A DNA stretch of 64,000 bases, from assembly GCA_019058365.1 (NCBI GenBank), contig JAHPZE010000005.1, forward strand, positions 1 through 64,000, read 5' to 3'. Both the position numbers and the translations under genes were made by a program. The notes beneath the pieces were generated by a model. It made no database searches. It worked only from the letters and a program-made list of their open reading frames with translations, and was not told where the DNA came from. Every line of letters starts with the position of its first letter. Within the stretch, counting starts at the first letter, position 1. The DNA comes from Promethearchaeota archaeon (lineage in GTDB: Archaea; Asgardarchaeota; Lokiarchaeia; Sigyniarchaeales; SOKP01). Shown here one piece after another: positions 1 to 64,000 of this stretch.

Positions 1-122
1 CAAAACCCACAAGCTATAAATATTTTTGTCGATGAAGGGAAATTAAAAATTATCTATTTGAATAAAACTTAAAAAAAAATTAATATAAAAAAGTTTATTT
101 GAAAAAATGCGTAATTTCTCAC

Positions 123-473
123 TCATTTTATTTTGTTGATTATAAAAAGGCTCACAGCCATAATACCGCCAATTATACTCCAGATTATTGCAGTCCACAT
201 CCAAATTAATATATTATCATGGAAATAAGGATAAAGAGTCCATAGAAGTACCAAGATAACTGCCCAAATAGTTCCAATTATTTTTACATTTTTCTTACTC
301 TCAGTCATGAAAAATATTGTCCCTATAACTCCCCCAATGATAGTCCAAATTATTGCTAACCACATCCAAAAGAAAATATTCCCAGGAAAGTATGGATAAG
401 AAATCCACAATATTATTAAAATAACCAGCTAAATTATTCCAAATATTTGCTTTATTTTTTCTAACTCTACCAT
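123..473 (-). pseudogene. Small membrane protein made of two internal repeats, with an in-frame TAG near the 5' end (or translated from TTG at 410)
   Basis: ATG at 473 reads MVELEKIKQIFGII*LVILIILWISYPYF. The second repeat reads KNVKIIGTIWAVILVLLWTLYPYF, so the TAG at 429-431 occupies the Trp position. Confidence 0.6.
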
Positions 474-682
474 TTTAGATTCACTAAATTAATAATAATA
501 TCTTATTAAACTTCATGCTATATATAATTAATATCATTACCTAAATCCATTTATAAAGTAAGTTTTTAAATTACTTAAATTGCTTTTAGAGAAACAAAAT
601 CATTCTTACTGAATCATAACTTTAAAAAATGTCAAATTTTCTTAATTTTCATTGACCTTTTGTCTGAGAAATTTCTTATTTC

Positions 683-1399
683 TCAACTTACAGGATATAA
701 ATCCAGTCTTCGACCATTTCTTTTAAGATCAATTAAATTTTCTTCAAAAAGTTTATCTATATGATATTTTATAGTATTACGTGAAAGATTTAAAATTCGA
801 GAGATCTTTGAAGAATTAATTCCTGGATTTTTTTGAATAATATCTAACACTTTTTCAGTAGTTTCTGATTTTGTAGGCAAACTTTTAAATTTTTCAATTG
901 ATTCAATAGAGGAAGTAATTGGAAAATATATTGTATATTGACCATATCTTTCTTTTTTTATAATATGATTCTTTAATAAAACATTTAAATGCCATTGTAA
1001 TTGTCCTTTTTGTAAATCACAGTTTCGCAATAACTCATTTTGATGTATCCCTGGGTTACTAAGAATTTGTTTTATTATATTCACACGGTTTTCATTTTCA
1101 AAAATATCTGTGAGGGTTAAATAAGACTTTCCTTTTTGAATAAATGACTTTCTTATAAAATATCCTCTATATTCTTTTACTGAAAGTATTTCAAAAACAG
1201 ATAACAATAAAACTAAAGCTATTAAAATTGAAACTAAAATTATACCAAGTGTATAATCTTCAATAGGGCCAAAAAATTCATCAAAAGATTTAATTAATTG
1301 ATATAAAACAACTGATAATAATACAAAAGAAGTAATTAGAAGAGAAAATTTTAGGAGGAAAAAATATGTTAATTTTTTAGATAGTTTATTCTCATTCAA
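683..1399 (-). CDS. Membrane-anchored transcriptional regulator with two winged-HTH domains
   Basis: Two N-terminal TM helices, then NPGIHQNELLR..LQWHL and NPGINSSKISR.LNLSRNTIKYHI wHTH motifs. Confidence 0.8.
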   Translation of the reverse strand: MNENKLSKKLTYFFLLKFSLLITSFVLLSVVLYQLIKSFDEFFGPIEDYTLGIILVSILIALVLLLSVFEILSVKEYRGYFIRKSFIQKGKSYLTLTDIFENENRVNIIKQILSNPGIHQNELLRNCDLQKGQLQWHLNVLLKNHIIKKERYGQYTIYFPITSSIESIEKFKSLPTKSETTEKVLDIIQKNPGINSSKISRILNLSRNTIKYHIDKLFEENLIDLKRNGRRLDLYPVS

Positions 1400-1420
1400 T
1401 CTTTTGGAACCTATTAAAAG

Positions 1421-2011
1421 TTATACATTTTGAATTTTATTTCTATTTAATTTTAAGAAAGGAATCATAAAAGAAACACTATTTACATAATCTATATATT
1501 CATCTCTATATTTAGCTTTTAAGGCATAATCTTCGATCTTTGCTAAAATGATATATGCTAGAACTTCACCAATCCAAATTAAAAATATAAAAGTAAACCC
1601 ATCGATGTTCAAATTGAAATTGATAATTGGGCTTGTTTGCAAGATAATTAAAGTCATGCCAAAGGTCATGATGATTAAAGCAATATATTGAGGGTGTCTC
1701 ACATATCTATATGGTCCAGTTTGAATTAACTGTTTTCTATGACTTATTTGATAATTTAGGCAGTAGATATAAAATGTAAATCCCAATAATATTATATAGA
1801 TTTCATAACTGCTAAATAAATAAGTAATATCAGATATTAGAATTCTTGGATTCTGAAAGAAGAAACCTAGATAAGCTAATAAAGGCACACTCATAATACC
1901 AAACCATATAGCAGTACAAGGAACGTATTGGAAGATTGGGATTAATATTGAAGAAATACTCGTTAAAATCGAACTTATTTTATTTTTTATCTTATCTCCA
2001 TTAAGATTCAT
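1421..2011 (-). CDS. Isoprenylcysteine carboxyl methyltransferase / PEMT-like membrane methyltransferase
   Basis: LIQTGPYRYVRHPQY motif, TM helices, and ED..L...Y..EY..Y C-terminal motif. Confidence 0.8.
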   Translation of the reverse strand: MNLNGDKIKNKISSILTSISSILIPIFQYVPCTAIWFGIMSVPLLAYLGFFFQNPRILISDITYLFSSYEIYIILLGFTFYIYCLNYQISHRKQLIQTGPYRYVRHPQYIALIIMTFGMTLIILQTSPIINFNLNIDGFTFIFLIWIGEVLAYIILAKIEDYALKAKYRDEYIDYVNSVSFMIPFLKLNRNKIQNV

Positions 2012-2154
2012 TCAAATTTACCTTTTAATTTTGAGTTTTATTTATAAAATAAGAAATAAATCTATTTTTAAACGTTTAAGGTGCACTTTTCGAACATTTT
2101 AAAAGTTTTAATACTGTTTCAATATTAATCAAGCATTTATTGAGAAATATTATC

Positions 2155-2940
2155 ATGCCAAAAGAAAAGGTTAAAGATATTGAGATATATTATGAATTAA
2201 CTGGAGAGGGAGAAAATTTACTTCTTATTCATGGGTTAGGATCAAGCACACGTGATTGGGAAGAACAAGTTTCGTTTTTTTCTCAAAAATATCAAGTTAT
2301 TACTATTGATCTTAGAGGCCATGGAAAAACAGATAAACCTAAAGGACCTTACAGCATGAAGATGTTTGCTGAAGATATTGCTGAATTACTTAAAAAATTA
2401 GGAATAAATTCAATTCATGTTTTAGGGATCTCTTTAGGGGGTGGTATTGCATTTCAATTTGCTGTAGATTATCCTGAATTAGTAAAAAGTCTAATTATTG
2501 TAAATGCAGGAATAGAAATGCCAGTAGATTCATTTAAAATGAAATTAGAAGCGTTTAAGCGTACATTCATAGTCAAGTTAGTTGGAATGAAAAAAATGGG
2601 CAAAGTTCTTGCCCCTAGATTGTTCATAAAACCTGAACAAGAAGAATTACGACAAAAATTAATAGAAAGATGGGGCGAAAATGATAAAAAAGCTTATCTA
2701 TCTGCAATGCGGGCATTACTCGGTTGGAGTGTTCGAGATCAACTTGATAAAGTTAAATTTCCAACACTAATTATCGGATCAGAAGAAGATTATGCTCCTT
2801 CATCAATTAAAGAAGAATATACTGCTTTAATCCCTAATGCTAAATTTATAGAGATTAAGGATGCCAGACATGCCGTTCCAATAGAGAAACCTAAAGAATT
2901 TAATGAAATTGTTATGAAATTTCTTGAAGAACAATCTTAA
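2155..2940 (+). CDS. Alpha/beta hydrolase (enol-lactonase/esterase-like)
   Basis: LIHGLG, DLRGHG, GISLGG nucleophile elbow, catalytic Asp (EDY) and His (ARHA). ATG at 2155 preferred over TTG at 2140. Confidence 0.9.
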   Translation: MPKEKVKDIEIYYELTGEGENLLLIHGLGSSTRDWEEQVSFFSQKYQVITIDLRGHGKTDKPKGPYSMKMFAEDIAELLKKLGINSIHVLGISLGGGIAFQFAVDYPELVKSLIIVNAGIEMPVDSFKMKLEAFKRTFIVKLVGMKKMGKVLAPRLFIKPEQEELRQKLIERWGENDKKAYLSAMRALLGWSVRDQLDKVKFPTLIIGSEEDYAPSSIKEEYTALIPNAKFIEIKDARHAVPIEKPKEFNEIVMKFLEEQS

Positions 2941-3026
2941 ATACTTTATTCAAAAGATTTAATTTTTGAAACCCACTTTTATTGATTAACTAGATTAATT
3001 TAAAGATTTTATGATAAGAGTAAATT

Positions 3027-4550
3027 ATGAAAGCTATTATAATTGGCTCAGGAATGGCAGGTTTAACAGCTGGGGCTTATTTAGCTCGTGAAAACTATGA
3101 AGTTATTGTTTATGAACAGTTTTCTGAGATTGGTGGTGTAACAGCGACTATTACTCAAGATGGATATTCTTGGGATATTGGTCCACTATTATTAGAAGGA
3201 CTTGCACCTCATGAGAAACTAGCCAAAATTTTGATGGAACTGGGAATATATAATAAAATTGAAGTGATTAAAGAAGATCGCGGTCAATCATTTCCAGATT
3301 TTCAAGTATGGAGACCAGAGAAATATGAAGGACCTTACTGGAGACGTGATTATTTTAAGAGCCTTTTTCCTGAGGAGAGTGAAGGTTTGGATAATTATTA
3401 TAAATTCTATGATCGGATGATGGCAATTGCTTATCTTGGAAATCAGTCACTATTTGTTAAAGGCCTAAAAGCTATAGGAATTAAGTTAAAACTTTTAATT
3501 AAATTTCTAAAAGTTAAGAAATTTAAAGATTGGAGTGCTTCTCAAATAACAGATTATTACTTTAAAGATCAAAAATTAAAAGCTGTATATCTAGGAATTT
3601 TAGCAGATATGGTTGTAAAACCAAGTGAATTCTTCGGATTAGGAGTTCCATTTTTTAATGTAGAAACTGCTTTTGATAAACGGATTCCAATAAAATTTCA
3701 AGGGGGAAAATTTCCAGTTTACCATTATATAAAAAATGGTTGTGGAGAACTAGTAAAAGCTTTAGCCGATTTAATTACTGAAAATGGTGGTAAAATTTTC
3801 ACCAATAGTAAAGTCCAAAAAATCATTATCAAAGACGCCAAGGTTGAGGGAATTCAACTTGAAAATGGAGAAATTATTGAAACTGATTTAGTTCTAGCAA
3901 GCGGAGGTATGTTTAATACATTCTATAACTTAGTAGGAAAAGAATATTTGTCTGAGGATTTTATTAAAAATATTGAAGGTATTACATTAATGGAATCTGT
4001 TTTTATGGTTCATCTTGGCATAGATTTTGATCCTTCACGTTTTCAAAGAGCAGCATTATGTTATTATTATCTAACTTATGATATTGAAGGAGCCATTAAA
4101 AAAATGAGAGATGGTCATTATCACGAAGGATCTGATGGGTTTTTAATATATATCCCAACAATGCATTCTCCTGAGATGGCACCCCCAGGAAAACATGCTA
4201 TTACGATTTACACGGTTGGGCCTCACAAGTTAAAAGAAGGAACATGGGAGGAAAAAAGAGAAGAATTTGCTGATAAATTGATTATGGAGGCAGAGAAGAT
4301 AATTCCTGGATTATATGAAGGATCTGAAACTAGGAAAATTATGACACCAGATGATTTTAAAAAGCGTATAAATGTATTACGTCATTCCTTTGGAGGCACA
4401 GCTCCAGTATTAGGACAATCTAATCCCCCACATAAAACACCAATAGAGGGGTTATGGTACATCGGAGCATATAGTGAGTCAGGAGGGGGAGTTACTGGGG
4501 CTGCGGTTGGAGCTAGAAATGTAGCTAAAATGATGTTAAAAAAAAAATAA
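3027..4550 (+). CDS. Phytoene desaturase (CrtI)-like FAD-dependent oxidoreductase
   Basis: IIIGSGMAGL Rossmann motif, E....GG, MTPDD, KTPIEGLWYIG..GGGVTGA. Confidence 0.85.
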   Translation: MKAIIIGSGMAGLTAGAYLARENYEVIVYEQFSEIGGVTATITQDGYSWDIGPLLLEGLAPHEKLAKILMELGIYNKIEVIKEDRGQSFPDFQVWRPEKYEGPYWRRDYFKSLFPEESEGLDNYYKFYDRMMAIAYLGNQSLFVKGLKAIGIKLKLLIKFLKVKKFKDWSASQITDYYFKDQKLKAVYLGILADMVVKPSEFFGLGVPFFNVETAFDKRIPIKFQGGKFPVYHYIKNGCGELVKALADLITENGGKIFTNSKVQKIIIKDAKVEGIQLENGEIIETDLVLASGGMFNTFYNLVGKEYLSEDFIKNIEGITLMESVFMVHLGIDFDPSRFQRAALCYYYLTYDIEGAIKKMRDGHYHEGSDGFLIYIPTMHSPEMAPPGKHAITIYTVGPHKLKEGTWEEKREEFADKLIMEAEKIIPGLYEGSETRKIMTPDDFKKRINVLRHSFGGTAPVLGQSNPPHKTPIEGLWYIGAYSESGGGVTGAAVGARNVAKMMLKKK

Positions 4551-4757
4551 AATTCAAAATTTAATATATTTCTATGATTTTTTTAATTCTTTTGCTAAAA
4601 GAATTGGAATAATTGAAAAAAGCATTATGATTGCTGCGATTGAATATATAAATGGTGATTTGAACAGCCGGAAAAAGGGCGTAAACCAGAAGAGATTGAA
4701 AAAGAAAAGTCATTACCATAAACTTTAATTACATTACAAATGTCATAAGATTAGAAT

Positions 4758-7160
4758 ATGAAGCCTGAAGAAATTTCAGCATTAGAGAAAGCTATTGATT
4801 TAGTTGAAGAATTTGTTGAAAAAAACATAATTCCAAAGAAAAAAATCAACCTAAATAGAATTAGAGAAAAATTTTATAATATTAAGAATATAACTGAGGA
4901 AGAAAAGCAATTAAAATTGTATAAAAGTATTTTAAATAAATTATCCTCAATTTTAAGCCATGAAATACCTATAAAAACATTCTTTATTATAGGGGGTCAT
5001 GGAGGTATTATTATTAACAATATTGGTTTCTGTGAATTTGATTCTCCTGAGCATGCTATAGAGGCACTCATAAAAAAAATGGAATTAGCGATTGAAACTA
5101 ACATGCCTTATAATCTGGAAATTGCAATCTCATGTTTAGAATGGTTAAACGAGAATTCGACTGATAAAATTTCTTACTTTTTAAAATTACTTCAACAAGG
5201 GAAATTTGAAATTATAAATCCTTCTTATTCACAGCCATATAATTTAATAATAGGGCCTGAGTCAAATATTAAGCAATTTGAATATGGTTTGAAAGAATTA
5301 AGAAAATTAGGTTTAGATGCCAATATATTCTACTGTTCAGAAACCTCAATTCATCCACAAATCCCTCAAATTTTAAAGGGATTTAATATAAAATATGGTT
5401 CTTTGAGAACTAGGTTATTAGGGGTTAACCCAACGTCTATATCTGCATATATAAATTGGATTGGGTTAGATAATACTTCAATTGATGCAATAGTTGATCA
5501 ATCGGGAGTATTTAATGGAGAATATTGGCATGGAACGTTCTTTAAAGAAATTCCAAATTTATTATTTCAGTCTATTGCTCGTTATTTTATGGAATATATC
5601 ATTTATTCTAATCTTGAAGATTTCAGGAATCCTCAACCATTTCAAGAGGAAATCTGGCGCATCTCTAAAATTTCAGAAATCTTTGGCAATTTTATACAGT
5701 GTTCTGAATTTTTTCAAATAATTGAAAAAAATGGTGAATTTAAATATAAAAGGGATGAGTTCTTACTTGGAAAATATATTTTTATAGAATCTGAATTATT
5801 TCTTCAAAATAAAAATTCAGAAATATTATTATTATCAGCAGAAGTTATTAATTGTATTTTAGGATTTTTTGAGTATAAAATTAATGATATTTTATTTGAA
5901 GATTTATGGAAAAAACTCTTACTTGCCCAAGCTCACGATTGTTATGCTGTACCTTTTATACGATCAGGGGATTATACTCAGACTCAATTAGGCAAAGAAG
6001 AATTGGAAAAGTTAGATATTACATTCCCTAATATAACTATTTCTGATCTAAGTCTTCAAATTCATAAAGAAATTCAAGAAAGATGTCAAAAATTCATTAA
6101 TGATTCGCTTTCTTATTTAGTAAAAGAATTAAGTCAAAATGAAAATGATTTCAAAAATATAACTAAAAAAATTTTTATATTTAACCCCACACCGTACACT
6201 AGATGTGATGTAATTTCAATTTATTCTAAACAGGATTCCGTTTTCCAGATTATTGAGGAAATCCCACAATTTGGATATAAATTTGTTTCGTATACAAGGG
6301 AAAATAATTTAGAAACTCATAAAGAATCAAGGTTTTTATTTAACATAGAGATCTTAGAAGATTTGAAGACGATTAAGATAGCTTATAAGAATAACAAGGT
6401 TTTCGAACTAAAATTTAATTCAAAACAAAACTACAAGCTGTATTTAAAAGAACGGTATCAAAATGATGTTGCTGAGAGGAACACGATAATCGGGAAATTA
6501 AAAAAACACAAGTTAAAAATTGAATTAATTCAATATAGAGAAATAAATAGACTTGAATTCTTCATTGATTCAGATTCAGTACAAGAAATTATACTTACAC
6601 CTTTAATTGAAATTAAGAAATCTATTATAAATTATCCTTTTGGGATTGAAGAGACGAGAAGATCGAATATACAAACATTAGATTTTATGTGGTTAAAGGG
6701 ATCTAAACAAGGTATAATTTATATTCAAAAAAATAGTCAGAAATTCAAAATTAATAGGGAAAATTTTGAAATTCGAAACCAATTAAAAAAAAATGGGAGA
6801 TATGAATTTGCCATATCAATAACAGAAGAAAATAATTCAATTTCTCCCTTATTTTATGTGAATTCATATTACTACAAATTTTTTGGAATTGAAATCGAGG
6901 AGAATCTTCATTTTGTTAAAAATTTTGATAAATTCTTATCTATAGATCCTCCTATTTCGGTAATAAATCTATGGAGACGTGATAATGGGTCTTTTATAAG
7001 GTTATTTAATCCAACTGATAAAGAATGTGCAATTAAAATAGATGGGATGTTAGTAAAAAATCAAATAAAAGAGATTGACTTTAATTATAATGTAATTTCT
7101 ACGTTGGATTCACATAATGTAAAAATAGGTCCATGGAAGATTAAAACGTTAAAATTTTGA
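4758..7160 (+). CDS. Glycoside hydrolase family 38-like (alpha-mannosidase-like) protein
   Basis: PYNLIIGPESNIKQF..G, PQIPQILKGF, WIGLDN, LLLAQAHD, IFNPTPYTR and C-terminal IRLFNP. Confidence 0.65.
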   Translation: MKPEEISALEKAIDLVEEFVEKNIIPKKKINLNRIREKFYNIKNITEEEKQLKLYKSILNKLSSILSHEIPIKTFFIIGGHGGIIINNIGFCEFDSPEHAIEALIKKMELAIETNMPYNLEIAISCLEWLNENSTDKISYFLKLLQQGKFEIINPSYSQPYNLIIGPESNIKQFEYGLKELRKLGLDANIFYCSETSIHPQIPQILKGFNIKYGSLRTRLLGVNPTSISAYINWIGLDNTSIDAIVDQSGVFNGEYWHGTFFKEIPNLLFQSIARYFMEYIIYSNLEDFRNPQPFQEEIWRISKISEIFGNFIQCSEFFQIIEKNGEFKYKRDEFLLGKYIFIESELFLQNKNSEILLLSAEVINCILGFFEYKINDILFEDLWKKLLLAQAHDCYAVPFIRSGDYTQTQLGKEELEKLDITFPNITISDLSLQIHKEIQERCQKFINDSLSYLVKELSQNENDFKNITKKIFIFNPTPYTRCDVISIYSKQDSVFQIIEEIPQFGYKFVSYTRENNLETHKESRFLFNIEILEDLKTIKIAYKNNKVFELKFNSKQNYKLYLKERYQNDVAERNTIIGKLKKHKLKIELIQYREINRLEFFIDSDSVQEIILTPLIEIKKSIINYPFGIEETRRSNIQTLDFMWLKGSKQGIIYIQKNSQKFKINRENFEIRNQLKKNGRYEFAISITEENNSISPLFYVNSYYYKFFGIEIEENLHFVKNFDKFLSIDPPISVINLWRRDNGSFIRLFNPTDKECAIKIDGMLVKNQIKEIDFNYNVISTLDSHNVKIGPWKIKTLKF

Positions 7161-7172
7161 ATATAAAAAAAA

Positions 7173-8894
7173 TCAATTTCTTGTATATTTCTCTAATAAC
7201 TCTTGCTTTTTATTCATTAAACTATCAAAATCGTATTTCTGTTCGAAAAAGAAATCAAAAGGATCCTTAATGTCATCCAAAAGTGGTTTTGAATATAAAT
7301 TTTCATACATATACTCTCCCTTTTCTGTTATTTGTACATTATCACCATCATTTTGAATTAACACACCAAGATCAATAAGATTATGAATTATAAAACCTAA
7401 TCCTTCTTCTTTAAATAAATATAAGCCAAAATGAGATAAATCAGTATATATTAAATTTCCTTTACTTAAGGAATCTTGAAATAATTGGTCTAATTGCCCA
7501 CTAGTGAATGTTTTTTGGTTATTATTATAAAAAATTGTAAGGATCCACTTAACAATGTATTCCTTAAAATTTTCTTCATAATTCATTTGAAAGCTTTCTA
7601 ATTCGATATCTTCCTCCTTATGAGTAATAAACTCCTTGAAAATTTCAATTACTTCTTTAAAAATAAAAAAACAAATAACTATTGCTATAATTGGGTCTAA
7701 GTAATAGAGAAATGGTGCATTAATAGTTCTCCCGAAATCCGAAAAAAGACTACCCATAATTATACCAATAGAAATTATTATGTTTACCCTCGAGTCTATA
7801 GCACTTGCTACCAATGATGAGTTCCTACTCTTTTTTCCAACAAAATTCTTCAATGCTCTCATATATGTATTCAGGAAAATTGATATCATAGCGATAATTA
7901 CAATAATTAGTGTATTTGAAATCTGGTTAGGACCAAGTATTAGGGATTCAATTGAATGATATAAGATTGAACTACCAGCAAAAGCCATTAAACTAATTAA
8001 AATTATATTAACAAGTTTTTCTTTTCTGTACTTAATACCGATTCCGATTAATACAACCGCAATGCAGTCAAGAAAATTCTCAAAACCTTCTGCTAACAAC
8101 GACTCAGAATTAAATAACCCAATAAATATTTTAAGAAGACTTAATATGAATAATCCAATAAAAGATCGTATAAGGACGCTACTACTGGTTAATATCTTAC
8201 TAAATTTACTGTTTTGATATTTAAGTGTATCATTCCAAATTTTTTCTTGCTTTAGACCATCTTGATTTAATTTAACTAAATTATCATTAATATCAGCTAA
8301 TCTAAGTCCACATAAATGATAAATGCTAGAAATAGAAGTTTCTTCATCAAAATATACGTTAGGTATAAAGATATTAAAAGTGCCTTTTATTCGATTTTTC
8401 AATTCAGAAAACGAAAGACTATTTTGGGGTGATCTTTTTAAATATTCCATTGCAACATACTCAACTCTATTAATTGGAAATAAACTTGATTTTCTTCTGT
8501 GGAATGCTACTGCAACAATTCTAATAAGGGGATTAATAGAGAGTAACATTAAAATAATTAATCCTAAGAAAAAAATAAAAGAGCTAATAGGATTAAATCC
8601 TAAGTATCCATCACCTCTATCCAATAAATCCGAAATAAAATAAAGTTGTACATAAAAAAAAACAAGCCAAAACATAATCCAAGGAGTTATTAAAGATCTC
8701 ACAACCTTTTTTATGTGAAATTGTTTAAAGAAGTCATTAATTGCTCGCCGAATATAATGTCCAGTGAAGAAAACACCAATATATGTTATCCAAAAACTAT
8801 AAAAAAACGATTTTAGAAAAATGATTTCAAGAATAGAGGAAGTTAAAGAGATTAAAACATAAATAATAAGAACTTTTTTAGGATTTAGAGTCAT
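7173..8894 (-). CDS. Cation diffusion facilitator (CDF)-domain membrane protein with extra N- and C-terminal domains
   Basis: KIFIGLFNSESLLAEGFENFLD, SSLVASAIDS and YLDPIIAIVI match CDF TM segments. Confidence 0.7.
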   Translation of the reverse strand: MTLNPKKVLIIYVLISLTSSILEIIFLKSFFYSFWITYIGVFFTGHYIRRAINDFFKQFHIKKVVRSLITPWIMFWLVFFYVQLYFISDLLDRGDGYLGFNPISSFIFFLGLIILMLLSINPLIRIVAVAFHRRKSSLFPINRVEYVAMEYLKRSPQNSLSFSELKNRIKGTFNIFIPNVYFDEETSISSIYHLCGLRLADINDNLVKLNQDGLKQEKIWNDTLKYQNSKFSKILTSSSVLIRSFIGLFILSLLKIFIGLFNSESLLAEGFENFLDCIAVVLIGIGIKYRKEKLVNIILISLMAFAGSSILYHSIESLILGPNQISNTLIIVIIAMISIFLNTYMRALKNFVGKKSRNSSLVASAIDSRVNIIISIGIIMGSLFSDFGRTINAPFLYYLDPIIAIVICFFIFKEVIEIFKEFITHKEEDIELESFQMNYEENFKEYIVKWILTIFYNNNQKTFTSGQLDQLFQDSLSKGNLIYTDLSHFGLYLFKEEGLGFIIHNLIDLGVLIQNDGDNVQITEKGEYMYENLYSKPLLDDIKDPFDFFFEQKYDFDSLMNKKQELLEKYTRN

Positions 8895-9059
8895 AGATTT
8901 CTTTTACCCATAAAATTGACACGTTTATATAAAAGAATAAAATTGGATTATAAGTAAAATTAATTCATTTTTACTTATAATAAATTATCTAGGCTAATCT
9001 TAAAAAGATTTTTTATTACTCAAATTAGCATTAAAATAGGATTTAAGGTTGTTTAAAAT

Positions 9060-9857
9060 TTAACTTTTTAAAAATTTTGGATTTAGTATTATATCTGTTA
9101 ATTTATTTAGAGCTAGATAACTTTTTGAATTTTCAGAGATATCAATTATAGATTTCCCCGTTACTTCAAATTTTGTAATATTATTATCTTCTGGAATTTC
9201 CCCCAAAAGAGGTAGCTCAAGATCTTTTAACTTTTTAAGAATAAAATCGATATTTCCTTTGACTCTATTCAAGATAATACCAAGTTTTTTGTATTTAGTA
9301 AATTTCTTAGCACTTTTACGAATAGCATTAGCAGTTTCAATACTTCTTATTGAAATATCTGAAACAATTAAAAGAATATCAACACTTTCTATTACCATTC
9401 TATTTATCTGTTCAAGCCCCGCTTCACAATCAATTAGGACTATATCAAAATCTTTAGAAATAGAACCAATAACCTTTCGTAAAAGAGTATTTGAAGGACA
9501 AAAACACCCAGGCCCTTCTGGTTGACCAATAGAAAATAAACTAAAATCTTTATTTTCAGCTATAGCATTATATACTTCAAAGTCAATATTTTCTGCTACT
9601 TTTTCGAAATCTTTTGTTTTTGTTAAAATCTCATCTATAACTTCTGTTCTTAACTTCTCAAGACTTTTTTCTGGGACTAAGTTTACCATATTACTTAAAT
9701 GAGGATGTGTAGGATCAGCATCAATTAAAAGCATTTTAAGATTATATCCTTTTGAAATACTCTTTGCTAAGAGAGTCGTTATAAGCGTCTTTCCAGAACC
9801 ACCCTTGCCAACAACTGAAATTATTAGTGGTTTTTCATTATGCTTTTTTTTTTTCAT
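9060..9857 (-). CDS. cooC: CooC/AcsF-type Ni-insertion ATPase
   Basis: GKGGSGKT, IDADP, GPGCFCP (CxC) and DCEAGLE motifs. Confidence 0.85.
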   Translation of the reverse strand: MKKKKHNEKPLIISVVGKGGSGKTLITTLLAKSISKGYNLKMLLIDADPTHPHLSNMVNLVPEKSLEKLRTEVIDEILTKTKDFEKVAENIDFEVYNAIAENKDFSLFSIGQPEGPGCFCPSNTLLRKVIGSISKDFDIVLIDCEAGLEQINRMVIESVDILLIVSDISIRSIETANAIRKSAKKFTKYKKLGIILNRVKGNIDFILKKLKDLELPLLGEIPEDNNITKFEVTGKSIIDISENSKSYLALNKLTDIILNPKFLKS

Positions 9858-9878
9858 AATAACTGCAATTCTAAAATA

Positions 9879-10661
9879 TTATTTCTCAATTTTTTCTCTT
9901 TCAACTAAAACTTGTTTAATCTCATAACATTCCTCTTGGTAAGGACAAATTTCACAACCCCAATCATATTCACAATCAATTCTTTTTTTCCAATTTTCTA
10001 TTTTCTTTAGCCATTTTTCATTTATATGTGCAGTAATATTAGAAGTAATTTTAATAAACTCATCTATTACATTTTGATAAGAATTAACAAAGAAAATCTC
10101 CATAGATTCAATTAAATCCTTAAATCTTTGCTGATATAAATAAAAAATCGCATTTCCCAAAAACTCAAATGTAAAATTCTTTATAATCGTCTCACTAATT
10201 CTACACCAAAATTTCCGAGGAATTGTTCTTATTAAAAAACCTTCTATTCCATTAGATATAACGTTAAATTGCCTCAAAGAATCCCAATCTTTTCCAATAA
10301 TATTTTTTCCTCCAATTAGAATTATCATTCCAAAATCGATAGATAAATCCGTTATATCCTTGATTTTTTGTCCAATTAGAGTAATTGTTCCGTCATTTAT
10401 ATGAGTAATAAAATCTGAATTAGAGAAGGGATATACTAAAGAAAATGACTTTTTATTAATACCTCCTAATTCAAGTTTTGTTTCTTCTTGAAGAACTATC
10501 TCTTTTTGCTTGTTTAATTCAACTTTAATATTTAACTTTTCAAATAACTTAAGTGGATCTGGATTTTCTTGATAAAAGTAAACACTTTTACCTTGTTGGG
10601 ATTCAGAGATAATATAATTCCTTAAATTATCAAGAATTTCTTCAAATAATTCTGTTTTCAT
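9879..10661 (-). CDS. CdhC/ACS-beta-like domain protein with C-terminal Cys cluster
   Basis: LQEET.LELGG and DGTITLIG resemble the start of ACS beta. Ends in C....C..C....C. Adjacent to cooC. Confidence 0.55.
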   Translation of the reverse strand: MKTELFEEILDNLRNYIISESQQGKSVYFYQENPDPLKLFEKLNIKVELNKQKEIVLQEETKLELGGINKKSFSLVYPFSNSDFITHINDGTITLIGQKIKDITDLSIDFGMIILIGGKNIIGKDWDSLRQFNVISNGIEGFLIRTIPRKFWCRISETIIKNFTFEFLGNAIFYLYQQRFKDLIESMEIFFVNSYQNVIDEFIKITSNITAHINEKWLKKIENWKKRIDCEYDWGCEICPYQEECYEIKQVLVEREKIEK

Positions 10662-10714
10662 AAAATTCCATTTATAATTCTATAAAGATAATAAAAAAGA
10701 GAAGATTTATAGTT

Positions 10715-11980
10715 TTATCTCTTAATTGCTTTATTTATTAATTCTGAGAGATCATAGGTTTTAATGCTCTCATTTTTAATATTTGTTTTGAATTGGTTTA
10801 AACAGAAGGGACAGCAAGATACAATTGCTTCAGCATTTGTCTCTTTAGCCTCTTCAATTCTCTCATTCGCAGCAAAACTAGATAAATCTTTAAAAGCTGA
10901 TCTCACACCTCCCCCAGAACCACAACACCAAGCATTTTGTCTATTTCTCGGCATTTCAACTAATTCGATTCCAGGAATCTTCTTTAAAACTTCTCTTGGA
11001 GGTTCATAGATTCCCATGTGGCGACCAATATGACAAGGATCGTGGTATGTTATTTTCATGTTTAAATTATTATTGAATTTAACTTCATTATTATTTAATT
11101 TCTCTGATATAAACTCAGGTAAATGAAGTATCTCAATACCATGCTCAAGCTCGAATTTCTTAGGATAAGTTTCTTTTAACATTCGATAACAACCAGCACA
11201 GGAGGTTATAATTTTTTCAATCCCTTCATTTTTAAAAATATCAACATTAGCCTTAGCAATCTGCTTTGCTTTTTCAGTTTGCCCTGTCATATATACAGGA
11301 GATCCACAGCAATGTTCATCTTTAAGTATTTTAAAATCAATTTGTAGGGAATTCAATATTTCTGCTGTATTAATTGCGATATTTTGTTCTCTATAACTAG
11401 TCGTACATCCGACAAAATATGCTAATTTTGCATCTTGAGATTGTTTTATATGAGAAGGTAACCAGTTTGTTCTATCTTTATGCTTTTCCATATAAGGATT
11501 GTATTCTAAAGCAACATGTTCAGAATACTTTTTTTGCTCTGGCATTGGTCCTAAACCTTTTTGAACAGCCTTTTCTCTCATTGCCATTAACCATTCTCCG
11601 GCATAATAGTGGATTTCAGGGATTTGACACTGTTGTGTACATGCTAAGCAAACAGAACATTGGTAAAATATATTTGTTAAATTTTCTGTCCAATCTAAGC
11701 GATTTGAATTAACTGCCCAAGAAAGTAGGTTTTTTCCTCCTAAATAATAAGCTTCAAACTTTCCAAATTCTCCAGAAGGACAAACTCGAAACCAATCCTC
11801 TTCCTGATATCCAGTTCGGCATGTACCGCATTTTCCACATTGATATAAGATGTCTTTATAATAATCTAAATTTTTATGTCTATCAAGTTTTTGTTGATCT
11901 GGAACTGTTTTAATACGAGTTATACCCTTGCCATCAACAAATTTTGTCTTTTCTCGTTTTACCATTTCATTCATCTCCAA
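10715..11980 (-). CDS. HdrD/GlpC-like Fe-S oxidoreductase (ferredoxin plus two CCG domains)
   Basis: CGKCGTC, CSVCLACTQQC, YFVGC, EHCCG, SCAGC, YHDPC, WCCG and CCPFC. Confidence 0.9.
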   Translation of the reverse strand: MEMNEMVKREKTKFVDGKGITRIKTVPDQQKLDRHKNLDYYKDILYQCGKCGTCRTGYQEEDWFRVCPSGEFGKFEAYYLGGKNLLSWAVNSNRLDWTENLTNIFYQCSVCLACTQQCQIPEIHYYAGEWLMAMREKAVQKGLGPMPEQKKYSEHVALEYNPYMEKHKDRTNWLPSHIKQSQDAKLAYFVGCTTSYREQNIAINTAEILNSLQIDFKILKDEHCCGSPVYMTGQTEKAKQIAKANVDIFKNEGIEKIITSCAGCYRMLKETYPKKFELEHGIEILHLPEFISEKLNNNEVKFNNNLNMKITYHDPCHIGRHMGIYEPPREVLKKIPGIELVEMPRNRQNAWCCGSGGGVRSAFKDLSSFAANERIEEAKETNAEAIVSCCPFCLNQFKTNIKNESIKTYDLSELINKAIKR

Positions 11981-13442
11981 TACCCTGTCCAGGATTCATT
12001 ATATTATTTGGATCTAGAAACCTTTTGATTTTATCAATCAGATTGGTTGTTTCTGGTAAAGTTTTATCTTTATAGTGTTGAACTACCCATTTTGGAGGTT
12101 TATACATAATGGTACCTTCAAGTTGTTGGACAGCATCATGAATTTCTTTTAAAATTTGCCTTGTATTTTTAATATCTTCTGGATCATTTTTATTGAAATT
12201 CACGTTTGTTCTTGTAACACAATAATGCCCTCCAAACATAATTCTACAATAATATTGTGGTGATTTTCCGTATTTAAGACATATTTCTCTTGAAAGATTG
12301 TAATATTTGATAATATTACGTGTTGTATTATAACATCCAATCCACTCTCCTCCACCACCTCTGGCAAAATTCCAACACCCCCAAAATTGTATTGGGAGTT
12401 GTCCTCCCGTAGCTGGAAAGATATGACCTAAAACCCCTCTCATCTGTTCGGGAAAATTTCTTGTTTGAACATCAGCAGTTAATGGTTCAATATTATGTTC
12501 CCGACAAATATTTTTAATAGCATTACATTGGGCTTCATGTTGTTCTTCCGTGTAGGCCTCAGTTGTAATTAAACCAATAAAATCAGGTAGTCCAAGCGAT
12601 ACAGGATCTATTGCAACACTCTTTTGATCAAAACATTGAAGAGATTGTGCCCATCCCAAATTTGTCATCAATAGATCAACAATTCCTAGACCTGCTTTTG
12701 ATAATTTAAGCAACATTGGAACTCCATCCTCAACTCTATTTGCAAATGGAAGAAAATCAGTTCGATATGGGAGTTTTGGCCAAATTTTTATTGCTGCTTT
12801 TGTTACAATTCCAGTAGTGCCTTCCCATCCTATAAATAATCCTGAGATATCTGGTAAGGGTTGTCTACCATACCAATAATCAGTAAGACTACATGAACCG
12901 GCTCTTATTAATTCTCCAGTTGGTAAAACTACCTCTAAACCATTAGTAAATTCTGCTCCTGTCCCTCCTATCATACCAAGATCCCACATTCCATAAGCTA
13001 AACATGATGGGACTACTCCTGTACCTGGGGGAGAAAAAGTTACTCCTGTCCTAAAACCGGGATGATGCTTATTAAGATATCCTACGAAATCAGCCCAAGT
13101 AATACCTCCCTCAACAACAGCATACATATCATCTTCATTTACCTCAAGTACTCGATTCATACGCCGTAAATCTACAACAATACCTCCTTTTCGAGGCGTA
13201 GCAATAGAGCCAAAATTTATCCCTGATACCCAAGGAACAATTGGAATCTTATATTTGTTTGCAATCTTTACAATTTCTTGAACTTCCTCAGCTGTTTCAG
13301 GCATAATGGCAATATCACATTTTCCCTCTGGTTCTGCTGTAATGAAATCATAATGATATAAAAATTGTATCTCAGGTTCTTCAGATACATATCGATCTCC
13401 TACAATATTTCCCAATTCTGCTACAATATCGCTATTATTCAT
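11967..13442 (-). CDS. FAD-binding oxidoreductase, VAO/GlcD family
   Basis: P.TAEEVQEIVKIAN, VDLRRMNRV, GLEVVLPTG, GWEGTTGIVT and LDPNNIMNPG. Confidence 0.9.
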   Translation of the reverse strand: MNNSDIVAELGNIVGDRYVSEEPEIQFLYHYDFITAEPEGKCDIAIMPETAEEVQEIVKIANKYKIPIVPWVSGINFGSIATPRKGGIVVDLRRMNRVLEVNEDDMYAVVEGGITWADFVGYLNKHHPGFRTGVTFSPPGTGVVPSCLAYGMWDLGMIGGTGAEFTNGLEVVLPTGELIRAGSCSLTDYWYGRQPLPDISGLFIGWEGTTGIVTKAAIKIWPKLPYRTDFLPFANRVEDGVPMLLKLSKAGLGIVDLLMTNLGWAQSLQCFDQKSVAIDPVSLGLPDFIGLITTEAYTEEQHEAQCNAIKNICREHNIEPLTADVQTRNFPEQMRGVLGHIFPATGGQLPIQFWGCWNFARGGGGEWIGCYNTTRNIIKYYNLSREICLKYGKSPQYYCRIMFGGHYCVTRTNVNFNKNDPEDIKNTRQILKEIHDAVQQLEGTIMYKPPKWVVQHYKDKTLPETTNLIDKIKRFLDPNNIMNPGQGIGDE

Positions 13443-13560
13443 TTTATAAATGACCTTTTAAGCCTTGTAATTTAAATTTATAATATTTAAAGATATTGAA
13501 TTAATGATATTAAAGCATTTTTGTATAGCAGTTGAAAGTTTAAGATTGATATAATAAGTT

Positions 13561-14850
13561 TCACATCAGAGTTTGAGCAAACATCTTAATTTTCTCTCTT
13601 ATAATTTTTTCAGAAGCAAATCGGGCGTCACCTACATCCACATCAATTAGGAGCATGGGTATGCCAACTTCGTCGCGCAATGCTTCTCTTAAAATCTGAG
13701 GAACGCTTCCAAATTGTTTGCACCCTATATGTGATGTAAAGATAAAGCAATCAGCTGAATAATCTTTTGCTAGTTGGACACATTGATCAATAAAAGAGTA
13801 ATAAAATTCCGCAGATTGTTTTACCATGGGAGCTTCCATTGCCTTTTTTGCCATTCCATAAAGCATAGTATCTAAATCTGATTTAGTATTAATTGGTTCA
13901 GCAAAATTATAATTAAAAATATCAAATAGAATTGACATTCCTAGATGGCGATCCAGCCATTCTCCAAGTTCTAAATCAAAGAAGATAATCATATATGGCC
14001 AAATACTCCTAACTTTTTCCTCTCCACCATGATGTTCATTATTTTTATATCGTGTTTTTGCAATTTCTAGCATGTCATTATAATAATTTACATTTTCAGC
14101 ACGTCCCGAAAAATAAATTGCTGCTGCTGCTGACATTGCGTTAAACATATTTTCTACGGGACAAGGTTTTGCTTTTTTTAATTCAAAAATTTCTAATTTC
14201 ATTTTAGATACTTGATTTTCGGTTTCAATAGCTTTTCGTAATTTTTCATAATCAGGTTCTTGATTGATTATTTTACCTAACTGTTCTATCCCTATTTTAA
14301 TTTGCTCCCCATGGTAGTAATAACTCTTTTCCTCTTTCAAAAAAGGTAAATCTGGTGCAATCACTGGAATTTTTTTATAATAAGAAAAAAATGGATATGA
14401 TGCATAGGTATTATCGCATGGAGCTGTTGGAGTTATAATAGCATCGAATTTGAATAGATCATCCAATGCCATCCCCATTGTACCTTTCTGAGAGGTACAA
14501 GTGTGAAATGGGTGACCCCAATTAGTAATTAAATCATAATATGGTTCAGAGCCGTGCGGTAATAATGCTGCTAATAAATAGGAAACAGCTTCTATACATA
14601 CAGGCACACATTCGAAGCATGAGAGATATTCCGTAGGGAAAGAGAAATGATGGCCAATTATGGGTAAACCTTCTCTTGCTTTTTGAATATATTCTTCCAT
14701 TACTGATTTTAAAAGTTTTAATCCAATTCTTAATGAAGGGATTCCATGATCTGGGAGCACTCCTTCAATTAATCCATAAGTAGACGTGACTGCTTCATAT
14801 AACATTTTATATGGAATAATTCTGTTTTCCAATTCTGCTTTGTCTGCCAA
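13561..14850 (-). CDS. 2-hydroxyacyl-CoA dehydratase / class I benzoyl-CoA reductase-like subunit (HgdA/BcrB type)
   Basis: HTCTSQKG, APCD, HIGCK and GIPMLLIDVDVGDAR. Confidence 0.8.
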   Translation of the reverse strand: MADKAELENRIIPYKMLYEAVTSTYGLIEGVLPDHGIPSLRIGLKLLKSVMEEYIQKAREGLPIIGHHFSFPTEYLSCFECVPVCIEAVSYLLAALLPHGSEPYYDLITNWGHPFHTCTSQKGTMGMALDDLFKFDAIITPTAPCDNTYASYPFFSYYKKIPVIAPDLPFLKEEKSYYYHGEQIKIGIEQLGKIINQEPDYEKLRKAIETENQVSKMKLEIFELKKAKPCPVENMFNAMSAAAAIYFSGRAENVNYYNDMLEIAKTRYKNNEHHGGEEKVRSIWPYMIIFFDLELGEWLDRHLGMSILFDIFNYNFAEPINTKSDLDTMLYGMAKKAMEAPMVKQSAEFYYSFIDQCVQLAKDYSADCFIFTSHIGCKQFGSVPQILREALRDEVGIPMLLIDVDVGDARFASEKIIREKIKMFAQTLM

Positions 14851-14889
14851 ACTTTTTCTCCTAAATTTTATTTATCATTCTTTTGAATT

Positions 14890-15030
14890 TTAAGATAACG
14901 TTTGGGTAAACATGCTAATTTTTTCTTTAAATGATTTTAAAGATGTCATTCTTGCATCTCCCGCATCAAATTCAATCAATAACATTCTATAGGGAATTAT
15001 TCGATTAAGATTTTTCCTTTTGTTAATTAT
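14890..15030 (-). pseudogene. Internally deleted paralog of the neighbouring HgdA-like gene (N- and C-termini fused)
   Basis: Reads (I)INKRKNLNRIIPYRML-LIEFDAGDARMTSLKSFKEKISMFTQTLS*. This matches the neighbour's NRIIPYKML start and MLLIDVDVGDAR..EKIKMFAQTLM end. The start codon is ATA, after GGTGGT. Confidence 0.85.
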
Positions 15031-15054
15031 TTATACCACCATATTCCAAAGATA

Positions 15055-16221
15055 TTAAATCATTTCTAAGAATGCTTCTATGTGTGTTTGCAGACGAGTA
15101 GTATCTGCCTGATAAAATTCTCTATCCATGTTGAGAACAGGGATATCGAGATCTTTTAATTCGTGTGTGAAGAGCATATTATCACATCCATGCAAATCGC
15201 AATTATTTATTCTTTGTAGAATAACGCCTTCAATATTAGCCCTTTTTATCTCTTCTTTTACAAAATCAAGTCTTCTTTGATGGTCATCCATCATTCTAGG
15301 ACATGACAATCTGTAATATAATCGTTTGGTAATTCTTTCTAATGGGAATTTTTTAGTTTCAAATTCAACATCATCCATAAAATTTCGAGTTCCAAAACAT
15401 AATACATCAGATGCTAAAAATCCACCCGAATTTTCTATTAATTCTGTAAATTCAATATTATCTACTACACTACCTACTAAAAGTATTCTTTTTTTATTAC
15501 TAATATCAATATCTTCACGTTTGGTAAGTAGATTCTTAATTCTCTTTAATTCTTCGTTAGCAATATCTTTAGGAATTGAAGAATTTGCCATATTTATTTG
15601 TAATGCTTCACTACCTGTAAGCTTAGGATTATTCTGAATTCTTAACTTATGTATTTCTCTGAGAAGTTTTCTGTTTTCATTGTATATCTCTATTGATCTT
15701 GTTAATTTTTCATTTGTAATTTCATTTAATTTAAAATTTTGCTCCAACTCTTCTTTAAGCTCTTCTACTTCTTTTTTGTACCATTCAAATCCCTCATCAG
15801 TGATAATATGAGGTAATGCTAAATAAAATCTTTGGACTTTCTTCTTAAAATTCTCTCGATTAAATACTTTAAGATCAAATAGTTCAAACATTCTCCGACT
15901 ATGATCACAGCTATTACAAACCAAAAATCCATCTAAAAAATCATAAATACCCCTTAAAGCCATATCCAATGTTGCTCTAACAAAAGAACATGTAAATCTA
16001 ACCATATATATGTCTCCTAGATCAGTGTCCTTGTTTCCAGTTGCCCTAATTCTAAATGGTAATAAATCTGCCGCATAGAGTAATTCTTCTGGTATATAAG
16101 TGCAATAAAAACCTACTACTTTTTTACCTTTTTTTTGCCAGTCATCAATATAAGAATTTTTTATAGATTTGGAGATTAATAAAAAAGGATCATTATTTAA
16201 ACTCATAAAAGAAAACCTCAT
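15055..16221 (-). CDS. 2-hydroxyacyl-CoA dehydratase / BcrC-BadD-HgdB family subunit
   Basis: VGFYCTYIPEEL, FTCSFVR, NSCDHSRR, CFGTR, SCPRM, NCDLH and RLQTHIEAFLEM. Start may be at 16206. Confidence 0.9.
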   Translation of the reverse strand: MRFSFMSLNNDPFLLISKSIKNSYIDDWQKKGKKVVGFYCTYIPEELLYAADLLPFRIRATGNKDTDLGDIYMVRFTCSFVRATLDMALRGIYDFLDGFLVCNSCDHSRRMFELFDLKVFNRENFKKKVQRFYLALPHIITDEGFEWYKKEVEELKEELEQNFKLNEITNEKLTRSIEIYNENRKLLREIHKLRIQNNPKLTGSEALQINMANSSIPKDIANEELKRIKNLLTKREDIDISNKKRILLVGSVVDNIEFTELIENSGGFLASDVLCFGTRNFMDDVEFETKKFPLERITKRLYYRLSCPRMMDDHQRRLDFVKEEIKRANIEGVILQRINNCDLHGCDNMLFTHELKDLDIPVLNMDREFYQADTTRLQTHIEAFLEMI

Positions 16222-16706
16222 TTACTCATTTTATACATTTCATGCTTACCTATCATTAAACACCTTACCAATCTAATCGCAGCAATATAGGATCCTTTTA
16301 TTTTAGCTTTTCCTGGAATGATGTATTTTAAAAGCTTTGCTAAACCAAAAATATTGCTCTTAGAACGAATTATACTACTTATCACAGGAATAATTTTCTC
16401 TTCTTTAACATTTATAATAATTCTTGCGACAGGATCTATAGCTTTCTCTGCGTGACAATTAAAATTATTCCGATCTGTTGTGAGAATAAAGGTAATGTAT
16501 CCATCTAATTCTTTAAGGTACAATTCAATTTCTCTACCTTTATGCTTTCCTACTTTCTTAAAGGGCTCGTCTTGACCATATAAATCAACCAACATTTTAG
16601 CTAATCTGGCAATATTGAGAATCTTCGTATTTCTAATTAAATTCTCGGCTCTAATATTTATATCAGATTTTTTTGAGGTTTTGGTTTGATTTATAGCTGC
16701 CACCAA
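16218..16706 (-). CDS. Putative SCP2 (sterol-carrier)-like lipid-binding protein
   Basis: Size and GKAKIKGS.IAA..L C-terminal pattern typical of SCP2 domains. Confidence 0.5.
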   Translation of the reverse strand: MVAAINQTKTSKKSDINIRAENLIRNTKILNIARLAKMLVDLYGQDEPFKKVGKHKGREIELYLKELDGYITFILTTDRNNFNCHAEKAIDPVARIIINVKEEKIIPVISSIIRSKSNIFGLAKLLKYIIPGKAKIKGSYIAAIRLVRCLMIGKHEMYKMSK

Positions 16707-16788
16707 TTATGTGAGATTACAGTTATTATATTTTGAATTTTTAAGTATATAAAGATTTTATTCTCAAATCTTTTTTCTAATATTGGAC

Positions 16789-17157
16789 TTAAGGTTCCTC
16801 AAAAGGTTCAAAACTTCTACAAATAGATTCCTTTTTTAAATATTTATTCTTAATTTGACAATGAAATATCTCCTCATTATAATAAACACAGTTACAACAG
16901 GAATAAAGATGATTTTTCAGCTTTTTAGTTATATCCTTTAATTTTTCAGGATAAATTCCTTTACTTAATATGGTATTGAGTTTATCTTGTGGTGTTCCCG
17001 TCAATTTACAAAAGATGATCTTTGGGAAGGGAGGTTTCCATATATCAATCAAAGAGGTACCATCTACATTCTCAGTAGGAGAATTTTGATTATTATATCC
17101 ACATTTACAAGATCTTTTCCTTAAAATGCTTCCACACTCAGGACAGAATTCTACCAA
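16789..17157 (-). CDS. Cys-rich zinc-binding protein (RpoM/TFS-like N-terminal ribbon plus second Cys cluster)
   Basis: MVEFCPECGS...CKCG and CCNC....C....C. Confidence 0.65.
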   Translation of the reverse strand: MVEFCPECGSILRKRSCKCGYNNQNSPTENVDGTSLIDIWKPPFPKIIFCKLTGTPQDKLNTILSKGIYPEKLKDITKKLKNHLYSCCNCVYYNEEIFHCQIKNKYLKKESICRSFEPFEEP

Positions 17158-17376
17158 TATTCTATTATCACCTATTGTTGTATATAATAGGGTATAATTA
17201 ATTAAAAAGTCTCTAATTTTATAATTAAATTAAATTTAGCTATTTGTTCTCATAACTCATGATATGAAATTACATTATTGTTATGGCTTTAAACTATTTA
17301 GATAATCTTCTCAAATTTATTAATTAATTCTTTATTCTCCTAATTAATAATTATAATGAAATAATGGAGAGAGTTA

Positions 17377-17983
17377 GTGAGCATTTATAAAGAGGATATA
17401 GATGAGGCCAAAGAGCGTTTAAAGGCATGGTGGGATCATGAAATAATTGATCGCCCTTATATAGCTTATTATCTCCTTTCAGATTCAAAAAATATAGAGA
17501 TGGAGTATCTTTTTGAGTATTTTGGGATGCCAAGGTATTTAGCTCAAAATTGGGATAAATTTGATAAATTCTTATCTATAGTTGAAGAAATTTTGGGAAA
17601 TTTATCATTTAGATGGTCCAGGCCAAATTATACATTTAGATGAATAATTAAAAGAACCTTCAAACACTGGAATACAATGGGTTCCAGGAGCAGGAGATGA
17701 GCTATCTAATAATGAAAAATGATTCCCGTTATATAAAAAAATACAAGCAGCAGGGAAGAATCTTGTAATAGATAACACTGGAGAAACACCTAACTATGCT
17801 ACTCATCTCTATAAAAATTTGGATCATAAAGGTTTAATTATGAATATGATATTTTCTCGGAAATTAGATGTTATATATTATTTACCAAATTTTATGGGAG
17901 GTAATGGAGCAGAGGGTGATTATAAAACCTTCAAAAAGAATTATAGAAAAGAATTGAGAAAGAAAGACCAAACAAAAAAATGA
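17377..17983 (+). pseudogene. Degraded UROD/methyltransferase-like (corrinoid-associated) gene with internal deletion, frameshift and stops
   Basis: N-terminus AWWDHEIIDRP is followed in another frame by YHLDGPGQIIHLDE*LKEP..GIQWVPGAG...EK*FPLYKKIQAAGKNL, ending at TGA 17981-17983. Confidence 0.75.
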
Positions 17984-18144
17984 AGATTAATATTTTTATA
18001 ACAACTAAGAAGATACTCACTCTCTGTACTAGGATTGTTTATAATACTTAATAGTTCTAACAACTTCTTCTTTGTTTTCATAGGGAAATAGTTGAAATTT
18101 TTCAATATTGTAAATCAAACAAAGATCATCTCTAAATATTTATT

Positions 18145-19032
18145 TTATAAGTTTAGAACTTTAATTTGAGGAGCATGATGTTTAATGTATTTAATCGAAT
18201 CAATAATTTCATTTCTGGGTAATTCAAAAACAATAGGTCCTTTAAAATCCCTTTGGTATATAAGATTTAAGAACCCAGGTGGAAATTTCTTACCCTTACC
18301 TAAAGCTCCATGATCGGCATATATATTGTCATCAACATAATCTTGAAGATGAATTTCGCCTGTTATATCTAAATATTTTTCTGTAATCTCTAACAAATCA
18401 AAATTTCCTGAAAATCCTCCCAAAATATGAGCTGTATCAATACATAATTTTGTTTTTAATTTCTTGACCATTTTAATAGTTTCTTGAAGAGGATACTCAA
18501 TATTCTCAATTGCTAATCTATTTCGGTTAATCCCTGTCTTTTTAATAATTTTTTTTATACTTTGAATTGCAGTATCAGTAAAAATATTTGTAACAATTGG
18601 GACAATTTTTGGATCTCTAATGAAACTCATTGCATCCTTGATGAATTCTCCGGTTGGATGGATTATATACATTTCAATATCATCTTTTAATTGAATAAAA
18701 GATTGATAAGCATTAATTATAGATTTAATACTTGCTTCTTGTATGAATTTATTCGGGCTCGCAAGCTCAATACTTAAAATAGGAAAATGTATTGAGTAAG
18801 ATATATTATACTGTTGCTTGATTCTTTTTAACCCATCAATATCTTCATCGCTTATTTGAATAGGTAAAATTTGAAAAACATCACTTGTAATTTCAAAATG
18901 TTTAAAACCCTCTCTAGCCATTTCTTCAATAACTTCTGAGAGACGAAATTTTGATAATCCTTCTATACCATACTCTTTTGCAACTCTATTTAACATGAAT
19001 TCAAATGATAATGGGGCAATACCAAATTTCAT
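18145..19032 (-). CDS. AP endonuclease 2 / sugar phosphate isomerase TIM-barrel metalloenzyme (possibly CbiR-like)
   Basis: SIHFP, IIHP, AIENI, CIDTAH, IHLQD, DH.ALG and VFEL metal ligands. Confidence 0.75.
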   Translation of the reverse strand: MKFGIAPLSFEFMLNRVAKEYGIEGLSKFRLSEVIEEMAREGFKHFEITSDVFQILPIQISDEDIDGLKRIKQQYNISYSIHFPILSIELASPNKFIQEASIKSIINAYQSFIQLKDDIEMYIIHPTGEFIKDAMSFIRDPKIVPIVTNIFTDTAIQSIKKIIKKTGINRNRLAIENIEYPLQETIKMVKKLKTKLCIDTAHILGGFSGNFDLLEITEKYLDITGEIHLQDYVDDNIYADHGALGKGKKFPPGFLNLIYQRDFKGPIVFELPRNEIIDSIKYIKHHAPQIKVLNL

Positions 19033-19274
19033 AGGTCTTAGTATAAATTATAGTTCTATAATATGATATAAATTAGTAAAATGAATTTGCTTAATAAAAT
19101 TTAATTTAGGTATTAAATACAGTTGGAATAAATTTTATTTTTGATTTATAATATTTTAATTGCACCTCAGGATAATATTAAGGCATTAAAGCATGCAATG
19201 GATAAAAATCGTTAATATTCTATAAATTTAAATTAAATAACTACAAATAAAAAAAAAGAAATAAAAAATTGTTT

Positions 19275-19526
19275 TTAAGGTAAAAATTGAGAGAGAATAA
19301 TAATTGCTGGATTTAAAATCGAGCATTGATCGCCCTCCCAGAGTCTACCTTTAGATGCTTCGATTCTAAAACTACTTAGAGTGTCAATGGGAAATTCTAT
19401 TCGTCCTTTTTTTCTACTCCCAATAAAAAATGTTTTCTTATATATTCCGCACTCTGTTAGTTCAAATATTTGCAGAGAATGTTCAGATCCATCCTTTAAG
19501 GTAATTATTATATGCATTTGATTCAA
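19275..19526 (-). CDS. 83-aa hypothetical beta-rich protein (tandem paralog 1)
   Basis: Clear similarity to 19591-19842 (IxLKDGxxH, GRxExPxDxxxxFxxEA). Confidence 0.75.
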   Translation of the reverse strand: MNQMHIIITLKDGSEHSLQIFELTECGIYKKTFFIGSRKKGRIEFPIDTLSSFRIEASKGRLWEGDQCSILNPAIIILSQFLP

Positions 19527-19590
19527 CCTTCCTGATTTTAAACTCTATTTTATTTTTATATATGTGTTAATATTATTTGTATTGAAAAAG

Positions 19591-19842
19591 TCATCTCAAG
19601 TGTTTAGAAAGAATTCCAACTGCTGTAATTAAATGTGTCTGAGTGCTCTCCTGAAGAATATAAGTACGTTTGGCTTCAAGCTTAAAACCGTCAATAGAAT
19701 CAAGAGGAATTTCAAGACGACCTTCTTTGCTGCTTTCAATAAAAAAATTATTCCCGTTAATACCAGATTCTTGTAATCTATCAATTAGCATTTTATGTTG
19801 AGTCCCATCTTTTAAGAAAATAATTAAATCCAATGAGTTCAC
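19591..19842 (-). CDS. 83-aa hypothetical beta-rich protein (tandem paralog 2)
   Basis: Paralog of 19275-19526, same length. Confidence 0.75.
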   Translation of the reverse strand: MNSLDLIIFLKDGTQHKMLIDRLQESGINGNNFFIESSKEGRLEIPLDSIDGFKLEAKRTYILQESTQTHLITAVGILSKHLR

Positions 19843-20038
19843 CCTTTTTAGATTTCAATTATGAATATTAATAATTTAATTCTTATACTATAAAAATCTT
19901 CAACTATTTTGAGTATTTTGTTTTGTTTATCTATAATGGTCCTTTATGATTTTTAAATTGTTTCAAGCTAAGGTTTGAATTCATTTTATAAATCAATTTA
20001 ACCAATAAAAAAATATTGGAATATTAAAATAAAAAAAG

Positions 20039-21016
20039 TTAATTTTTCTTTTTAATTTCAAAATTTAATTCTTCAAATTTGTTATGAATTGTTTGGTAGA
20101 TTTTAAATTTACCATCATCTACAGCGTGATTTACAATATCCTTAATCTCGTTTTCATTGATAAAACTTTCTGAAATCAGTTTTTCAATTTTTGAATAAAT
20201 TAATTCCTTAATCTTATAAGTAAATCTGTTCTTTTTTTTCTCATTTATTGCTTCTGAAAGTTCAAGATGTTCCTTATGATCCCATAAATTTTGAATAAGT
20301 TCCTCAACACCTTCCCCTGAAATTGCATCAGTCATAGAAACTGGGGGTCTCCACCCACTATGAAATACAGTATCATCAAGCATCATTTCAATTTGAACCG
20401 CGATATCTTCTCCACCTAAATCTTTTTTATTTATATTATACATGTCACCAATCTCAATGATACCGGCTTTTTGCATTTGAATTGCATCACCATATCCAGG
20501 GACTAAAACTACTACGACAGAATACGCAAGATTGTAAATGTCGAATTCAGCTTGTCCAACCCCAACAGTTTCAATAATGATTACATCCATTCCATATGCT
20601 TCATATAATAAACTAATATCAAACACTGCCCTTGAGATACCTCCTTTATACCCTCTTGAGGCAAGACTTCGTAGAAATATATTTGGATGTAATGATATAT
20701 CTGTCATACGAACTCTATCTCCTAAAAAAGCACCCCCACTAAAGGGAGATGTAGGATCTACGCAAATAATACCAACTGACTTTCCTTCTTCTAATAATTT
20801 TTTAGAGATTTGACCTGTTAGTGTACTTTTTCCAACACCAGGAGACCCAGTAATTCCAATAATATATGAATCATGAGTTATATTCTCAAAATGCTTAAAT
20901 ATCTCATGTGCTTTTTCTGGTTCATTTTCTATTATAGTAATTAACCTTGCTAAAGCGACCTTATCTTTATTCTTAAACTTATTAATCAAAATATCAAGAT
21001 CATATACAGCTTTCAA
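20039..21016 (-). CDS. meaB: MeaB/ArgK G-protein chaperone of B12 acyl-CoA mutase
   Basis: GITGSPGVGKST, VDPTSPFSGGAFLGDRVRM and ETVGVGQ. Confidence 0.95.
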   Translation of the reverse strand: MKAVYDLDILINKFKNKDKVALARLITIIENEPEKAHEIFKHFENITHDSYIIGITGSPGVGKSTLTGQISKKLLEEGKSVGIICVDPTSPFSGGAFLGDRVRMTDISLHPNIFLRSLASRGYKGGISRAVFDISLLYEAYGMDVIIIETVGVGQAEFDIYNLAYSVVVVLVPGYGDAIQMQKAGIIEIGDMYNINKKDLGGEDIAVQIEMMLDDTVFHSGWRPPVSMTDAISGEGVEELIQNLWDHKEHLELSEAINEKKKNRFTYKIKELIYSKIEKLISESFINENEIKDIVNHAVDDGKFKIYQTIHNKFEELNFEIKKKN

Positions 21017-21086
21017 TGAAATACATTCCTCAATGAGAAATAGATGTAAAATTAAAATTTGATATAAAAAATATTACATGTCTTTT

Positions 21087-21485
21087 TTATTTTTTGACAT
21101 GCGTTTTAATAAATTCGACAATATCCGAAGTCATTGAACCTGGACCGTATATATTGGCAACACCCATTTCTTTTAATTTTGGAAAATCTTTTGCGGGAAC
21201 TACTCCACCAACAAGTATCATAATATTTTCCAGAACACCCCGTTGTTTTAAGAGGTCAATGACTTGTTGAGTATAAGCAAAATGAGCTCCAGAATGAATA
21301 CTTAGTCCTATGACATCAACATCTTCTTGAATTGCAGATTCAACAATTTGTTCTACATTTTGAAATCCTCCGAAAATTAACTCCATCCCAGCATCTCTAA
21401 TAGCTCTTGAAACTACGATTCCTCCACGCCAATGGCCATCAATACCTGGTTTAGACATTAAAACTCTTATTTTTCTCTCGCTCAT
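21087..21485 (-). CDS. Acyl-CoA mutase cobalamin-binding small subunit
   Basis: KPGIDGHWRG (DxHxxG), IGLSIHSG and GGVVP. ATG at 21485 has a GAGGTG RBS upstream. Confidence 0.92.
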   Translation of the reverse strand: MSERKIRVLMSKPGIDGHWRGGIVVSRAIRDAGMELIFGGFQNVEQIVESAIQEDVDVIGLSIHSGAHFAYTQQVIDLLKQRGVLENIMILVGGVVPAKDFPKLKEMGVANIYGPGSMTSDIVEFIKTHVKK

Positions 21486-21502
21486 GTTAAGCACCTCATT
21501 AG

Positions 21503-23179
21503 TTAGATTGCCAATGGAGGATCCCAAGTTCCCCAGATTTCCCGGTAAATATTACAAACTTCTCCGACAGTTGCTCCTTCCCTTGTTGCTTCCATGACTA
21601 CAGGCATGACATTTTCTTCTTTCTCACAGACATCTCGCAGCTTGTCTAAAATTTTCTCTAATTTTGCATTATCCCTTCGAGCTTTTAGTTTTTCAATTCG
21701 ACGGACTTCAATATTTATTGCCTTTTCATTAGTTCTAAAAACGTCTGTGACTGTATCATAAGGTACCGTATATTTATTTACTCCAAGCATTATTTCGTCT
21801 CCATTCTCGATCTTCATTCGCCGTCTATGAAAAGCATCCCTCATCTCTTTATATAAAAAGCCTGTAGAGAGAGCCTTATCAATAGTACCAACTTTTTGGA
21901 TTCTATCAATATATTTCCATACCCTTTCTTCTACTTCATCTGTTAACCATTCGATAAAGTATGACCCAGCCAGAGGATCAATAGTATTATGGATTCTAGA
22001 TTCATCTGATATTACTTGTTGAGTTCTTAAAGCAACTAAAGCTGCTTCTTCAGAAGGTAGACAAATAGCTTCATCATATGAATTCGTATGTAAAGATTGA
22101 CATCCTCCTAAGTTTGCTTCTAAAGCTTGAATTGCAGTTCTTACTATATTGATTTTAGGCGATTGTGCTGTTAAAGAAGATCCCGCAGTCTGTACATGGA
22201 AACGAAAACCTAGATTCCTTGGATCCTTAACTTCATATTTATCTTTCATTAATTTATACCATATTCTTCTTGCGGCCCTAAATTTAGCAATTTCTTCAAA
22301 AAAGTCTTTATGTGCAGCTAAATGAAAAGCTAAACGGCCTACAAAATCATCAGCTTTCCATCCTCTTTCTATCAAATTATCAATATGAGAACTCGCACTT
22401 GCAAATACAAAAGCTAATTCTTGAACTGCGTCAATTCCTCCTTCTCTATAATTGTATCCCGTGAAGTTTATTGGATGCCATTTGGGGACATTTTTTTGAG
22501 CTACTGTCCATTCGATGAAATCACAAGCTAAGCGAAGTATGTGATTAGGAGGACTATTCTTATAGGGGATATATCCAACCGTCATAGTTAATATATCATT
22601 TTGAGTTGTTCCCATTAAATTTTTAATATCATAACCCCGCATTTTCGCCATATTAAAATACATAGAGCAAACGGGAGCAGAAGTGAAAGGTTCTACTACT
22701 AAAGCTACACTAATTTTGTCTATTGGAATATCTTCAGTTAATGCAAAGAGACTGTCAATACAATAAAGTGGTACACCAGATGTTCCCACCTCTGGTGCCC
22801 CGTCGGGTTCTGTGGGGTCAATTCCGTTGAAAGTTAATGCATCTACTGCAGCACTAAACCCAGTTTCACCATTTTCATAAAGAAATTTCCATCTCTTATT
22901 AGTTTCTTCAGGAGTTCCATGACCTGAAAATAATCTCATAGTCCATAAATGGCCTCTATACATAGAGGGGTAAACTCCACGTGTATATGGGGGTACTCCA
23001 GGAAAACTAATATTACTTACGTAATCTTTATCTTTTATATCTAAAGGAGTATAAAGGTTTTTAATTGGGATTTCAGAATCAGTGACAAATTTTACATCTC
23101 GTTCTTTCAAACTTTCATATAGTTTATCCCATTTTTCTTTTTCTTCTCTAACTTTTTCCAAATAATTTTTATCAAACAC
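21503..23179 (-). CDS. Acyl-CoA mutase large (substrate-binding) subunit, methylmalonyl-CoA mutase family, atypical specificity residues
   Basis: PYTRGVYP.MY, WTMRLFSG, EEIAKFRAARR, FHVQTAG and QSLHTNSYDEA. Confidence 0.93.
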   Translation of the reverse strand: MFDKNYLEKVREEKEKWDKLYESLKERDVKFVTDSEIPIKNLYTPLDIKDKDYVSNISFPGVPPYTRGVYPSMYRGHLWTMRLFSGHGTPEETNKRWKFLYENGETGFSAAVDALTFNGIDPTEPDGAPEVGTSGVPLYCIDSLFALTEDIPIDKISVALVVEPFTSAPVCSMYFNMAKMRGYDIKNLMGTTQNDILTMTVGYIPYKNSPPNHILRLACDFIEWTVAQKNVPKWHPINFTGYNYREGGIDAVQELAFVFASASSHIDNLIERGWKADDFVGRLAFHLAAHKDFFEEIAKFRAARRIWYKLMKDKYEVKDPRNLGFRFHVQTAGSSLTAQSPKINIVRTAIQALEANLGGCQSLHTNSYDEAICLPSEEAALVALRTQQVISDESRIHNTIDPLAGSYFIEWLTDEVEERVWKYIDRIQKVGTIDKALSTGFLYKEMRDAFHRRRMKIENGDEIMLGVNKYTVPYDTVTDVFRTNEKAINIEVRRIEKLKARRDNAKLEKILDKLRDVCEKEENVMPVVMEATREGATVGEVCNIYREIWGTWDPPLAI

Positions 23180-23346
23180 TCTTAAACCACGCTAATTAGT
23201 AAAATATACTTATGTAATTTAATAAAATATAGTTATAATAATTAACTAATCTTTTAGATGAGTTTCATTTTTAGCTTTGTTAGAGTCTCATGGAAAAATA
23301 ATAATAATAATTAAAGATGATCTCAGTATGACGTAAAAATATATAG

Positions 23347-23538
23347 TTAAAAAAACAAACTAAAAATAATGTATTTAAATACGATAGAAAGTCCCTTATA
23401 TTTCTTGAAAGTGCGTATTTAAATTCACGATATTTTGGCTTTGTTTATGAGAAAGAAGATGCTATAGAAGCCTTAAAAATTGTGGAAGAGGTAAAAGATC
23501 TTGTTGAAATTATTAGAGTCAATGAAACAAACAAATGA
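23347..23538 (+). pseudogene. C-terminal remnant of a HEPN-domain protein
   Basis: FLESAYLNSRYFGFVYEKEDAIEALKIVEEV. No start codon; overlaps the downstream MNT gene. Confidence 0.75.
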
Positions 23539-23863
23539 TATTATTAAAAATTACAGGACATATTTAAAAAGAATTCAGAAGAGTATAAAGATTATTTTAA
23601 AAAATTCTCAAATATTTTTATTTGGAAGTATAATTACAGGAAATTTAGTAGCTGGAAGTGATATAGATATTCTAATAATAGCAGATGTCCCAAAAATACA
23701 CTTAAAAAGAGCAGAAAAAATCGCAGAGATTGAGGAAAATGCAGGATTACCACTTAGTCATCCATTTGAATTTCATTTATTAACACAAGAAGAACTAAAT
23801 ACTTGGATTAAAATTTATAAGTTAAGGTTTGAAGATATCACGGAGTTTTTGGAAAGAATATAG
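23522..23863 (+). CDS. Minimal nucleotidyltransferase (MNT antitoxin-type)
   Basis: FLFGS...G...AGSDIDILI and PFEFHL. ATG at 23522 preferred over TTG at 23501. Confidence 0.88.
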   Translation: MKQTNDIIKNYRTYLKRIQKSIKIILKNSQIFLFGSIITGNLVAGSDIDILIIADVPKIHLKRAEKIAEIEENAGLPLSHPFEFHLLTQEELNTWIKIYKLRFEDITEFLERI

Positions 23864-23921
23864 TATTTTTCTAATTAGTTTTTCTTCAAATATAGAAAAA
23901 AACTCTCTATAAAACAAGACT

Positions 23922-24245
23922 ATGGGAAATAAAGTTAAAGAATATATAGAAAAACAGAAATCTCCTCAAAAGGAGATTTGTCATAAATTAAGAGATATTA
24001 TATTAAGTATATTTCCTGATATTAAAGAAGAAATGAAATACGGAGTTCCTTATTACGAAAATAAGTATTATATCGTTGCTTTAAAAACACATGTTAATCT
24101 GGGATTCTCAATTAAAGGGTTAACAAAAGAAGAGATATCTGTTTTTGAAGGGACAGGGAAAACAACAAAACATATTAAAATTAATACTATTGAAGATATA
24201 GATGAAATGAAGATCATAAAGCTATTAAAAATGGTAAAGGAATGA
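23922..24245 (+). CDS. DUF1801 (YdhG-like) protein
   Basis: V.EYI, LR.II, EEMKYGVPYY, HVNLGF and EGTGK..KHIK. Confidence 0.85.
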   Translation: MGNKVKEYIEKQKSPQKEICHKLRDIILSIFPDIKEEMKYGVPYYENKYYIVALKTHVNLGFSIKGLTKEEISVFEGTGKTTKHIKINTIEDIDEMKIIKLLKMVKE

Positions 24246-24259
24246 ATTGTGTAAAGAAT

Positions 24260-24806
24260 TTTGGCTTCAATTCACAGCTGAGAAAAATGATAAAGTCTTG
24301 AGCTTTTCTAATAATTTTGTGCAATCTTCAGCAAGAGCAGGGACATTAGTTACTGTATTAATATCGTTACTAGTACCTCCCCTTTCCCATGTCCATGATA
24401 ATCAAGAGCAACAACGTAAAAACCACGTTTAGAGAATTCTATCGGTATTTTGAGATCAAAATCACGCTGACTACCAATGCCATGACAATAAATAATCAAT
24501 GGTCTCTTTTCTTGAAAGGACAAAGATTTATCAGGATAATATAAATTCGCATATAATTTTGAACCTGCCGAGTAAAATTGCACTCTCTCGTATTTATTAT
24601 AACTTTGAGATTTATTAAAATCTAAAGCTATAAGTGTAAAAACCAATAATATGATTAAGAGTATAATTTTCTCAAGATTTTTCAGATCTTTACTATCAAC
24701 CTCTTCTTTAAAAAACGATGCAAGTTTTTGATACAGTTTATTTTTAATAGATGATAATCGAGTCTTTAGGTTTATGATTTCTTCATTTATTTATTAGAAT
24801 TGACAT
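24260..24806 (-). pseudogene. Truncated, frameshifted membrane-anchored alpha/beta hydrolase
   Basis: PLIIYCHGIG...GFYVVALDYHGHG, then a frameshift to GTSND..ALAEDCTKLLEKL..VN*, ending before the nucleophile elbow. Confidence 0.75.
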
Positions 24807-25086
24807 TTATTTAAGATACAATGAGTTATAATTATAATTTTGTTATAGCCATACTTAAATATTAATAATTTAATTATTTTTTAAAAGCCACTTTTAAAGT
24901 TCAATAACCAACTAAGGAGATTAGATTTTTTTATTTACAATTTGTTATTATTTCCTATCTTCCTTAACGAAATTATCTAGATTATCATTACTTTATAGAA
25001 AAGTTTTTTAGAAAATTCATTTGCTAATTAATTAAAAGAGATAATAAATTAGAGTTAATTTATTAAATTATTTTTTACTCCTAATT

Positions 25087-25176
25087 TTAAAATTTATTTT
25101 TTCCCGTTAATATTTTAAGAGATTGAACTGCTTCTTCGATATTATGAAAAACAGGGATGTTTGAGAGTTCTAATGC
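25087..25176 (-). pseudogene. Possible C-terminal remnant of an acyl-CoA synthetase (NDP-forming) alpha-like gene
   Basis: ALELSNIPVFHNIEEAVQSLKIL resembles the IPVF..xEEAVxAL terminus. Confidence 0.4.
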
Positions 25177-25361
25177 TTATATGATTAACCTATATTTATT
25201 GAATTATATATTTTCTTTTTATATAATTGATCTAAAAAATTTATTCTTGTCTATTTTATCCTGATATTTATTAATGATGAATTTAAAAACAATACATATC
25301 TATAAATAACTAACTTACACCATCTATCAGTTAGAATTATAAAAATAATTATCTTAATCTT

Positions 25362-26009
25362 ATGCAACCACAGGATATACTCGTATATTTAAGTTTAGCA
25401 GTCTCAATTGCGGTGCTTTTCATTATAATTTGGGACCATATCAAAGATGACAAGATTTTAGCGCGTGAAGTCCAAGATTTTTATAGTGATTTAGAGATGC
25501 TAATATTTACCAATCTCCAAGTGAAATATTATGAAATACTCCAAACTAACAAAGGAGAAATGGAAGACCAAGAACTAAAAACATTAATAAAAAATAAGAA
25601 TCGAGATGTAATACAAAAAAATTATCTAAATGCTAAGATAACTCAAAATTTTAAGTTATACTCCCAATATATCGGATTAACTCATAATAAGGAAAATGAT
25701 GCCTATTTAAATGGAACAATCTATATATTAAAAACGGATGGTAGTTTATTGAAAAGAAATATTGAATCTAATACCGAGGAAAATATAATAACTTCATATA
25801 CAGAAATTAAACCTCAACAAATTACAGAAATATTAGTGTATCTTAATAGCTTACGTTTCTATTGGAAAAAAAAATATTATAAGTTTGTTTTTCGCCCCCA
25901 ATTGAAACAATTAGTGGTTTTTGAAGATTTATTAAGTTTCATAAAACCGTTGGAACAACAAAAACCGAAACATTTAAGGAGAATTCGAAGAAAGTTGAAT
26001 AATGTATAA
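25362..26009 (+). CDS. Hypothetical protein with single N-terminal TM helix
   Basis: 215-aa ORF with a hydrophobic N-terminus. Confidence 0.7.
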   Translation: MQPQDILVYLSLAVSIAVLFIIIWDHIKDDKILAREVQDFYSDLEMLIFTNLQVKYYEILQTNKGEMEDQELKTLIKNKNRDVIQKNYLNAKITQNFKLYSQYIGLTHNKENDAYLNGTIYILKTDGSLLKRNIESNTEENIITSYTEIKPQQITEILVYLNSLRFYWKKKYYKFVFRPQLKQLVVFEDLLSFIKPLEQQKPKHLRRIRRKLNNV

Positions 26010-26109
26010 TTAAAAGCCACAGATTATTAATTTCTTATTCCAAATTAGTTATACTTACTTGTTTTTTACGTTTCTAACAAATTAATTTACTTTTTAATTC
26101 CAATTAATC

Positions 26110-26313
26110 TTCACAACACGGAAAATCTTAGAAAAACCTAGTTATATCACAGCTTCAACATGAGCGTTTATTATCAATATTGTAATAATTATGATAGAAT
26201 TACACTATCGTTTACATGAAATTACTGGAACTTTCATGTTAATATTTCTTCCACCTGCAGCAGTTTTCTTTTTGCTTATCTATATTAACTATAAAATATC
26301 TCCATATGATTAA
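26110..26313 (+). pseudogene. 3' remnant paralog of the membrane protein gene at 34165-34878
   Basis: FTTRKILEKPSYITAST*AFIINI..IELHYRLHEITG..FLPPAAVF..NYKISPYD*, with one internal TGA. Confidence 0.9.
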
Positions 26314-26513
26314 TTTATCTTAAAAAACCTTTTTCTCTTACATTTTTTTATTTTTTCGGGTATATTTTTAGAAATTTAAAAGTTTTTGACACATTTTTCA
26401 CAAAAAATTTAAAAATAAAGCAATTAGATTACTCTATATTTAGAATAGATAAAAAGAATATCATCCTTATCTTATACGAATTATTAGAGTGTGAATTATA
26501 TAAAATATGAAAT

Positions 26514-27149
26514 TTGTCAGAAATGAATAATATTAAAACAATAATCTTTGATTTAGGAGGAGTTTATTTTACCCCGGGATCTTTTTTAGCAATTGAAAAA
26601 ATTAGAGAAATTTATGACATTAAAAATGAAAAATTACTCCGGGAAATTTTTAGTGATAAACCAAATTCAGAAGGTAATTTGTTAAGGAGAGGCTTAATGA
26701 CTATTGATGAGTTTGAAGAAAAATTATTTTCAAAATTAGAAATTAACAAAAAAGAAAAAAAACATACTCGATATATATGGTTTGGATCTTATTGTATTCA
26801 TTATGGCATTGAAGAGTTAATAAAAGTATTAAAAAAAGAATATAGACTGCTAATTTTCAGTGGAAATGTAAGAGAACGTATCGAATATCTCGATAAAAAA
26901 AGTGATTTTTTAAAATATTTTGATGATACTATATTTAGCTTTGATTATCAAAAAAATAAAGATGATATTGAGTTCTATGAAGAACTAATCGAACATATAG
27001 AATGTGAACCATCAGAAGCAATATTAATTGATGATGAGAAGAAAAACATAAAGATTGCTAGATCTTTAGGTTTTAAAGGAATCCATTATTACTATACAGA
27101 AAAATTAATAGAAGATCTTAAGAATTATGATATTTTTGTAAATATCTAA
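26514..27149 (+). CDS. HAD-superfamily hydrolase
   Basis: IIFDLGGV, FSGN and LIDD...NI..A..LG motifs. Confidence 0.85.
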   Translation: MSEMNNIKTIIFDLGGVYFTPGSFLAIEKIREIYDIKNEKLLREIFSDKPNSEGNLLRRGLMTIDEFEEKLFSKLEINKKEKKHTRYIWFGSYCIHYGIEELIKVLKKEYRLLIFSGNVRERIEYLDKKSDFLKYFDDTIFSFDYQKNKDDIEFYEELIEHIECEPSEAILIDDEKKNIKIARSLGFKGIHYYYTEKLIEDLKNYDIFVNI

Positions 27150-27190
27150 AATATTTTACTTTTTTATTAGACATTATTAATTATTTAGAA

Positions 27191-27244
27191 GGATTTTTCT
27201 TCTTATTAATTAACATAAATTATAAAATGTCTCCATATGAGTAA
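27191..27244 (+). pseudogene. Second, shorter 3' remnant of the 34165-34878 family
   Basis: GFFFLLININYKMSPYE* versus VFLLLIYVNYKISPYD*. Confidence 0.7.
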
Positions 27245-27292
27245 TTCTTCTCAAGTATATAAACCAATTCAATTAAATATCCCTATTTCCTT

Positions 27293-28213
27293 TCATTTAG
27301 ATGTAATCTTATAAATTATATTATAAACGTCTTTTGCAAATTTCGGTTGAAAATCAAAAATTTTCTGCGGACTGAATGTCAATATACGAAATTTGACAAT
27401 GATACTTAAATTATAACTTACAACATCGAATTGAGGTTTAATCCTAAAGATATTTTTTTGATTGTATAAATCACAAATTTCTGCAACATTATTCATCATT
27501 ATTCGAAATCCTTTATAAGGAAAAGCCATTCTAAATGTAAAATTGTACAACTTTGGATAGTTTTTAGTCAAAAAGGAATCGTATATTTTTTTTAAACTAT
27601 TTTCAAACTCTTTTTTAGAATCCGGAGCGTCTTCATAAATATCTTTGAATCCTTTATCCTGAGGAGCTAGGATCTTCCTTTTAAAATCTTCAAAAGACTT
27701 TTTTTTACCAAGTTTAATTGTATAATTAACAATTTTTAAAGAAAGTACTTGATTATTAGACTTTTCAATTATGATATTATCAAATGTTTCTAATTTCATC
27801 TTTGTTAAATTAATTTCTCTTACAATTCCTTTATCTCCTTCGATTTTAATCAAATCACCCACTTCAAAGGGTCTTACTAACATTAAGACAATCCCTGAAA
27901 TAAAATTTGCAAATATACCGCTAGATGCAAATGCAATCGCAGTACTAATTGCTCCAGTAAGTACTGCTGTGTACGTAGGGTCTATTTTAGAAAATGTAGG
28001 AAATCCTTCAATAATAAAAAATACTATTATAAGAACTGTAGCAATTTTTAAAATGAAATTTACAATAGTTTTTTGCTTTTGAGGAATTTTTTTGCTCTTC
28101 CCGAAGGTTGAAGAGATTAATTTATTTAATAAATATAAACCAGCTCCAATAATTAAAAGATATATAAATGCTTCTGGGTCTGAACTAAATATTGGCGTTT
28201 TTATTTTAATCAA
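27293..28213 (-). CDS. mscS: Small-conductance mechanosensitive channel family protein
   Basis: AIAFAS..IFANFISG...RPFEVGDLI...G.V.EI.L. Confidence 0.85.
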   Translation of the reverse strand: MIKIKTPIFSSDPEAFIYLLIIGAGLYLLNKLISSTFGKSKKIPQKQKTIVNFILKIATVLIIVFFIIEGFPTFSKIDPTYTAVLTGAISTAIAFASSGIFANFISGIVLMLVRPFEVGDLIKIEGDKGIVREINLTKMKLETFDNIIIEKSNNQVLSLKIVNYTIKLGKKKSFEDFKRKILAPQDKGFKDIYEDAPDSKKEFENSLKKIYDSFLTKNYPKLYNFTFRMAFPYKGFRIMMNNVAEICDLYNQKNIFRIKPQFDVVSYNLSIIVKFRILTFSPQKIFDFQPKFAKDVYNIIYKITSK

Positions 28214-29123
28214 CCTTTAGGATATTTCTCGAATTTTTTTTATCGGCAGGGTTCGATCCATAATTTATGTCTGGTTCATAGATCTTAAAAAGAATATCTT
28301 TCAATAAAGGATCTGTATATGTTAAGATTAATTGTGGATCCTCTGTAATAATTTGTAGAGTAATACTTAATCGATTTGGGACCCCACTGACTGTATTATT
28401 AGCATAGAAAAAAGGTCTTTCTCCAAAAAGGGCTTCATACTTATCAAATATAGGATTTAATAATACTTCAAGTTTCTCTGAATCTACTGACCCTAAAAGT
28501 TCTACTACCCTAACATAACGTGTAATTTTTTTTTCACTAATTATTAACTTACCAATTTTTTTCACTACTACCGAAATATTTATTTTCTTTTCTTTTTTAA
28601 TAGGTTTGTGAGTATAACGAACTACAGACGAGTTAAACGCAAGCTTATTGGGAATATAAGTGATAGAACCATCAAAATCTTCTAATTTCAAATTATTTAA
28701 TGAAATTTCTTTAACAATACCAACAACTCCATTTGTTTCAATTAAATCACCTGCTTCAAAACCTTCTGATGATAAGAGCATTATCCCTGAAGCGATATTA
28801 TTTATAATATTTTGAAAAGTTAAGGATACTGAGACTACTAAAAATGATATTATTGCCACAAAATAAATCGGTGAAATAATAAAAATCAACCAAAATGGAA
28901 ATATTAACCATAAAATGTTTATTATTATCATGAATATATAACGAATAAACAAATTTTTAATCAAACTCTGAGATACGTCAATGAATATTGATCTTACCAC
29001 ATAAGCAGCAATATTCAAAAGTACTATATTTACGTATAAATTCTTAAAGCCAAAATAAAAATATATTAAGATAAAAATTCCAATAAACGATATCCAGATG
29101 GTTATTTTATAAACTTGTTTCAT
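28206..29123 (-). CDS. mscS: Small-conductance mechanosensitive channel family protein
   Basis: FQNIINNIASG...FEAGDLI...G.V.EI.L...DG...YIPN. Confidence 0.85.
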   Translation of the reverse strand: MKQVYKITIWISFIGIFILIYFYFGFKNLYVNIVLLNIAAYVVRSIFIDVSQSLIKNLFIRYIFMIIINILWLIFPFWLIFIISPIYFVAIISFLVVSVSLTFQNIINNIASGIMLLSSEGFEAGDLIETNGVVGIVKEISLNNLKLEDFDGSITYIPNKLAFNSSVVRYTHKPIKKEKKINISVVVKKIGKLIISEKKITRYVRVVELLGSVDSEKLEVLLNPIFDKYEALFGERPFFYANNTVSGVPNRLSITLQIITEDPQLILTYTDPLLKDILFKIYEPDINYGSNPADKKNSRNILKVD

Positions 29124-29266
29124 AAGAAAAGAGGTGACTCCAATACTTCTATTATTCTATGAATTAAACTTCATAATTAAAAAAGATATAAGAAAACTTT
29201 TATTTTAAAAGTTAGTCTATTAAATTATTGTTTAAAATATTCTTTATAGTATTTAAGTGAAATAAT

Positions 29267-30358
29267 TTGAGGAGAGTTTCAAGACCTGTAAGAAATGCAA
29301 TCCATTCAAGTGAAAAGAAAAAAAAATCTGGTCTTCCTCCAGGTACTCTCATTTATACAGGAGATAAAGTAAAAGAAAAGACTAAAATTAAAGTAACTGA
29401 TTATACTTCCGATCGTTTTAATTCAGAGGAATTTAAAGAGATTCAGATAGACCTTACTAAAATTGAAAAACCTTTCATTAAATGGATTGACATATACGGT
29501 CTTACACAAATAAAAGTTATTGAAGAGATTGGTCGTCAATTTAATTTGCATCCTCTTGTTCTAGAAGATATTTTAAGCCCAAATCAAACGCCTAAATTAG
29601 AGGATTTTGGGAATTATATTTTTGCAGTTCTACAAAAGTTAAGTTGGAATCAAGAAAAAGAAGATTTTGATTATGAGCAAATAAGTTTAATATTAGGAAA
29701 GAATTATGTAATTTCATTTCAAGAGCGGGATACTAACCTGTTTAATCCTATTTACGAGAGGATTCATGTTCCAAAAGGAAAAGTTCGAGTAATGGGGGCA
29801 GATTACCTATTTTATGTTTTAATTGACATTATAATTGATGACTATTTTATTGTAATAGAAAAAGTAGGCGAGGATATAGAAAATATTGAAGATATTTTAA
29901 TAAAAAATCCTGAACCCGCTACTCTACAAAATATATATCGATTGAAAAGATCTTCTATTGAATTGAGAAAATCAATATGGCCAATAAGAGAAGTAATTAA
30001 TAAATTACAACGAGAACAATCAAATCTAATCGGTGATGAATTGCATATATATCTAAGAGATATATATGATCATATTTTTAGAATTAGTGATCTATTAGAA
30101 AATTATCGGGACATCATTTTTGGGATGTTAGATATGTATTTATCAAGCGTTAGCAATAGAATGAATGATATCATGAAAGTTTTAACAATTATTTCAACAA
30201 TTTTTATCCCTATATCATTTTTAGCAGGTTTTTACGGCATGAATTTTCATTACATGCCTGAACTATCAAAACCAATGGCGTATCCGATCCTAATAATGAT
30301 AATGGCTTCAATAGCTCTTGTAATGTTGTATTTCTTTAAAAGAAAAAAATGGATATAA
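29267..30358 (+). CDS. corA: Mg/Co transporter CorA
   Basis: GLPPGTL, LHPLVLEDI, MKVLTII and GFYGMNF signature. Confidence 0.96.
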   Translation: MRRVSRPVRNAIHSSEKKKKSGLPPGTLIYTGDKVKEKTKIKVTDYTSDRFNSEEFKEIQIDLTKIEKPFIKWIDIYGLTQIKVIEEIGRQFNLHPLVLEDILSPNQTPKLEDFGNYIFAVLQKLSWNQEKEDFDYEQISLILGKNYVISFQERDTNLFNPIYERIHVPKGKVRVMGADYLFYVLIDIIIDDYFIVIEKVGEDIENIEDILIKNPEPATLQNIYRLKRSSIELRKSIWPIREVINKLQREQSNLIGDELHIYLRDIYDHIFRISDLLENYRDIIFGMLDMYLSSVSNRMNDIMKVLTIISTIFIPISFLAGFYGMNFHYMPELSKPMAYPILIMIMASIALVMLYFFKRKKWI

Positions 30359-30404
30359 AAAAGTAAAAGACAACTTTTTTACATTTATAATAACTATATT
30401 TAAT

Positions 30405-31073
30405 TTATCCTGCTATAACAACACCAGGATGTCTAATTTTTTCTCTTTCAGCAAATATCAATGAAAGTTCCTTCTTTAAATCAGCCAGTTTATTTTCTTT
30501 TTTTCTTACATCTTTTTCCTTTTCCAATACATCATCTTTCTGTTTTAATAGTATCTTTTTTTGGTTATCTGCATTATTTTTAGCTTTCAAAATTTTATCT
30601 TCAGAAGCGTTTGCTCGAGCAACTTTTAAATAAGTAGTTTGCTTATTAGCTAATTTTTCTCGTGCTTTCGCAACATCCAATTTTTCTTTAGCTAATTTTA
30701 ATTTTTGCTCAGCAATTTGTTTCTCTACTAATGCAATTTTTTTGTTAATTTCAGCAACTTCCTTTTGATTTTTTGCTATCTTCTCATTATAAATTGCATA
30801 ATTATTTTCAATTCTTAGTTCTTCATCCGAAAAATCTAAAATATGATTTTTATTAATTTCTGTTTTTTCTTCCGCCAAAACTTTTCTTTTAATCGCTAAA
30901 TCTTTTTTTATTTCAGCGAGATCATATTCAATTTTTAATAAAGTTTCTCTAGCTTTTGCTTTTTTAATTTCAGTTAAAGCATTAGTTTTTTGTTTTTGGG
31001 CTAGTTCTTTTTCAGAGAGGGCTATTTTACGATTGTGTTGCGCTTCCTTTTCAATTTGTGTTAAATTTTCCAT
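30405..31073 (-). CDS. ~220-aa coiled-coil protein (paralog A)
   Basis: K/E/A-rich heptads. Shares KAKARE.L, IYNEKIA and KLADLKKELS...EREKIR with 37077 and 40455. Confidence 0.85.
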   Translation of the reverse strand: MENLTQIEKEAQHNRKIALSEKELAQKQKTNALTEIKKAKARETLLKIEYDLAEIKKDLAIKRKVLAEEKTEINKNHILDFSDEELRIENNYAIYNEKIAKNQKEVAEINKKIALVEKQIAEQKLKLAKEKLDVAKAREKLANKQTTYLKVARANASEDKILKAKNNADNQKKILLKQKDDVLEKEKDVRKKENKLADLKKELSLIFAEREKIRHPGVVIAG

Positions 31074-31347
31074 ATCTTTTTACCTTTAAAACGAGATGTA
31101 AAAAATGAATTTATAAACATATTTTAGCAAGTTAAAATCGTATTTAAATTTAATCTGTTTATAATTATTGTATTGATTTTAGACACATCTTACCTTCAAA
31201 TATATTTAGAAAAAATATTAATGTGTTTAATCTTTTCTTACTCATTTAAGATAATTTCTCTTTTAAAGAAGTTATACTAAACTCCCTTTTTTTATTGATA
31301 TCTTTATTTTCTGAACTTTTTTGAAATTTTCTGCTTTTTGTATAATT

Positions 31348-31431
31348 CTATTTAAATTTTACCTCTAAATGAATTAAATTTGAGGTTTTTTCTTCCTGCA
31401 ATCCTCTAAACATATAATTTTTATCTCGCAT
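31348..31431 (-). pseudogene. Internally deleted 3' remnant of a paralog of the RHH protein at 36063-36632
   Basis: MRDKNYMFRGLQ-EEKTSNLIHLEVKFK* versus IRDNIFIFRGLH...EEKTSNLIHLEFKFT*. Confidence 0.8.
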
Positions 31432-31510
31432 CAAAAAATAGATAAAGGAATTGATGGGAAAAAAGAAAGAATTTACATATTATAAGATTTAAGATATTTT
31501 TATTAAAAAA

Positions 31511-33100
31511 TCATTGTGTAGTTTGTAAAGGTTCTATTGAAATAAGCCCATATTTTTTCAGATTTTCGCTTTGGGCAAATTGTCGTATCATATCCTCTTT
31601 AAGATCTATTTTTTGCTTAACTCTCCTTCTTGCTCTATGAATTGAAAGCCCATAGACATCTTCTGCAGCCTCTAAAACCATTTCGGACAATGAAGGATGG
31701 CTATGAACAGTGTTAGTTATATCATGAATGCTTAGTCCGTTCTTCATTGCTAGAGCAATTTCTGCGATCAATTCAGATGCCGAAACACCAATACAAGAAG
31801 CTCCTAATATATCATCTGTTTTTTCATCAGTAATAATCATTAGAAAGCCTTCTTCTTCCCCCATACATTTCGCTTTTGCTAATGAAGCATATCCAAATCG
31901 ACCTGTCCTTATTTTAACTCCACGATCTTCGAGAAATTTTGATTTATATCCAACAGATCCAATTTCAAATGCAGTAAAAATTGAAGCAGGGATTACTGTA
32001 TAATCTGCAACTACTGGAAAAGTATCGAATCCTCCAATACTGCTAAGGGCATTAAATACTGCGATATTTCCCTCATAACTCGCCACATGCGCTAACAATA
32101 CTCCTCCAGTAACATCCCCTATAGCATAAATTCCATTCTCATTAGTTTCTAAGGTATTTGGGTTCACAACTATTTTTCCTTGATTAACTTCAATTTTAGT
32201 ATTTTCTAGCCCTAATCCTTCTATACATGGTTTTCGTCCTACTGACACAAGACAGAGATCCGCTTCATGAAAAGATTTCTCAGCAGAATCAATTTGGTCT
32301 TTAGGAACTTTTGAATCACAAGTTGTTGCGATAATTTTTGAATTAACCATTTCTATTTTTAGAATATTACAATTTTCATGGATCTCAATACCCATGACAT
32401 TGAATTTCTTTTTTAATTCCCGAACGACCAATTGTTCTTCAATAGCGATTATTGAGGGTAAATACTCCAAAATTTTTACTTTGGACCCAAATCTATTGAA
32501 AATGTTTGCGAATTCACAACCAATCACCCCACCACCTACAATCAATATAGTTTCCGGGATATTGTTGAAATCTTTAGCTAAGACATCATCACTTGTAAGT
32601 ATAAATTTATGGTCAATATTAAAGGAGGGGATTAAAGTTGGTTTTGCTCCAGTTGCTATTATTAAACGTTTTCCTTTTATCTGTTTTGTATTCTTACCTT
32701 CAATATTAATTGTTATTCCATAATCCAAGGATGCTTCAAGAATTCTAGCGGTTCCATAATATAAATCAATTTTTTTTTGTTTAATTAAAGTCTCAATGCC
32801 ACTTATTAATTCATTCACAATTAAGTTCTTACGATTTACGGCATTCTTAAAGTTAGGTTTAACTTCTCCAATTATATCCACTCCAAAGTCCCTAGCATCC
32901 TTTTTAATTTTTTCAATTAATTTTGCTGAGCTAAAGAGTGCTTTTGTTGGGATACATCCACGATTTAAGCAAGTTCCCCCAACATTATCCTTTTCAATAA
33001 GAGCAACTTTTGCGTCATATTGCGCAGCCCTAATAGCTGCATGATAACCTCCTGGTCCCGCACCAATTAATATAATATCATAGTCCATTTCAAATTTCAC
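31511..33100 (-). CDS. lpdA: Dihydrolipoamide dehydrogenase
   Basis: GAGPGGY, GGTCLNRGCIPTK, GGGVIG.E, AIGDV and HSHPSLSE. Confidence 0.95.
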   Translation of the reverse strand: MKFEMDYDIILIGAGPGGYHAAIRAAQYDAKVALIEKDNVGGTCLNRGCIPTKALFSSAKLIEKIKKDARDFGVDIIGEVKPNFKNAVNRKNLIVNELISGIETLIKQKKIDLYYGTARILEASLDYGITINIEGKNTKQIKGKRLIIATGAKPTLIPSFNIDHKFILTSDDVLAKDFNNIPETILIVGGGVIGCEFANIFNRFGSKVKILEYLPSIIAIEEQLVVRELKKKFNVMGIEIHENCNILKIEMVNSKIIATTCDSKVPKDQIDSAEKSFHEADLCLVSVGRKPCIEGLGLENTKIEVNQGKIVVNPNTLETNENGIYAIGDVTGGVLLAHVASYEGNIAVFNALSSIGGFDTFPVVADYTVIPASIFTAFEIGSVGYKSKFLEDRGVKIRTGRFGYASLAKAKCMGEEEGFLMIITDEKTDDILGASCIGVSASELIAEIALAMKNGLSIHDITNTVHSHPSLSEMVLEAAEDVYGLSIHRARRRVKQKIDLKEDMIRQFAQSENLKKYGLISIEPLQTTQ

Positions 33101-33312
33101 CTAAATTTTTTAAAGAATTAATTAATATTATATTTTATTTCCATAAAAAAAGAATATTGCTTTTTATTACTTCCGTAATACCATTAATCTTTATATAATA
33201 AGGAAGTTTGAGTTTAAATTATTTCTTTTATTAAGATCTATAACATTATAAACAAGCCATTTCTGCTAATCTCTATCTTTTTAAAGTTTCTTATAAAAAA
33301 GAATTAAGAATT

Positions 33313-33744
33313 TTAAAATGGGAAGATATTTGGAAAGATGTTAAATGCTAGTCCTAGCAAGGAAGCTATAAGCATTAAAATTAATGCGGTGATAAGTACT
33401 CCGACGATAATAGCTATTAGAGCAACAAGTAAAGCATTTAAAAAACCTGTATTATGTCTAGCATTAATAATTAAAACTCCAATTAAAAAACCAATAATAA
33501 GTACTATCCATGGCGCAAGAATAATGGATAAAAACGCAATTAAGAAATCCACAATGACTACAATCAGAAGAGCTGTTCCAAAAACATCAATAAATTCCAC
33601 ATTTTCAGCATTTTTAACGAAATTTAAACCCACACCTAAAAATACAGCAATAAATATTAGGCTTATAATAAATAGAATTATCCAAAATAATATTAACTCT
33701 ACTACTAATAATGTTGTTCCCAATGGAGATAATTGAAAGATCAA
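33313..33744 (-). CDS. Hypothetical 4-TM membrane protein
   Basis: Almost entirely hydrophobic 143-aa ORF. Confidence 0.7.
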   Translation of the reverse strand: MIFQLSPLGTTLLVVELILFWIILFIISLIFIAVFLGVGLNFVKNAENVEFIDVFGTALLIVVIVDFLIAFLSIILAPWIVLIIGFLIGVLIINARHNTGFLNALLVALIAIIVGVLITALILMLIASLLGLAFNIFPNIFPF

Positions 33745-34164
33745 TCTTCTAACCTAAATTAAGATTTTTTTATATGAATTAAGTATAATTTTAATTAAAG
33801 TCATCTTTTTATTAAAGCTTTTACTGTAATGTAAAAAGGTTTTTGCTTACAGTATATTTACTTTTAGATAAGCTTAATTTCAATACGTAACTTCTATACT
33901 TGAAAGAGAAAGCTAGTTTAATAATTTATTAAGGAATTACAATCGAAAATTCTTCATTTTTCTCCTTTTTTAAATTTTTAAGTAAAAAAATTAGTATTTG
34001 TATTCTTAAAAGGAAAATATTTAAAAGTAAAATATTGAATTTTAATCTAAATGTATTTTTGTTAAAAAAAATAATTAAGACCTAAAAAATTATATGAGAT
34101 AAGATTTTTTCCATTATAAAAAAAATAAATATCTAATTGAATTAATTTTGAAATGTGAAATCTG

Positions 34165-34878
34165 ATGGATAAAAAAAAAGTACTCTTCATTTCTGGATTT
34201 GTAAATATTATCATACTAATAGCTATTTTAATTAATATTATTATAGTTTTCCCTTTAACAGCAGAAAACGCATGGATTTATGGACTATATATAATGATAG
34301 CTGGATTCATTACTTATTTAACGGGATTATTTCTTGTTGATGGCTATCGTTTAGAAACAATAGGGGCTATTATAGTAATTATAGGTGAAATATTTATAAT
34401 TACATATTTTGCTATAGCTTTAAAAACAGTTTGGGTAAGTATATTTATTATCTTTCCTGTAATTACTTTTTCAGTTTTAATAATTATTGCGTACTATTAT
34501 AGCAAGGAAATCTTACCCAATAAAAATGCATATAATATTTCAGTGATGTTAATATCGGGCTCTTTCTTCTTTCTAATGATTGAAGCTGCTTTTAGAATTC
34601 CCAATTTTTTTCAAAAAGCAAATGTCCCAATATGGGCATACATTATGATTGTAGGAGGATTCTTAATTTATGTCTTTACAACATGGAAAATTTTAGAAGA
34701 ACCTAGTTACATCATGGCTTTAACAGGAGCATTTATAATCAATATTGGCGTACTCATGATTGAGCTTCACTACCGCTTCCATGAAATTACAGGAATCTTT
34801 ATGTTAATATTTCTACCCCCCGCAGCCGTTTTCCTTCTATTAATCTATGTTAATTATAAAATATCTCCATATGATTAA
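34165..34878 (+). CDS. Hypothetical polytopic membrane protein (about 8 TM)
   Basis: Hydrophobic ORF with paralogous remnants at 26110 and 27191. Confidence 0.8.
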   Translation: MDKKKVLFISGFVNIIILIAILINIIIVFPLTAENAWIYGLYIMIAGFITYLTGLFLVDGYRLETIGAIIVIIGEIFIITYFAIALKTVWVSIFIIFPVITFSVLIIIAYYYSKEILPNKNAYNISVMLISGSFFFLMIEAAFRIPNFFQKANVPIWAYIMIVGGFLIYVFTTWKILEEPSYIMALTGAFIINIGVLMIELHYRFHEITGIFMLIFLPPAAVFLLLIYVNYKISPYD

Positions 34879-34913
34879 TTTAATTTAAATGTTTTTTAAT
34901 CTCTTCTATTTAA

Positions 34914-36005
34914 TTATTTTTTTGAGTACATTTTAAGATATTCATAAGTTTTTGAGAGATTAGTATTCGATAATTTTAAAAATAAAGCAATTAAATGGCT
35001 ACAAAAATTTAAGCGATGATAAACCCAATGGCAATTACTATGCTTAATCTGATTATTTTCTATAATTATCTCTAGGTTTTCTTCCTCTCCTTGGTTAGAT
35101 ACTCTTAACCTTGCATAACAATTAAGTGGTGGACCCCAACCAACCTTAATTATATCTACTGAAATTTTTTTAGCTTCTAAAAATCTAGAATTCTTTTTAA
35201 AATTAAAAAGCATTTTACTAAATTCTTCGATATCTGACTGATCTTTTATTAAAGCAATTAATTTTTTTTTCACTGGTTTTACTTTCTCGTCTTCTGAAAT
35301 CTTGATTTTTGATTCTGAAATAAAGTTTAAAATCTCTTTAACTGTAAGATCTTCTAAATCTTCAAAGTTAAATTCAGTCTTGCCCATTAAATTTGTTTTT
35401 AAAAATTCTTCTACTGAATAAGTTCCAAGTTTTTTCTGCTTTGAGATGTCTTTATAGAAGGATTTAAAATCCAGATTATTTACCAATTCGTTAAATATTT
35501 CTGGGAGATTACATTTATCCCAACGAGAAGCATTTATATTAAATTTGCGGAACCCCCATATCATACCTATCCAAAAATGGCTACAGAATCCTCCATCTTT
35601 AGCGTATTCACAAGTACAATTAAACTTGAATCTTAAAGGTTCAATCTTTTTCTCTAAATTTAAAAATTCAATATTTGTATATATTTCCCACCTAAAACCT
35701 TTAAAGTATAACATTATATTATTATTTTTCTCATCAAACTGTAAAGATTCGAGCTTTGTTGGATTTTCTTTTTTAAAATATTTTGGTACTAGTGAAATAA
35801 TTGAATTTAACGATTTTTGCTCCAAATCCTTTAAAAAAGAATGAAATGCATTATTAGGAATTGATTTTAATATAAGGTTTATTATATCATCTTTACTTAA
35901 ATTTGAAAAACCTTTAATTCTATTTTGTTTACATATATCTTTTAAATCTTGAATTGTAAAAGCTAACAAATAGATTTTTGCTTGTTCTAATTTATCTAAA
36001 TGCAC
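34914..36005 (-). CDS. SWIM zinc-finger protein with Rho-N/HeH-like N-terminal domain
   Basis: TIQDLKDICK...IKGFSNLSKDDII, CTC...GGFCSH and a second HSNC....FCSH. Confidence 0.75.
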   Translation of the reverse strand: MHLDKLEQAKIYLLAFTIQDLKDICKQNRIKGFSNLSKDDIINLILKSIPNNAFHSFLKDLEQKSLNSIISLVPKYFKKENPTKLESLQFDEKNNNIMLYFKGFRWEIYTNIEFLNLEKKIEPLRFKFNCTCEYAKDGGFCSHFWIGMIWGFRKFNINASRWDKCNLPEIFNELVNNLDFKSFYKDISKQKKLGTYSVEEFLKTNLMGKTEFNFEDLEDLTVKEILNFISESKIKISEDEKVKPVKKKLIALIKDQSDIEEFSKMLFNFKKNSRFLEAKKISVDIIKVGWGPPLNCYARLRVSNQGEEENLEIIIENNQIKHSNCHWVYHRLNFCSHLIALFLKLSNTNLSKTYEYLKMYSKK

Positions 36006-36062
36006 ATTATATCCCCAAAAATTTTAATTTTATTGAATTTTAAGACTCTGATTCTAATAATT

Positions 36063-36632
36063 TCAGGTAAACTTAAACTCTAAATGAATTAAATTTGAGG
36101 TTTTTTCTTCCTCTATAGTTATAAATTTTAATTGAAAATATTCGGATAACAGATTTTTATATAACAATGAAAAGTAGTTTGAAAAGAATATATCTAGATC
36201 ATGCAAACCCCTAAAGATAAAGATATTGTCTCGAATCTGAACATCGATAGTATTAAACCATTTTAATCCATTTTTTCCATATAAATTAACTGAAAAGGCA
36301 GCATAAGTCTTCAATGAATCGTTATTCATAGGTTTAGCGACTAAGAATTTCATTAGGTCAGAATATAGGGAAGAAGCTTCATTAGCTATAATGTTTAAGT
36401 TTTCACTATTTATTTTAGATAAAAGTTTAGAGAATGCGATTTTAGAGATCATAATCAAGTTGTTATTTTGATTAAATAATTCCAGGTTAAGCCATTGTTC
36501 AATAGCATTTTTCGCAACTAATCCACGAGTTTTATTGGTTTGTTTTGCAATAATATCTAATTTATTGAGTACTTCTTCTGAAAGTCTAAAGCCAAGAAAA
36601 TTATCTTTTTTCTTTATTGGTTTTTTTGCCAT
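36063..36632 (-). CDS. Ribbon-helix-helix (CopG-like) regulator with C-terminal domain
   Basis: LGFRLSEEVLNKLDIIAK.TNKTRG.V...AI..WL. Confidence 0.7.
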   Translation of the reverse strand: MAKKPIKKKDNFLGFRLSEEVLNKLDIIAKQTNKTRGLVAKNAIEQWLNLELFNQNNNLIMISKIAFSKLLSKINSENLNIIANEASSLYSDLMKFLVAKPMNNDSLKTYAAFSVNLYGKNGLKWFNTIDVQIRDNIFIFRGLHDLDIFFSNYFSLLYKNLLSEYFQLKFITIEEEKTSNLIHLEFKFT

Positions 36633-36809
36633 TTTCTCTTTTTATTCTTTATTAATATCTTCTTTAAAACTTGTATATATACATATTAAATGTTTTTATA
36701 TGCATATAAAGTTGTCTATTGCTTTTTTTGTTTTCGAATGATAACATTTAAATATTATGTTATCATTATAATAAATTATCTATAGTAACTAAAAAAATTA
36801 GGAGGAAAA

Positions 36810-36992
36810 TTGCTTAAAATGAGAGGAGACCCCAAAAAAAAGAAGAAGAAATATGATTATGAATATGATGATTATCATGATAAAAATGAGGGAGATAACG
36901 AAGTTATTGATTCTGATGAGGAAGATGATTGGGATTATGAAGATGACGACGAGGAAGAAAAGATAGAGAATTTCGATGAAATTTATAGTTAG
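36810..36992 (+). CDS. Small basic-then-acidic low-complexity protein
   Basis: AGGAGG RBS directly upstream. PKKKKKK is followed by a D/E-rich tract. Confidence 0.65.
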   Translation: MLKMRGDPKKKKKKYDYEYDDYHDKNEGDNEVIDSDEEDDWDYEDDDEEEKIENFDEIYS

Positions 36993-37076
36993 TTTGAATA
37001 GATTATACAATAAGTAAAATTATGATTAAAAAAGATTTCAAATTCATGATTAAAAATACAAAATAAAAAAAAATAG

Positions 37077-37742
37077 GTGGTTTATACGGAAGAAATTAAA
37101 AGTATTGAAAAAATAGCCGAAGAAAATTCTAATATAGCGAAAAGTGAAAAAGATTCTGCTAGTGAAATGAAAGCTTTAGCTAAACAACTTGTAAAAAGAG
37201 CTAAAGCTAGAGAAATGCTTGTTAAAAATGAAATTGAACTAGCGAAAATACGAGAGAGATTAGCCGAGAAGAGTAAGAAATTAGTTGAAAAAAAAGAAAT
37301 AGTAAAAGATCTTTTGAAATTAGGCAATGACATTTTAAAAGCGGAGAAAAGTCAAGCGATTTACAATGAAAAAGTTGCTGAAATTCAAACAAAGATAGCT
37401 GAAGTTCAGGCAAAGATTGCGAATGTAGAAACTGAAATTGCTGAAGTAAATATAACACTTTCTAATAAAAAGTTTAATGAAGCTAAAGAAAGAGGCAATT
37501 TAGGAAAAAAACAATTAGATTATGTAAAACTAGTAAATATTAATGCTCCTGGTGAGAAGGTTTCTAAAGCAAAAGAAGATTATCTTAAAATACAGAAAAA
37601 TTTAACTAAGTTTGAAATTGATACAATGGTAATAAATAAAAATATAGCTGCAAAACAGAATAAATTAGCTGATTTGAAGAAAGAACTCTCAGAAAAATTA
37701 TCTGAAAGAGAAAAAGTTAGACCTGCTGAAAGTAGTTCCTAA
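37077..37742 (+). CDS. ~220-aa coiled-coil protein (paralog B)
   Basis: KRAKAREMLVKNEIELAK and KLADLKKELSEKLSEREKVRP. Confidence 0.85.
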   Translation: MVYTEEIKSIEKIAEENSNIAKSEKDSASEMKALAKQLVKRAKAREMLVKNEIELAKIRERLAEKSKKLVEKKEIVKDLLKLGNDILKAEKSQAIYNEKVAEIQTKIAEVQAKIANVETEIAEVNITLSNKKFNEAKERGNLGKKQLDYVKLVNINAPGEKVSKAKEDYLKIQKNLTKFEIDTMVINKNIAAKQNKLADLKKELSEKLSEREKVRPAESSS

Positions 37743-37870
37743 AAATTTATTTACAATAAAGAATAAAAATCAAATAATTAATTTTTTTTATTAATAAATA
37801 ATATTCTATGAAAGTTTAAATTTTAAAAAATGTTTTTGGATTGACTGAAAGAAAGTAGAAAAGCGATTTT

Positions 37871-38065
37871 ATGATTTTAAATCAATTAATATTTTTAATC
37901 TTTCTTTCATTTGGGCTTTTAATAATAACTTTAATATTAATGATAAAAGTATTTATTGATCAATTGAAAAAAACAGATGAAGACCTTATCCTTCTTATTC
38001 TAATAGGTATTGTGATAAGTTTTTTAATATCTGTAATTTTAGGAATGATCCAAGATATACTATAG
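37871..38065 (+). CDS. Small 2-TM membrane protein
   Basis: 64-aa helical-hairpin pattern. Confidence 0.55.
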   Translation: MILNQLIFLIFLSFGLLIITLILMIKVFIDQLKKTDEDLILLILIGIVISFLISVILGMIQDIL

Positions 38066-38083
38066 TCAACTTTTTCAATTAGG

Positions 38084-38722
38084 TTAGTCTTGTTTATGTG
38101 TTTTTTCTATTTTTCCTTTTAACTGTTCAATTTCAATTTGTTTTTTTTCTATATCACGGTTTAAATTTACACATTCAAGATTTAGATCATTTAAATCTTT
38201 AGTTATTTTTTTTTTATCACTTTCGATTCTTCCTTCTTCAATGTTATTTAATTCTTTATCTAATTTTTCAATAGTTTGTTTTTTTTCATTGAATACTTCT
38301 TTTAAATACTTAATTTCTTCTTCCTTTGCTATTATCTCTTGTATTATGAGTTCACTTTCATCCATATCAATTAATTCTTCAATTCTAGAAATATACCTTT
38401 TTATTGCAGTTAATTTTAGTTCTTTTTCTTCTTCTTTCTTGAAAAAAAGAGCAATATTACTATCCTCACCTAGTTTCAAAATAATAATAGACATATCATC
38501 AGTTTCAAAAATAATTTTTTTATAATTTTCAAAATTATAATTACAAATTTCATAAAGTTTTTTTGTATGATTTAATATTTCTGCTAAATTTTCGCCTAAT
38601 TTTGGTATATTAATCTCTTGTTCAAACGTAGTTTGAAAAATTGTGCCATTGTTATAGAACATAGCAACGTGTTTCACTTCTGGTAAAGCCGATTTAATTC
38701 TTAGAATATTTTTAAATACCAT
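38084..38722 (-). CDS. Roadblock/longin-like domain plus C-terminal coiled coil
   Basis: LPEVKHVAMFYNNGTI...helix...KIIFETDD.SIIILKLGEDSNIALFF secondary-structure pattern, then heptads. Confidence 0.6.
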   Translation of the reverse strand: MVFKNILRIKSALPEVKHVAMFYNNGTIFQTTFEQEINIPKLGENLAEILNHTKKLYEICNYNFENYKKIIFETDDMSIIILKLGEDSNIALFFKKEEEKELKLTAIKRYISRIEELIDMDESELIIQEIIAKEEEIKYLKEVFNEKKQTIEKLDKELNNIEEGRIESDKKKITKDLNDLNLECVNLNRDIEKKQIEIEQLKGKIEKTHKQD

Positions 38723-38811
38723 TTCATTATCATACTATTATAATTTTTACTTAGCTTAAAATGAATTGCATATTTTTTAAAATACTTTATTCTAATTTTA
38801 AGCTTAAACCT

Positions 38812-40272
38812 TTACTTTATTATTAATTTTCTAATTTTAGTTATAAAGTTCTGTATTTTAGAGGTTTTACCTTTTTTTGATTTTGTTCTTAGTAGCATAG
38901 ATAAACTAAATATAATGAAGAATATGATTAAAAGAATCATCATTCCAATTAAAAATTGGTAAATGATTACAAAATAGAGAGAAACAATTAATAATTGGTA
39001 GTTTGTTGTAAAAAATCCTAACTTAAAAAATTGTTTCATACTAATTGGTCGTTTATTCTTTTCAGCAATATTAGCAACAAGGATATTATCACCCATAGGA
39101 GTCAAATTGTCACCCCAATTAGCTCCTAATGCTAAACTAAAGAATGGTTGATTTACATTTTCAATTGATGGGATTAGAGGCATTCTTCCAATTACAGGAA
39201 TTAATATTTTGGTAATAGGAATATTATCTATATTGCTACTTAGATATGCAGAGAACCACATAATTATTAGAATCTGATTTAACGGACTTCTTCCAGCGAT
39301 ATATGAAATTCCTTCACCAATTGAATATAAAAGTCCAGTATATTCAAGAGCACCAGAGATAATGAAAATTCCTATAAGATAGAGAATGAGTTCAAAATCG
39401 ATTTTTGTTATTATATCTTTAGGATTTAGTTTACTTGTAATTATTAATATTAATGCCACCGTTAAAGCTAAGATATCAATTGATATAATGGTGGGAGGAA
39501 TTATAATAAAAAGTAAAAATGTAACAAAGAGTGCAATAGCAGATTTATATAGAAGCATTTTATTTTGAACAAAATTCCAGGTATTTATTTCTTTTAAAAT
39601 CTGAAATCCTCCTGTGGGTATTTCCAAGTCTTTTTTATATAAAAAAATAAAGAATATTAAAGTCAAGGGGAACATTAGTAATGAAATTATACCTACATTT
39701 ATAAAAAAATCAATGAATGAGATATTTGCATAACTCGTTATTAAAATGTTAGGAATTGAAGATATTGAAAAAACTGTTCCACCTATGTTTACTAAAATTG
39801 CTTGCGTTAATATATATGGAGAAGGATTTATATTTAATATTCGTGATACGGTTATAATAAGGGGAATTAATATAATGACTGTTAAGATATTATTTAAAAT
39901 AGAAGATAGAATTACTGTTATAATTGAAAATATTATTAGTAAATAAATCGGTTTTTCTCCTGTTAATTTGATCAAACTTATGGCAATAAATTGAAATAAT
40001 CCGGCCTCATTGGCAATTTGCACTATAATCATCATACTTAAAATTAATATTAAAGAATGTAAATTAACAAAACCCTCTGCTTGAGTCCCAAATAAAAATT
40101 CTACTATTTTAGAAAAGGGTTCTCCCTCAATGAAAAATAATGTAAAAAACGCAATTAATGCTCCTACAAGCGCAGCAATTGCTCTATTTAATTTATTAGT
40201 TAAAATTAAAATAACCACTGCTATAAAGCAACTCAAAATAATAATACTACTAATTATTTCCAATTCAAACAC
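38812..40272 (-). CDS. ArsB/NhaD/SLC13 (P-protein-like) permease
   Basis: LSSILNN, NIGG...ISSIPNI, SSNIDNIP and LGANWGDNLTPMG. Confidence 0.85.
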   Translation of the reverse strand: MFELEIISSIIILSCFIAVVILILTNKLNRAIAALVGALIAFFTLFFIEGEPFSKIVEFLFGTQAEGFVNLHSLILILSMMIIVQIANEAGLFQFIAISLIKLTGEKPIYLLIIFSIITVILSSILNNILTVIILIPLIITVSRILNINPSPYILTQAILVNIGGTVFSISSIPNILITSYANISFIDFFINVGIISLLMFPLTLIFFIFLYKKDLEIPTGGFQILKEINTWNFVQNKMLLYKSAIALFVTFLLFIIIPPTIISIDILALTVALILIITSKLNPKDIITKIDFELILYLIGIFIISGALEYTGLLYSIGEGISYIAGRSPLNQILIIMWFSAYLSSNIDNIPITKILIPVIGRMPLIPSIENVNQPFFSLALGANWGDNLTPMGDNILVANIAEKNKRPISMKQFFKLGFFTTNYQLLIVSLYFVIIYQFLIGMMILLIIFFIIFSLSMLLRTKSKKGKTSKIQNFITKIRKLIIK

Positions 40273-40454
40273 TTAATTTGATTTGATTTATTCATTTTTG
40301 AAGATTAAAATACTTAATAAATTTATTGCTTTTTTAATTCTAAATCTATTAATTTAAAATCTATGTGTCTTAGGTATTGAACTCATATACAATAAAACCT
40401 ATAGCAATTTTTATAAAAAAAAATTATTTCAGCATATTTATACATTGTAGGAGA

Positions 40455-41105
40455 TTAGAGAGCTGGGGGCCTGATTTTTTCACGCTCAGCTAATTTTTCT
40501 GAAAGTGCTTTTTTTAAATCAGCTAAATTGTCTTCTTTTTTTCTAATTACTGCACTTTTTTCAGAAACTTCTTTCATCGCTTTAGTTAAATGTAGTTGTT
40601 GATCTAGATAATCTTTTTCTGCTTTTGTTATTTTTTCGCTTAAAGCTGAAGTTTTCACAAGTTTAATATACTTTAATTGTTTATTTGCTAAAGCTTCACG
40701 TTCTTTAGCAACTTTCAACTTTTCATTTATAATTTTCATTTCATCTTCAGCAATGTCTATTTCTATATGCGCTATTTTTCTTTGCACCTCAGCAACGTTT
40801 TTTTGGGCTCCAGCAATCTTTTCGCTATAAATAACATATTTTTCTTCAATCTCTAAATCAATATCAGAGAATTTCAGAATATCTTTAACATTCTCTTTGT
40901 TTCTAATCAATTTAATATTTTTTTCAGCTAATCGTTCTCGCATTTTTGCTAATTCAATTTCATTCTTAACAAGCGTTTCTCGTGCTTTAGCTCGTTTTTG
41001 CTCTAGTTTGATGGTCAATTTGAAATCTTTGGTTAAAGTTTTTTCATTTTTAGCAATATCTAAATTTTTATTTGCTGTTATTTCTAAATTTTCAATACTT
41101 TCCAA
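40455..41105 (-). CDS. ~220-aa coiled-coil protein (paralog C)
   Basis: KRAKARETLVKNEIELAK and LADLKKALSEKLAEREKIRP. Confidence 0.85.
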   Translation of the reverse strand: MESIENLEITANKNLDIAKNEKTLTKDFKLTIKLEQKRAKARETLVKNEIELAKMRERLAEKNIKLIRNKENVKDILKFSDIDLEIEEKYVIYSEKIAGAQKNVAEVQRKIAHIEIDIAEDEMKIINEKLKVAKEREALANKQLKYIKLVKTSALSEKITKAEKDYLDQQLHLTKAMKEVSEKSAVIRKKEDNLADLKKALSEKLAEREKIRPPAL

Positions 41106-41309
41106 ATGATAACACCATTTTATTTTAAAATTAGACTTTTTTGGATATGTAATGATTAAGGATGCAAATTAATATAAATTTTTATCTTTGAAAGATTCTT
41201 TTATTAGTGGAATCAAAAAGAAGGCTATTATAGTTCAAAAATTAAATAATATATATGAGTTTCTCTCAAATCATATAAAAAGATACACTAATAATTTTAT
41301 CTTTATATT

Positions 41310-42125
41310 TTAGGATCTTGAAATGTAATATCTAAATTTTCCACTATCATCGTCAATTTGCCATGCTTCAAAAAAATCAAAAGCTTTCTTAGTATGCCAT
41401 AGATTCTCTATATTTTCAATACCATTGTAAAGATCTGTTAAAAGAGTTTTATCACATGGATATTTTCTATGTGAAGGATATAATTCAAGATCTTTTTGCT
41501 TTTCACATAAATCTATCAATTTAGAAAGAGTTTCAAGAACTTCTGAAAAACTTTCTCTTTTAGGTAGGAACTGATCTCCGTAATAAGCAACATCACTTGT
41601 AAAAAGTTCGCTTGTAGATGTCAACAAACATATAGAGCCAGGAGAATGTCCAGGACAGTGAATAACTTTTACCTCTATTTCTCCTAAATCAAATACATCT
41701 CCATCTTTTAAAGGCTTAATTACTTTTGCTGGAGGGATTAAAAAATTTTGGTCTTCATATACCTTTACAATTTCATTAGGAGAATCTTTAAAGAATGAAA
41801 CATCATAGGGTTTCGAGACTTTATCAACCTCATTTTCATGAATGTAGACCTCTTCAAATTCCACATTACCTAAAGGATGATCCCAATGATAATGAGTATT
41901 GAAAACTAAAAGACTTCTTTCACCTATCAAACCATCTACTATTGGTTTAAGTGGATAGAGTCCACAGCCCGTATCAAGTAAAAGAGCAGTATGAGTTCCT
42001 AAAAGTAAATACATATTGAGAGGATCATTTGTATAAACCGGATGAACCAAGGATATATTTTCATTTATAACAAATAAATAATCCTTACGTTTTGAAATTT
42101 CAAAATGTTGGTTATTGCTACTCAT
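41310..42125 (-). CDS. Metallo-beta-lactamase-fold hydrolase
   Basis: DTG, THYHWDH, PGHSPGS, SD and PSH. Confidence 0.9.
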   Translation of the reverse strand: MSSNNQHFEISKRKDYLFVINENISLVHPVYTNDPLNMYLLLGTHTALLLDTGCGLYPLKPIVDGLIGERSLLVFNTHYHWDHPLGNVEFEEVYIHENEVDKVSKPYDVSFFKDSPNEIVKVYEDQNFLIPPAKVIKPLKDGDVFDLGEIEVKVIHCPGHSPGSICLLTSTSELFTSDVAYYGDQFLPKRESFSEVLETLSKLIDLCEKQKDLELYPSHRKYPCDKTLLTDLYNGIENIENLWHTKKAFDFFEAWQIDDDSGKFRYYISRS

Positions 42126-42292
42126 ATTTTAATTAATGTTTATATTGGATTTAATATTAATTGCCAAATTACCTTTTGAAAAGATTGACATAATTGGAAA
42201 AACACTAAAAAACTATATTAAGTATTTCATTGAACATTGATTATACAAAAAAATAAAGAAGTTCTAAAAAAAAAAAACATAAGTGACTAATT

Positions 42293-43018
42293 ATGGTCTT
42301 AAATTTATTGGAGATATTGCATGGAACTCTTACTATAGTATTCGTTGTTATTTCAATCTTTATTGGATTAAGAATTATATCAAGATATTTTGTACTAAAA
42401 AAAAATCAATTTCTTTTATTTGGAATATTCTGGATTGGGATGACAACTCCTTGGTGGCCAAATATAATTAGTTTTATAATGGTATTAGTAACGGGTGGAA
42501 CAATTGATATTGAAATTTATGTGGTATTGGGTATAGCTTTTTTGCCAATAACAATTACTTTAGGATTAATTGCTTTTTTAAAAGTTTTACCATTAACTAA
42601 GAAAAACAAGAAGGTCTTTTTTGCTATAGATCTCTGTGCAAATATTGCTTATGAAGTCTACTTTTTTATCTTTCTCTTTGTAGATTTATCTGCTATTGCA
42701 TCTTACGAGGGCCTATTTATTCTTAAATGGTCAATACTAAGTCAAATATACTTTATATTTAGTTTAATAGTATTCTTATTAGTGGGAATACCATTTTCAA
42801 GAGTTTCATTACATTCAGAAGATCCTGAAATACATATAAAGGGTAAATTTCTATTATTTGCTTTTATCTCTTTTGCAACTGGTACCGTATTAGACTTTGC
42901 ATTATCTTCACCGATAACATATCTTATTGCCAGGTTAATTTTACTTTCAAGTTCACTTGAATTTTATATTGGATTAATTCTACCTAAATGGGTAAAGAAG
43001 ATTTTAAAAATGGGATGA
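42293..43018 (+). CDS. Hypothetical 7-TM membrane protein
   Basis: About seven hydrophobic segments and a C-terminal P.W.K motif. Confidence 0.75.
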   Translation: MVLNLLEILHGTLTIVFVVISIFIGLRIISRYFVLKKNQFLLFGIFWIGMTTPWWPNIISFIMVLVTGGTIDIEIYVVLGIAFLPITITLGLIAFLKVLPLTKKNKKVFFAIDLCANIAYEVYFFIFLFVDLSAIASYEGLFILKWSILSQIYFIFSLIVFLLVGIPFSRVSLHSEDPEIHIKGKFLLFAFISFATGTVLDFALSSPITYLIARLILLSSSLEFYIGLILPKWVKKILKMG

Positions 43019-43196
43019 CTTATTTAGGAATACTAACGTTAATTTTTTGATTCCTTTTTTGAAAAAATTAGATGTTTAATTTAAGCTCCTAACGAGTTAG
43101 AATTAAAATGAAACTATTTAAAATTTCATTTATTTACTTTATTTAATATTTAGCTGAGTAAATTTTGGGAACATTAAAATTATATTATAGATAAGA

Positions 43197-44759
43197 ATGA
43201 TGAAGCTACAAAATTTTAACCAATCTTATGATGTAGTTGTTATAGGCGCGGGAAATGGTGGATTAACAGCAGCTACCCAATTAGCTATAAGTGGTAAGAA
43301 AGTAATATTATTTGAACAACATAATTTACCAGGTGGTTTTGCTACCAGTTTTATAAGGGGTCGATTTGAATTCGAAGCTACACTTCACGAATTATGTGAT
43401 TATGGTCCCGCAACAAATAAGGGAAGTATTAGAAAATTATTTGAAGATAATTTTGGCTTAAATTTAGATTTTGTTGAAATTCCTGAAGCTTTTAGATTAA
43501 TTGTTACAAATCCTAATGAAAAATTAGATCTTGTTGTGCCATTTGGAGTAGAAAACTTTATTAATACTTTAGAAAAAGAAGTACCCGGATCCACCGAATC
43601 AATAAGAACTTATATTCAACTATGTGATGAGATTGTAAATGCTATCAAATATATAACAGAATCTGAGGGAAATCCCGATAAAAAAGTTTTAATCAAGAAC
43701 TTCAAGAATTTTCTAAAGGTAACACCATACACTCTAGATCAGGTAAATAATGCCTTAAAAATACCTAAGAGAGCACAAAATATACTAAATGCTTATTGGT
43801 GTTATATAGCAATACCTACGAGCAGGATAAACTTTTCTTTTTATGCTGCCATGCATTACTATTTTTTAATCCGGAAAGCTTACTTTCCAAAATATCGATC
43901 TCACGGATTTACTTCCGCATTAGAATCTAAAATTAGAGAAATGGGAGGAAACGTTCAATATAATACAAAAGTAGAAAAAATTTTAGTAGAAAAAGGTAAA
44001 GTGATTGGAGTTGAGACATCTAAAGGTGATAAAATTCAAACTAGCCATGTAATTTCAAATGCTTCACCTACTCTAATATATAATAATTTAATATATCCTA
44101 AGAAAGAAGTACCTGAAATAGCATATAAAAATGTTAATGCGAGAAAGCATGCTATAAGTTGTTTTGTAGTATATTTAGGTTTGGATAAATCAGCAGAAGA
44201 ATTAGGAATTATTAATTACAGCTACCATATTTACGATACTTTTAATACAGAAGAAATTTATGAATCCTTTAAAACTCTTAATCCTCCAAAAGCTCAAGCA
44301 ACAGTATGTTTAAATAATATTATTCCAGATTGTTCTCCTAACGGAACCTGTATGTTAACAATCACAGCTTTCTTTTTACCTGAAGCTTGGAAAGATGTAA
44401 CCGCTAGGGATTATTTTAAGTTGAAAAGTAAAATAGCAAGTGATTTAATTGATACATTTGAAAAAGCAACTGGAACATCTATCAAAAATCATATAGAAGA
44501 ACTTGAAATTGCTACACCTCAAACTCTTACTCGATATACAGGTACTTATTATGGCTCTGCTTACGGTTATGAAACTGACCCATGGGATTCATTCATGCCA
44601 AGATTAATGGCTATGGGTGATGAAAAATATATTGAGGGGCTAGAAATATGCGGAGGGTTTTCTGCAAATTGTCAAAGTTATACTAATGCATTACTCTCCG
44701 GTCAAATAGCAGCATTTTTAACTATTTTAGATTTAGAAAAGAGGGAGGGAAGTTTGTAA
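43197..44759 (+). CDS. Phytoene dehydrogenase-like FAD-dependent oxidoreductase
   Basis: VIGAGNGGL, EQHNLPGGFATSF.RGRFEFE and ATPQT..RYT...GS.YG. Confidence 0.85.
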   Translation: MMKLQNFNQSYDVVVIGAGNGGLTAATQLAISGKKVILFEQHNLPGGFATSFIRGRFEFEATLHELCDYGPATNKGSIRKLFEDNFGLNLDFVEIPEAFRLIVTNPNEKLDLVVPFGVENFINTLEKEVPGSTESIRTYIQLCDEIVNAIKYITESEGNPDKKVLIKNFKNFLKVTPYTLDQVNNALKIPKRAQNILNAYWCYIAIPTSRINFSFYAAMHYYFLIRKAYFPKYRSHGFTSALESKIREMGGNVQYNTKVEKILVEKGKVIGVETSKGDKIQTSHVISNASPTLIYNNLIYPKKEVPEIAYKNVNARKHAISCFVVYLGLDKSAEELGIINYSYHIYDTFNTEEIYESFKTLNPPKAQATVCLNNIIPDCSPNGTCMLTITAFFLPEAWKDVTARDYFKLKSKIASDLIDTFEKATGTSIKNHIEELEIATPQTLTRYTGTYYGSAYGYETDPWDSFMPRLMAMGDEKYIEGLEICGGFSANCQSYTNALLSGQIAAFLTILDLEKREGSL

Positions 44760-45991
44760 TGAAAGATGATAAAGATAAAAAACTTAGTGTAAGTGTGAAA
44801 GGAAATATAAGGGATTTATTAGCATTTAAAAATTTAGTGTCTGAAAGAAAGAAAAAAATTGAAAAAGCATCTAATAAACCAATTGAATATGATCCTATCT
44901 ATCAACTTGTTCAAAATCTCCATCCAAAAAAACAACATATGATTATAAATAAAATTATTGATGAAACAAAATCAACAAGAACCTTCAGATTAATACCAGA
45001 TCCTGATTCGGAAACAGAAACATTGGCGTATTTTAGAGCGGGTCAATATTTAAGCTTGAAAGTTCAAGTTAATGGTGTATCCATAACAAGACCATATTCT
45101 TTATCTTCTTCTCCTACAGATGCGTTGAAAGGATTTTATGAAATTACTATACGTAAAGAAGAGCACGGGTTTTTAACAAATTACATTTGGGATAATTGGA
45201 ATGTTGGAACTAAGGTCGAGAGTTCTGGGCCTGAGGGGCATTTGTATTATGAATCACTTCGGGATTTAGGTCATATTGTAGGAATTGCAGGAGGGACTGG
45301 AATTAATCCCTTTCGTTCAATTGCTAGGGAGATTACTGAAGGAAATTTAAATACTAAATTAACTTTACTATATGGAAGTAGTAATGAGGATGATATTCTT
45401 TTTTATAATGAGTTTAAACAACTGGAAGAAAAACATCCAGATAACATTAAAACAGTTTTTGTCTTGAGCTGTGATGAAATTACATTAGAAGAATGCGAAA
45501 AAGGATTTATAACGGCTGATATAATTAAAAAATACGTTGATGCAAATCAGTGTTCATTTTTTATCTGTGGTCCACAGGAAATGTATAAGTTTATTGAAAA
45601 AGAATTGCAAATGCTCAAAATTCCACTTAAAAGAATTCGAAGAGAAGTGTTTGGTGAAATTAAAGATATTATAAATTACTCTGGTTTTCCATATGAAATT
45701 GCTGAAAAAGTCTTCAAAATAAGAGTACAGATTGGTAATTTAGTTAAAGAAATACCAGGAAAAGCAACAGAATCTATTCTTGTTGCTATTGAAAGAGCTA
45801 ATTTAGCACCACCATCAAAATGTCGATCTGGTGAGTGCGGATTTTGTCGTTCTGTACTTCTTTCTGGGCATATTTATGTTAGTCCTATAAATGATTCGAG
45901 AAGAAACGCTGATAAGTTATTTAACTATTTCCATCCTTGCTCATCTTATCCGATATCTGATCTTGAGATTGAAGTTCCAAGAAAATTATAA
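44759..45991 (+). CDS. Ferredoxin-NAD(P) reductase with C-terminal 2Fe-2S domain (PaaE/Hcr-like)
   Basis: RPYSLSS, AGGTGINP, ICGP, CRSGECGFC and HPC. Coupled to the upstream gene by a TAATG overlap. Confidence 0.9.
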   Translation: MKDDKDKKLSVSVKGNIRDLLAFKNLVSERKKKIEKASNKPIEYDPIYQLVQNLHPKKQHMIINKIIDETKSTRTFRLIPDPDSETETLAYFRAGQYLSLKVQVNGVSITRPYSLSSSPTDALKGFYEITIRKEEHGFLTNYIWDNWNVGTKVESSGPEGHLYYESLRDLGHIVGIAGGTGINPFRSIAREITEGNLNTKLTLLYGSSNEDDILFYNEFKQLEEKHPDNIKTVFVLSCDEITLEECEKGFITADIIKKYVDANQCSFFICGPQEMYKFIEKELQMLKIPLKRIRREVFGEIKDIINYSGFPYEIAEKVFKIRVQIGNLVKEIPGKATESILVAIERANLAPPSKCRSGECGFCRSVLLSGHIYVSPINDSRRNADKLFNYFHPCSSYPISDLEIEVPRKL

Positions 45992-46025
45992 GAATTGTAA
46001 GAAATTAAAGGAAAAAAGTGTTAAT

Positions 46026-47291
46026 CTATTTCCGATAGTCTACCCGAGGGAGTTTATTAATTGGGTAAGGTAAATAAGCGTCATCAGGAATCGGATCGAT
46101 ATAAAAGTGTCGGAAGTTTTTGTCTTGCATTCGGCAGAATGGACTTCGGTGATTGTAAGCTGGATGTTTAACCATTCGCATCCAAATCTTTTTCAAGGAT
46201 TCATTATGTATATTTCCAAAAGAAAGTGGTGAGAAATCACAGGGAGAAATATCTCCGTAAGCAGAAGCGTAAAATTGAATATTTGCTGCTAGACATCCTA
46301 TCCCAGAAAGATATGCTTCCACAGAATTCTGCCATGATTGAGATGATAGAGGAGGTACAACCTTTTTCCTAAAAGCCTCAGCAGAATAATTATGAAGTTC
46401 TTCTCGTAAATTAAATGTTAACATTTCACTTGTATCATGCAACATTTTTCCGGTAGGTACACAATCAAAATAGATTATATTTTTTAGACCAAGATCCATA
46501 GCTAATTTGTGCAGTTTCTTATATACTCCTTTTTCTGTTCCAGAACGAGTTGCATAACCGGAAAATCCTGCAAAAATCCCCTTTGATTGTATTCTCTTAA
46601 TTCCTTCTAAAGCAGTCTCAAAAAGACCTGGCATACCTCTTAATTTGTTATGTTCTTCAGCATCAGGTGAATCTATACTCAAGAATAACGAATAGAGACC
46701 AGCATCAGCTAGTTTATTCACATTTTCTTCTGTAAGGAATTGTCCATTAGTGAACATGACCGGCATAGCTTTTTTTTTATCTACATAAGAAATAAGCTCG
46801 AAAAGATCTTCACGTAATAAAGGTTCTCCTCCAGTAAATGCAATAATAGTTACTCCTAATTTCTGAGCATCGTCAATTAACTTTTTTGCCTCTTCTGTAG
46901 ATAATTCTTTCTGTTCTGTTTTGAGATGCCTTCCAGCACTACAATGAACGCAATTACATTGGCATTTATAGGTTACAGCAAATGTCATCGCAATTGGAAA
47001 TGGATATGGCATTAATTGAGACTTTATTAGTCCTTTCAAAGCACGTATCATCGGTCGACTTCCAACGGGTGGAGCAAAAGTATTTGAGACTATTTTTCCT
47101 TTCCATCTTCCAACTTCCATATTTTTATAAAAATTAGCTTGTAAGAGAATCATGAAAATTAGTCGGTAAATACTTAACTTATCAAGAAGTGGATTGAGAA
47201 TCCCTGAACCTACGACTTGACCATTCTCAAGCTTTTTATAACTTATGAGATTTCTCCCAAAGAGTTTTAAAAAAACTTGTTCAATTTCCAT
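46026..47291 (-). CDS. Radical SAM protein with SPASM/twitch domain
   Basis: CQCNCVHC, TGGEP, GCLA....GDISPC and C-terminal Cys. Confidence 0.9.
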   Translation of the reverse strand: MEIEQVFLKLFGRNLISYKKLENGQVVGSGILNPLLDKLSIYRLIFMILLQANFYKNMEVGRWKGKIVSNTFAPPVGSRPMIRALKGLIKSQLMPYPFPIAMTFAVTYKCQCNCVHCSAGRHLKTEQKELSTEEAKKLIDDAQKLGVTIIAFTGGEPLLREDLFELISYVDKKKAMPVMFTNGQFLTEENVNKLADAGLYSLFLSIDSPDAEEHNKLRGMPGLFETALEGIKRIQSKGIFAGFSGYATRSGTEKGVYKKLHKLAMDLGLKNIIYFDCVPTGKMLHDTSEMLTFNLREELHNYSAEAFRKKVVPPLSSQSWQNSVEAYLSGIGCLAANIQFYASAYGDISPCDFSPLSFGNIHNESLKKIWMRMVKHPAYNHRSPFCRMQDKNFRHFYIDPIPDDAYLPYPINKLPRVDYRK

Positions 47292-47320
47292 AGTTGTTTT
47301 TTTCCATAAAGTTATTTTAA

Positions 47321-47361
47321 TTAATAAATTAAATAATTAATAAATTAAATAATTAATAAAT
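47321..47361. repeat. 16-nt tandem repeat (TTAATAAATTAAATAA, about 2.5 copies) in the divergent promoter region
   Basis: Exact copies at 47321-47336 and 47337-47352, plus a partial third. Confidence 0.6.
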
Positions 47362-47618
47362 AGAGTTTTAAACCAAAACTTAGTTGACTTTTTTTTTTTA
47401 AAAACCCATTTATTTAATTAGCTAATTTCTAGTTTAAGCGCAAAACTATTTAAAAATTATGTAAAAAAAAAAAAATTTGCCTTTTTAATAATGTAAAAAA
47501 AATGGGCATTATCCAATTTCTCACTCTGATATAAATTTAATAAAATATAATTATGATTATTAACTAATTTTTTAATACAGTTTATTTAAAAAACAGAAAA
47601 TAATTTGTTGATTTTATT

Positions 47619-48803
47619 ATGGATTTTTCCTTAACTGAAAAGCAAAAAATGTTAAAAAAAATAACGAGAGATTTTGCTGAGGAATATATTATACCTGTAG
47701 CAAAGGAAAGCGATGAAAAACAAGAATTAAATGAGACTACATTCAAAAAAATGCAAGAAATGAATTTTTTTGGAGGATGTCTTCCAGAAGAATATGGAGG
47801 AGCAGGGCTTCACAATGATACAATAGGCTTTAGCATTATTATTGAAGAAATTGGTCGTGCTGATGCGGCATGGGGAATTGTCATTGCTGTGCATAATGGA
47901 GTTGCAGCATACCCTATTTATAAATTTGGAACTGAAGACCAAAAACAAAGATTTTTAGAAGATCTTGCGAAAGGTAACAAAGTAGGAGCTTTTTGTTTAA
48001 CCGAAGCGAATGCAGGTTCTGATGCGGGAGGAGTTCAATTAACCGCAGTTAAAGATGGAGATGAATATATTTTGAATGGTACTAAAATATTTGCCACATC
48101 TGGAGGTATTGCTAAAACATTGTTAGTTGTAGCTAAAACAGGAGAAAAAGACAGTAGAAGACAGATGACTGTATTTATTGTAGATGGAGATACCCCTGGT
48201 TATTCTGTTGGAGTAAAAGAGGATAAATTAGGTGTAAGAGCTTCAAATACTTCAGAACTTGTATTCGAAGATGTACGAGTACCCCAAGAAAATATTTTAG
48301 GAAAAGATGGAGAAGGTTTTAAGATGGCAATGAAAATCTTAGATTTTGGAAGGATAGGCATTGCTGCTCAATGTGTGGGTCTAGGGCAAGCTGCATTAGA
48401 GGCTTCAGTTAAATATTCAAATGAAAGAGTCCAATTTGGAAAACCTATAGGGAGATTTCAGGGAGTACAATGGAAGATAGCGGATATGGCATGTGCTGTG
48501 GAGTCAGCTCGTTTATTCACATATAAAGCAGCTTATTTACATGATAAGGGAGAAGATTTTGGAATGGCTAGTTCAATGGCAAAATTAGTAGCCTCTGAAG
48601 CTGCAATGCAAGCAGCTCATGGAGCTGTTCAAATCCATGGAGGTTATGGTCTAATGAAAGCATATCCCGTAGAAAGATATTTCCGAGATGCCAAGATGGG
48701 TGATTATACAGCTATCTCAGCTGTGTAGCCAAAAATTTATGAGGGCACCTCTGAAATTCAAAGACTAGTAATTGCGGGAAATTTATTAAGAAAAGGTTTC
48801 TAA
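47619..48803 (+). CDS. Acyl-CoA dehydrogenase (butyryl-CoA DH-like), split: join(47619..48703,48734..48803), 384 aa if spliced
   Basis: FCLTEANAGSD, NGTKIF, GRIGIAAQ, RVQFGKPI, QIHGGYG and ERYFRDAK. The missing IYEGTSEIQRLVIAGNLL continues in frame after a 30-nt insert. Confidence 0.93.
48704..48733 (+). other. Putative 30-nt bulge-helix-bulge micro-intron in mRNA
   Basis: Inner 9-bp hairpin 48705-48713/48719-48727. Bulges GA|T (48702-04) and AA|A (48732-34). Central GGGT/GCCA with one G-A mismatch. Outer AGAT/ATTT. Excision regenerates GAA (Glu) and removes the TAG. Confidence 0.75.
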
Positions 48804-48821
48804 TATTAAACCTTTTTTTTT
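48791..48821 (+). terminator. Hairpin plus U-tract at the true end of the acyl-CoA dehydrogenase gene
   Basis: AAAAGGTTT...AAACCTTTT inverted repeat running into a T tract, spanning the TAA at 48801-48803. Confidence 0.55.
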
Positions 48822-49118
48822 CTTATTTATTAATTTGTATATAAAGTTCAATTTTTAGAGAACAAGATTTAGAAAATTGGAGGGCCTTTTTAAAGAATAA
48901 TTTATATGAAAATATAACTTTGAGCATAAATGAGAAATCATTAATCATTGAGACTATCAAGAAAGATAAGCTCGATAAGGATGATAAAAAACAACTTATC
49001 TATATTAAGCAAACTTCCAACAGAAGACTTGATTTCTTTATTAGGAAATGATTTTAAACACCACATACAAAAATAAATTAAATGGGGTTGGAATTTTGAT
49101 TCAGCGGTTAAGAAACTA

Positions 49119-50567
49119 ATGATACAAAATTTTTTAAATACTACAGATCTAATTTCAAATTTAGGCGAAAATGATTTAACTTCAGAATTAATCGGAATTT
49201 TGCTAGGAGATGGTAATTTGTTTTCTAAAAATTATCAAAATCAATTAGATATATCATTAAATCGCATAGATGACCCAAAATACGTATCTTATGTAAAAAA
49301 TTTAATGGAAACACTACTTAATACAGAAATTAAGATAAGCAAACAAAAAGGGAAAGCGATTAGTCTAAGAGTATATAGTAAATTAATTATTAAAACTCTA
49401 GTAAATTTAGGATTAAAAGTTGGAAATAAAGTAAAAAATCAAGTGGGAACTCCTGATTTTATATTTAAAAATATATCTTTCATTATTAGGTGTTTAAAAG
49501 GCTTATTTGATACTGATGGGAGCATAAATGTAGATAATAAAAGAGATATACGATTATCATTTCAAAATTGCTCTAAAACATTAGTAGAGGATTTCTATAG
49601 AATGTGTCTAGCATTAGATATAATCCCATCACCAACAATTAGATATGATGAAAAAAGAGTTGCTTGGAGGGTTGATGTTGCAAAGAAAGATTCTATTTTA
49701 AAATTTTTCCAAATCATCAAACCTGAGAAATTAAAAGAACCCTTTAGGCGAATTTGGATCGCTTCAAAATTAATTTACCTAAATTCTTCTGAAGCTGAGC
49801 AACAAAGAATACGTAATAAAATAAAAATATGGATAAAGCAAAATAACAAAAAAATATTTAAATATTCAAAGAAAAATGCCTTTTTTTTAAAAGATACGTG
49901 CGAAAAGACATTAGGTATTACTATAGATAATGATTTAATCAACAAAACTATTTCAAAGGTCTTAGATCTCGAGAAATATATGTATGATGAATCTAGAGCT
50001 GAACATTTAAAGGTTTTATATGAAAAACTTAGGTCTACACTTAGAATTGTTGAATATTTAATAGATCAAGGAGAAGTTAACATACCACATAGACAGACAA
50101 TTATAGCACATCTAAAAAAATATTTTAAAGAAAAAAATCTTGATTATCAGAAATGGCTAAATGAGAATCCGAAAATGAGGATTGGAATAAATGAGGATAA
50201 TCAGATCCATGTCTTTCCAAATGAGCTACGTAATATTCTTAATGAAATAATTTGTAGAATCTTAATAAAATATAAAAATAAAATTTCTGAGACTAAAATT
50301 ATTAAGTTGTTAAAAGAAGAATTTGAAAATCAAGATTTAATCATAATGAATTGGTTACTTAACAGTACTAAATATAATAAGCCAACTTATCAATATTTAA
50401 ATAATTTAATCTTCCTTAATAAGAAATTGATTGAAAATTATATTAATAAAGAAAAAACAAATATTACATTATTATCAAAAGATCCATTTGTCCCATTTGA
50501 TAGAAGAACAATAACATTAATGGTTGATCATTTAATTAAGATTGGAATTTTAAAACATGATGAATAA
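49119..50567 (+). mobile_element. Free-standing double-motif LAGLIDADG homing endonuclease gene with long C-terminal extension
   Basis: ELIGILLGDG and CLKGLFDTDG motifs, plus intein-type L..LGL..G.K and ..F.N.S..L blocks. No intein splicing termini. Inserted between acd and etfB. Confidence 0.88.
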
Positions 50568-50693
50568 CAATAATTTAATTTTTTCTCAATTTTTTATTTT
50601 GTTATCGGAAAATTTATTTTTTTAAAAATTTTTATTCCTTTTAAAACAAATTATATGATTTTTGAGTTGAGGTAATAAGGTAGTGATTTCGGA

Positions 50694-51500
50694 TTGAAAG
50701 TTTTTGTGTGTATTAAACAAGTACCAGGGGTTTCAGAAGTAAAAATCGACCCAAACACTAATACACTTGTAAGAGAAGGTGTCCTATCAATACTTAATCC
50801 GAATGATCGAAATGCTCTTGAATTAGCTTTAATACTTAAGGAAAAACAAAGTTCAGAAGTTATAGCATTAAGCATGGGCCCCCCTCAAGCAGAAGAAATA
50901 TTACGCGAAGCTTTAGCAATGGGAGTAGATAGAGGGGTTTTATTAAGCGATAAAGCTTTTGCTGGGGCAGATACTTTAGCTACATCACACACTCTTGCTT
51001 TAGCAATTAAAAAGATATTAAAAGAATCTAATTCAGAAGAAAAATACATTATAATCTGCGGTGCTCAGGCGATAGATGGAGATACTGGTCAAGTACCACC
51101 AGAATTAGCAGAAGAATTGGGAATTCCGCAAATAACTTATGTTCAGAATGTTGAATTAAGTGAAGATAAAATTATCGCAGAGAGAAAATTTAGAGCTACT
51201 GAGATTGTCATTATTGAAACTAATTTACCTGCATTAATTTCAGTATTAACCGATATAAATAAACCTAGATATCCTAGTATGTCGGGAATTATGAAAGCCT
51301 ATGAAAAAGCAAATGTAATATATTTAGATTCAAATGCAATAAATGCAGATAAATCTAAAATTGGCTTAAATGGTTCTATGACTGAAGTCAGGAAAATTTT
51401 CATTCCTAAAAGAAAGGTAAACCCAATCATGTTAGAAGGGTCCACTGAAGAAGTTGTTCAAAATTTATGTCAACATTTAAAAGAGGATAAAATTTTTTAA
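50694..51500 (+). CDS. etfB: Electron transfer flavoprotein beta subunit
   Basis: VCIKQVP, NPND..ALE, SMGPP, AGADTLAT and QAIDGDTGQV. Confidence 0.96.
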   Translation: MKVFVCIKQVPGVSEVKIDPNTNTLVREGVLSILNPNDRNALELALILKEKQSSEVIALSMGPPQAEEILREALAMGVDRGVLLSDKAFAGADTLATSHTLALAIKKILKESNSEEKYIIICGAQAIDGDTGQVPPELAEELGIPQITYVQNVELSEDKIIAERKFRATEIVIIETNLPALISVLTDINKPRYPSMSGIMKAYEKANVIYLDSNAINADKSKIGLNGSMTEVRKIFIPKRKVNPIMLEGSTEEVVQNLCQHLKEDKIF

Positions 51501-51513
51501 GAGGATTATTCAT

Positions 51514-52713
51514 TTGAGTATAATAATTGATGAGGAATTGTGTACTGGGTGCGCTAGCTGTAAGGAGAGTTGCATTTATGGAGCTATTGAATTAGAAAAC
51601 AATATAGCAAAGGTTCTACCTAATTGTACATTATGTGGAGCATGTGTAGAAACTTGTCCCGAAGAAGCAATTTCATTGGAACGGGGTGACGTTAAAGCTC
51701 AAAAAATGGATCTCTCCCTATTTAAAGGCGTTTGGATTATTGCAGAACATTACAATAAAAAAATTAATAATGTTTCATTACAACTACTAAGTAAAGGACG
51801 AGAATTAGCTGATATCTTAAAAGTAAATTTATCACTTATTATATTAGGAGCTAGTTTCGATGATAAATTAGAAGAGCTTAGCCTATATGGAATGGATGAG
51901 ATCATATATATTAAATCACCGATTTTGAAGGATTACTATTCAGATTTATATACAAAAGTAATTACAGAATTAGTATTAGAAAACAAACCTGAAATTATAT
52001 TAATTGGGGCTACCCCTACCGGAAGAGATTTTGCCCCTAGAGTGGCAAAAAGACTTAATGCTGGGTTAACAGCAGACTGTACGGGATTAGAGATAGATCT
52101 TGAAGCAGGAAATCTACTTCAAACTCGTCCAACATATGGTGGAGCGATTATGGCAACTATTAGAACACCTTCTAGTAGACCACAAATGGCAACTGTAAGA
52201 GCTGGCATTTTTAGTATGCCTGAAAAAGTGAAAAAAAAGGTAAATATTAGGAAAATTGAGTATGAATTTGAAGAGAAAGATTCAGTTTCAAAAATTGTAA
52301 AAGTAATAAGTAAAACAAAAACCAATGTTAACCTTGAGGATGCTAAAATTATAGTTGCTGGAGGGCGTGGTGTAGGTTCCAGAGAAGGATTTCGAGTTAT
52401 AGAAAAATTAGCAGAAGTTTTAGATGCTGAACTGGGAGGATCCAGGATAACTGTGGAATTAAATTGGTTAGATCCAGATAGACAAATAGGTCAGACAGGT
52501 AAAACCGTAACTCCAAAACTATATATTGCTTGTGGAATCTCTGGTGCGATTCAACATATAGTTGGAATGGAAAATTCAGAAATTGTTGTTGCAATAAATA
52601 AAGACCCTAATGCTCCGATATTTAATTGGTCGCATTATGGTATTGTTGGAGATCTTCATGAAATTATACCAGTTTTAATAGAGGAGATTAAAAAGATTAA
52701 AGTGGATGAATAG
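51514..52713 (+). CDS. etfA: Electron transfer flavoprotein alpha subunit with N-terminal 2x[4Fe-4S] ferredoxin domain
   Basis: CTGCASC..SC and CTLCGAC..CP, then GLTADCT, QIGQTGK and GISGAIQH. Confidence 0.96.
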   Translation: MSIIIDEELCTGCASCKESCIYGAIELENNIAKVLPNCTLCGACVETCPEEAISLERGDVKAQKMDLSLFKGVWIIAEHYNKKINNVSLQLLSKGRELADILKVNLSLIILGASFDDKLEELSLYGMDEIIYIKSPILKDYYSDLYTKVITELVLENKPEIILIGATPTGRDFAPRVAKRLNAGLTADCTGLEIDLEAGNLLQTRPTYGGAIMATIRTPSSRPQMATVRAGIFSMPEKVKKKVNIRKIEYEFEEKDSVSKIVKVISKTKTNVNLEDAKIIVAGGRGVGSREGFRVIEKLAEVLDAELGGSRITVELNWLDPDRQIGQTGKTVTPKLYIACGISGAIQHIVGMENSEIVVAINKDPNAPIFNWSHYGIVGDLHEIIPVLIEEIKKIKVDE

Positions 52714-52829
52714 TTTCAATATTGACTTATTTTATAATATTGATTATTGAATTATTTTCATTAGCATAATTTAATTATTCAATTTTATATCTATATTCAT
52801 TTAAAGTTGAAAATTTATGATGAATTAAG

Positions 52830-54311
52830 ATGAAAAAGTTAATTTATGCATATATGTCTGATTGCTCAGACCCAAAAGATTTAATCCTTGCAGCAAGCAT
52901 TCGTAAATTTGGTGGTTCTTTGTCAGATAATCCAATATGGGTGTTAATTCCAAAAGCAGTAGAAAGTGTTACTAAGGAAATGAGAGACTTGTTTTTATCA
53001 ATGAATGTTGAACTTATTTCTTTTTCACCTGAGGATGAGCTAATTTTTCCATTTATTACATATGTTCATGCTGCTGCAAATGCTGAATTATTAGCGAAAG
53101 AAAAGACAAAACTTCTTGCATGGCTTGGTTCAAATACAATAATTTTTAATGAGCCAAAACACTTTCTTTTAGATGAAAATAAGAATTTAGGATATCGGCC
53201 AGTTCATCACACTAATATTGGGTCATTTTTTGATGAGCCAATCGATCCATTTTGGGAACAAGTATATCAAAAATGTAATGTATCTAAAGAACAGATTTTT
53301 CCAATGAAAACACACATAGACCATAACAAGCTTCGACCTTACTTTAATGCGGGTTGTTTAATTATTAGACCCGAGAAAGGACTACTTCAATCATGGTGGA
53401 ATTTTTATAAATATTTATTTAATGAACAAAACTTTAAAGATTATTACAATAAGAACTACATTTATGCCATTTTCATTCATCAGGCAATTTTATCAGGTGT
53501 GATTCTCTCAACTATGGAACGATCCGAACTTTATGAACTCCCTTTTGACTATAATTATCCATTAAATCTATATTACAACTGTCCGGTTGTTTATCGGGCC
53601 AAAAATGTCAACAAATTAATTACAGTTCGTTATGAGGATCCAGAAGATCTTAAAAAAGTTCCACTTCAAGATCCTTTGAAAAGTTGGCTAATAAATCAAA
53701 TAGATAACTTCTTCATAAAAACATTATCCTCTGCTGAGAAAGTTAAATTCGGAAAAGTTTCTTTAGTCTATCCTATCCCGATCATTCTTGCTGGAGCACT
53801 TGTTAATAATCAACCTAATTTTGAGACATTGGGAGACGTTGGAATTATGAGTATTAAACCTCCACTTGTTTACATTTCTTCAGGTCAAAATCATTATACA
53901 AATCAAGGAATTCTCGAAAACAAAACCTTTAGTATAAATTTTCCAACCACTCACCTTCTTGTAAAAACTGATTATTGTGGAGTAGCATCTGGAAATGAAG
54001 TGGATAAATCACAATTATTTAACTTATTTTATGGTGAATTAGAAACAGCACCCATGATACGAGAATGCCCTGTGAATTTAGAATGTAAAGTTATCAAGGA
54101 ATTCTCTATTCAACATAGACAGATATTTATTGGAGATGTTGTACAATCTTATGTGAGTGAAGATTTTGTGATTAAAAGCGAAGAAGGACAGATAATTGCA
54201 GATATGGCAAAACTAGATCCAATTATCTACGCATTAGATAATCGTTATTACAAAATTGGTGAAATAATCGGAACGGGATACCAAGAAAGCAAGAAATTCA
54301 AACAGGACTAA
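52830..54311 (+). CDS. Fusion of GT-A (GT8-like) domain and flavin reductase-like FMN-binding domain
   Basis: N-part: ASIRKFGG, PYFNAG, HQAIL, ELPFDYNYP. C-part: YPIP, PP....S...HYT..GI....FSINFP, DYCG..SG..DK, APMIRECP..LEC. Confidence 0.7.
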   Translation: MKKLIYAYMSDCSDPKDLILAASIRKFGGSLSDNPIWVLIPKAVESVTKEMRDLFLSMNVELISFSPEDELIFPFITYVHAAANAELLAKEKTKLLAWLGSNTIIFNEPKHFLLDENKNLGYRPVHHTNIGSFFDEPIDPFWEQVYQKCNVSKEQIFPMKTHIDHNKLRPYFNAGCLIIRPEKGLLQSWWNFYKYLFNEQNFKDYYNKNYIYAIFIHQAILSGVILSTMERSELYELPFDYNYPLNLYYNCPVVYRAKNVNKLITVRYEDPEDLKKVPLQDPLKSWLINQIDNFFIKTLSSAEKVKFGKVSLVYPIPIILAGALVNNQPNFETLGDVGIMSIKPPLVYISSGQNHYTNQGILENKTFSINFPTTHLLVKTDYCGVASGNEVDKSQLFNLFYGELETAPMIRECPVNLECKVIKEFSIQHRQIFIGDVVQSYVSEDFVIKSEEGQIIADMAKLDPIIYALDNRYYKIGEIIGTGYQESKKFKQD

Positions 54312-54332
54312 TTGAAGTTTAAAGAAATCTGA

Positions 54333-54401
54333 GCTCAAAAAATAGAGATCTCCCAATTTAAAGATATTTGGGTAATTGCAGAATTTTATAAAAAAAAATA
54401 G
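54333..54401 (+). pseudogene. Short remnant of a second etfA copy
   Basis: AQKIEISQFKDIWVIAEFYKKK* versus etfA AQKMDLSLFKGVWIIAEHYNKK. Confidence 0.7.
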
Positions 54402-55027
54402 TGTAATGGAATGCATTTTAGTATTATTCGTGGAGGAATAAATTATGGCCTAAAAAAAACATTCCACTACTAGAAAAAAACTAATATTTTTTTCTAATAT
54501 ACATCTAGTCACCCATCCTAATAAATGTTTCGTGAATTTAATGAACGTTCTGTTCTATTATTGCGTGAATTGTATTGCTATGATATTAACATGCGATTAG
54601 GTTTTTGATTTTTATATAATACTTCCTTATTTTAAAAATAAAAGCTAAAACAGTTCATAATTTTAATTAAAAAACAAAATTTTTCTTAAAAAATATGAAT
54701 AATAAATCGTTTTTTATGAAAAAGCTTATCCGAATTTTTGCACAAATTGTTAATCCACTTCATTTTAATAAAATAATTTTAAATTTTATTAAGATCTTAA
54801 TAAGAATAGAATCCCAATATGTCAATCATAGATCTTATTTCTCTAAAATTTATAACTCTAATCTCTCTAGACCTTCTTAATATCCTGCATTTTGCTTTTA
54901 TGACACTTTCCTTAAAATTTACTTGAAAATCTTAAAATAAAAGAGCACTTATTTACGAATTTCTGTTAATTTGTGAAAACAATTATAGAAGTAAGAAAAT
55001 AAAAAAAAGTTAATTATAAATTTGAAT

Positions 55028-58000
55028 TTATGATGGACGTTTTGTTAAAATTTTGCCTTTCTTCTTCAAGACATATACTACAACGACAGCACCAGCTGCT
55101 GCTGGGATACCTATTGCTAATGCGAGTATTAATGCTGGATCTAATGGTGGTGTATAAGATGCTCTCAAATCACTTGTTGTGAGTAGTACGGTATCATATT
55201 GGCTTAAGGAAAGATAAAAAGATACATTATTTCCAGCATCTGCGTCAACTTCAAATAGTAGAGTAAAATGATCAGAGAAAACTCCAAACTCATAAGTATA
55301 ATTATAATCAACGTTTGTAATAGGACTGAAGGATTTCGATTCTTGATTGGGGCCAGTAGTGCTAATCCAAGGAAGGTCTTGGAGTATATAAAGATCATAG
55401 TCACCTAAACCTAAACCTTTTACGGTAGCAACTAATTGTGTCCATTGATAGGGTTCACCAACACATTCAAGAACAAAATAGCTTTCACCACCATAGGGAA
55501 GAAGACTTTCAGTATGGTTATATTCCATTGTTAATCCGTAATCATAGATATCCCCAGTAATATTTGAATATCCAGTTAGTGTAAAGTTTTTTATATCAAT
55601 TGCATGAAGCTTTGGAGTAGGGGTTAAATCTTGAATATTATAGGTTGCATGTGGTGCATAATCCCAGTAATTCTCGACAGCAAACTGAACAGAAACTGAA
55701 CCATTATAATCCCATTGTTCGGGAACAATTAATAGTCTATATGTTCCTCCTTCAGGACCAATAGTCCATGGATCTGACGATGGATTATCAATAATAAAAG
55801 ATTCTCTACTATCAAAGTTATAGATACCACTATCATCATCATCCAAACTCACTTCTAAACCAATTTCTTGACCACTTGGATTACCAGGCTGAATTATACC
55901 GCTTGGCCCCCAATAATCATCGTATTCGTATCCACTTTCTCCTATAAGAATGTATCGTAAATCTCCTCTTATAGTATTGTTTAATAAAGTCAACTCTTGT
56001 ATAATAGGTACAGTTGAATAATCTCCAGAACAACGTATTGCCATCCAATAATAGTCACTTTCATCCACATCAGGATCTAAATCATCATCAGCTCCTTTAG
56101 TCCAACCATTAAAATCAGCATCAGATATATCTAATTCAATAGTACCATCCGCGGTAAAACCAGTAGTACCATCATTGTCCATAGAAAGTGTACCCCATGC
56201 AGGATCAGTATAAACTAGAGGTGTAGCAATAGATCCTGCCACTCCTGGAACTGAAAAGTCAAATGTCATTCCAGTCCATCTTGTTGGGGCTCCGATATAT
56301 AAGTAATCATTTACTTCACTGTCCATACCATCGGTAGAAAAAGCAGGATACGGATAGTCAGAGGTATAAAATTGTAAATCTGTATCGTTTAAAGTATAAA
56401 GATGTGAAGGAATGCTACTTATAGCCGCTCCATCATTATCTGTTACCCACATTGTTGTATTTAATCTACACTGACCATAATCTGGAATAACAATATCAAC
56501 ACCTACTGGATTTTTAAGACTTGCGAACTCCGCATCTGGTTGAAACTCAATAGTAACAAATTCTGTTGGTGACTTTTTGGGATAGGTTAAAGTATTAACT
56601 GGAATAGATTCATCAGATAAGGGATAAACTTGTGTACTAACCCTAAAAAGCCCATTTGCAAAAGGATTTGTGTTTTTAATGACACCTATATAAGTTCCAG
56701 CAGGCATGTAATGCCAGCGCAAAACGGTTGAGTCTACTGTCCTCGTAAGAATAGGTTCATTAATATCATAACACATAAATTCCTTTGAATCTCTGAAAAT
56801 AAAATCATTTAGATTTCCTAATGAATTCAAAACTGGTGCTCCAAGAGGATTAGGCAAACTAGTATAATTAAAACGTACGATTGAATCTTCTCTAACTGTA
56901 AATTGTATTGTTTTAGCTTCTTCCATAGAAATGCTAAATATAGTTGTATCGCCTAATGTATACCCTTCATTGCTAGCTTTTGTTAAGAATAATGTATATC
57001 TATACCAATCCCCAAAATCGTCATCAGTTAATGAGATGTAAGCAGCACCACTTTTAGCAAAATATATCTCATGAGATCCAGTACCAACATTACCATCTAA
57101 AATATAGCCATTAGCACATGGAGTCCAAATGTCTATTCTTGGAGTAAATCCAGTTGAAAATTCCTGATAAATATCTAGATTATACACCTCTCCTTTTTTT
57201 CCGTTAAATCTAAACCACTGTGATTGCCAATTAGCAATCTTAGTCACATCAAGAGTTCCATAATCATCAAAATTACCTCCAAATCCTACAGAGTTTAAAG
57301 ATAAGGAAGAAATATCAACATCTAAAAATTCTAGATTTAAAGAGGCAGGATCACTATAACCTGTTACAACTACAATTAAACGATAAGCACCAATTTCACT
57401 TGCGGAAAATAAAATATATTCATAAAGTGGATTAATTCCCATGAAATTTGTTACGTCATCATAACAATCAACAGTCTTTCCTGATGGTGAAATTAAATAA
57501 TAAACATATGAAACTGAACCCGGAATAGGCGTTATCCAATCTATTTTTAAAGCCTTTGGACCTGTACTTTTAACAATTAGATCAACTTGCATTGGATGTT
57601 CATAATTGAAAGATTGAGAAAAAACTCCGCCTTCTTGCATTGCATAATAATCAAAGACAGTACTTACTGTAAAAGGTGATAATGTTTCAGCTTCAGCATT
57701 ATATGCAGAAACATTTAACCATCTAACTTCATTCCATGGATCGATTTCATCATTAGATGATATACTGCCTATACCCCAATTAGCTAAGTCTGTGGGATAA
57801 TATAAAGAAATATCTTCACCTGGATAATTAACTATTTCTTCAGCAACAGTACCTCCTAACCAATTGGTTACTGTAAATTTACCTTGATTTGTTCCATCAA
57901 CATATAAAGCACCAACTGTATTAGGAGATGGAATTAACGCACCATAACCTTCTGGGCCAAGTTGGTCTTCCTTATCAAGATTAAAGACAGCGTTTTCTTG

Positions 58001-58105
58001 TATAGTTCTTGCTAATACATTAGATATCGTAATAGTGTTGAATAAAAGAAATAGGGATATTCCTAAAATCACAATTGCCTTTCTATTTTTAATTAAATTT
58101 TTCAT
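55028..58105 (-). CDS. Large secreted, membrane-anchored surface protein (beta-sandwich/PPC-like repeats)
   Basis: Signal peptide, acidic D/T/G/Y-rich body with many N-x-S/T sequons, and C-terminal TM plus KKKGK tail. Confidence 0.8.
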   Translation of the reverse strand: MKNLIKNRKAIVILGISLFLLFNTITISNVLARTIQENAVFNLDKEDQLGPEGYGALIPSPNTVGALYVDGTNQGKFTVTNWLGGTVAEEIVNYPGEDISLYYPTDLANWGIGSISSNDEIDPWNEVRWLNVSAYNAEAETLSPFTVSTVFDYYAMQEGGVFSQSFNYEHPMQVDLIVKSTGPKALKIDWITPIPGSVSYVYYLISPSGKTVDCYDDVTNFMGINPLYEYILFSASEIGAYRLIVVVTGYSDPASLNLEFLDVDISSLSLNSVGFGGNFDDYGTLDVTKIANWQSQWFRFNGKKGEVYNLDIYQEFSTGFTPRIDIWTPCANGYILDGNVGTGSHEIYFAKSGAAYISLTDDDFGDWYRYTLFLTKASNEGYTLGDTTIFSISMEEAKTIQFTVREDSIVRFNYTSLPNPLGAPVLNSLGNLNDFIFRDSKEFMCYDINEPILTRTVDSTVLRWHYMPAGTYIGVIKNTNPFANGLFRVSTQVYPLSDESIPVNTLTYPKKSPTEFVTIEFQPDAEFASLKNPVGVDIVIPDYGQCRLNTTMWVTDNDGAAISSIPSHLYTLNDTDLQFYTSDYPYPAFSTDGMDSEVNDYLYIGAPTRWTGMTFDFSVPGVAGSIATPLVYTDPAWGTLSMDNDGTTGFTADGTIELDISDADFNGWTKGADDDLDPDVDESDYYWMAIRCSGDYSTVPIIQELTLLNNTIRGDLRYILIGESGYEYDDYWGPSGIIQPGNPSGQEIGLEVSLDDDDSGIYNFDSRESFIIDNPSSDPWTIGPEGGTYRLLIVPEQWDYNGSVSVQFAVENYWDYAPHATYNIQDLTPTPKLHAIDIKNFTLTGYSNITGDIYDYGLTMEYNHTESLLPYGGESYFVLECVGEPYQWTQLVATVKGLGLGDYDLYILQDLPWISTTGPNQESKSFSPITNVDYNYTYEFGVFSDHFTLLFEVDADAGNNVSFYLSLSQYDTVLLTTSDLRASYTPPLDPALILALAIGIPAAAGAVVVVYVLKKKGKILTKRPS

Positions 58106-58384
58106 TTTTTTTCATTTTATTTTTTATTATAGATCTAAAAAACGATCTGTAAGCTAATAATTAGTAATTTGAATATTTAAATAAAGGGGTATAATTTTAC
58201 ACATATTTGACTAAATATTAAAGAAGAATAAGCCCTAACTATGAAGTTCTGATTTTAATTTTCTTAAAGAAGATATAAATAAATTTCCAATGATAAATTC
58301 ACTTAAATTTATTAAGTAAATGGATTGTTTTTATATTATCATATCTGGTTGAAATTTATTTCAAAATTTATTATATGATTTATA

Positions 58385-58900
58385 ATGTCTAGTGAAGAAT
58401 CTGGTAAACATTATGTACCTTTTGTGGGACTTCTCGAGGATTATGTAGGCCGTTCTCCTATGGATTATTATAGTTGGGGACATATTGCTTTTGGAATCGC
58501 TAGTTTTGCGATCTTTTCATTAATTATTACTTTATGGGAATTGTTCGTTGGACCCGCACCAATATCATGGTATTTTATTCTTATCTTTGTTCTTGTTGTT
58601 GGTGTCGGCTGGGAGATAATAGAAAATACAATACTCTTGAAATTAGGTTTAAAGTATGAAAATAGAAAGGATTCTTTTGTCAATGCTTTTTTTGATATAA
58701 TCTTTGTTATTGGTGGCGGTGCAGCTACATGGTTAATGAAATGGATAATTATGGATGTTATGGGTGAAAGAGGACGATGGTTTTATGTGTCAGCACTTAT
58801 ATCTTTCTTAATTATGTTAATTTCCTATTTCATTGGATTCTATATTACAAATGAGACCACAAAGAAAGCAAGAAAAGAACATGGGAAAGTTATTAGTTAG
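58385..58900 (+). CDS. Membrane protein, DUF2585-like
   Basis: DYYSWGH...G, WEIIEN and DS..N...D conserved polar motifs within TM helices. Confidence 0.65.
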   Translation: MSSEESGKHYVPFVGLLEDYVGRSPMDYYSWGHIAFGIASFAIFSLIITLWELFVGPAPISWYFILIFVLVVGVGWEIIENTILLKLGLKYENRKDSFVNAFFDIIFVIGGGAATWLMKWIIMDVMGERGRWFYVSALISFLIMLISYFIGFYITNETTKKARKEHGKVIS

Positions 58901-58932
58901 AATTTTTTAAAATCCTTCTTTTTTTTAATTTT

Positions 58933-59727
58933 TCATCTTCCTTTTAAAATACTGTTTTCGAAAGCAAATAAAGCAGCCCCTACTGCTCCAGTTAATTGTG
59001 GAGAAGGTGGTATTAAAATATTACCATTAATTTCACTTTTTAAGATTTCTCCAATAATGGAATTATAAGCTATTAATCCTCCCGTAAGAACTACAGTACC
59101 CTCTAATTCTGTCATTTCGATAATTCTTTTTATTACAGACCCAAACGCGCTTTTAATTAAATCTTCAATTTTTTCTCCCTCTTTAATTCGAGTAAGAATT
59201 TCTGTCTTGGCAAAAACTGTACAAAAGCTAGCAAGAGGTAGATTTGAGGTAGATTTAGTTGCTAAATTATTTAACTCTTTCAATGGAATATCAAGACGAT
59301 AAGCAATTTCTTCTATGAATGCCCCCGTGCCTGCAGCACATTTCCGATTCATTTTGAACCTTATAATTTTTCCTTGCTCATCAAGTTTAATGACCTTAGT
59401 ATCCTGACCTCCAATATCAACAATTGTGATTTTCTGTGGAAAATAGTGATAAGCACCTTTTGCATGACAACTAATTTCAGTCTTATTAGTGTTAGCGAAA
59501 GAAACTTTATCTTTTCCATAACCTGTTGCTGTAATATGCTTTATAGAATTATTTGATAATGAAGCATTAGATAGGGTATTTTCAAAAGCAAATTTGCTTG
59601 ATTTTTCTATAGAAGTACCAGTACGTTTAACAAAAGAGCTTACAATCTCTTTATTACCATTTAATACTACAGATTTTACATATGAGGTTCCTACATCGAT
59701 ACCTACAAAGAAAAATTCATTAAGCAT
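58933..59727 (-). CDS. HgdC-like acyl-CoA dehydratase activase (BadF/BadG/BcrA/BcrD ASKHA ATPase)
   Basis: GIDVGTS, ATGYG, EISCH, DIGGQD, MNRKCAAGTG and CTVFA. Confidence 0.93.
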   Translation of the reverse strand: MLNEFFFVGIDVGTSYVKSVVLNGNKEIVSSFVKRTGTSIEKSSKFAFENTLSNASLSNNSIKHITATGYGKDKVSFANTNKTEISCHAKGAYHYFPQKITIVDIGGQDTKVIKLDEQGKIIRFKMNRKCAAGTGAFIEEIAYRLDIPLKELNNLATKSTSNLPLASFCTVFAKTEILTRIKEGEKIEDLIKSAFGSVIKRIIEMTELEGTVVLTGGLIAYNSIIGEILKSEINGNILIPPSPQLTGAVGAALFAFENSILKGR

Positions 59728-59752
59728 AATTATACGATATTAGAATTATAAA

Positions 59753-60700
59753 CTAATCATGATTTATTGGAGGTAATTCACATCCTCTAATTAAGGATAC
59801 GAAAATTTTGTTATATGGTGTAGGTATTCCTTCGATTTCTCCATATTCAACTATTTTTCCATTAAGAAATCCAATTTCTGATGGATGACCCGCATTAATA
59901 TCTGCCTCCATTGAAACTCTGTGGTGACCTGCTTTATCCAGATAACTCATACCTTTATTTAAAAAATCTGAATCGAAGTTTATACCACGTGCTCGTGCAA
60001 CCTCTATTCCCTCACGTAGTATTTCTCTACATATTTCTCGTGTTTCCGTAAATTCCATTGTTTGCTTCATAGTAGTTCTCGTGGTAACACAAACAGGACT
60101 TATTGTATTGAGTATACATTTTGTCCATTCAAACTTTTTTATTTCTGGAGTAAAGATAGTCTCTAATCCAGTAGAGTTGATGATTTCTGCTATATGTTTG
60201 GCTTTATCTTCTGCTTCTGAGGATATTACACCTAAATAGTTTGGTGGGTTAAAAAATGACATTCTTATAATACCATTGTCTATAATATTTCCAGCATAGT
60301 TGACAACAATACGAGCTGCATTTTCTTTTTCTACATACTCTGCAATAAGTTCCTCGGTATCAAACCCATTTTGTAAACTAATTAAAGTTGTCTTAGGTTC
60401 CATAACTTTTTTAATTTTTGGTAAAATTTCATTAAGATAATATGCCTTCACAGCGATAAATAAAGTATCTACTTCTTTATTTTCCAGCTCATCTATAGAA
60501 TAACATATGTTTTCTTTTGGGAATTTGACCTTGAATTGTTTTAGATTTGTCAATGTTAATCCTTTCTTTTTTATCTTATCCATATGATTCTTATTAATAT
60601 CAACAAGAACCACATTGTGTCCTGCTTTAGCAAGATGAGCTGCTAAAATTCCACCAGTGGGACCAACACCAATTATTCCAAATTTATATTTTTTTACCAT
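59753..60700 (-). CDS. panE: Ketopantoate reductase (PanE/ApbA) family
   Basis: GVGPTGG, AVKAY, LQNG, W.K...N, SM..D....SEI..LNG and PTPYN. Confidence 0.85.
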   Translation of the reverse strand: MVKKYKFGIIGVGPTGGILAAHLAKAGHNVVLVDINKNHMDKIKKKGLTLTNLKQFKVKFPKENICYSIDELENKEVDTLFIAVKAYYLNEILPKIKKVMEPKTTLISLQNGFDTEELIAEYVEKENAARIVVNYAGNIIDNGIIRMSFFNPPNYLGVISSEAEDKAKHIAEIINSTGLETIFTPEIKKFEWTKCILNTISPVCVTTRTTMKQTMEFTETREICREILREGIEVARARGINFDSDFLNKGMSYLDKAGHHRVSMEADINAGHPSEIGFLNGKIVEYGEIEGIPTPYNKIFVSLIRGCELPPINHD

Positions 60701-60733
60701 TTTTAATCGTTTTTAAAAAATCATAAAAAATTT

Positions 60734-61222
60734 CTATATAGATATCTCTAACAACTTTTTCATTAAGTCTGATAATTTTTCTGCCGCTATTCTTCTCTTA
60801 TTCAGATTTATAGTATTTGCATCTATAAATTGAAGTGCTCCGGGTATGCAAAATTTTACACATATAGGGTCACCCTCACAAAGATTACATTTTAAAATCT
60901 TTCTATTCTTATCAATTCCTACTCCACCAAGTGGACAGAACATTACACATAGTTTGCATCCTACACATAAATCTTCATCGATAATTACTGCCCCTGTTTT
61001 CTCGTTTCTACTTACAGCACCCATAGGACACACAGTTTCACAAATGGGTGTTTCACAATGTTGACAAATCATTGGTATATATAATCCAACAGTTTCCCAC
61101 TTTACGATATGAATTCTTGCTCGAGAGGGATTACTAACTTTTTCATGATAGAGAGAACATGCATTTTCACATAATCTGCATCCAGTACATTTTTCTGGGT
61201 CAACAAATAATATTTTTTGCAT
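60734..61222 (-). CDS. Polyferredoxin (4x[4Fe-4S]) electron-transfer subunit of AOR
   Basis: CTGCRLC, CQHC..P.C..VCP, CVGCKLC..FCP and KCNLC...P.C...C. Confidence 0.92.
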   Translation of the reverse strand: MQKILFVDPEKCTGCRLCENACSLYHEKVSNPSRARIHIVKWETVGLYIPMICQHCETPICETVCPMGAVSRNEKTGAVIIDEDLCVGCKLCVMFCPLGGVGIDKNRKILKCNLCEGDPICVKFCIPGALQFIDANTINLNKRRIAAEKLSDLMKKLLEISI

Positions 61223-61237
61223 TCAATATACCTCGTT

Positions 61238-63137
61238 TTAAATAATTGGAGCTGAATTTCGTTCAATTCCAAGTTTTTGAAGGGTTTCATTAGTAGGGAT
61301 TCCATTATTATCCCAGCCATGAAGGGCATAATATTCATCAAGCATTTTTTTAAATTTTTCTCTATCAATTTTTAAACCTTTGACTCTGGGAAGTCCTATA
61401 GGTGTAGCTTCCTCAAAGTACCGTTCTGGTAGAGTATCATCTTTTCTTGAAAATCCCTCCCTAATATTAAACATTCTTTCAATGGTGTAAATTCTTTCTC
61501 CAATTTCCATAAGTTGAGGCGTCGAATATTGCATCCCTGAAACTAGATAGATTAGTTTTGAATATTCTTCCCATTTAGGTGCATGAACTGCCAAGAAAAC
61601 CGTTTGAAATTTACATGTCCCCAACGAATCTGTAATTGCGTATAAAAGTTCTTGCCACCAAACCATGCGACTTTTCCCTTTATAAGATCTATAATCTGAT
61701 GACATAGAACCACCATAAATCTCTTCTAAGAAATCTTCCGGTAATCCATAAAGATCGATGGCTGGTCGGCTTCTTAAATGATCAGCTCCTCTCGTTGATG
61801 TGGCAATACCTAAAGCTAAACTAGGAGTTGGACGTTCGTCTGAATGTAAATTGCTCATTCCCTTCACTTTAATGGCATAATATTCAGATTTGTTTCCTAT
61901 CTTAGCTATAGCATTTTTAAATCCATCAGCAAGTATATTACCAAAACCTTCACGATAGACAATTTTTCTAATTAGTTCATAGAGAACTTCTTCACTACCC
62001 CACTCAAGCTTTAATCCATCTGTAAATTTTTCAGTTAGGATTCCTTTCTCGTAAAGTTCCATAGCCCAAGCAATGAGTCCTCCAGTTTCTAAAGTATCTA
62101 AGCCGTATTTATTAACAAGATGGTTAGCTGTAAGAACAGTTTCCATTTTTTTACAATCAACCATTGTACCAAATGCGCCTAAAGAAGTGTATTCTGGACC
62201 TTCTGCAAAAATAGGAGCAAACGAACCTTCTTTTAATGTATAGCGATGACGACAACTTACAGGACATCCATAACAACCCGACATTCCAATAGTATATTTA
62301 TCCATTTCTTCCGGTTCAATATCCCAACCCTGCTCTAATTGATTTAACTGAAAATTTCTTGTTCGAATTAAGCCTGTGGTATTTGTAGTACTATAAATTA
62401 TGAGTGTCCCCCATTTCGATGCCGCTCTTGAATATCGATTCTTCATAACCATATCGATAATTTCTTTACAATATGTTAATAAATCCTCTGGGTGCACAAA
62501 TTCAATATCCATCGTTCCTCGCGCAGCTATTGCCTTTAAATTCTTTGAACCCATGACACAGCCCATACCAGTTCGTCCAGCAGAGTTTTTCATACCCGTT
62601 CTTATATTAGCAAAGCGTACAAGATTCTCTCCAGCCTTACCTATTACTAATGATTTGATTTCTTCATCTCCATGATCTGAACGGATTATGGTTTGTGTTT
62701 CAAATGTATCCTTTCCCCATAGATGATTAGCATCTAATATTTCTATTTCTCCATCATGTATCCAAAGATAACAAGGTTTTTCAGCTTTTCCTGTTATCAC
62801 CAGATGATCAAATCCCGTCATTCTCATTTCTGGAGCGAAGAACCCTCCAACGTTTGAATCTCCAATTGCACCAGTTATGGGAGATTTTGCAGCAATGTCA
62901 CATCTTCCACTTCCAAGTGCGGGGATTCCAGTGAGTAAACCTGCACCTACAAGTAAGATATTTTTAGGACTTAAAGGATCAATTCCAGGTGAGAGATGAT
63001 TGTATAGAAGATACATATTTATGCCTCTACCACCTAAAAATTGTTCTCTAATTGATTTTGGAATCTGCTTTTTTATTATTTCTCTAGTAGATAAATCAAT
63101 ATATGCAATTTCTTTATTCCAAACTATAATTTTCCAC
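61238..63137 (-). CDS. aor: Tungsten aldehyde:ferredoxin oxidoreductase family protein (5' start disrupted or non-canonical)
   Basis: FLGGRG, KSP.TG, IGKAGENLV, GRTGMG.VMGSKNLKA, C.GCP..C, EGPEY, GLDT and DSLGTC. Homology extends upstream of the ATG at 63016. Confidence 0.9.
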
Positions 63138-63461
63138 CCCTATTCTTAATGGTGTTTAATTGCAAATCACTATGCTTTTCAGTGCGATGGGAATATGTGC
63201 CCACTTAAGCTACAGAATTGAATTCAAAAGCAATTTTAATACTAGTATTCACTTACAAAATTAAATATTTTTACTTTTTATTTAAATTATTCATTAGATT
63301 TAAATATTTCAACGAAAACTAATAAGTAATAATTTAATTTAAAATAATATAATAGAAACCGTAAAACAACAATTTAATAATTAAAATTATATTAGAACTA
63401 TTATTAAATCCTTAAAAACCACTAGACTATATTATCGTTTCATATTAAGAAGTGATTCATA

Positions 63462-63617
63462 ATGAGTAAAGAGACTAAATGTAGGTGTATGAATTGTCTT
63501 GAACGCTTTCCAGTTTCTCCAAATGCAAAAGTGGCTACTTGTCCTCGCTGTAATATTACATATAGAATTTCTTGGCCATGGCCAGGCCAACCAAAAGTCA
63601 GAGGATTGGCGAAATAA
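63462..63617 (+). CDS. 51-aa zinc-ribbon protein (below the ORF-track length cutoff)
   Basis: MSKETKCRCMNCLERFPV...ATCPRCNITYRISWPWPGQPKVRGLAK: two CxxC pairs, with GAAGTGA upstream. Confidence 0.8.
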   Translation: MSKETKCRCMNCLERFPVSPNAKVATCPRCNITYRISWPWPGQPKVRGLAK

Positions 63618-63624
63618 GGTCAGA

Positions 63625-63999
63625 TTATTCAAATTGCATTGCTAATTCAAATAATTCTGTAATATCATAGATTTTCAATGATCTTTCAGTAAAATTTTTC
63701 GTCCGAGAAGCAAAACGGAAGTTTAATTGGCATTGTGGACAAGCTGTTGTTAAAATATTAACATTTGTAGGGATAAAATCTTCTTTTAACCTTGTTTGGG
63801 TTGATTGTAAACTTACATCATTATTAAATGTCCAAAGTCCACCTCCACCTCCGCAACATCTGGCACAATTTCTATTCAATGGCATTTCAACAAGATTAAG
63901 ATGAGGTATTGCTTTTAATACGTTACGAGGTGGATTATAGACGTTACAATGTCTTCCAAGTGAACAGGGGTCATGATAAGTTACATTTAAATCTAAAGG
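63625..63999 (-). CDS. HdrD/GlpC-like CCG-domain protein, 3' part (runs off window)
   Basis: VTYHDPCSLGRH, CCGGGGG and TACPQC. Confidence 0.85.
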   Translation of the reverse strand, partial: PLDLNVTYHDPCSLGRHCNVYNPPRNVLKAIPHLNLVEMPLNRNCARCCGGGGGLWTFNNDVSLQSTQTRLKEDFIPTNVNILTTACPQCQLNFRFASRTKNFTERSLKIYDITELFELAMQFE

Positions 64000-64000
64000 T

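Follow-up and report, generated by a model that had tools for sequence, protein, structure and literature searches.

An acyl-CoA dehydrogenase gene (acd) of a Promethearchaeota genome (G000; 4.74 Mb, 29.5% GC) is split by a 30-nt BHB micro-intron and is followed by a free-standing LAGLIDADG endonuclease gene. Both lie in the window, the whole 64,000-nt stretch that was analyzed, which is contig C46 of this genome. The best reading of the locus, and in our view a likely one, is collaborative homing with a host-spliced intron, in which a mobile cassette would comprise the BHB intron, a replacement acd 3′ end (exon 2), and the LAGLIDADG endonuclease gene. On encountering a chromosome with the cassette, intronless acd would be cut by the endonuclease at or near its conserved RDAKMG-E-IYEGT codons. 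Repair, bounded by exon 1 on its left side and etfB on its right side, would copy the cassette, and a carrier, its recognition site split by the intron, would go uncut. Host tRNA splicing enzymes (two EndA subunits and RtcB) would excise the intron from the mRNA, so that dehydrogenase would still be made; later loss of the endonuclease through erosion, internal deletion, or crossover in exon 2 would leave intron-only alleles. Sequence comparison supports the structure and boundaries of the intron, selection on the exons and the endonuclease, linkage between intron and endonuclease, transfer of the two as a block, and the position of the junction in one lineage. On the same basis, we judge it quite probable that the endonuclease cleaves near the intron site, and we favor, with less assurance, immunity conferred by the intron itself.

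All features given below lie on the + strand. The acd frame (47619-48728) is ended 16 codons early by an in-frame TAG (48726-48728) inside the insert. Removal of the insert (48704-48733) joins exon 1 (47619-48703), whose end falls within the Glu362 codon, to the 70-nt exon 2 (48734-48803) and gives a 384-aa protein with the C-terminal end RDAKMGEIYEGT..., as in intronless orthologues; the original prediction of an intron-like insert at RDAKMG-E-IYEGT was thereby borne out. The split Glu362 codon stands three codons ahead of the residue that we take to be the catalytic base, Glu365 of IYEGT (Glu376 of MCAD). For an intronless orthologue, the closest structures are of the Bcd/SCAD type, e.g., 5OL2. 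Because Glu365 lies in exon 2, the unspliced product, which lacks this residue and the last helix, is expected to be dead. The insert is, as had been claimed, the sole one of 20 to 45 nt in coding sequence within that part of the window, 52.6 kb, over which syntenic relatives extend.

The ends of the insert obtained from protein comparison coincide exactly with the BHB-predicted cut sites in every allele, and if each bulge is cut behind its second base, every one of them, whether 30 or 31 nt, yields the orthologous protein. The motif is a relaxed one, with a 9-bp intron stem (48705-48713/48719-48727), two 3-nt bulges (48702-48704 and 48732-48734), and a 4-bp central helix (48698-48701/48728-48731). 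Boundaries and fold of the predicted BHB structure therefore stood, with the correction that the central helix forms three of its four pairs here and contains one G.A mismatch; 4/4 pairs form in 11 of 18 allele rows. Exon-exon pairing surrounds the intron (48679-48757) as a proximal helix of 4 bp (48694-48697/48735-48738) and a distal helix of 14 positions (48679-48692/48744-48757). The distal helix covaries between two synonymous positions and has 12.3 of its 14 positions paired in intron alleles versus 8.4 in intronless ones. The central helix also covaries with the exon, Gly-to-Ala codon changes being matched in the intron.

A pattern search found the site occupied in 7 of the 161 genomes of the class, in 4 genera and 2 families. 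The insert is identical in a second genome (G078) and present as variants in five further genomes, which rules out an assembly artefact as its source; two of the genomes with an intron at this site are Ca. Helarchaeota Hel_GB_B and a Promethearchaeota MAG. With metagenomes added, there were 18 distinct intron alleles, and the fold is kept in all. Across them 94% of cells are paired and nine pairs have changed on both sides, a level reached by 0 of 500 shuffles, a control inflated by kinship with which the slid controls (28 to 46%) and type counts agree. Seventeen of the 18 alleles are in frame with a stop, TAG or TAA, at the same codon, and one, from a Helarchaeota genome, is 31 nt long and breaks the frame. 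An alternative-register loop in the insert was out of frame and was disregarded.

Both acd exons are under purifying selection, with a dN/dS of 0.03 to 0.13 for exon 1 between intron-bearing alleles, and the host genome encodes two EndA genes (PF01974) and one RtcB. From these comparisons, removal of the intron from acd mRNA by host tRNA-type splicing is predicted with high confidence. The intron has no Rfam match, no source for its sequence was found elsewhere in the same genome, and the genome contains no near copy of the spliced acd junction (best, 21/28). A de novo BHB scan of the genome returned 170 loose and 4 strict matches, with the acd intron best, and proved too noisy and insensitive for counting introns; a comparative estimate of mRNA intron frequency was used instead. 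A loose insert-pattern scan of all genomes gave mostly chance bacterial matches but identified two carriers by name. Two intronless acd genes, in L122 (G022) and L104 (G092), keep 12 to 13 of 14 pairs of the distal exon-exon helix and are candidates for precise intron loss; the G022 gene is sister to an intron-only allele.

The endonuclease gene (49119-50567; 482 aa, PF14528, E 2.5e-12) starts 385 nt after the intron and is the only homing endonuclease gene in the window, in agreement with the original prediction. It does split the acd-etfB-etfA cluster: the right flank of the cassette, etfB (50694-51500), directly follows acd in cassette-free relatives, the acd-etfB gap being ~220 nt in intronless ones, and is followed here by a ferredoxin-fused etfA (51514-52713). 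Farther on, a 493-aa frame (52830-54311) combines an unannotated N-terminal domain with a flavin-reductase-like domain, a fusion also present in L113 and L135. The endonuclease has two LAGLIDADG motifs, whose catalytic acidic residues Asp31 and Asp133 are invariant in 23 homologues. Close homologues carry the label Candidatus Lokiarchaeota, which, together with the labels of the intron-sharing genomes, marks the host as an Asgard archaeon of the Loki type. Its nuclease domain spans approximately residues 15 to 205, and the remaining ~275 aa are helical with helix-turn-helix-like parts. A structure model (pLDDT 91) has its best fold matches over residues 10 to 205 with I-DmoI (Z 18.1, rmsd 2.1, 162 aligned), I-Tsp061I, and intein nucleases (TliVMA, Z 21.0, rmsd 1.9, 177 aligned); as modeled, the protein adopts the LAGLIDADG fold. 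For the C-terminal region, matches to COMMD-like and helix-turn-helix domains reached just Z 5 to 6, and none in the atlas exceeded TM 0.35.

The region before the gene had to be reinterpreted. Positions 48871-49118 are the decayed remnant, with a 2-nt deletion and a stop, of the endonuclease's N-terminal fusion partner, the end of a large acidic protein. The remnant has 86 to 89% DNA identity to in-frame copies in G078, G073, L113, and L134; in G078, G073, L113, and L115 the endonuclease sequence ends longer frames of 550 to 1131 aa. Deeper branches of the clade are compact stand-alone genes of 467 to 472 aa, tail to tail with acd and at 47 to 58% identity; the 482-aa frame is therefore taken as the ancestral unit. 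With a dN/dS of 0.11 to 0.25 to relatives and 17 synonymous versus 5 nonsynonymous G000-specific changes, the predicted open reading frame from 49119 appears functional in spite of the loss of its original start. An intein fragment was considered as the identity of the endonuclease and dropped, the long frames in relatives being N-terminal fusions; no Hint family match was found in the endonuclease, which sets it apart from intein-borne LAGLIDADG proteins. In G073 (L062:6897-12465) and G101 (L066:5875-12206), the endonuclease domain ends an acidic repeat protein of 1131 to 1429 aa encoded directly behind a HerA/FtsK-like ATPase of 683 to 714 aa, and the acidic repeat protein is fused to different endonuclease lineages at acd/etfB and at glpD. 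Elsewhere in G000, contig C35 holds a 221-aa LAGLIDADG frame within the 23S rRNA region (94711-95316) and a LAGLIDADG in a 1224-aa NrdD-like frame, a probable intein (55929).

The endonuclease clade is present in 5 of 135 family genomes, always at acd/etfB; four of the five have the intron, and the contig of the fifth ends at the endonuclease gene. It is an optional, patchily distributed gene at a fixed site beside conserved sequence. Among the 18 intron alleles, 10 have the endonuclease adjacent (in two orientations, one copy decayed), L130 retains a deleted remnant of it, G073 has it preceding etfB on another contig, three continue into cargo genes or reach the end of a contig, and in the other three acd is immediately followed by etfB. 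The cargo genes after acd (CDC48-N-like and LRR-like, in G073, G075, G078, L129, and L131) indicate that the cassette can reach several kilobases. The endonuclease or its remnant thus stands next to 11 of the 18 intron alleles and to none of the 30 intronless alleles that could be scored, some of the latter being covered by just 1.5 kb of flank. The distributions of insert and endonuclease are not independent, as had been anticipated. These plain tallies count kin. Intron alleles are dispersed over the tree of exon 1, with 8 changes and four starred intron/intronless sister pairs, and a tree-aware test of linkage, with about four pairs for and none against, is not significant (p 0.125). Intron and endonuclease appear to have been acquired together, and a free-standing endonuclease gene adjoins an ORF-less intron, as in collaborative homing. 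The absence of the endonuclease from all 30 intronless alleles is only consistent with the intron acting as a cleavage block.

Synonymous divergence was compared between G000 and the co-oriented alleles of G078, G073, L113, and L134. Values were 0.15 to 0.22 for exon 2 and mostly 0.13 to 0.24 for the endonuclease, compared to 0.39 to 0.60 for the core of exon 1 and 0.30 to 0.41 for etfB. Exon 2 and the endonuclease are approximately half as diverged as exon 1 and less diverged than etfB; therefore, the block was shared more recently than its flanks, in line with the proposal that insert and endonuclease move as one. G000 and G078 have the block, and G005 and G098, at a similar overall identity (about 90%), do not. 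Recombination among these species is, by these comparisons, frequent and their genomes mosaic throughout: identity to G005 ranges from 70 to 98% per kb along the window, and block transfer accordingly needs no nuclease; intron and endonuclease are, moreover, separated by only 70 to 400 nt of homologous DNA. A G005 breakpoint ~200 nt upstream of the intron was set aside as strong evidence, since both genomes are mosaic throughout.

A pointer to the cut site comes from L117, L118, and L124, where a second, frame-broken exon 2 lies beyond the endonuclease, just before etfB. Homology in this displaced copy begins at about +6, ~5 nt past the intron position, and L130 has the same displaced-exon junction with an internally deleted endonuclease. 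The displaced copies represent one event because the junction is common to all. The simplest reading is that a cassette once entered through a break at the position of the intron, which was repaired by homology on its left side and joined irregularly on its right, and the junction would be a single, indirect pointer to where the enzyme cuts. G117 follows the proximal exon 2 of L117 and then its distal 3′ flank, an arrangement that recombination between the two copies of exon 2 would produce, with loss of the endonuclease and retention of the intron.

The alternative that survives best, and that we consider unlikely, is that the endonuclease targets the acd 3′ end, with immunity due to base changes in exon 2 or at the end of exon 1, and that the intron hitch-hikes in the converted tract. 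In a sister endonuclease clade (42 to 44% identity), the gene adjoins the 3′ end of a different ACAD paralogue (L194:2000-2337 and L136:4011-4214), whose visible part contains no intron at the homologous site; the lineage thus seems to follow the C-terminal motif of ACADs, and an intron is not indispensable to it. L194 lacks 1 nt at the Gly-Glu codons that correspond to the intron site, which may be either a repair scar or a homopolymer error. Family members adjacent to glpD, YchF, and an ncRNA also lack an insert, and intron alleles have in common a distinctive exon-2 haplotype (Ser TCN versus mostly AGY). The haplotype is, however, explained by the distal exon-exon helix, which covaries with an exon 1 Arg codon; we had considered it as a mark of co-conversion and rejected it in favor of this RNA pairing. 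Hitch-hiking is further opposed by the cassette junction within about 5 nt of the intron site, by the retention of the intron in all 11 endonuclease-bearing acd alleles, and by the same pairing at five further loci.

At these five loci, more distant family members adjoin genes with inserts of 30 to 34 nt, as the original prediction of further intron-split neighbors had it. Four of the interrupted genes encode a MoxR-like ATPase, a small GTPase, a thiolase, and a metallo-hydrolase; the fifth is unnamed. Each insert lies in the half of the gene nearest the endonuclease; four of the five are in recognizable conserved motifs, and three score well as BHB structures, the other two partially. Inserts were found in 5 of at most 48 endonuclease neighbors, a roughly estimated denominator, compared with 2 of the 230 genes in a background of 400 kb of unselected DNA (Fisher p 0.002); one of these 2 background genes is the same as that at one of the five loci. 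About 1% of genes carry such inserts. Most other family loci had no insert in the adjoining gene. In G000 itself, a LAGLIDADG gene of an unrelated family (C49:54961-56055; related genes at C32:13856 and C52:29138) is convergent with an acetoacetate/acyl-CoA ligase gene that is split by a 30-nt BHB-like insert (C49:53861-53890).

Mere linkage, in which the endonuclease landed behind an intron-bearing acd, ordinary recombination has acted since, and the enzyme cuts elsewhere or has another role, is less probable still. Such a role could be that of a C-terminal domain of the large acidic protein encoded beside the HerA-like ATPase, since in G073 and G101 the domain ends that 1131- to 1429-aa protein behind the ATPase; pervasive mosaicism, the roughly 1% of genes with inserts in any case, and the nonsignificant independent-pairs test also speak for linkage alone. 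Against it, the deeper compact genes of 467 to 472 aa, in the opposite orientation, are still at acd at 47 to 58% identity, and purifying selection continues after loss of the fusion partner. The one-sided tally, the enrichment and polarity at the other loci, and the second, unrelated LAGLIDADG abutting an intron-split gene in the same genome likewise count against linkage without targeting. That the insert is unspliced, acd being a pseudogene, read through at the stop, or used as a truncated protein, is very improbable: an in-frame stop at the same codon in 17 of 18 alleles and a 43% paralogue of acd would suit it, but the stop varies between TAG and TAA, the insert length changes to 31 nt in one allele, purifying selection acts on both exons, Glu365 and the last helix are missing from the unspliced product, and exon positions take part in the RNA-level covariation.

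Collaborative homing with a host-spliced intron may extend beyond acd. We propose tentatively, as a possibility that falls just short of probable, that a family of LAGLIDADG enzymes with a helical DNA-binding tail generally serves to carry BHB micro-introns into the protein genes of Asgard archaea. Each lineage would follow a conserved motif close to an end of the adjoining gene, bring its own substitute for this gene end with an intron that provides immunity, and later drop out, leaving orphan mRNA introns (~1% of genes). Separately, several other inserts were observed. In G000, a small zinc-finger gene (C15:15642) contains a stop-bearing 30-nt hairpin insert that a relative lacks and that is a further candidate for an mRNA intron. 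Relatives have further inserts of 29 to 30 nt, two each in an SCP2-like gene and an unnamed gene and one in a CinA-like gene (L182:4277-4383, L150:10846-11008, and L161:10049). Endonuclease relatives in G075 (L171:7600-8740) and G138 (L174:5780-6900) are flanked by the duplicated end of an unannotated RNA gene, GC-rich, probably structured, without an Rfam match, and located beside a ubiquitin-conjugating (E2-like) gene.

Archaeal rRNA BHB introns with I-DmoI and I-Tsp061I resemble the acd locus in combining a BHB intron with a two-motif LAGLIDADG enzyme. The I-DmoI and I-Tsp061I genes lie inside their rRNA introns, whereas the acd-linked gene is outside the intron and encodes an extra helical region of 275 aa. 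In cyanophage S-PM2, the free-standing F-CphI gene lies beside an ORF-less group I intron of psbA (Zeng et al. 2009, via PMC6083498), and collaborative homing is also described in T3/T7-like and ICP1-related phages (10.1101/2023.03.23.533998). As far as the account in PMC6083498 goes, the two systems have in common a free-standing endonuclease gene, an ORF-less intron in a conserved motif, joint acquisition, and an intron expected to prevent self-cleavage. By the same account they differ in that F-CphI is a phage enzyme of the Endo VII type with demonstrated cleavage and the psbA intron a self-splicing ribozyme, whereas the acd cassette, known from sequence, is on a cellular archaeal chromosome, includes a replacement exon 2, and pairs a LAGLIDADG enzyme with a 30-nt intron predicted to be removed by host proteins. 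The acd intron, at 30 nt, with a BHB motif and no Rfam match, is not a group I intron.

The cbf5 pre-mRNA of Crenarchaeota has BHB introns of 16 to 44 nt within coding sequence (PMC2738675), described in 2020 as the sole further case apart from a 5′ UTR site in Haloferax (PMC7714728). The cbf5 and acd introns are alike in their BHB motif at an active-site motif, the cut between the second and third bulge base, and patchy gain and loss. The cbf5 introns are too short for a nuclease gene, and no neighboring nuclease is reported (PMC2738675); the acd intron, in contrast, is in a metabolic gene of Asgard archaea and has a linked endonuclease, with splicing demonstrated for cbf5 and predicted for acd. 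In fungal mitochondria, endonuclease elements at Allomyces atp6 (Paquin et al. 1994) and Phlebia atp6/cox2 bring a new 3′ end (via PMC4019555, which itself offers a different reading of the Allomyces case). In that secondary account, these elements likewise insert near the gene 3′ end, supply a replacement end, and displace the old one; they differ in belonging to organelle genomes and, as described there, in having no BHB intron in the replacement end. No paper joining a BHB mRNA intron with an adjacent endonuclease was found in a search that was thin in subscription journals, and a 2026 preprint on Asgard tRNA introns leaves their arrival route open and never mentions homing (10.64898/2026.10.13.758758).

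In the papers searched, a BHB intron within archaeal coding sequence was confirmed for one gene family, cbf5. To this the acd locus adds a displaced exon, a pop-out allele, synonymous exon covariation, and a sister clade that tracks a paralogue. The original pairing of intron and endonuclease stood and was extended, in that the cassette has its own exon 2 and an eroded fusion end and the intron is not obligatory for the family. The locus displays a cycle of gain and loss, with a cassette in two orientations, a displaced old end, an internal deletion, and a pop-out. Gene callers truncate intron-bearing acd to 369 aa, and such truncation would affect Asgard metabolic reconstructions. A candidate enzyme and a candidate target of 20 to 30 bp can now be named, which provides a testable route for the spread of tRNA-type introns in protein genes. 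If the reading is true, endonuclease drive would spread protein-spliced mRNA introns in the closest prokaryotic relatives of eukaryotes.

What the first reader, a model, noticed from the sequence alone, without database searches (positions are those of the whole stretch)
48694..48738. 30-nt relaxed bulge-helix-bulge intron just before the catalytic Glu of acyl-CoA dehydrogenase
Seen: the ORF ends ...RDAKMG-DYTAISAV*, but IYEGTSEIQRLVIAGNLLRKGF* resumes in the same frame at 48735 with no sign of decay. The insert folds as inner helix TATACAGCT/AGCTGTGTA with a 5-nt loop, 3-nt bulge GAT, central GGGT/GCCA (U-G, G-C, G-C, G-A mismatch), 3-nt bulge AAA and outer AGAT/ATTT. Established: the archaeal splicing endonuclease cuts after the second nucleotide of each bulge. 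Applying that rule removes exactly 48704-48733 and yields GGT GAA ATT (G-E-I) and a 384-aa protein. The YEG Glu is the catalytic base of short/medium-chain ACADs, so the unspliced product should be inactive. mRNA introns in archaea are known mainly from crenarchaeal cbf5. One in a catabolic gene of a probable Asgard archaeon would bear on intron evolution and could make beta-oxidation dependent on splicing.
Basis: partly seen in the sequence, partly recalled or inferred. Interest (0 to 1): 0.92.

Follow-up and report, generated by a model that had tools for sequence, protein, structure and literature searches.

The report
Mobile tRNA-type mini-intron in Asgard dehydrogenase
A 30-base hairpin shaped like a tRNA intron splits an acyl-CoA dehydrogenase gene of an Asgard archaeon just before its catalytic residue; related genomes show that it must be cut out of the mRNA (in the papers I could search, shown inside an archaeal coding sequence only for cbf5) and that it probably spreads together with a neighbouring DNA-cutting 'homing' gene.

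Summary
Confirmed. Window 48704-48733 is a 30-nt insert with a stop codon inside the Glu362 codon, three codons before the catalytic Glu365, in the acd gene of a Promethearchaeia (Lokiarchaeia) archaeon. About 120 orthologous copies lack it. Fifteen alleles carry a 30-31-nt insert at the same phosphodiester. Only the bulge-helix-bulge (BHB) cut register restores the invariant EIYEG in all 15. The hairpin covaries, including exon-intron compensation in the central helix. One allele is 31 nt and frameshifting, which argues strongly against readthrough or bypass. Exon 2 stays under purifying selection, and the host encodes EndA (two paralogues) and RtcB. No RNA run was listed, so splicing is inferred (about 0.9). 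The intron is patchy on the gene tree, and the endonuclease was never seen beside an intronless allele. This suggests collaborative homing (about 0.55). 'Beta-oxidation depends on splicing' is overstated. The scan reported the same kind of intron and cassette before on other DNA, including this genome.

The parts
47619..48703 (+). acd exon 1 (codons 1-361 plus GA of Glu362), SCAD/Bcd-type acyl-CoA dehydrogenase
48704..48733 (+). 30-nt BHB mini-intron; in-frame TAG at 48726-48728
48698..48731 (+). central helix H: exon GGGT 48698-48701 with intron GCCA 48728-48731 (3/4 pairs; 4/4 in 7 of 15 alleles)
48702..48704 (+). 5' bulge GA^T; cut after 48703
   Evidence: sequence; register test
48732..48734 (+). 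3' bulge AA^A; cut after 48733
   Evidence: sequence; register test
48705..48727 (+). intron helix h' (9 bp, 5-nt loop) with compensatory changes across alleles
48685..48751 (+). exon-exon helices: h 48694-97/48735-38 and an outer extension 48685-92/48744-51. The extension uses the Gly-Thr-Ser codons GGY ACC TCK, present in all 13 intron alleles counted and rare in intronless ones
48734..48803 (+). acd exon 2 (A of Glu362, then IYEG...KGF*); catalytic Glu365 codon at 48741-48743
48920..49118 (+). decayed N-terminal extension of the endonuclease (frameshift and stop relative to L042 and G031, where it is open)
49119..50567 (+). free-standing double-motif LAGLIDADG endonuclease gene, 482 aa, both motif aspartates present
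48704..50568 (+). block absent from or replaced in the intronless relative G005 (homology stops at 48703 and resumes at 50569): intron + exon 2 + endonuclease
50694..51500 (+). etfB (follows acd directly in most intronless relatives)
51514..52713 (+). etfA with N-terminal 2x[4Fe-4S] ferredoxin domain

Best explanation
The insert is a tRNA-type (BHB) intron in the acd mRNA. The transcript folds into h-bulge-H-bulge-h'. The host two-subunit EndA cuts after G-A 48703 and after A-A 48733, and RtcB joins the exons to rebuild GAA (Glu362), so that the C-terminal helix and the catalytic Glu365 are translated. Unspliced RNA gives a dead 369-aa product ending at the intron's TAG. Shown: the DNA anatomy, exact boundaries, covariation, selection on exon 2, and the presence of EndA and RtcB. 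Inferred: cleavage and ligation in vivo. Second layer, inferred with about 0.55 confidence: the intron is a passenger and protector of a selfish cassette. The downstream LAGLIDADG nuclease cuts intronless acd alleles at or near the conserved MGEIYEG codons, repair copies intron + exon 2 + nuclease gene into the cut allele, and the intron makes the converted allele immune while splicing keeps it harmless.
For: Intronless orthologues all read MGEIYEG (26/26). 7 of 127 copies in 110 genomes have an in-frame stop, and all 7 carry an insert at this site. Only shift 0 gives EIYE in 15/15 alleles (-1: 12, +1: 12, others 0-1), and this register is the one the BHB rule predicts. Covariation: 94.6% of cells paired, 4 pairs with two-sided changes, 0/500 shuffles, slid controls 31-43%. 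Exon-intron compensation: where the exon codon became Ala (G099 GGCT/AGCT; G056 GGCC/GGCT), the intron strand changed to keep 4/4, whereas these exons pair only 1-3/4 with the Gly-allele introns. The G056 allele (another family) is 31 nt. Exon 2 pN/pS is 0.21 in intron alleles against 0.15 in intronless ones; exon 1 is 0.17 against 0.14. EndA x2 and RtcB are present. YEG aligns with SCAD/Bcd structures, and that Glu is the catalytic base (PMC11153573). Mobility: monophyly of intron alleles is rejected on nt 1-900 (p-AU 4e-63, at least 5 forced changes) but not on the 3' tract (p 0.27). G000 is 96-99% like intronless G005 over nt 211-840 but differs at 14/60 in the last bin, against 2/60 from G031. 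The nuclease sits next to acd in G000, G031, G099 (decayed), L042, L047, L035/L046 and L037, probably in G061, and in 0 of 25 intronless loci.
Against: No spliced transcript or circle has been seen. The window allele has a G.A mismatch in H, and the BHB fold is 1-7 kcal/mol above the predicted minimum in every allele tested. The alleles are related, so covariation counts are not independent events. For homing: several intron alleles have no adjacent nuclease (L038, G127, G056, L044); the independent-pairs test is 3:0 but underpowered (p 0.25); the cut site is not known; ordinary recombination or repeated loss by conversion can also give a patchy tree; and the G000 nuclease has a decayed N-terminal extension.
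Confidence: 0.9

Rival explanations
1. An inactivating hairpin insertion (MITE- or REP-like) that left a pseudogene or a truncated protein.
For: Stop codon in the insert; only a minority of alleles carry it; about 11 other ACAD paralogues in the genome could compensate.
Against: No second copy of the insert in the genome and no target duplication. Exon 1 has no stops and pN/pS 0.17, and exon 2 has pN/pS 0.21 across alleles down to about 70% identity. Covariation includes the exon-intron helix, which a dead insert would not maintain.
Confidence: 0.02
2. Translational recoding (stop readthrough, Pyl insertion, or T4 gene-60-like ribosomal bypass) of an unspliced mRNA.
For: Most alleles are 30 nt (in frame) with a hairpin and a stop.
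Against: The stop is TAG in some alleles and TAA in others. The 10 encoded residues vary and would sit in the catalytic loop. There are no matched take-off and landing codons (GAT vs AAA here). The G056 allele is 31 nt. In T-first alleles Glu362 is restored only by a cut inside the codon.
Confidence: 0.03
3. A real BHB intron that is an old, vertically inherited feature lost repeatedly (by conversion from intronless alleles or from spliced cDNA), with the nuclease an unrelated hitch-hiker; or one kept for regulation of acyl-CoA metabolism.
For: The same site is occupied in a second family (G056) and in three genera of this family. L018 is intronless yet has the intron-type exon-2 codons and is sister to the intron-bearing L038. 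Several intron alleles lack the nuclease.
Against: It needs loss in about 95% of copies. G000 and G031 have identical introns in gene bodies only 90% alike. The replaced block starts at the intron junction and ends at the nuclease stop. The nuclease is never beside an intronless allele. This rival shares the splicing mechanism and differs only in history.
Confidence: 0.35
4. Precise excision at the DNA level in part of the population restores the gene.
For: Intronless alleles exist in close relatives.
Against: No recombinase signature or terminal repeats. The conserved feature is an RNA fold with G-U pairs and EndA geometry.
Confidence: 0.01

Closest known systems
BHB intron of the cbf5 pre-mRNA in Desulfurococcales and Sulfolobales (Watanabe 2002; Yokobori 2009, PMC2738675)
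   Same: Short ORF-less intron in a coding sequence, at or beside a catalytic acidic residue, often with a relaxed BHB, in a host with a two-subunit EndA; cut between the second and third bulge nucleotide.
   Different: Asgard host and a metabolic gene. cbf5's intron was one ancestral gain with a few losses, whereas this one is patchy and linked to a free-standing LAGLIDADG gene. Splicing is shown for cbf5 and not here.
Asgard tRNA introns (Goswami et al., bioRxiv 10.64898/2026.10.13.758758)
   Same: Same motif classes (canonical, and 3-of-4 'relaxed'), similar size, repeated recent gains, (alpha-beta)2-type EndA.
   Different: That study covers tRNA genes only (no occurrence of 'mRNA') and found no general route of arrival. 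Here the host is an mRNA and a candidate route lies 385 bp away.
Haloferax HVO_1309 5'-UTR BHB intron (Schwarz 2020, PMC7714728)
   Same: mRNA substrate of the archaeal splicing endonuclease.
   Different: It lies in the untranslated leader, so the reading frame does not depend on it.
Collaborative / trans homing in phages (free-standing endonuclease plus ORF-less intron; T4 mobE-nrdB; reviewed in PMC2988022)
   Same: Free-standing homing endonuclease between conserved genes, an endonuclease-less intron in a critical codon of the neighbour, and a co-conversion tract.
   Different: Cellular archaeal chromosome, LAGLIDADG rather than HNH or GIY-YIG, and a host-spliced 30-nt BHB intron rather than a self-splicing group I intron. 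Cleavage is not tested here.

Membership tests
Archaeal BHB (EndA-type) intron | 4-bp central helix between exon and intron | tested here: met
   3/4 in the window allele (relaxed class by the rule), 4/4 in 7 of 15 alleles, with exon-intron compensation
Archaeal BHB (EndA-type) intron | two 3-nt bulges on opposite strands, flanked by h and h' helices | tested here: met
   h 4/4 in 15/15 alleles; h' 6-10 pairs; covariation 0/500 shuffles
Archaeal BHB (EndA-type) intron | cuts after the second bulge nucleotide restore the host molecule exactly | tested here: met
   only this register gives EIYE in 15/15 alleles
Archaeal BHB (EndA-type) intron | host encodes splicing endonuclease and RNA ligase | tested here: met
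   PF01974 x2 and PF01139 x1, over cut-off and without stops
Archaeal BHB (EndA-type) intron | spliced RNA, excised circle or in vitro cleavage | not testable with these tools
   no RNA holder was listed, so no reads could be laid
Group I / group II self-splicing intron | ribozyme core of some hundreds of nucleotides | tested here: not met
   30 nt, one hairpin
Collaborative homing cassette | free-standing homing endonuclease gene next to an ORF-less intron | tested here: met
   LAGLIDADG_3 E 2.5e-12, two motifs, starts 385 bp after the intron
Collaborative homing cassette | co-inheritance and co-conversion of intron, flank and endonuclease | tested here: inconclusive
   replaced block 48704-50568; nuclease at 0/25 intronless loci; tree conflict; but independent pairs 3:0, p 0.25, and nuclease-less intron alleles exist
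Collaborative homing cassette | endonuclease cuts the intronless allele; the intron confers immunity | not testable with these tools
   needs a cleavage assay
T4 gene 60-type translational bypass | matched take-off and landing codons with a stop right after take-off | tested here: not met
   GAT vs AAA; the stop is 8 codons in; a 31-nt allele exists
MITE / REP / palindromic element | multiple genomic copies, terminal repeats or target duplication | tested here: not met
   single copy; other matches of 19 nt or less are at chance level
SCAD/Bcd-type acyl-CoA dehydrogenase | catalytic Glu in the J/K loop (YEG) | tested here: met
   the intronless orthologue aligns end to end with 5ol2, 1jqi and 1buc, E down to 3e-121; role from PMC11153573; it lies in exon 2

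The most novel reading that the evidence does not exclude
In Lokiarchaeia, free-standing LAGLIDADG endonucleases drive ORF-less 30-nt BHB introns into conserved codons of ordinary protein genes (archaeal collaborative homing). The tRNA splicing machinery thereby doubles as a routine mRNA splicing system in the closest prokaryotic relatives of eukaryotes, and this acd cassette is a case caught spreading between species.
Probability: 0.55. Interest if true: 0.88.

Novelty: new variant of a known kind. Interest (0 to 1): 0.78.

Why it matters
In the papers searched, EndA splicing inside an archaeal coding sequence is shown for one gene only (cbf5). A well-supported case in an Asgard metabolic gene means that annotation pipelines truncate working genes in these genomes, and that mRNA splicing by tRNA machinery (the ancestor of TSEN/RtcB chemistry) is used in the lineage nearest to eukaryotes. 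A 2026 preprint calls the route by which BHB introns arrive in Asgard genomes the central open problem. The linked endonuclease gives a concrete, directly testable route: a defined enzyme, a defined intronless target and a defined immune allele.

Tried and rejected
RNA runs: no RNA holder was listed, so no reads could be laid; this is no evidence either way. L048 (Thermofontivivens, a bacterium) matched the pattern with a 40-nt gap, but it is a chance match inside a continuous ACAD gene. L036, L039-L041, L049, L050, L052 and most loose-pattern hits are likewise chance matches. A blind genome-wide BHB plus ORF-rescue scan recovered this site but gave no more candidates than the wrong-length controls (247 vs 219 and 214), so it cannot count introns in this AT-rich genome. 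A quick look for the radA intron reported earlier in this genome did not locate it; this is not a test of that claim. A source for the intron among the host's tRNA introns or repeats was not found. The sigma-70 promoter and terminator scan was at chance level and does not suit archaea. Five literature searches on archaeal mRNA introns found no paper on BHB introns in Asgard protein-coding genes; the library lacks most subscription journals. Structure and complex prediction were not run because they would not decide anything.

Full report
Observation. The acd ORF starts at 47619 and stops at TAG 48726-48728, and the ACAD C-terminus resumes in the same frame at 48735 and ends at 48803. Removing 48704-48733 yields a 384-aa protein ending ...RDAKMGEIYEGTSEIQR...KGF. 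The insert alone folds at z = -4.2, and shuffled inserts reach the same pairing at this junction in about 1 of 100,000 trials. The strict BHB conformation is about 4 kcal/mol above ViennaRNA's minimum, so enzyme binding would have to select it. The insert occurs once in the genome.

Host. The genome has many intron-containing tRNAs, two EndA catalytic-domain paralogues and one RtcB, all intact. This fits the (alpha-beta)2 enzyme reported for Asgard (bioRxiv 10.64898/2026.10.13.758758), the type credited with cutting relaxed motifs outside tRNA (PMC2738675).

Orthologues fix the boundaries. Twenty-six intronless orthologues all read MGEIYEG. Among 127 copies in 110 genomes of the class, 7 have an internal stop, and all 7 carry an insert after the same GA. 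With the metagenome contigs there are 15 alleles. Because the first and last intron bases vary, the register can be tested independently of structure: only the cut GA^...^A restores EIYE in all 15, while shifts of -1 and +1 fail in 3 each. That register is the one the endonuclease rule predicts (cut after the second base of each bulge).

The fold is conserved while the sequence drifts. Introns differ by 27% on average, yet 94.6% of cells pair, four pairs show two-sided changes (0/500 shuffles), and slid controls give 31-43% (related sequences, so not a probability). The strongest single point is exon-intron compensation. In G099 and G056 the exon codon is Ala instead of Gly, and the intron strand of H has changed to keep four pairs, while these exons pair only 1-3/4 with the Gly-allele introns. 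Seven of 15 alleles are canonical 4/4, so 'relaxed' describes this allele, not the site. G056, in another family, has a 31-nt frameshifting intron, which argues strongly against readthrough and bypass. The stop is TAG or TAA. All 13 intron alleles counted use GGY ACC TCK for Gly-Thr-Ser in exon 2, which extends the exon-exon stem, against 21/26 GGA and 20/26 AGY in intronless alleles. This may be selection for the fold or shared ancestry of the tract.

The gene is alive and needs exon 2. pN/pS is 0.21 (exon 2) and 0.17 (last 100 codons of exon 1) among intron alleles, against 0.15 and 0.14 among intronless ones, and no other stops occur. The intronless orthologue aligns end to end with 5ol2, rat SCAD (1jqi) and 1buc. 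The YEG Glu in the J/K loop is the catalytic base of this group (PMC11153573); here it is Glu365 in exon 2, while the split codon is Glu362. The best NCBIfam model is acryloyl-CoA reductase, below its cut-off, and the gene belongs to an acd-etfB-etfA cluster with a ferredoxin-fused EtfA. Whether it oxidises or reduces is open. With about 11 paralogues and the intron in about 5% of copies, the idea that splicing gates beta-oxidation has no support.

How it probably spread. The ORF at 49119-50567 is a double-motif LAGLIDADG protein. Against intronless G005, homology runs to 48703 and resumes at 50569, two bases after the nuclease stop; G005 has only its own exon 2 and about 27 bases in between. 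G000 is 96-99% identical to G005 over nt 211-840 of acd, but has 14 mismatches in the last 60 nt, against 2 with G031, whose intron is identical although its gene body is only 90% alike. On a tree of nt 1-900 the intron alleles are scattered (monophyly rejected, p-AU 4e-63); on the 3' tract monophyly is not rejected (p 0.27). Orthologues of this nuclease lie directly downstream of intron-bearing acd in G000, G031, L042, L047, in reverse orientation in L035/L046, L037 and G099 (decayed), and probably in G061 across a contig break. They were seen beside none of 25 intronless loci. All four genomes with both the orthologue and an assembled acd are among the 7 intron-bearers of 110 (nominal 6e-6, not independent). 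The phylogenetically honest test is 3:0, p 0.25. Some intron alleles lack the nuclease (L038, G127, G056, L044), as expected once a site is fixed and the nuclease decays; G000's own N-terminal extension is already frameshifted. This matches collaborative homing as described for phages (PMC2988022), but the cut site is unknown, so I hold it at about 0.55.

Comparison and novelty. It works like, and passes every testable membership feature of, an archaeal BHB intron; the splicing itself could not be tested (one search listed no RNA run). In print, splicing inside an archaeal coding sequence is confirmed for cbf5 only, with others 'predicted' (PMC2738675), plus a 5'-UTR case in Haloferax (PMC7714728). 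The 2026 Asgard census covers tRNA genes only and leaves the route of arrival open. My searches found no paper on Asgard mRNA BHB introns or on archaeal collaborative homing. The scan's own notes report many similar introns and nuclease cassettes on other DNA, in this genome too, and a first-reader note on this window pairs the same two parts. These are unchecked AI notes and were not counted as evidence.

Verdict. Real feature; spliced mRNA intron 0.9; new variant of a known kind; interest 0.78.

Noticed in passing
window:48920-49118: Decayed N-terminal extension of the LAGLIDADG gene. In G031 the nuclease is the C-terminal part of an 818-aa frame, and in G061 of an 871-aa frame. The N-terminal part of the G031 frame looks like a separate Loki repeat-type protein.
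   Followed up: partly
L031/L032/L043/L045, directly downstream of acd: A ~172-aa gene (resembling a CDC48 N-domain from memory, not tested) follows intron-bearing acd in G061, G063 and two contigs, with a remnant in G031; probably a passenger of the same cassette.
   Followed up: no
L018 (G022:C66): Intronless allele with the intron-type exon-2 codons GGC ACC TCT, sister to the intron-bearing L038: a candidate precise intron loss.
   Followed up: partly
L092 (G116:C165:5-1198): Reverse-oriented orthologue of the nuclease upstream of etfB at a contig end; its acd was not found with my query.
   Followed up: partly
all 30-nt alleles, intron positions 23-25: The T of the in-frame stop is invariant even where its partner is G (G-U rather than G-C), which hints at selection to keep a stop so that unspliced mRNA gives no full-length insertion protein.
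   Followed up: no
G000 whole genome: ARAGORN finds only 30 tRNAs, many with odd anticodons and introns, consistent with heavily interrupted tRNA genes; for example C46:185137-185241 carries a ~30-nt intron.
   Followed up: no
G000:C35:57540-57770 and C35:94711-94959: Two further LAGLIDADG domains, one inside a 1224-aa frame (possibly an intein) and one in a 221-aa frame.
   Followed up: no
window:51514-52713: EtfA with an N-terminal 2x[4Fe-4S] domain; a second acd/etfB/etfA-like set lies at C46:96057-99293.
   Followed up: partly
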